Assembly (NCBI GenBank): GCA_964016885.1
Contig: CAXHJY010001565.1
Location: 1-64,000 of the forward strand
DNA: 64,000 nt
From: Eledone cirrhosa
Taxonomy: Eukaryota
Reading direction: 5' to 3'
Part shown: positions 1 through 64,000 of the stretch, in pieces
Layout of the letters: every line of letters starts with the position of its first letter
Position numbering within the stretch: position 1 is the first letter of the stretch
Notes under the pieces: model-generated
Told to the model about the DNA's origin: nothing
The model's database searches: none
The model's input: the letters and a program-made list of their open reading frames with translations, nothing else
Made by a program: the position numbers and the translations under genes

Positions 1-13946: not shown

Positions 13947-14350
13947 TTAGGATATGCGACGGCTGGAGAGAAATGAGGCAAGCATGCTCCGTTGGATGTG
14001 CAGTGTAAATGTGCGTGAACGACCCAGCATAAATGTGTTGAGAGAGAAACTGTGTCTGAGAGGGATAGAATGTAGTGTACGGGAGAGGAGACTGAGGTGG
14101 TATGGACATGTGATGCGCATGGAGGATGACCGATGGGTGAAGAAGTGCCAGGAAATGCCAGTTGAAGGAAGACGTGGTAGAGGTAGACCACGAAAAACAT
14201 GGGCGGAGGTGGTGAGAACAGACCTCAGATCATTGAAGCTCACGGTGGAGATGACGAGGGACGGTGACGAGTGGAGAGATGCTGTGCTGAATAAGACCCG
14301 TCCCACCCTTGCAAGCAGGGAAAAGCGGACATAAAATGATGATGATGATG
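13947..14350 (+). mobile_element. RTE-clade LINE 3' end
   Basis: MLRWMC..RRLRWYGHVMRM..GRGRPRKTW..W; ends in (ATG)n. Confidence 0.9.
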
Positions 14351-14585
14351 GAACGGTGGGATACACTATGGTCACCCAGATATTAGACCAAGTAATACAG
14401 AATGGAGTCACACCAAATGACTGACGTAGCAGCATCATCATTAACTGTTACAAGGGTAAAGGAGATGCCCTAGATAAGGGAAACTATAGAGGCATTAAAT
14501 TAATTGACCAGGTCATGAAGGTCACAGAAAAAGTTATAGCACAACTAATCAGAGAGAGAATTGATCTAGATGAAATGCAGTTTCA
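14351..14585 (+). mobile_element. RTE RT N-terminal fragment
   Basis: IINCYKGKGDALDKGNYRGIKLIDQVMKVTEKVI..QF. Confidence 0.85.
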
Positions 14586-14707
14586 TATATATATATATAT
14601 ATATATATAAATATATATATATTATATATATATATATATATATAAATATATATATATATAAATATATATATATGTGAGAAAAACCGCAGACCCTCCATCT
14701 CAACTCA

Positions 14708-14745
14708 CCTTTTGAAAAGCAGAAGAACTGCGAAACCGGTAGAGG
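14708..14745 (+). ncRNA. Degenerate type I hammerhead
   Basis: CCTT-TTGAAAA-GCAG-AAGAA-CTGC-GAA-ACCGGT-A-GAGG; stems intact, two substitutions in the CUGANGA core. Confidence 0.6.
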
Positions 14746-14923
14746 AACTAAATAAATAAATATATATATTTTTTTAAAAAATAAGACTCCAGTTGCATTT
14801 TCAATTTCATCTCTTTTTCTTTATACTTTCACTCGTGTAGGACACCTCGGTTATATTTCATTTTGTAAAATAAACCTCCACACCCCCCACTGCAGGGGGG
14901 GGGGGGGGGCATATCATATATAT

Positions 14924-15120
14924 AAGTGGTAACACAGCAGTTAGTTCACCATACCGAGAACAATTGTTTCACCTTAGCGGAACCTCAGCTCGGGATCCGC
15001 TAAGGTGAAACAATTGTTCTCGGTATGGTGAACTAACTGCTGTGTAACCACTTCTACCTAACTCGTCCCATGGACTGAGTGCTCTACCACTACGGATATT
15101 ACCTACCAGTGTTCTACCTC

Positions 15121-15121
<1 letters not shown>
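14924..15121. mobile_element. Miniature hammerhead foldback (58-bp arms 14924-14981 and 14996-15053, plus ~68-nt tail)
   Basis: Minus strand 14954-14993 CCGAG-CTGAGGT-T-CC-GCTAA-GG-T-GAA-ACAATTGT-T-CTCGG; flanked by (TA)n. Confidence 0.75.
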
Positions 15122-15158
<37 letters not shown>

Positions 15159-15711
15159 TATATATTTTATATATATATATATAATATATAACTATATATA
15201 TATATTATATATATATTATATATAATATATAACTATATATATATATTATATATAATATATAACTATATATATATATTATATATAATATATAACTATATAT
15301 ATATATTATATATATATTATATATAATATATAACTATATATATATATTATATATATATTATATATAATATATAACTATATATATATATTATATATATATT
15401 ATATATAATATATAACTATATATATATATTATATATATATTATATATAATATATAACTATATATATATATTATATATATATTATATATAATATATAACTA
15501 TATATATATATTATATATATATTATATATATATTATATATAATATATAACTATATATATATTATATATAATATATAACTATATATATATTTTATATAATA
15601 TATTATATATATATATTTTATATATTATATATATATATTTTATATATTATATATATATATATATTTTATATATTATATATATATTATATATATATTTTAT
15701 ATATTATATAT

Positions 15712-16052
15712 CATCATCATTCATCATCATCATTTCATTTTACGTCCGCTTTTCCCTGCTTGCAAGGGTGGGACGGGAACTGATTCTGGCTTGATTTCTA
15801 CAGCTGGATGCCCTTCCTAACACCAACCTCATTTACAGTGAGTGCTGGGTGCTTTTATGCCATGGCACCTCCACGGCCACTTTGCAGTGGAATGATAGAG
15901 ACCCGAGTCCTTATCATCTCATTTCTACAGCTGAGTAAACTGGAGCAATGTGAAATAAAGTCTCTTGCTCAAGGAAACAACACATCACCCGGTCTGAGAA
16001 TTGAACTCACAACCTTTCGATTGCAAGGCCAATGCTCTAACCACTAAGCCAT
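15712..16052 (-). mobile_element. SINE family B
   Basis: Reverse complement of 12178-12520. Confidence 0.88.
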
Positions 16053-16307
16053 ATATTATATATATATTATATATATATATATATATATTACATATATATA
16101 TATTATAGTACTTGCCGACCTCTGCCGAAAATTATAGAGGCTGGAATTTTATAGAATTCCAGTAATAATCAAGAACTGATTATACAGAGCGATTGCTGGT
16201 CCAGCAAAAATTAAAAATTAGGATTGGTGCTCTAAAATAGCGGTCGGTCGGTCAGTCGGTCGGTCGGTGTATGTGTGTGTGTGTGTGTGCGTGTGCATGT
16301 GTGTGTA

Positions 16308-16640
16308 TATGGTTTAGTGGTTAGAGTATTGGCCTTGCAATCGAAAGGTTGTAAGTTCAATTCTCATACCAAGTGATGCGTTGTTTCCTTGAACAAGACA
16401 CTTTATTTCACATTGCTCCAGTTTACTCGGCTGTAGATATGAGATGATAGGACTGGGATCCCTATCATTCCACTGCAAAGTGGTCGTGGAGGTGCCACAG
16501 CAAAAAAGCACCCAGCACTCACTGTAAATGAGGTTGAGGTTGGTGTTAGAAAGGGCATCCAGCTGTAGAAATCAAGCTAGAATTAGTTCCCATTCCACCC
16601 TTGCAAGCAGGTAAAAGCGGACATAAAATGATGATGATGA
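16308..16640 (+). mobile_element. SINE family B
   Basis: Matches 12178-12520. Confidence 0.88.
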
Positions 16641-16694
16641 TACCGATATAACTGTCGAAACGGCTTGAGCTCTGCCGTTAGGGTTGAACATTTT

Positions 16695-16761
<67 letters not shown>

Positions 16762-16883
16762 TCATGTTCATTTTATTAAGGTTAAACAGTGATTCTTGTT
16801 ACTGTGGAGTTTCGCCAGTTCCTCACAGGTTCTTCAGACAACCTTGGCATCATTTTCAACATTCAGGGATCAATTTCACTCAC

Positions 16884-17068
16884 GTGGATTGGCAGTATCA
16901 GTAGAGGGTCGGACGCCATGCTTTCCAGCATAGTTACGTCCCTTTACGATCTGAGTTCAAATCCCGCCGAGGTTGACTTTGCCTTTCATCCTTACGGGGT
17001 CGATAAAATAAAGTACCAGTAATGCACTGGATAATTGCTGGCCTTGTGGCTAAAGTAGAAACAATTAT
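16884..17068 (+). mobile_element. SINE family A
   Basis: A-box, B-box GAGTTCAAATCC, body and tail. Confidence 0.88.
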
Positions 17069-17149
17069 CTCTTTTTTTCCTTTTCTTGTTTTTTTTTTTT
17101 ATTGTGATATTATCTAATCTTTGCTCCTCCTTTTTCTCTTTTTTCCTTC

Positions 17150-18765
17150 TTACCACCACCACCACACATCACAATCTAATACCTTCTCGCACCACCACCA
17201 CTACCATACTCCACCTTCTTACACCACCACCACACCACCATCACCACCACAACCACCACACCATCACTACCACCACCACACCATCACTACCACCACCACA
17301 ACCACCACACCACTACCTCACCATCACTACCACCACACCACCATCACCTCCACCACCACAACCACCACACCATCACTACCACCACCACCACACCATCACT
17401 ACCATCACTACGACCACCACAACCACCACTCCATCACCACCACTACCACCACCATCATAACACCATCACTACCACCACCACAACCACCACACCATCACTA
17501 CCACCACTACCACCACCACTACCACCACCACACCATCACTACCACCACCACACCATCACTACCACCACCACCACATCATCACTACCACAACCACTACACC
17601 ATCACTACCACCACCACAACCACCACTCCATCACCACCACTACCACCACCATCATAACACCATCACTACCACCACCACAACCACCACACCATCACTACCA
17701 CCACCACTACCACAACCACCACACCATCACTACCACCACCACAACCACCACACCATCACTACCACAACCACCACACCATCACTACCACCACCACACCATC
17801 ACTACCACCACCACATCATCACTACCACCACCACAACCACCACTCCATCACCACCACTACCACCACCATCATAACACCATCACTACCACCACCACAACCA
17901 CCACACCATCACTACCACCACCACTACCACAACCACCACACCATCATTACCACCACCACAACCACCACACCATCACTACCACAACCACCACACCATCACT
18001 ACCACCACCACAACATCACCACCACTACCACCACCATCACAACGCCATCACTACCACACCATCACTACCACCACCACAATCACCACACCATCACCACCAC
18101 CACCATTACCACCACCACACCATCACTACCACCACCATTACCACCACCACACCATCACTACCACCACCACACCACCACAACCACCACTCCATCACCACCA
18201 CAACATCACCACTACCACCACCACACCACCACCACACCATCACCACTACCACCACCACACCACCACCACACCATCACTACCACCACCGCAACCACCACTC
18301 CATCACAACATCACCACCACTACCACCACCACTATCACCACCACAACCACCACCACACCATCACTACCACCACCACACCACCACAACCACCACTCCATCA
18401 CCACCACAACATCACCACTACCACCACCACAACCACCACACCATCACCACCACCACCACACCATCACTACCACCACCACTACCACCACCACTATCACCAC
18501 CACAACCACCACCACACCATCACTACCACCACCACAACCACCACTCCATCACAACATCACCACCACTACCACCACCACTATCACCACCACAACCACCACA
18601 CCACCATCACTACCACCACCACAACATCACCACTACCACCACCACCACACCATCACCACCACCACCACAACATCACCACTACCACCACCACCACACCATC
18701 ACCACCACCACCATCACTACCACCACCACACCATCACTACCACCACCACAACCACCACCACCAAC
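17150..18765. repeat. (CAC)n-like degenerate microsatellite, intronic
   Basis: Direct reading. Confidence 0.9.
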
Positions 18766-18771
18766 CAAAAG

Positions 18772-18950
18772 CCGAGAAAACTGCCAAAGGTCACATCGTG
18801 TACCCCTCCGTGATGAAACTGGCACTAAGAAACTACATGCGGAACTTGTGTACTACTGCCAAATGTGTGGACAGTTTGGTCATCTACCTGAACAGTCCGG
18901 CCAAATCAGATGGAACCTCTCTTCTCTGGGACATTAATTCAAACGGAATG
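18772..18950 (+). CDS. Internal coding exon of host gene (caspase/legumain-fold-like uncharacterised protein)
   Basis: AG at 18770-71 (acceptor tentative), donor GTCAGT at 18951; [59 protein letters not shown]; joins the next exon in phase 0. Confidence 0.8.
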
Positions 18951-19019
18951 GTCAGTAGATTGTTTTTTTGGGGGGGTGTTTTTCTTAAAATTCTTTTCCC
19001 AGGTTTGCAGTCATGTTGG

Positions 19020-19056
<37 letters not shown>

Positions 19057-19298
19057 CTACACATCCACACATACTTACATCCACACATACACACACATCT
19101 ACACATACACACACATACTTACATGTACACATACACACACACCTTACCTGCCGCCATCTCCGCTCGGACTCTAATTTTCTTGCTTTTCCTCCCGCCGATC
19201 TCCCAGTCCACTCACCCCATACACACTACCCCACCCCCGCCATCCAAGACCCCCTCCCACTCCCTTCACTTTAATTTTTTTTAAATTCTGTTTTTTAA

Positions 19299-20373
19299 CC
19301 CTTTATCATTTACACTACTCTATATTTACATTACTTTATATATACACTACTCTATATTTACACTACTCTATATTTACACTATTCTATATTTACACTACTC
19401 TATAATTACATTACTCTATATTTACACTACTGTATATTTACATTACACTATATTTATACTACTCTATATTTACACTACTGTATATTTATACTACTCTATA
19501 TTTACACTACTGTATATTTACATTACTCTATATTTACATTACTCTATATTTACACTACTCTATATTTACACTACTCTATATTTACACTACTCTATATTTA
19601 CACTACTCTATATTTACACTACTCTATATTTACATTACTCTATATTTATACTACTCTATATTTACATTACTCTATATTTACACTACTGTTTATTTTTATA
19701 TTACTGTATATTTTTACATTACTCTATATTTACATTACTCTATATTTACATTACTCTATATTTACACTACTCTATATTTACACTACTCTATATTTACACT
19801 ACTCTATATTTATACTACTCTATAATTACACTAATCTATAATTACACCACTCTATATTTACATTACTTTATAATTACACCACTCTATATTTACATTACTT
19901 TATATTTACTACTTTATTTCCACGGTAAACATTTTACCTCATATAATTATCTCACACAATATCGAATCTATGAGATTTTGATAATACTTATTTTGAGAAC
20001 AATACCTCAATGTAAATATGGGCAGCTGGTTATCGTTAGTTTAAACAGAGAGAGGTGAGAATTCCGGCCGGATACGACCGGTTTAAATGCTATAGGGTTA
20101 GGGCAGAGTAGAAGGTCCAGTCATTACACTTCTGTTAAATGAGGGCTTTCTGCCTGGAGGAACTAAAAAAATCATAAGAAGAGATAGAAACAAACCTAGC
20201 AACAACAACATGTCTTGAGGTTACTATTTTAACAACACTGCCAATTACATCGGTTGCAGCTCTGAGACGGCCAAAACACTCTTTGTTCCTAGTGAGCTTT
20301 TCAACCGTTTCAGTCCTGCAACACAGAGAGGTGAGAATTCCAGCCGGATACGACCGGTTTAAATGCTATAGGG
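19299..20373. mobile_element. piggyBac-like MITE with an internal 16-bp minisatellite and duplicated right end
   Basis: TTAA|CCCTTTATCATTT ... AAATGCTATAGGG|TTAA (11/13 inverted match); right-end segment also at about 20045-20100. Confidence 0.55.
19308..19915. repeat. 16-bp minisatellite (ACACTACTCTATATTT), about 38 copies
   Basis: Period of 16 read directly. Confidence 0.92.
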
Positions 20374-20505
20374 TTAATATAATCTGTTTCTATTTATTTT
20401 GATGTTTATTTTTATTTCTATTTTTTCCTGTCCTTTCATGTTTTTCCTATTAACCCCCCCCCCCACACACACACCCCACACCCTCTCGAAGTTCTTCCCA
20501 ACTTC

Positions 20506-20533
20506 CTGATGAAGGACTTATGTCTGAAACGTC
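20506..20533 (+). ncRNA. Hammerhead core with eroded stem I (intronic, sense to the host gene)
   Basis: CTGATGA-A-GGAC-TTAT-GTCT-GAA-ACGT-C. Confidence 0.55.
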
Positions 20534-20757
20534 ATAACCCCCCCCCCCCACTCTCATCAAGCGTGAAGCTAATAACACTATATACTGTTGACTCCTGTGT
20601 TTGTTTATTTGTCCTTTTGAAATCTATATATTATATCATATTACCCTAAAAGTAGAACTGATCTACACCATCTATGTCTGTATATATGTCGTCTGCGTGT
20701 ATTATAGGCAGTCTACACCATCTATGTCTGTATATATGTCGTCTGCGTGTATTATAG

Positions 20758-21012
20758 GCAGAGGACAATGAGCGCTACAAATTGGGAGAACTGAAAAAGG
20801 ATTTAAAACACTGTTTGGCCGAAACAGTGTTTCTGATTGTTGACCAAAGCTATGCCGGACACATAGCTAACGCTTTCCAAGGTTCCGTAGACCACCCCAA
20901 TGTCCAAGTTCTGGCTAGCAGTCAGGCAGCCCAGTATTCATTTGGAAGAAATTTCTCAGAATTCATTGCATCCTACAACCACAGCCACACCTGTCTACCG
21001 CAGGTGCTTCAG
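20758..21012 (+). CDS. Penultimate coding exon of host gene
   Basis: TAG|GCA acceptor, CAG|GTGAGT donor; AEDNERYKLGELKKDLKHCLAETVFLIVDQSYAGHIANAFQG..HTCLPQVLQ; phase 0 at both ends. Confidence 0.88.
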
Positions 21013-21169
21013 GTGAGTTAAATAAGATTAATAATGCTTTCTGATTTAGGCACAAAGTCAGTTTTTGGAGCGAGGAGTCGATTAAATCAACCCCAGTCCA
21101 TTACTAATATTTTATTTTAACCCCGTAAAAATGAAAGGCAAAAAATAAATAATAAATAAAAATAAAAAT

Positions 21170-22150
21170 CTGTCTACTAGTAAAGATACTATAAACATTT
21201 GAACTAATAAACCACAGGAAACCATATTCGTAAGACATCTTTGAAAAGTACAAAACAACACTATGACTACATCACATTAAATACAGAAGTCTTTAATACA
21301 ATAAATTATACAACAATCTGTCCACCACTAAAGATACTATAAACATTTAGTACAAAACGACACTATGACTACATCACATTAAAGTCTTTACTGTAATACT
21401 GTAAATTTTCACAACAATCTGTCCACCAGTAAAGATACTATAAACATTTAGTACAAAACCACACTATGACTATATCACATTAAATATTAAAGTCTTTACT
21501 GTAATACTGTAAATTTTCACAACAGTCTGTCCACCAGTAAAGATACTATAAACATTTAGTACAAAACCACACTATGACTATATCACATTAAATATTAAAG
21601 TCTTTACTGTAATACTGTAAATTTTCACAACAGTCTGTCCACCAGTAAAGATACTATAAACATTTAGTACAAAACAACACTATGACTACATCACATTAAA
21701 TATTAAAGTCTTTACTGTAATACTGTAAATTTTCACAACAGTCTGTCCACCAGTAAAGATACTATAAACATTTAGTACAAAACAACACTATGACTACATC
21801 ACATTAAATATTAAAGTCTTTACTGTAATACTGTAAATTTTCACAACAGTCTGTCCACCAGTAAAGATACTATAAACATTTAGTACAAAACAACACTATG
21901 ACTACATCACATTAAATATTAAAGTCTTTACTTAAACATGCTAAATGTTCACAACAATCTGTCCACAAAGATACTATAAACATTTGAATTAGCAAACCAC
22001 TTGAAACCACATTAGCAAGTCAATCTTGAAAAGCACAAAACAACACTATGACGACATCACACTACACATAGATGTCTTTACTCTAATACTACACATTTTT
22101 CAAACAATCTGTCCACCAGTAAAGATACTATAAACATTTGAATTAACAAA
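21170..22150. repeat. 108-bp intronic tandem repeat, about 8-9 copies with diverged ends
   Basis: GTCCACCAGTAAAGATAC recurs at 21421, 21529, 21637, 21745, 21853. Confidence 0.9.
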
Positions 22151-22247
22151 CACATGTTTATAAATATTTTCTGCTAAATTATTACAGGATGCTAAGAGTT
22201 AAGCTTATACGTCTTTTTTTCTTTTCTTTACTTTTTGATGTCGCCAG

Positions 22248-22445
22248 GAAAGTAAAAAGGTTCTCAGAAAATCGAGCCCTGTATTCACAGCAGGAAAAGG
22301 GACACCACAACAGCGAATCCCTAAAAATATCTTCGGAGCGCCTTGCAACCTGACTTTACCATTTCGATCCTGGGAACTGGAATCATACCGTGGCTGCCGA
22401 AATGTCCCAACAGCCGTATGGCTGAAAATTTTACGACAAACATGA
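22248..22445 (+). CDS. Terminal coding exon of host gene
   Basis: Polypyrimidine tract then CAG|GAA; ESKKVLRKSSPVFTAGKGTPQQRIPKNIFGAPCNLTLPFRSWELESYRGCRNVPTAVWLKILRQT*; AATAAA at 22495. Confidence 0.85.
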   Translation, partial: ESKKVLRKSSPVFTAGKGTPQQRIPKNIFGAPCNLTLPFRSWELESYRGCRNVPTAVWLKILRQT

Positions 22446-22712
22446 AATAATTCTCGAAAATTGGTGAATAATTTCGAAAGAGATCAAAATGGAGAATAAA
22501 ATTGAAGAATTTTGTGAAATAAGAGAAGCTATATGATAGAGGTAGGAAGTAGTAGGGTGGGAGTGGTTGGTATGGTGGGTGATGTAGTATGGTAGAGGGG
22601 GATATAAATATTAACAAATAAAGAAAAAAAAATTAGCATGCGAATATGTATGTGGGTATGTATGTACATATGTATATATATATATGTATGTATATGTATG
22701 TATATATGTGTG

Positions 22713-22744
<32 letters not shown>

Positions 22745-24243
22745 TATAAGTATACATGTGTGTATATATATATATATACACACATATATATACTTAAATA
22801 TATATATATACTTATAAGTATATATATATACATATATATATATACATATATACATATACATATACACATATACATATATATATACATATATATATACATA
22901 TATATATACATATGTATATATATACATATATATATATATATACATACATATATATATACATATATATATATATATACATACATATATATATACATATATA
23001 TATACATACATATATATATACATACATATATACATACATACATATATATATACATACATATATATATATATATATACATACATATATATATACATATATA
23101 TATACATATATATATACATATGTATATATATACATATATATATATATATACATACATATATATATACATATATATATACATACATATATATATACATACA
23201 TATATACATACATACATATATACATACATATATATATATACATACATATATATATACATACATATATATATACATACATATATATATACATACATATATA
23301 TATACATACATATATATATACATATATACATACATACATATATACATACATACATATATACATACATACATATATATATACATATATATATACATATATA
23401 TATACATATATATATACATATATATATACATATATATATACATATATATATATACATATATACATATACATATATATATATTGAAACAAAATGAAAACGA
23501 AATTTCATTTCTCACTCTTAGTATGGCACTTACTTAAATGTAAGTATGCATGTATACGTACATACATATATGTATACAGACGTACAGTAGCATGCACATA
23601 TATATATATATATACATATATACATACAATGCATACAGGTACACATACATATATGCACGTATCAGTTTAGCGGCGCTAACGTCGCTTTGTTCGTTTGTAA
23701 ACAAACTGAACAGCCTGAATTTATGCCATACGGTGTTAAGGCAACCACGTCACCTTTTTGTTCAACACTGACACAGGAACGATGTACTAGTTTCAAGCTT
23801 GTTACGTATCATCAGCCACCGTTTACCCATCTGCCAGATAGTTGAACGTTCGAAAGTATATACTTTCCTATGAAAATTAACGGCTGAGCAGCCTAATTTG
23901 CATATTGAGTGAGTTAAATCGGTCAGGCATACCGAAAACGATAAATTGAAACAAAATGAAAACGAAATTTCATTTCTCACTCTTAGTATGGCACTTACTT
24001 AAATGTAAGTATGCATGTATACGTACATACATATATGTATACAGACGTACAGTAGCATGCACATATATATATATATATACATATATACATACATATGCAT
24101 ACAGGTACACATACATATATGCACGTATCAGTTTAGCGGCGCTAACGTCGCTTTGTTCGTTTGTAAACAAACTGAACAGCCTGAATTTATGCCATACGGT
24201 GTTAAGGCAACCACGTCACCTTTTTGTTCAACACTGACACAGG

Positions 24244-24288
24244 AACGATGTACTAGTTTCAAGCTTGTTAGCTATCATCAGCACCGTT
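24244..24288 (-). ncRNA. Type I hammerhead (also at about 23778 mutated, 24710, 25176, 25642, 26108, 26574)
   Basis: Reverse complement of 27062-27106. Confidence 0.9.
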
Positions 24289-27061
24289 TACCCATCTGCC
24301 AGATAGTTGAACGTTCGAAAGTATATACTTTCCTTATGAAAATTAACGGCTGAGCAGCCTAATTTGCATATTGAGTGAGTTAAATCGGTCAGGCATACCG
24401 AAAACGATAAATTGAAACAAAATGAAAACGAAATTTCATTTCTCACTCTTAGTATGGCACTTACTTAAATGTAAGTATGCATGTATACGTACATACATAT
24501 ATGTATACAGACGTACAGTAGCATGCACATATATATATATATATACATATATACATACATATGCATACAGGTACACATACATATATGCACGTATCAGTTT
24601 AGCGGCGCTAACGTCGCTTTGTTCGTTTGTAAACAAACTGAACAGCCTGAATTTATGCCATACGGTGTTAAGGCAACCACGTCACCTTTTTGGTCAACAC
24701 TGACACAGGAACGATGTACTAGTTTCAAGCTTGTTAGCTATCATCAGCACCGTTTACCCATCTGCCAGATAGTTGAACGTTCGAAAGTAAATACTTTCCT
24801 TATGAAAATTAACGGCTGAGCAGCCTAATTTGCATATTGAGTGAGTTAAATCGGTCAGGCATACCGAAAACGATAAATTGAAACAAAATGAAAACGAAAT
24901 TTCATTTCTCACTCTTAGTATGGCACTTACTTAAATGTAAGTATGCATGTATACGTACATACATATATGTATACAGACGTACAGTAGCATGCACATATAT
25001 ATATATATATACATATATACATACATATGCATACAGGTACACATACATATATGCACGTATCAGTTTAGCGGCGCTAACGTCGCTTTGTTCGTTTGTAAAC
25101 AAACTGAACAGCCTGAATTTATGCCATACGGTGTTAAGGCAACCACGTCACCTTTTTGTTCAACACTGACACAGGAACGATGTACTAGTTTCAAGCTTGT
25201 TAGCTATCATCAGCACCGTTTACCCATCTGCCAGATAGTTGAACGTTCGAAAGTATATACTTTCCTTATGAAAATTAACGGCTGAGCAGCCTAATTTGCA
25301 TATTGAGTGAGTTAAATCGGTCAGGCATACCGAAAACGATAAATTGAAACAAAATGAAAACGAAATTTCATTTCTCACTCTTAGTATGGCACTTACTTAA
25401 ATGTAAGTATGCATGTATACGTACATACATATATGTATACAGACGTACAGTAGCATGCACATATATATATATATATACATATATACATACATATGCATAC
25501 AGGTACACATACATATATGCACGTATCAGTTTAGCGGCGCTAACGTCGCTTTGTTCGTTTGTAAACAAACTGAACAGCCTGAATTTATGCCATACGGTGT
25601 TAAGGCAACCACGTCACCTTTTTGTTCAACACTGACACAGGAACGATGTACTAGTTTCAAGCTTGTTAGCTATCATCAGCACCGTTTACCCATCTGCCAG
25701 ATAGTTGAACGTTCGAAAGTATATACTTTCCTTATGAAAATTAACGGCTGAGCAGCCTAATTTGCATATTGAGTGAGTTAAATCGGTCAGGCATACCGAA
25801 AACGATAAATTGAAACAAAATGAAAACGAAATTTCATTTCTCACTCTTAGTATGGCACTTACTTAAATGTAAGTATGCATGTATACGTACATACATATAT
25901 GTATACAGACGTACAGTAGCATGCACATATATATATATATATACATATATACATACATATGCATACAGGTACACATACATATATGCACGTATCAGTTTAG
26001 CGGCGCTAACGTCGCTTTGTTCGTTTGTAAACAAACTGAACAGCCTGAATTTATGCCATACGGTGTTAAGGCAACCACGTCACCTTTTTGTTCAACACTG
26101 ACACAGGAACGATGTACTAGTTTCAAGCTTGTTAGCTATCATCAGCACCGTTTACCCATCTGCCAGATAGTTGAACGTTCGAAAGTATATACTTTCCTTA
26201 TGAAAATTAACGGCTGAGCAGCCTAATTTGCATATTGAGTGAGTTAAATCGGTCAGGCATACCGAAAACGATAAATTGAAACAAAATGAAAACGAAATTT
26301 CATTTCTCACTCTTAGTATGGCACTTACTTAAATGTAAGTATGCATGTATACGTACATACATATATGTATACAGACGTACAGTAGCATGCACATATATAT
26401 ATATATATACATATATACATACATATGCATACAGGTACACATACATATATGCACGTATCAGTTTAGCGGCGCTAACGTCGCTTTGTTCGTTTGTAAACAA
26501 ACTGAACAGCCTGAATTTATGCCATACGGTGTTAAGGCAACCACGTCACCTTTTTGTTCAACACTGACACAGGAACGATGTACTAGTTTCAAGCTTGTTA
26601 GCTATCATCAGCACCGTTTACCCATCTGCCAGATAGTTGAACGTTCGAAAGTATATACTTTCCTTATGAAAATTAACGGCTGAGCAGCCTAATTTGCATA
26701 TTGAGTGAGTTAAATCGGTCAGGCATACCGAAAACGATAAATTGAAACAAAATGAAAACGAAATTTCATTTCTCACTCTTAGTATGCATATGTATGTATA
26801 TATGTATATATATATATATATGTGCATGCTACTGTACGTCTGTATACATATATGTATGTACGTATACATGCATACTTACATTTAAGTAAGTGCCATACTA
26901 AGAGTGAGAAATGAAATTTCGTTTTCATTTTGTTTCAATTTATCGTTTTCGGTATGCCTGACCGATTTAACTCACTCAATATGCAAATTAGGCTGCTCAG
27001 CCGTTAATTTTCATAAGGAAAGTATATACTTTCGAACGTTCAACTATCTGGCAGATGGGTA

Positions 27062-27106
27062 AACGGTGCTGATGATAGCTAACAAGCTTGAAACTAGTAC
27101 ATCGTT
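27062..27106 (+). ncRNA. Type I hammerhead (also at 27528, 27994, 28460, 28926)
   Basis: AACGGTG-CTGATGA-T-AGCT-AACA-AGCT-T-GAA-ACTAGT-A-CATCGTT: 7-bp stem I, palindromic stem III, predicted cleavage after GUA at 27099. Confidence 0.9.
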
Positions 27107-29223
27107 CCTGTGTCAGTGTTGAACAAAAAGGTGACGTGGTTGCCTTAACACCGTATGGCATAAATTCAGGCTGTTCAGTTTGTTTACAAACGAACAAAGC
27201 GACGTTAGCGCCGCTAAACTGATACGTGCATATATGTATGTGTACCTGTATGCATATGTATGTATATATGTATATATATATATATATGTGCATGCTACTG
27301 TACGTCTGTATACATATATGTATGTACGTATACATGCATACTTACATTTAAGTAAGTGCCATACTAAGAGTGAGAAATGAAATTTCGTTTTCATTTTGTT
27401 TCAATTTATCGTTTTCGGTATGCCTGACCGATTTAACTCACTCAATATGCAAATTAGGCTGCTCAGCCGTTAATTTTCATAAGGAAAGTATATACTTTCG
27501 AACGTTCAACTATCTGGCAGATGGGTAAACGGTGCTGATGATAGCTAACAAGCTTGAAACTAGTACATCGTTCCTGTGTCAGTGTTGAACAAAAAGGTGA
27601 CGTGGTTGCCTTAACACCGTATGGCATAAATTCAGGCTGTTCAGTTTGTTTACAAACGAACAAAGCGACGTTAGCGCCGCTAAACTGATACGTGCATATA
27701 TGTATGTGTACCTGTATGCATATGTATGTATATATGTATATATATATATATATGTGCATGCTACTGTACGTCTGTATACATATATGTATGTACGTATACA
27801 TGCATACTTACATTTAAGTAAGTGCCATACTAAGAGTGAGAAATGAAATTTCGTTTTCATTTTGTTTCAATTTATCGTTTTCGGTATGCCTGACCGATTT
27901 AACTCACTCAATATGCAAATTAGGCTGCTCAGCCGTTAATTTTCATAAGGAAAGTATATACTTTCGAACGTTCAACTATCTGGCAGATGGGTAAACGGTG
28001 CTGATGATAGCTAACAAGCTTGAAACTAGTACATCGTTCCTGTGTCAGTGTTGAACAAAAAGGTGACGTGGTTGCCTTAACACCGTATGGCATAAATTCA
28101 GGCTGTTCAGTTTGTTTACAAACGAACAAAGCGACGTTAGCGCCGCTAAACTGATACGTGCATATATGTATGTGTACCTGTATGCATATGTATGTATATA
28201 TGTATATATATATATATATGTGCATGCTACTGTACGTCTGTATACATATATGTATGTACGTATACATGCATACTTACATTTAAGTAAGTGCCATACTAAG
28301 AGTGAGAAATGAAATTTCGTTTTCATTTTGTTTCAATTTATCGTTTTCGGTATGCCTGACCGATTTAACTCACTCAATATGCAAATTAGGCTGCTCAGCC
28401 GTTAATTTTCATAAGGAAAGTATATACTTTCGAACGTTCAACTATCTGGCAGATGGGTAAACGGTGCTGATGATAGCTAACAAGCTTGAAACTAGTACAT
28501 CGTTCCTGTGTCAGTGTTGAACAAAAAGGTGACGTGGTTGCCTTAACACCGTATGGCATAAATTCAGGCTGTTCAGTTTGTTTACAAACGAACAAAGCGA
28601 CGTTAGCGCCGCTAAACTGATACGTGCATATATGTATGTGTACCTGTATGCATATGTATGTATATATGTATATATATATATATATGTGCATGCTACTGTA
28701 CGTCTGTATACATATATGTATGTACGTATACATGCATACTTACATTTAAGTAAGTGCCATACTAAGAGTGAGAAATGAAATTTCGTTTTCATTTTGTTTC
28801 AATTTATCGTTTTCGGTATGCCTGACCGATTTAACTCACTCAATATGCAAATTAGGCTGCTCAGCCGTTAATTTTCATAAGGAAAGTATATACTTTCGAA
28901 CGTTCAACTATCTGGCAGATGGGTAAACGGTGCTGATGATAGCTAACAAGCTTGAAACTAGTACATCGTTCCTGTGTCAGTGTTGAACAAAAAAAAAAAA
29001 AAAAAGGTGACGTGGTTGCCTTAACACCGTATGGCATAAATTCAGGCTGTTCAGTTTGTTTACAAACGAACAAAGCGACGTTAGCGCCGCTAAACTGATA
29101 CGTGCATATATGTATGTGTACCTGTATGCATATGTATGTATATATGTATATATATATATATATGTGCATGCTACTGTACGTCTGTATACATATATGTATG
29201 TACGTATACATGCATACTTACAT

Positions 29224-29387
29224 ATATATATACATATACATATATATATACATATACATATATATATACATATACATATATATATACATATATATATACA
29301 TATATATATACATATATATATACATATATATATATATATACATATATATATACATATATATATATATATACATATATATACATATAC

Positions 29388-29418
<31 letters not shown>

Positions 29419-29447
29419 CATATATATACATATATATATATATATAC

Positions 29448-29489
<42 letters not shown>

Positions 29490-29545
29490 GTATATATATA
29501 TACATGTATATATATGTACATGTATATATATACATGTATATATAT

Positions 29546-29592
<47 letters not shown>

Positions 29593-29628
29593 CATGTATA
29601 TATATATACATGTATATATATATACATG

Positions 29629-29663
<35 letters not shown>

Positions 29664-29773
29664 GTATATATATATACATGTATATATATATACATGTATA
29701 TATATATACATGTATATATATATACATGTATATATATATACATGTATATATATATACATGTATATATATATAC

Positions 29774-29804
<31 letters not shown>

Positions 29805-29966
29805 CATATATATATATACATATATATATATACATATATATATATACATATATACATATATATATACATATATATATATATACATATATATACATATATA
29901 TATATACATATATATATATACATATATATATACATATGTATATATATATATATATGTATATATATC

Positions 29967-30008
<42 letters not shown>

Positions 30009-30013
30009 TATAC

Positions 30014-30072
<59 letters not shown>

Positions 30073-30406
30073 TATACATATATATATATACATATATATA
30101 TATACATATATATATACATATGTATATATATACATATGTATATATATATATATATATGTATATATATCTATATATATATGCATATATATCTATATATATA
30201 TATATATATGCATATATGTATATATATATATATATGCATATATGTATATATATGCATATATGTATGTATATATATATGCATATATGTATGTATATATATA
30301 TGCATATATGTATGTATATATGCATATATGTATGTATATATATATGCATATATGTATGTATATATATATGCATATATGTATGTATATATATATGCATATA
30401 TGTATG

Positions 30407-30441
<35 letters not shown>

Positions 30442-31190
30442 GCATATATGTATATATATGCATATATGTATATATATATATACATATATGTATATATGTA
30501 TATATATATATGCATATATGTATATATATATATATATGCATATATGTATATATATATATGCATATATGTATATATGTATATGCATATATGTATATATATA
30601 TATGCATATATGTATATATATATATATGCATATATGTATATATATATATGCATATATGTATATATATATATGCATATATGTATATATATATATGCATATA
30701 TGTATATATATATATGCATATATGTATATATATATATGCATATATGTATATATATATATGCATATATGTATATATATATATGCATATATGTATATATATA
30801 TATGCATATATGTATATATATATATGCATATATGTATATATATATATGCATATATGTATATATATATATATGCATATATGTATATATATATATATGCATA
30901 TATGTATATATATATATGCATATATGTATATATATATATGCATATATGTATATATCTATATATATATATGCATATATGTATATATATATATATATATATG
31001 CATATATGTATATATATATATATATATATGCATATATGTATATATATATATATATATATATGCATATATGTATATATATATATATATATGCATATATGTA
31101 TATATATATTATGCATATATATATATATGCATATATGTATATATATATGCATATATATATGTATATATATATGCATATATATATATATAT
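29224..31190. repeat. (TA)n with TACA/TGCA interruptions
   Basis: Direct reading. Confidence 0.95.
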
Positions 31191-31191
31191 A

Positions 31192-31713
31192 TAAAATAAA
31201 GTTAAATAAAAGTCAAATGATTAAAATTTAGCTTCGTTTATTACTGCTATATATATTTCAGTGACAGCCATCTTTGGCTGTGACCTCTTCAGGCAGTTTG
31301 AATTAGTGTGGTATAGACAGGTACATATGTTGTTTAGGTGTATGATATTGTCAATACTCTGATATGCCCAGTTCCTTGCTGGGTTGTTAATTCACTGGGG
31401 AACTGGAGTCATATCAGAGCACAACCCAGCAAGGAACTGGGCATATCAGAGTATTGACAATATCATACACCTAAACAACATATGTACTTGTCTATACCAT
31501 ACTAATTCAAACTGCCTGAAGAGGTCACAGCCAAAGATGGCTGTCACTGAAATATATATAGCAGTAATAAACGAAGCTAAATTTTAATCATTTGACTTTT
31601 ATTTAACTTTATTTTACACTACTCCGGAGTAACCAAACCAACCTGCGCACTTCGTCGAGTGCTCCAGCCTGCATACTGAGGTGTTGGTATACAACCAACA
31701 TAAACTCAAAATC
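31192..31713. mobile_element. ORF-less pLTR foldback: 196-bp inverted arms (31192-31387 and 31421-31616) plus ~96-nt tail, HHR on both strands
   Basis: + strand 31511-31565 ACTGC-CTGAAGA-GGTCACAGCCA-AAGA-TGGCTGTCACT-GAA-ATATATAT-A-GCAGT; mirror copy at 31243-31297. Confidence 0.88.
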
Positions 31714-31973
31714 TATATATATATATATATGCATATATGCATATATATATATGCATATATATATATATATACATATGCATATATATATATATATATATAT
31801 ATATGCATATATGCATATATATATATGCATATATGCATATATATATATACATATGCATATATATATATATATATATACATATGCATATATATATATATAT
31901 ATATATACATATGCATATATATATATATATATATATACATATGCATATATATATATATATATATATATACATA

Positions 31974-32007
<34 letters not shown>

Positions 32008-32096
32008 TATATATATACATATGCATATATATATGCATATATATATATATATATATATACATATGCATATATATATATATACATATATACATATGC

Positions 32097-32161
<65 letters not shown>

Positions 32162-32220
32162 TATATATATACATATGCATATATATATGCATATATATAT
32201 ATATATATATATACATATGC

Positions 32221-32308
<88 letters not shown>

Positions 32309-32310
32309 GA

Positions 32311-33385
32311 TAAGTTAATCCGGGTTGATTCGGAGGTAACCACAGTAAGTAAGGTACTCAATACATAGCAGTGTATAAAAGTTTTAATATAGAAGAGCTT
32401 CTACAGGACTAAAACTGTTTCATTTGTGAGAAATCATCAGGAAGCTGGCTGTCCAAGTAAATATGGTGGTATTTATATCTTTCCTTATCTGGTGGTAGGA
32501 GAGGGTGGGGATTGGGATGGGTGTAGCTCATTGCTTGAAGGATTTAAAGAAAAGGGAGTTCATTAAAAGCTAATTCTTTAAAGCTATAGTATTAACAAAG
32601 GCAGGAAGAATACTGTAAACCTAATCATATTTGGAATACCAATTCTAGTTTATCACTTAGACTAACAATGCCTGTAAGACAGGTGTCTACAGGATAGGTG
32701 GGGTTCAATGGTTTAAAGGAAAGGGAAATTCTTTAGAAGCTAATTCTTTAAGGCTGAAGTAAGAGTGACAAAGGCAGAAAGGGTTCCATCAACAGATTCA
32801 AGTGCTGGGGTGAAACCCCTTATTGTGAAGTTTCTCTTAATATATATTCTAGGTGTTGACAAGCACATTCATACACTCGCTCACTTACACCCGTAAGCGA
32901 CAACAACAAAAAGACTTATATCGGAATTACATCCAACAATTTTAAGACCCGGTGGTATACCCATACCCACTCATTCAAAAGACTGGACAAATCCAAACAG
33001 ACAACACTCGCCTCCTATGTCTGGAACCTCAAGCGGAACTCCACCCCTTTCATGATCAAATGGAAGTTACTACAGAGAGCGCTCTCATACATCGGAGGAC
33101 ATAAGTGTTGTGACCTTTGTATTTCAGAGACCTATGAAATACTATTTGCCAAGGACCCAACACTGAACAAACTCTCTGAACACAGCCCAAATTGCATGCA
33201 CAAAAACTTTGCAGCATACAAATATTTCAAACCAGTCTTGCACCAAAACGATAGTTTTCACAAAAACGTCATTCAATACATCACCAGAAAATGTATAAAT
33301 ACCACCATATTACATAGACAGTAGGCTTTCCTGGTGATTTCTTCTGAATGAAACATTTCTAGTCCTGTAGAAGCCATTTCTATAT
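32311..33385. mobile_element. PLE remnant(s): - strand pLTR with HHR (32397-32445) and + strand GIY-YIG 3' end with a mutated HHR (33325-33374)
   Basis: GCTTC-CTGATGA-TTTCTCACAAAT-GAA-ACAG..CTGT-A-GAAGC; the + copy reads CTGGTGA. Confidence 0.75.
32870..33324 (+). pseudogene. PLE GIY-YIG endonuclease C-terminal fragment
   Basis: KTYIGITSNNFKTRWYTHTHSF..TTLASYVWNLK..IKWKLL..CDLCISE..LNK.SE..CMHK. Confidence 0.85.
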
Positions 33386-33398
33386 TATATATATATAC

Positions 33399-33513
<115 letters not shown>

Positions 33514-33750
33514 CATAAACATGTATATATATATATATAAAAATAAACATATATATATACATAAACACATATATATAAACATATATATATAAACACATAT
33601 ATATAAACATATATATATAAACACATATATACATATATATATATATAAACACATATATACATATATATATATAAACGCATATATAAACACATATATACAT
33701 ATATATATATATATATATACATACACATGCTATATTTGTGTGTGTGTGCA

Positions 33751-33819
<69 letters not shown>

Positions 33820-34589
33820 GTAGCTATTTAGATGCTTTATATTGTCGGTACTCTTAAAATCTTTTTAATTTATTTGTATTTGTCTCCCTAAAACAAACAT
33901 TACTATTATCATTGATTTTATTTCGCTTTAATCTTAACTTTTTACTTTTTCACCAGTTGATAGTAATTGCTTCTATTTTTGGCACAAAGCCATCAATTAT
34001 CCCAGTGTATTACTGGTACCAGTTCATAATAATAACAATAGGAAGTATTTTTAGAAATAGGAGAGCGAAGTTTAAAAATTCACAATTTAAATAAAAGACT
34101 TCATCATAACAGTTTGACTATATAAAATAGTCTAACAATAATAATGGGGCATTTAAAACCCACTGAACGGAAAAAGGATGGACATCACCTCACATGGGAG
34201 TCCAACTATTTTATTTAGTAAAAAAATTACGACAAATTCTTCTAGTTCAATTTTCAATAATAATAATAGTGTATTGTCGCTTGTTTGAAGCTTTGTGAGA
34301 TATGAAAAAATAACAGGTAAAAACAAACATAAAAATGCAAATGGGACTATAAACATTGAGGTAACAAGGACAAAGATAGAAACGGGAAAATTATACAAAG
34401 AAAAAGGAAATCTGACTGTTACTTTGTAAATACTTAATAATTCCTTATATTTCGGATAAAATATCCACAGATGATGGGGAAATATTAAATAACTGTCAAA
34501 AGGGACTCAAGCGTCTATTGCTTGTGAGTTTTTTTTTTTTGGGGGGGGGGGGGGATAATGTAATGATTATAAATATATATCTATACAGG

Positions 34590-34895
34590 ATAGAGAAAAC
34601 TGCATTACCTATGACAGCACACATGCTACAAAGAGTAATTTCAAGACAAAAGAAACACAACACAAAAAAATAGCATAACACTGTGCATGTCCAAGGTCAA
34701 CGTTGCTGTGCTCTGTAGTGCAATGATAGCACACAATAATAATAATAATAATAGAACGCTTCAAAAGGCATGCTTGCTGGGAACAGCAAGAACCCTCCGA
34801 TACGTCCTGAATATCTGAGGCTGCAGGTAGTGGCTTGATATTCATGTCAACAAACTTTCCAGTTAAATAACATCAATGACTGAGACTCAAAGAAC
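34590..34895 (+). mobile_element. Two R4/Dong-type non-LTR 3' ends associated with (AAT)n
   Basis: TLQKACLLGTARTLRYVLNI* (34756-34818) flanked by AAT repeats; older IEKTALPMTAHMLQRVIS at about 34590-34643. Confidence 0.75.
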
Positions 34896-34949
<54 letters not shown>

Positions 34950-35225
34950 CCAGTAAATAAAGAAAAAAGAAAAAAAAAACACTTGTTTGTGCAATATTGA
35001 TGTAAAGTATGTTTATGATATTACAATTTAATAAAGTGTATATTAATTATCAATGTTAATTATTGTTTTGTTGTTATGATGGTGATGAGGTATCCGCAAT
35101 ACAATATTTACCCATAAATATAATTGATCTGAATGGACAAGATGACAAATTGATATAGGACCAAAGAAACAATGTTTCCATTGGTTTTTCCATTGTTAAT
35201 ATCTACCAGTTGCAACTCCCGGCAG

Positions 35226-35280
<55 letters not shown>

Positions 35281-36051
35281 GTGTGAGTGTATATATATAT
35301 ATATATATAAATAAAGTGGTCCTTCATCAGTGATCTTCCAACCATCATCGGTATTTCTTCGCTTTAAAGACCATATACCTCCGGTTGGTGCGAGCAACGG
35401 CTAAAAAAAGTCGTTGGGACACGTAAATAAAGGGAACACGAGAGTGTAAACAAACAAAGATGGTGAAGCAACGAAAAGTGAGGAAGAGCGAGTCAAGTCC
35501 AAAACATTTCCATGAATATAAGTTCAGTGAAATCATGAACGAGAGAGAATAAAGACCATCAAACCTGGTTGAAATGTGAGCAAGGAAGGAATTTCGCACA
35601 GGTCTAACGGGAGGAAGAAGGGGTCTAGTCTGTGAATTCGGTAAACATAAGTTCTGTGAAATCGTAGACGAGAGAGAGAAAAAATGCCGACCGGCCTGGC
35701 CTAGCGTGCGAAAGAAAAGAATTACGCACAGGTCAAACGGGAAGAAGGAGGAGGAGGAGAGGTAGTAACAGAGAGTGAGTGAGTGAAGGGTGAGGAAGAG
35801 GCTAACAGAGAGAGTGACTGTTAGAGATGGTAAAGATACAGAGAAAGAGGAAGCAGTAAGAATGAAATAGACGGGTCACAGCGGGGGAAAAAAATATGTG
35901 TAAATATGAGAATAAATATATATATATATGTAAGAAGCAAAGAGAATTTCAATGATACGAAAGATTTCCTGATGGAAGTCCAGGTAACCACTGAGTTGAT
36001 ATCCAGTTTCAGGGAGAAAATCCAACGAATTTGAGAGGTCCCCCGTAAGAG

Positions 36052-36128
<77 letters not shown>

Positions 36129-36807
36129 GGTAACAATGAGATTAAAAACCTTTTTTGTATAGCAAACCATATCAATCTTCTTTCCTGAATTATATATATA
36201 TATATATATGTAAAAGATAAACAGTACACTATATGGAAGGGATATATTAGGTTAACGCTTCTGCTATATCAACCCTTAACCTAATATATTCCTTCCATAT
36301 AGTGTACCGACGGTGTTGTTATTTTTGTTTATCTTTTACATACATACATACACACATATATATATATATATATATTAGGATTGGTGCTCTGAAATAGTGA
36401 TGTATACATGAATGTATGTATAGTATATTTGGTAATATACTGTATGTTTAATTAAAAATATTTTGAAGACCTTGCGCTATCATTTTAAAGTATGTCACCG
36501 GCAATTGCTCTGTATAATCAGTTCCTGATTATTACTGGAATTCTATAAGAATCCAACCTCTATAATTTTCGGCAGAGGTCGGGGAGTACGTTGCTGTTAG
36601 GAACACCAACAGTGTGAAACAGAATATGTCAGCTTCTCTCCCTTCCTTTGGTGAAAAAAGAAGTAAGTGACATAGTCACTACTTTAAAATAATAGTGCAA
36701 GGTCTTCAAAATGTGTTTTAATAGGAAACAACACATCACCCGGTCCAAGAATTGAACTCAGACCATTTTATTGCAAGCCCAATGCTCTAACTACTAAGCC
36801 ATGCGCC

Positions 36808-36809
<2 letters not shown>

Positions 36810-36857
<48 letters not shown>

Positions 36858-39060
36858 ACATACATATACACACATATACACATTCATGCACACATACTTA
36901 TACACACATATACACATACATTCATACATACATATACACATTCATACACATACATATACACACATATACAGATACATTCATACATACATACACACACACA
37001 TATACACACACACACACATTCATATATACATACACACCCACATATACACATACATTCATACATATACACACACATACATATACACACATATACACATACA
37101 TTCATACAGACATATACACACATATACACTTTCATACACACACACATATACACACATATACACATGCATTCATACATACATATACACACATACATATACA
37201 CACATACACATACATTCATACATACATACACACATACATATACACACATATACACATACATTCATACATACATACACATACATATACACACATATACACA
37301 TACATTCATACATATACACACATACATATACACATATACACATACATACATATACACACATATACACATACATTCATACATACATCTACACATACATATA
37401 CACATATACACATACATTCATACATATACACACATACACATACATTCATACATACATACACACATACATATACACACATATATATATACACATACATATA
37501 CACATATACACATTCATACACACACATATACACATACATACATATACACACACACATACATTCATACATACATACACGCATACATACACATATACACATA
37601 CATTCATACATATACACACATACATATACACACATATACACATACATTCACACATACATCTACACACATACACATATACACATACACATTCATACATACA
37701 TATACACACATACATATACACACATATACACATTCATACACATACATATACACACATATACACATACACATTCATACATACATATACACACATATACACA
37801 TTCATACACACATGCATATACACAGATTCACATACATTCATACATACATCTACACACATACATCTACACACATACACATATACACATACACATTCATACA
37901 TACATATACACACATACATACACACATACATATACACACATATACACATTCATACACATACACACATATACACATACACATTCATACATACATATACACA
38001 TACATATACAGACATACACACACACACACATATACACATTCATACACACATACATATACACAGATTCACATACATTCATACATACATATACATACATACA
38101 CATATACACATACACATTCATACATACATATACACACATACATATACACACATACATACACACATATACACATTCATACACATACATATACACATACACA
38201 TTCATATATACATATACATATACACACATACATATACACACATATACACATTCAAACACATATATATACACAGATTCACATAGATTCATACATACATATA
38301 CACACACACATACATTCATACATACATACATGCACACATACACATATACACATACATTCATACATATACACACACATATACACAGATTCACATACATTCA
38401 TACATACATACACATTCATACACACATGCACACATATACACATACATTCATACATATACACACACATACATATACACACATATACACATACATTCACACA
38501 TACATCTACACACATACATATACACACATATACACATTCATACACATACATATACACACATATACACATACACATTCATACATACATATACACACATACA
38601 TATACACACATACATACACACACACATATACACATTCATACACACATGCATATACACAGATTCATATACATACATATACACATACACATACACATACATA
38701 TACACACATACACATATACACATACACATTCATACATATACACACACATACATATACACACATATACACACACATATACATATACATATATACACATATA
38801 CACATACATTCATACATATACACACACATACATATACACACATATACACACATATACACACATACATATACATATACATATACACATACACATATACACA
38901 TACATTCATACATATACACACACATACATATACACACATATACACACACACATATACACATTCATACACACATACACACATATACACATACACATTCATA
39001 CATATAGACACACACACATATACACACATACATATACACACACATACACATACACACACA
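36810..39060. repeat. Mixed (CA)/(TA)/(CATA) microsatellite
   Basis: Direct reading. Confidence 0.95.
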
Positions 39061-39446
39061 TACGACATCCAGCGAGCACCACTTCCGTAAAACAGTAATC
39101 CATCATTCCATTCAGGGGCGGTGAGGGAGACCCCTTTTATCACCACAACTCCTTACCCCTACTAGACATCAGCCCCCTACACTCTCAAGGAACATCACAC
39201 CCCATCAACTCCCTACCCCATACTAACCCCCCCCCCAGCACCACGGACCCCCCCCCAAGCACCACATCCCCCCCCCACACACACACACACCGCTTAAAAA
39301 AAAATCCCTACACCAAATATTCCTTTCAATAGGGCAAACAAGAACCGAAAGAGAATTTGGCTGTTATTTCTAGCGGATCTAGCAAACCACTTCGAAAGGC
39401 TTCCTCATTCTCTCAGGGACGTGTGCGTGAGTGTGTGTATGTATGA

Positions 39447-39503
<57 letters not shown>

Positions 39504-39589
39504 TCTATGTGTGTTATATGTAAGTTTGTGTGTGTGTGTACGTCTGCACGTGTGTAGATGTAGTATACCAGTAGTTTCTTTACACCGTT

Positions 39590-39630
39590 AGCAGCAGCAG
39601 CAGTTGTAGTGGTAGTAGTAGTAGTAGTAA

Positions 39631-39668
<38 letters not shown>

Positions 39669-39691
39669 ACAGCAGTAGTAGTAGTAGTAAC

Positions 39692-39722
<31 letters not shown>

Positions 39723-39724
39723 AC

Positions 39725-39758
<34 letters not shown>

Positions 39759-39760
39759 AC

Positions 39761-39800
<40 letters not shown>

Positions 39801-40180
39801 ACAGCAGCAATAGTAGTAGTAGCAGTAGAAGTAGTAGTAACAGCAGTAGTAGTAGTAGTAGTAGTAGCAGTAGTAGTAGCAATAGTAGTAGCAGTAGTAG
39901 TAGTAGACGTAGAAGTAGTAGTAACAGCAGTAGTAGTAGAAGTAGTAGTACTAGTAACAGCAGTAGCAGTAGTAGTAGTAGTAACAGCAGCAGTAGTAGT
40001 AACAGCAGTAGTAGTAGTAATAGTAGTAGTAGTAGTAACAGCAGTAGTAGTAGTAGTAGCAGCAGCAGTAGTAGTAGTAGTAGCAGCAGCAGCAGCAGCA
40101 GCAGCAACAGTAGTAGTAGTAGTAACAGCAGTAGTAGTAGTAATAGTAGTAGTAGTAGTAGTAGCAGTAGTAGTAGTGAC
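39590..40180. repeat. (TAG/CAG)n trinucleotide repeat
   Basis: Direct reading. Confidence 0.95.
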
Positions 40181-40351
40181 GTCTGCTGTTGTCCCACAGT
40201 CCATTCATGCTTGGCTGAGCCTGTGATTGGTAGGGCTGACAGCTGACCTACCGCACACTAAATTCATTCATCATCCCTCACCACTGCAACTACTTATAGT
40301 TCTACCTCCCACCTATGTTACTGGCTGTGTACATGTATGGATGGCTTTTCC

Positions 40352-40397
<46 letters not shown>

Positions 40398-41046
40398 TAT
40401 ATATATTACATATATGGTGGCTGCCAACTCGTTTTCGAGTACGGCCACTACTTTATAACCATGTAGGAGAACCCCTACCGACGCGCTGAGCGAGTGTGGC
40501 TTTTTAGTCCAGCCAGCGACTTGAAAACTCTGGTACAAACACTACACTTGTGACAATTATTGACACATAGTGCTGGGCCCATGGTACCATGTGACGACAA
40601 GTGCAGAGAGATCTCCAGATATAAAGCAATGCCTGTGCCGTGAAGCTTTTATAGTGAGCAAAGGCACTGCACAAAGCCAGTCCCACTCTCTTAACCAAGA
40701 TGATATTTACCAAAAAGAAGAACAAGTCAACATCATTGGATACCATCAGAGTTGCAGGTGTTATATCAGAGTTTTCCTTCTCCTAGAATTCTGCCTTGAC
40801 AAGGGCTAAGGGGTCATCTCTTCCGGTCATTTTGGATGGCCATTGACTCTTAAGAGCTCCTTTGCCCTTTGAGAGGTTTTGTTTTTAGTCCTGCAGGATG
40901 TCCAAAGTCACCCTCCTCACCAAGAAACCTTGGTGGGGTTGCCAGTTTAGTCGCCAACGACCCAACCATGAGACAGGTTGTTGTACTGGGATACATGTTA
41001 CCAGTAGCACCAACTATATATATACATATATACATCTACATATATA

Positions 41047-41080
<34 letters not shown>

Positions 41081-41322
41081 TATATAGTCCAGAAATATAT
41101 ATGAGTCCAGAATTAGCCGTCGAAATGGCTTGAGCTCTGCCGTCGGTGTCATACCTTTTCCTATTACCCACTCTACTACCCTAAGTATAGAGTACCCTGG
41201 TGCGTTATGGTCCATCTGGTTCCTTACCACAATTCCTTCGTTATATATAGATATATATATATACATATATATATATATACGATATATTAACAAATGGAAA
41301 CTATATTTATAAAACCATATTT

Positions 41323-41385
41323 ATTTCATTATACATATTTCAAGGACACCAAGTTAAATGATGGTGTGCTTTCATCAGATAAAAT
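41323..41385 (-). ncRNA. Type I hammerhead in a pLTR-like element (about 41280-41460)
   Basis: ATTTTAT-CTGATGA-AAGCACACCA-loop-TGGTGTCCTT-GAA-ATATGTAT-A-ATGAAAT. Confidence 0.8.
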
Positions 41386-41519
41386 ATAATATAGAGCAGT
41401 TTTATAAATAAATATTGACATACCCTTAAAGAATGCGACCATTTCTGTTGGAAGCTCCCGGATATATAAATATGTACAAAGTGTTAAAACGTTCACATTT
41501 TAGTTTAGAACATTTATTA

Positions 41520-41564
41520 GCTGACAATTGTTTCTTCCAGAGGGAAGTCTGGAATCATCAGAGC
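41520..41564 (-). ncRNA. Type I hammerhead
   Basis: GCT-CTGATGA-TTCCAGA-CTTCCC-TCTGGAA-GAA-ACAATTGT-C-AGC; GUC site, palindromic stem III. Confidence 0.85.
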
Positions 41565-41830
41565 ATAAGGAATGTCGAAACATGTAACTAAAATCCTAGT
41601 CATTTAGAACATTTAGGGTACATAAGTGTTGTTAGTGTCAAAGGAGAGTCCGGAGTTTAAAAGATGTTCTGCTTGAAAGAACACAATTACAGGCAACACT
41701 GGTTGGAAGTGTAATAGGTATAATTAAAAAGCACAAGCAAAAAAAATCACAAGTAAAAAAAACGCAGGCAAAAAGGTTATAAGCAAGGACAATTGGTGTA
41801 CAGTGCAGAGGTTAATACAGTCAATAAGGC

Positions 41831-56254: not shown

Positions 56255-58930
56255 GTGGAGGTGGTGTGGTGTGGTGTGGTATAGTGTGGTGGTGTGTTGT
56301 GTGGTGTGGTGTGGTGGAGGTGGTGTGGTGGTGTGTGGTGTGGTGTGGTGTGGTATAGTGTGGTGTGGTGTGGTGGTGTGGTGTAGTGGAGGTGGTGTGG
56401 TGGTGTGTGGTGTGGTGTGGTGGTGGTGTGGTGTGGTGTGGTATAGTGTGGTGTGGTGGTGTGGTGTAGTGGAGGTGGTGGAGGTGGTGTGGTGGTGTGT
56501 GGTGTGGTGTGGTGGTGGTGTAGTGGAGGTGGTGGAGGTGGTGTGGTGTGGTGTAGTGTGGTGTGGTGTGGTATAGTGTGGTGTGGTGTGGTGGTGTGTG
56601 GTGTGGTGTGGTGGTGGTGTGGTGTGGTGTGGTATAGTGTGGTGTGGTGTGGTATAGTGTGGTGTGGTGGTGTGGTGTAGTGGAGGTGGTGGAGGTGGTG
56701 TGGTGGTGTGTGGTGTGGTGTGGTGGTGGTGTGGTGGTGTGGTGTAGTGGAGGTGGTGGAGGTGGTGTGGTGTGGTATAGTGTGGCGTGGTGTGGTATAG
56801 TGTGGTGTGGTGTGGTGGTGTGGTGTAGTGGAGGTGGTGGAGGTGGTGTGGAGGTGGTGTGGTGTGGTGTGGTATAGTGTGGTGTGGTGTGGTATAGTGT
56901 GGTGTGGTGTGGTGGTGTGTGGTGTGGTGTGGTGGTGGTGTGGTGGTGTGATGTAGTGGAGGTTGGTGGTGGTGGTGTGGTGGTGTGTGGTGTGGTGTGG
57001 TGGTGGTGTGGTGGTGTGGTGTAGTGGAGGTGGTGGAGGTGGTGTGGTGTGGTATAGTGTGGTGTGGTGGAGGTGGTGGAGGTGGTGTGGTGTGTGTGGT
57101 GTGGTGTGGTGGTGGTGTAGTGGAGGTGGTGTGGTGTGGTGTAGTGTGGTGTGGTGTGGTGTGGTGGTGTGGTGTAGTGGAGGTGGTGGAGGTGGTATGG
57201 TGGTGTGGGTGTGGTGGTGGTGTGGTGGTGTGGTGTAGTGGAGGTGGTGGAGGTGGTGTGGTGTGGTATAGTGTGGTGTGGTGTGGTGGTGTGGTGTAGT
57301 GGAGGTGGTGGAGGTGGTGTGGTGGTGTGTGGTGTGGTGTGGTGGTGGTGTGGTGGTGTGGTGTAGTGGAGGTGGTGGAGGTGGTGTGGTGTGGTATAGT
57401 GTGGTGTGGTGTGGTGGGTGTGTGTAGTGGAGGTGGTGGAGTGGTGGTGTGTGGTGGTGGTGGTGTGGTGGTGTGGTGTAATGGAGGTGGTGGAGGTGGT
57501 GTGGGGTGTGTGGTATAGTGTGGTGTGGTGTGGTGTAGTGGAGGTGGTGGAGGTGGTGTGGTGGTGTGTGTATAGTGTGGTGTGGTGTGGTGGTGTGGTG
57601 TAGTGGAGGTGGTGGAGGTGGTGTGGTGGTGTGTGGTGTGGTGTGGTGGTGGTGTGGTGGTGTAGTGGAGGTGGTGGAGGTGGTGTGGTGGTGTGTGGTG
57701 GGTGGTGTGGGGTGGTGGTGTGGGGTGGTGGTGTGGTGGTTGGTGTAGTGGAGGTGGTGGAGGTGGTGGAGGTGACGGAGGTGGTGTGTGGTGTGGTGGA
57801 GGTGGTGGAGGGGTGTGGTGGTGTGGTGGAGGTGGTGAGGTGGAGGTGGTGTAGGTGGTGGTGTGGTGTGGTGTAGTGTGTTGTGTGGTGGAGGTGGAGG
57901 TGGTGTGTGGTGTAGTATGGTGTAGGTGGTTAGTGTGGTGTAGTGTGGTGTGGTGTGGTGTGGTGTAGTGTGGTGTGGTGTGGTGTGGTGTAGGTGGTTA
58001 GTGTGGTGTGGTGTAGTGTGGTGTAGTGTGGTGTGGTGTAGTGTAGTGTGGTGTGGTGGGGTGTAGTGTGGTGTAGTGTAGTGTGGTGTGGTGTAGTGTG
58101 GTGTAGTGTGGTGTGGTGTGGTGTGATGGTGGTGTGGTGTGGTGTGATGGTGGTGTGGTGTGGTGTAATGTTGTGTGGTGTGGTGTAGTGTGGTGTAGTG
58201 TTGTGTGGTGTGGTGTAGTGTGGTGTAGTGTGGTTTAGTGTGGTGTGGTGGTGTAGTGTGGTGTAGTGTGGTGTGGTGGAGGTGGTGTCGTGTGGTGTGG
58301 TGGAGGTGGTGTACGGGTGTGGTGGTGGAGGTGGTATGGTGTTATAGTGTGGTGTAGGGGTGTGGTGGAGGTGTGTGTGGTGGTGTGTTGTGTGGTGGAG
58401 GTGGTGTAGTGGTGTGTGTAGTGTGGTATATGGTGTGGTGGTGGAGGTAGTGTGGTATATGGTGTGGTGGTGGAGGTGGTGTGGTGGTGGAGGTGGTTTG
58501 GTGTAGTGGTGTGGTATGGTGTAGTGTGGTGTGTGGTGTAGTGGTGTGGTATGGTGTAGTGTGTGGTGTATGGTGGTGTGGTGTGGTGTGTGGTGTAGTG
58601 GTGTGGTATGGTGTAGTGTGTGGTGTATGGTGGTGTGGTGTAGTGTGTGGTGTAGGGTGGCGTGGTGGTGTGGTATGATGTAGTGTGTGGTGTAAGGTGG
58701 TGTGGTGGAGGTGGTGTAGTATGGTGTAGTGTGATGTAGTGTGGTGTAGTGTAGTGTGGTATAGAGTAGTGTGGAATAGTGTGGTGTAGTGTAGTGTGGT
58801 GTAGTGTGGTATAGTGTGGTGTAGTGTGGTATAGTGTGGTGTAGTGTGGTATCGTGTCGTGTCGTGTGGTATAGTGTGGTGTGGTGTAGTGCGGTGTGGT
58901 GTAGTGTAGTGTGGTGTAGTGTAGTGTGGT
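56255..58930. repeat. (GTG/GTGTG)n G-rich microsatellite
   Basis: Direct reading. Confidence 0.93.
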
Positions 58931-58991
58931 GTTACAGTTTTGGGATGCATGATGGTGACTTATGTATATATACTGTACATGTGTATTATTA

Positions 58992-59161
58992 CAGGTAAAA
59001 TTCCGTTACAACGAATACCATTATAACGAAATTTTCTTCCATCCCCGAGTAAATAACAAACAAACGCTCGATTAATTTCGGTCGATCTCGTTATAAAGAA
59101 TTTTTCGTTACAGTGAAATTTCTTTATACCTCGTGAATTTCGTTATAACGGAATTTCACTG
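58992..59161. mobile_element. Tc1/mariner-pogo-type MITE (second copy at 60038-60208)
   Basis: TA|CAGGTAAAATTCCGTTACAACGAA ... TTCGTTATAACGGAATTTCACTG|TA. Confidence 0.8.
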
Positions 59162-59669
59162 TATTATTATTATTAGCTCAGGGTCTTTTATCACCAATAC
59201 GATACTAAGAAATAAATTAAAAACCTGATCATACTAATATGTTTAGAGAAAGTCAATGTAGTAAAAATATACTGAAACAAATCATTGGGGGGGTTTAAGC
59301 CTCAAAAGACCCTCAACCAGAAGGCTTCAAAATGTAGTCAAAAATATAAATATCTTTAAAAATAAAGTAAAGCAGTTTTCATAATTTTACGCCTGTGGAA
59401 AATAAGAAATAAAATTTCAAAGCTCACCTATTTTCCTTGGGCCAACTCCAGACCCTTTTAAAAAATTTCTCAGGTCCACGTTGAGAATTACTGGTGTAGA
59501 GTCTGACCCTTTGTTGCTTAAAACAAATGTTTCTACTACACAAATAACACAAGGACAATTTAATAAAAATTTCAACTAGATTCTTCTTACCTTTAAAACA
59601 TAAGACTTCATTATCTTATTCGCTGGTTTCTTCCTGTTTTTATTATTTATTTCTATTTGGTTTTATTTC

Positions 59670-59935
59670 AGTGGTACTTCAAAATAGCTTCCCTAGAGTC
59701 GTACTCCAAAATAGCTTCAGTGGTACTTAAAAATAGCTTCCCTACAGTCCTACTCCAACATATCTTCAATCGTACTCCAAAATAGCTTCCCTAGAGTCCT
59801 ACTCCAACATATCTTCAGTCTCGTACTCTAAAATAGCTTCCCTAGAGTCCTACTCCAACATATCTTCAGTCTCGTACTCTAAAATAGCTTCCCTAGAGTC
59901 GTACTCCAACATATCTTCAGTGGTACCTCAACATA
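59670..59935. repeat. ~50-bp minisatellite
   Basis: AAAATAGCTTCCCTAGAGTC.TACTCCAA recurs five times. Confidence 0.8.
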
Positions 59936-60629
59936 GTATCATTGTCACTTGTGGTAGTAATAGTTTCTGAATTAGACACCGGGCCAACAATTTAGGGGGG
60001 GGGGGGGCGATTAAATCGACTCCAGTGTGTATTATTACAGGTAAAATTCATTTACAACGAATACCATTATAACGAAATTTTCTTCCATCCCCGAGTTAAT
60101 AACAAATAAACGCTCGATTAATTTCGGTCGATCTCGTTATAAAGAATTTTTCGTTACAGTGAAATTTTTTTTATACCTCGTGAATTTCGTTATAACGGAA
60201 TTTCACTGTATTATTATTATTAGCTCAGGGTCTTTTATCACCAATACGATACTAATACAGGTACTTTATTTTGCTGCCAGTGTGTTGGCTTTCACGCAAA
60301 AGTATTGGAGAGGGAGGTTTCCGGCACCTCTTATGGTGTGTAATCACACCTTAGTGTTGAATTAATATTGTCTTTCGTTTTGATTCTATAAAATGTTAAA
60401 TATTTATAAGTATTAGAGTCTCCGACACTCCTTGTCGGTGTGATCGATTCACACGTTTTCGTGTTCAATAAACATTTTTTTTCGTTTTGATGCTGTAACT
60501 TTTTGGTGAAATATTTATATTTTAGTGGTGTCACCTCTCAGAAAGATTGCCACTTTCAGAAGATGGATATAAGAACATGTTTATAATAGTGTAAGGAAAA
60601 TCACTGCATAACTGTTAGTAAATATTTCA

Positions 60630-61385
60630 GGAGCAGCTAAATGAAACAAAGTCAGTCACATCTATCAATACATCCCATGTCTTGAGACACACGAGGCAGC
60701 TAAAGTGCTCCACTGACCAAGGTCAGTCACATCTATCAATACACCCCATGTCTTGAGACACAAGAGGCAGCTAAAATGCTCCACTGACCAAGGTCAGTCA
60801 CATCTATCAATACATCCCATGTCTTGAGACACACGAGGCAGCTAAAGTGCTCCACTGACCAAGGTTAGCTACAACTATCAATACACCCCATGTCTTGAGA
60901 CACAAGAGGTAGCTAAAGTGCTCCACTGACCAAGGTTAGTTACGACTATCAATACATCCGATGTATTGAGACACAAGAGGTAGCTAAAGTGCTCCACTGA
61001 CCAAGGTTAGTTACGACTATCAATACATCCCATGTCTTGAGACACAAGAGGTAGCTAAAGTGCTCCACTGACCAAGGTTAGTTACGACTATCAATACATC
61101 CCATGTCTTGAGACACACGAGGCAGCTAAAGTGCTCCACTGACCAAGGTTAGTTACGACTATCAATACATCCGATGTATTGAGACACAAGAGGTAGCTAA
61201 AGTGCTCCACTGACCAAGGTTAGTTACGACTATCAATACATCCCATGTCTTGAGACACAAGAGGTAGCTAAAGTGCTCCACTGACCAAGGTTAGTTACGA
61301 CTATCAATACATCCCATGTCTTGAGACACACGAGGCAGCTAAAATGCTCCAATGACGACGGTTAGTTCTATCTATCAATACATCG
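60630..61385. repeat. 71-bp tandem repeat, about 10.5 copies
   Basis: GAGG.AGCTAAA at 60693, 60764, 60835, 60906, 60977 and onward. Confidence 0.92.
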
Positions 61386-61851
61386 TTCCGACTTTTGTTG
61401 ATAGGTTTCAGGTCTGTCGATTCGATTGCCTGCCGTCAGGTCACCTTAGGTGGCTTAGGACGTCCTCTTTCCATTGGGGGTATCTACCAATACAGGACCT
61501 AATTAGTATGTCGCTCACTTGAGAGTCATAGAACATGCCCCACCAAAACAGTGATCAAAACGTTGACAAACTCGTATCTAAATCCAACGTTTCGTATTTT
61601 ATTTTACGTCTCAAATTATTCCAAGATTCACATATTGGTAAAGATAAATTCATGTAAACATAAACCAATGCCAAATAATTGCAGAATTCGTCCTAAGATA
61701 TTAGAACTACCTATTTATTTAACCTACTATTTTTACAGACGATATTATTTGATTTCTTTAAAAGTAAAGGCGAATGAAGCTGGCTTCATTACTTCAGTGA
61801 AAGAACAACATTGAAAGTTTGTTATGAATTTCAACTTATTTCCTTAGAACG

Positions 61852-61924
<73 letters not shown>

Positions 61925-62019
61925 TGTGTGCGTGTGTGTGTAACGAAAGGTATATTTACTTTTACTTACTTAAATATGGAATGTTACGCGAATTGATTCT
62001 TCCTCTTCTAAGTCTCTTT

Positions 62020-62491
62020 CCCCGCCGAGGTCAACTTTGCCTTTCATCCTTACGGGGTCGATAAAATAAAGTACCAGTAATGCACTGGGTTATTTGCTGG
62101 CCTTGTGCCTAAAGTAGAAACAATTATTTCACATCGCGGTGGATTGGCAGTATCGGTAGAGGGTCGGACGCCATGCTTTCCAGCATAGTTACGTCCCTTT
62201 ACGATCTGAGTTCAAATCCCGCCGAGGTTGACTTTGCCTTTCATCCTTACGGGATCGATAAAATAAAGTACCAGTAATACACTGGGTTATTTGCTGGCCT
62301 TGTGCCTAACGTAGAAACAATTATTTCACATCGGTAGAGGTTCGGACGCCATGCTTTCCAGCATAGTTACGTCCCTTTACGATCTGAGTTCAAATCCCGC
62401 CGAGGTTGACTTTGCCTTTCATCCTTACGGGGTCGATAAAATAAAGTACCAGTAATGCACTGGGTAATTGCTGGCCTTGTGCCTAAAGTAG
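62020..62491 (+). mobile_element. Tandem trimer of SINE family A
   Basis: Three head-to-tail copies joined by ATTATTTCACATCG. Confidence 0.88.
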
Positions 62492-62611
62492 TATCTATCC
62501 TTTTCTGGAAGAAATCTGGTGTTTAGACCTGGAGAGAGATGTGCTCCTTCATGTTTTCAAATGCACTAGAAAAGCCACGGCATCCCTATAACTCCATCGG
62601 GTGTTACGAAC

Positions 62612-63150
62612 ACACACACACACACACACACACACGATGGCTGCAAACTCACTCTAAGAGTATTGCAATCGCTTGTCAGATTCAGATGTGGGACGCTCGG
62701 ATATGGCTTTTCAAGCCTGCTTGATACTTGCACTCCTTCACACACTGACGAAAACTATGGATCTCCCTGGCTTGAGGTCCCGCATCAGGTTGCCCGTGAA
62801 CCCTCACAACACCGTGGAGATCATAGTTCACTGGTTCTCTTTGAACATGGCAGCGACTGTGGCTCCTGAGACCAGATTTGCTCAAGCAAATCTTTCCACA
62901 CTCAGGGCACTTCAATTCAATGGAGACACCGATCGCTTCGAGAGATACACCAGGGCATTGCTTACACACATCCCGTTTGATCTTCTCGTGCTCTATGTGT
63001 CTGTCCTCAAAATTATGGACCCCATCATTCACCATTCCACGCCAAGTTTCTCTTTCAAGAGCTCCTATCTCCCAGTCAGCCATCATCAAACCATTTTTTT
63101 TCAATGAGTCCTTTACACAATCCTTGAATCGGAGCCTTGGCCACCAGGGC
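62612..63150 (-). mobile_element. RTE (BovB-like) LINE 3' end with C-terminal C2H2 finger(s)
   Basis: PRLRFKDCVKDSLK..WE..A.ER..WR..CPECGKICLSKSGLRSHSRCH..CKYQAGLKSHIRASH; (GT)n tail. Confidence 0.8.
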
Positions 63151-63314
63151 CCATTTTATTAATTGAGATAGGGTACAACACCCTAAAACCAGCCATGATA
63201 ATAATACACCAAGTGTGCTTGTGTATCGATATATATGGTTTGAATTTGTATAGTTCTCTGTACTAATTGTTCATTGAGTAACTTAATCAATATGCATTTA
63301 TATGTATAGATTTA

Positions 63315-63346
<32 letters not shown>

Positions 63347-63349
<3 letters not shown>

Positions 63350-63920
63350 TTTCTGAATTTGTTTAGCAAGATTCTTTATCTGAAAACGTGTGTTGAAACC
63401 GATATTGTTATACTTTGGGAGGGTCATGTTGCCAATAAGAAACACACGCACCAGTTGCTTTCACTCCAATTTATTATAAATTAAATTTATAAATTTAAGA
63501 ATTTATAAATTTCCGGTTGGTTGGTTGGTTCCACAACCGGACGGTTGTTCAAATATTGTCAAAGTTCTTTCGTCACACATTCTGTGACCTCTTCAGTGAC
63601 TGGATTCTTTTCTCTGTTTTGTGCCTCTCCTTTGTTCTGTCCTACGCCATCTTGTAATAACACAAAAACAAGATGGCGTAGGTCAGGACAAAGGAGAGGC
63701 ACAAAACAAAGAAAAGAATCCCCAGTCACTGAAAAGGTCACAGAATGTGTGACGAAAGAACTTTGACAATATATGAACAACTGTCCGGTTGTGGAACCAA
63801 CCAACCAACCGGAAATTTATAAATTCTTAAATTTATAAATTTAATTTATAATAAATTGGAGTGAAAGCAACTGGTGCGTGTGTTTCTTAATGGCAACATG
63901 ACCCTCCAAAGTATAACAAT

Positions 63921-63922
<2 letters not shown>
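63347..63922. mobile_element. ORF-less foldback of the same PLE pLTR family as 3442-5963 (arms 63402-63655 and 63668-63922; tail 63347-63401)
   Basis: Strong similarity to 5640-5963; intact HHR on - (63558-63600); CTGAAAA-mutated HHR on + (63725-63767). Confidence 0.9.
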
Positions 63923-63959
<37 letters not shown>

Positions 63960-64000
63960 TATACATATATACACACATATACATATATATACACACACAT

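Follow-up and report, generated by a model that had tools for sequence, protein, structure and literature searches.

The 64,000-nt window of Eledone cirrhosa analyzed here (assembly GCA_964016885.1, contig CAXHJY010001565.1, positions 1 to 64,000) holds, at 23481-29223, an array that we read as one insertion of a non-coding hammerhead family with paired long and short ends. With a probability of roughly 0.8, it was copied into a TA microsatellite in trans by the RT/GIY-YIG of a Penelope-like element (PLE). The geometry of the insertion, its fixed ends, the rule by which they pair, the target and the missing coding capacity were all observed directly.

The array and the fixed ends of its family

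The array is built from a 466-nt non-coding unit, present in 7.1 copies and, head-to-head with these, in 5.2 inverted copies (Table 1), and the two arms overlap by 5 nt (26782-26786). Unit positions are numbered such that 466 falls at the outer left end of the array. An earlier note on this DNA described a left arm reaching 57 nt beyond the right one, and the alignment of the arms agrees: 23535-23538 corresponds to 29223-29226, and the right arm stops at 29223. One base of the 57-nt tail is common to the AT flank, hence a spacing of 56-57. The tail holds a short AT-rich hairpin of non-significant folding (z -1.4). The RNA of the whole unit is low in GC and predicted to be strongly self-paired (z -8.8), and its longest Met-to-stop frames have 48 aa in sense and 112 aa in antisense, the latter across the TA tract. 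Twenty-five nt at the left junction recur at the right one, a possible duplication between flanks that are themselves microsatellite. In a single unit, the last one of the right arm, an A5 run has grown to A16-17 (28990-29006).

Table 1. Positions of the array, its sister families and the PLE-related features in the window
Feature	Positions	Strand	Description
F2 copy	1876..2222	-	420-nt unit, 79% identical; two-end rule as in the array family
PLE-A, 5'-truncated coding PLE	3442..5963	+	RT/GIY-YIG frame (4171-5418) between an inverted pLTR arm, which starts at 3442, and a pLTR whose hammerhead lies at 5709
F3 3' fragment	6075..6217	+	466-nt unit; hammerhead with compensatory stems
Foldback, 3' end of another PLE family	14921..15124	+	hammerhead core broken
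Left flank	22657..23480	.	compound (TA)n/TACA microsatellite
Long-end arm	23481..26786	-	7.1 x 466-nt units, hammerhead sense on minus; inner end at unit position 423
One-sided tail	23481..23537	-	57 nt, left arm only; bounded by the two fixed ends (unit positions 410-413 and 466-472)
Example hammerhead	24244..24288	-	7-bp stem I, CUGAUGA, 4-bp stem II, GAAAC-UA-GUA; predicted cut after unit position 162
Array hammerheads, six	24281-26611	-	motif scan
Short-end arm	26782..29223	+	5.2 inverted copies; inner end at unit position 311
Array hammerheads, five	27069-28933	+	motif scan
Right flank	29224..31191	.	compound (TA)n microsatellite
Foldback, third family	31192..31713	+	hammerheads on both arms
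Foldback, PLE-A-like pLTR	63347..63922	-	79-83% identical to PLE-A pLTR

By a motif scan, 11/12 array units contain an intact, outward-facing hammerhead of the minimal type I; in the outermost unit on the left, stem II carries two substitutions. Rfam gave no matches at gathering thresholds, and the hammerhead calls depend on the motif scan. On these calls, the array has the consecutive units (at least two, each with a type I hammerhead) by which metazoan non-LTR retrozymes are recognized. Two sister families, F2 and F3, have the hammerhead type and the 3' architecture of the array family. F2 gave 3620 first-look candidates and at least 8 head-to-head pairs of a long and a short end, and F3 shares its long end with the array family and likewise has units in tandem and inverted arms. 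A further hammerhead-like motif, with an 8-bp stem I, lies at 41330-41378 on the minus strand.

The family was searched for across the genome with the unit, and the best 40 of 258 candidates were scored (44 matches). The sample comprises 32 ten-kb stretches round matches, the window, its continuation (which holds no unit) and four extensions; the loci are the best matches to a junction-spanning query, a bias towards multi-unit arms. In the 32 stretches and the window, we curated 58 arm ends by hand. Thirty-three lie at unit positions 460-472, 21 at 404-414 and 4 elsewhere, which places 54/58 in two end windows that make up 5% of the unit (P about 1e-64). This count leaves aside microsatellite noise in the window, matches to F2 and F3, duplicates at L040 and L048, three short pieces (one at L049, two at L060, all canonical) and two array ends that were not reached. 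The check proposed earlier, fixed against random ends, thus comes out in favor of fixed ones. Genome-wide, exact patterns recover 1018 long-end and 729 short-end junctions, with none for reversed-pattern controls; since the patterns contain an AT run, they are no test of target preference. Set beside 6252 read-through copies, these 1747 exact junctions describe a dispersed, mobile family, in which the two fixed ends are spaced by 56-59 nt. The alignment on one unit of 3533 and 22 contigs from two public contig sets gave no informative end clusters, and two further sets yielded no contigs.

The two ends occur together in a strict manner. On contig C1 up to 314 Mb there are 71 short and 100 long ends, forming 47 neighboring pairs within 10 kb and leaving 77 ends unpaired. 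All 47 pairs are head-to-head and join one long with one short end, as do all two-armed insertions in the fetched loci (19/19). Either arm can be the longer, the long-end arm being so in only 10/19 fetched pairs. At the inner junctions of the fetched loci, the two arms overlap by 100-157 nt in three cases and lie 572 nt apart in one. Two long-end arms, of 41 and 61 nt (L036:930-970 and L049:4323-4383), consist of the tail alone and are partnered by multi-unit short-end arms.

All 54 canonical ends enter (AT)n, compared with 13% of 22000 random positions, and polyA is seen at 0/54. Neither of two refuting signs named in advance, polyA and a lack of microsatellite preference, is thus present. 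The (TA)-rich setting ascribed earlier to the array, the coding PLE and the three foldbacks is likewise found for all of them. Informative shared flank strings, looked for as traces of target-site duplication (longer than 4 bp, when present, in metazoan non-LTR retrozymes), occur in 6/19 true pairs and 38/342 mismatched pairs, the flanks being microsatellite. In a search for an empty site, none of the 40 scored candidates matched the left flank of the array over its full length; what recurs is a 200-nt repeat. Stacks of retrozyme and PLE copies in one microsatellite are frequent (L046:5936-5990, L062, L082, L087). A SINE-like repeat with a (GAT)n end (12181-12511) often lies, by eye, beside TA runs, and microsatellite targeting in this genome may perhaps extend to elements other than PLEs; the ends of this repeat were positive in 1/24 and 0/24 cases under a strict AT test that is too stringent for compound microsatellites.

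Coding PLEs and foldbacks

The coding PLE of the window, PLE-A, has arms ending at 3442 and 5907 and a tail at 5908-5963. With 101 scored matches at 99-100% amino-acid identity and some frames near 1300 codons, it is by its identity and open frames a young family. It carries a C-terminal GIY-YIG, and by eye the linker and the CCHH motifs point to what PMC8557442, in its available text, defines as the Neptune/Nematis type. In an alignment of 42 rows, 3 read through and 1 was spurious; among the 38 true ends, 37 lie at 5906-5907 or 5962-5963 (18 short and 19 long), and the 6 head-to-head pairs are all long plus short.

One-sided tails had also been noted in other elements of the window, and they are there: 56 nt in the coding PLE and 55, 68 and 97 nt (96 claimed) in the foldbacks at 63347, 14924 and 31192. 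The spacing is thus 56-57 in the array, 56 in PLE-A, and 68, about 77 and 97 in other PLE families. The three foldbacks, rather than being further non-coding elements, very probably represent coding PLE families truncated to one end, because of the pLTR identity of the 63347 foldback, a GIY-YIG-like frame upstream of the 14924 family at 2/21 oriented loci, and a copy of the 31192 family (L197) whose tail reads on into a PLE-like frame. They display the local PLE footprint and bring no extra evidence for mobilisation in trans. Nor do all elements have the outward-facing hammerheads described for them. The array does, as do the coding PLE and the 31192 foldback, where the scan finds intact cores on both arms; the 63347 foldback has an intact core in the minus arm only (the plus arm reads CTGAAAA), and the 14924 foldback in neither arm, other copies of its family carrying CTGAGGA.

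Two more pieces of PLEs lie in the window. At 32311-33380 there is a truncated PLE with a GIY-YIG frame (32860-33324) and an inverted arm that bears the tail of roughly 77 nt, and 14676-14890 is a 3' piece of a Neptune-type family, of which L187 contains a long copy flanked by a pLTR on either side.

Mobilisation and alternative readings

The array and its sampled copies do not have the RT plus GIY-YIG frame of their own that characterizes autonomous PLEs. They have the marks of PLE-type insertions: an adjacent inverted 5'-truncated copy, a one-sided tail, and an AT-rich or microsatellite target without polyA. From its sequences, the family appears to behave like a PLE passenger rather than an autonomous PLE. 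The proposal that its RNA is mobilised in trans by a PLE RT/GIY-YIG gains support because neither 33 ten-kb stretches nor 30 sister-family loci show an RT/EN ORF contiguous with the unit, and because a profile of the three sister families matches no PLE pLTR among 103 regions downstream of GIY-YIG matches. The fixed ends, the (AT)n target, the missing polyA and the same two-end rule in PLE-A point in the same direction. With blastn and the profile, we found no sequence link from unit to pLTR in 30 PLE-A loci, 30 of the 150 listed GIY-YIG loci and the 103 downstream regions, which sample part of the PLE families. All strong profile matches inspected (7/7) were separate neighboring insertions, parted by microsatellite or another repeat arm; the others were TA-tract noise.

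PLE-A is the leading candidate partner, solely for its matching tail spacing and its youth. The tails of the array and of PLE-A have no evident sequence or fold in common, and hammerhead stem III differs between the array unit and PLE-A. Folding six tails revealed no common or significant structure (z +1.1 to -1.5), and only the F3 end folded well (z -3.8).

In the mechanism we propose, the endonuclease would nick both strands of (AT)n, and each 3' end would serve as primer for a cDNA begun at one of two sites inside the unit, which lie 56-59 nt from each other and enclose the tail. Each cDNA would run a variable distance along a template of more than unit length, which could be a self-cleaved and circularised monomer or dimer or else an uncut multimer, and the two cDNAs would be joined head-to-head. 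If the hammerhead cuts where predicted, the arms from a cut linear monomer could reach about 310 and 250 nt and no more, hence about 560 for the two. Spans exceed 600 nt in 40/47 C1 pairs, none of 38 inner ends in the fetched loci lies at unit 155-170, and one variant, private among the sampled loci, runs through all 18 full units of the two arms at C27. A template longer than the cut monomer, circle or homogeneous multimer, fits these sequences.

A more specific version is possible, if rather tentative: the retrozyme RNA would be a circle without sequence tie to its host element, with two internal starts at the PLE-A spacing, and a PLE dimer would nick both (AT)n strands and lay down one rolling-circle cDNA per site, leaving one long and one short end per two-armed insertion.

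Local tandem amplification after insertion may add units, as long heterogeneous arrays and period-2 variants indicate. Two very long single-direction arrays on C4, with at least 44 full units (L190+L052+L191, about 305.64-305.66 Mb) and at least 34 (L058+L192, about 352.45-352.47 Mb), are heterogeneous, with on average 7.9 and 3.4 differences within, and are possibly satellites or source loci. At L033 and L037 variants alternate every second unit, and in L033 unit lengths do so too, as expected of a dimer template or of amplification in dimer steps.

Among the alternatives, the one that survives best, although we consider it unlikely, is that the unit is the pLTR of an unsampled autonomous PLE family, with arrays that arose in cis as tandem pLTRs or 5'-truncated copies. 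The three foldbacks of the window are most likely such truncated PLE ends, a derivation of retrozymes from pLTRs is given in the accessible text of Li, Clavereau and Pollet 2026 (bioRxiv 10.64898/2026.07.22.740005), and our sample covers 30 of 150 listed GIY-YIG matches and 30 PLE-A loci. However, there is no ORF in arrays of up to 44 or more pure units, nor in either multi-unit arm; the PLE frames near F1 and F2 copies were parted from them in the seven cases mentioned above; and the tandem non-coding form is retained in three sister families.

Less probable is a process at the DNA level, by which a minisatellite or a Helitron-like or foldback element would acquire its ends through recombination of the internal TA tract with flanking microsatellites. 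It would draw on the TA-rich palindrome that the unit has immediately ahead of its short end, on the two of 58 arms that end inside the TA tract (non-canonical ends number 4/58) and on the very long arrays. Against this, short ends come after specific sequence at 404-414, outside the pure (AT)n tract, and long ends sit 56 nt into unique sequence. Moreover, inner ends in the fetched loci are scattered from unit 21 to 467, with no fixed 5' end or terminal repeat of fixed length, and compensatory changes preserve the hammerhead stems across F1, F2 and F3. Mobilisation of the RNA by a LINE (RTE, CR1 or similar), with inversions from twin priming, an L1-type mechanism that yields them, is largely refuted and the least probable of all, since the 54 ends have no polyA, the second start lies at a fixed point inside the unit, and the two arms span the same sequence. 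LINE-like reverse transcriptase fragments do occur in the window (frames 13947-14447 and 62682-63155, by eye), and Cervera and de la Pena (PMC7229834, in its available part) name LINEs as possible partners, but a PLE obeys the same long plus short rule as the array family (47/47), and the portions available of PMC8557442 and PMC11167929 present the tail as a feature found only in PLEs.

Known systems and meaning

Non-LTR retrozymes were defined by Cervera and de la Pena 2020 (PMC7229834; review PMC7761336), who, in the text available, regard PLEs as strong candidate partners. The array resembles metazoan non-LTR retrozymes in its tandem non-coding units of a few hundred bases, each with one type I hammerhead, its low GC, its self-paired RNA and the presence of PLEs in the genome. 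It differs in the inverted arms, the tail and the fixed paired ends, for which the accessible parts of the descriptions (PMC7229834 and the preprint) offer no counterpart, and in a hammerhead of the minimal PLE type, whose cleavage is here predicted from the motif. In the available text of Li et al. (bioRxiv 10.64898/2026.07.22.740005), 24/57 Xenopus retrozyme families match repeats, nearly all of them PLE; unlike for these, no pLTR homologue of the unit was found among the PLE loci sampled.

The likeness to insertions of endonuclease-bearing PLEs, as far as it can be drawn from the accessible parts of PMC8557442 and PMC11167929, is close: tandem copies, the adjacent inverted 5'-truncated copy, the tail at one end, the microsatellite or AT-rich target and the position of the hammerhead close to the 3' end. 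Craig et al. 2021 (PMC8557442, in part) report the inverted copy, a tail of 30-40 bp, a (TA)n bias and non-autonomous Chlamys elements. According to the portions available of Frangieh et al. 2024 (PMC11167929), an anole PLE in vitro cuts both strands of AT-rich DNA, two internal starts define the tail, the PLE protein is predicted to be a dimer and hammerhead cleavage is dispensable in vitro. In contrast, the array is without RT or GIY-YIG, many full units are possible in both of its arms, and the strict long/short pairing is unstated in those portions. The family's tail, at 56-59 nt, exceeds the published 30-40, yet in the array it equals the 56 of the local PLE-A. MRC1-type non-autonomous Chlamys PLEs (PMC8557442, in part) are algal and of a clade without canonical hammerheads; they generally resemble their partner at the 3' end, whereas no such likeness was found for the array unit.

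In the sources available to us, this class of element, the tail and the link to PLEs are already published. The literature searched, main texts with few from subscription journals, contains no report of a tail or of paired ends for any retrozyme, nor of strict pairing of ends.

For the enzyme that moves animal retrozymes, the published case for PLEs, in the accessible texts, consists of co-occurrence and pLTR similarity. The present family adds the junctions of its insertions, which bear the PLE footprint more than a thousand times over, and the 47/47 pairing of long with short ends constrains how PLEs integrate. If the rolling-circle version is true, obligatory paired priming would account for the structure typical of PLEs at large, an inverted copy with a one-sided tail, and the unit would be a 466-nt RNA cassette insertable in trans by PLE proteins. 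As a young PLE family with intact frames resides in the same genome, both questions are approachable by the published in vitro assay.
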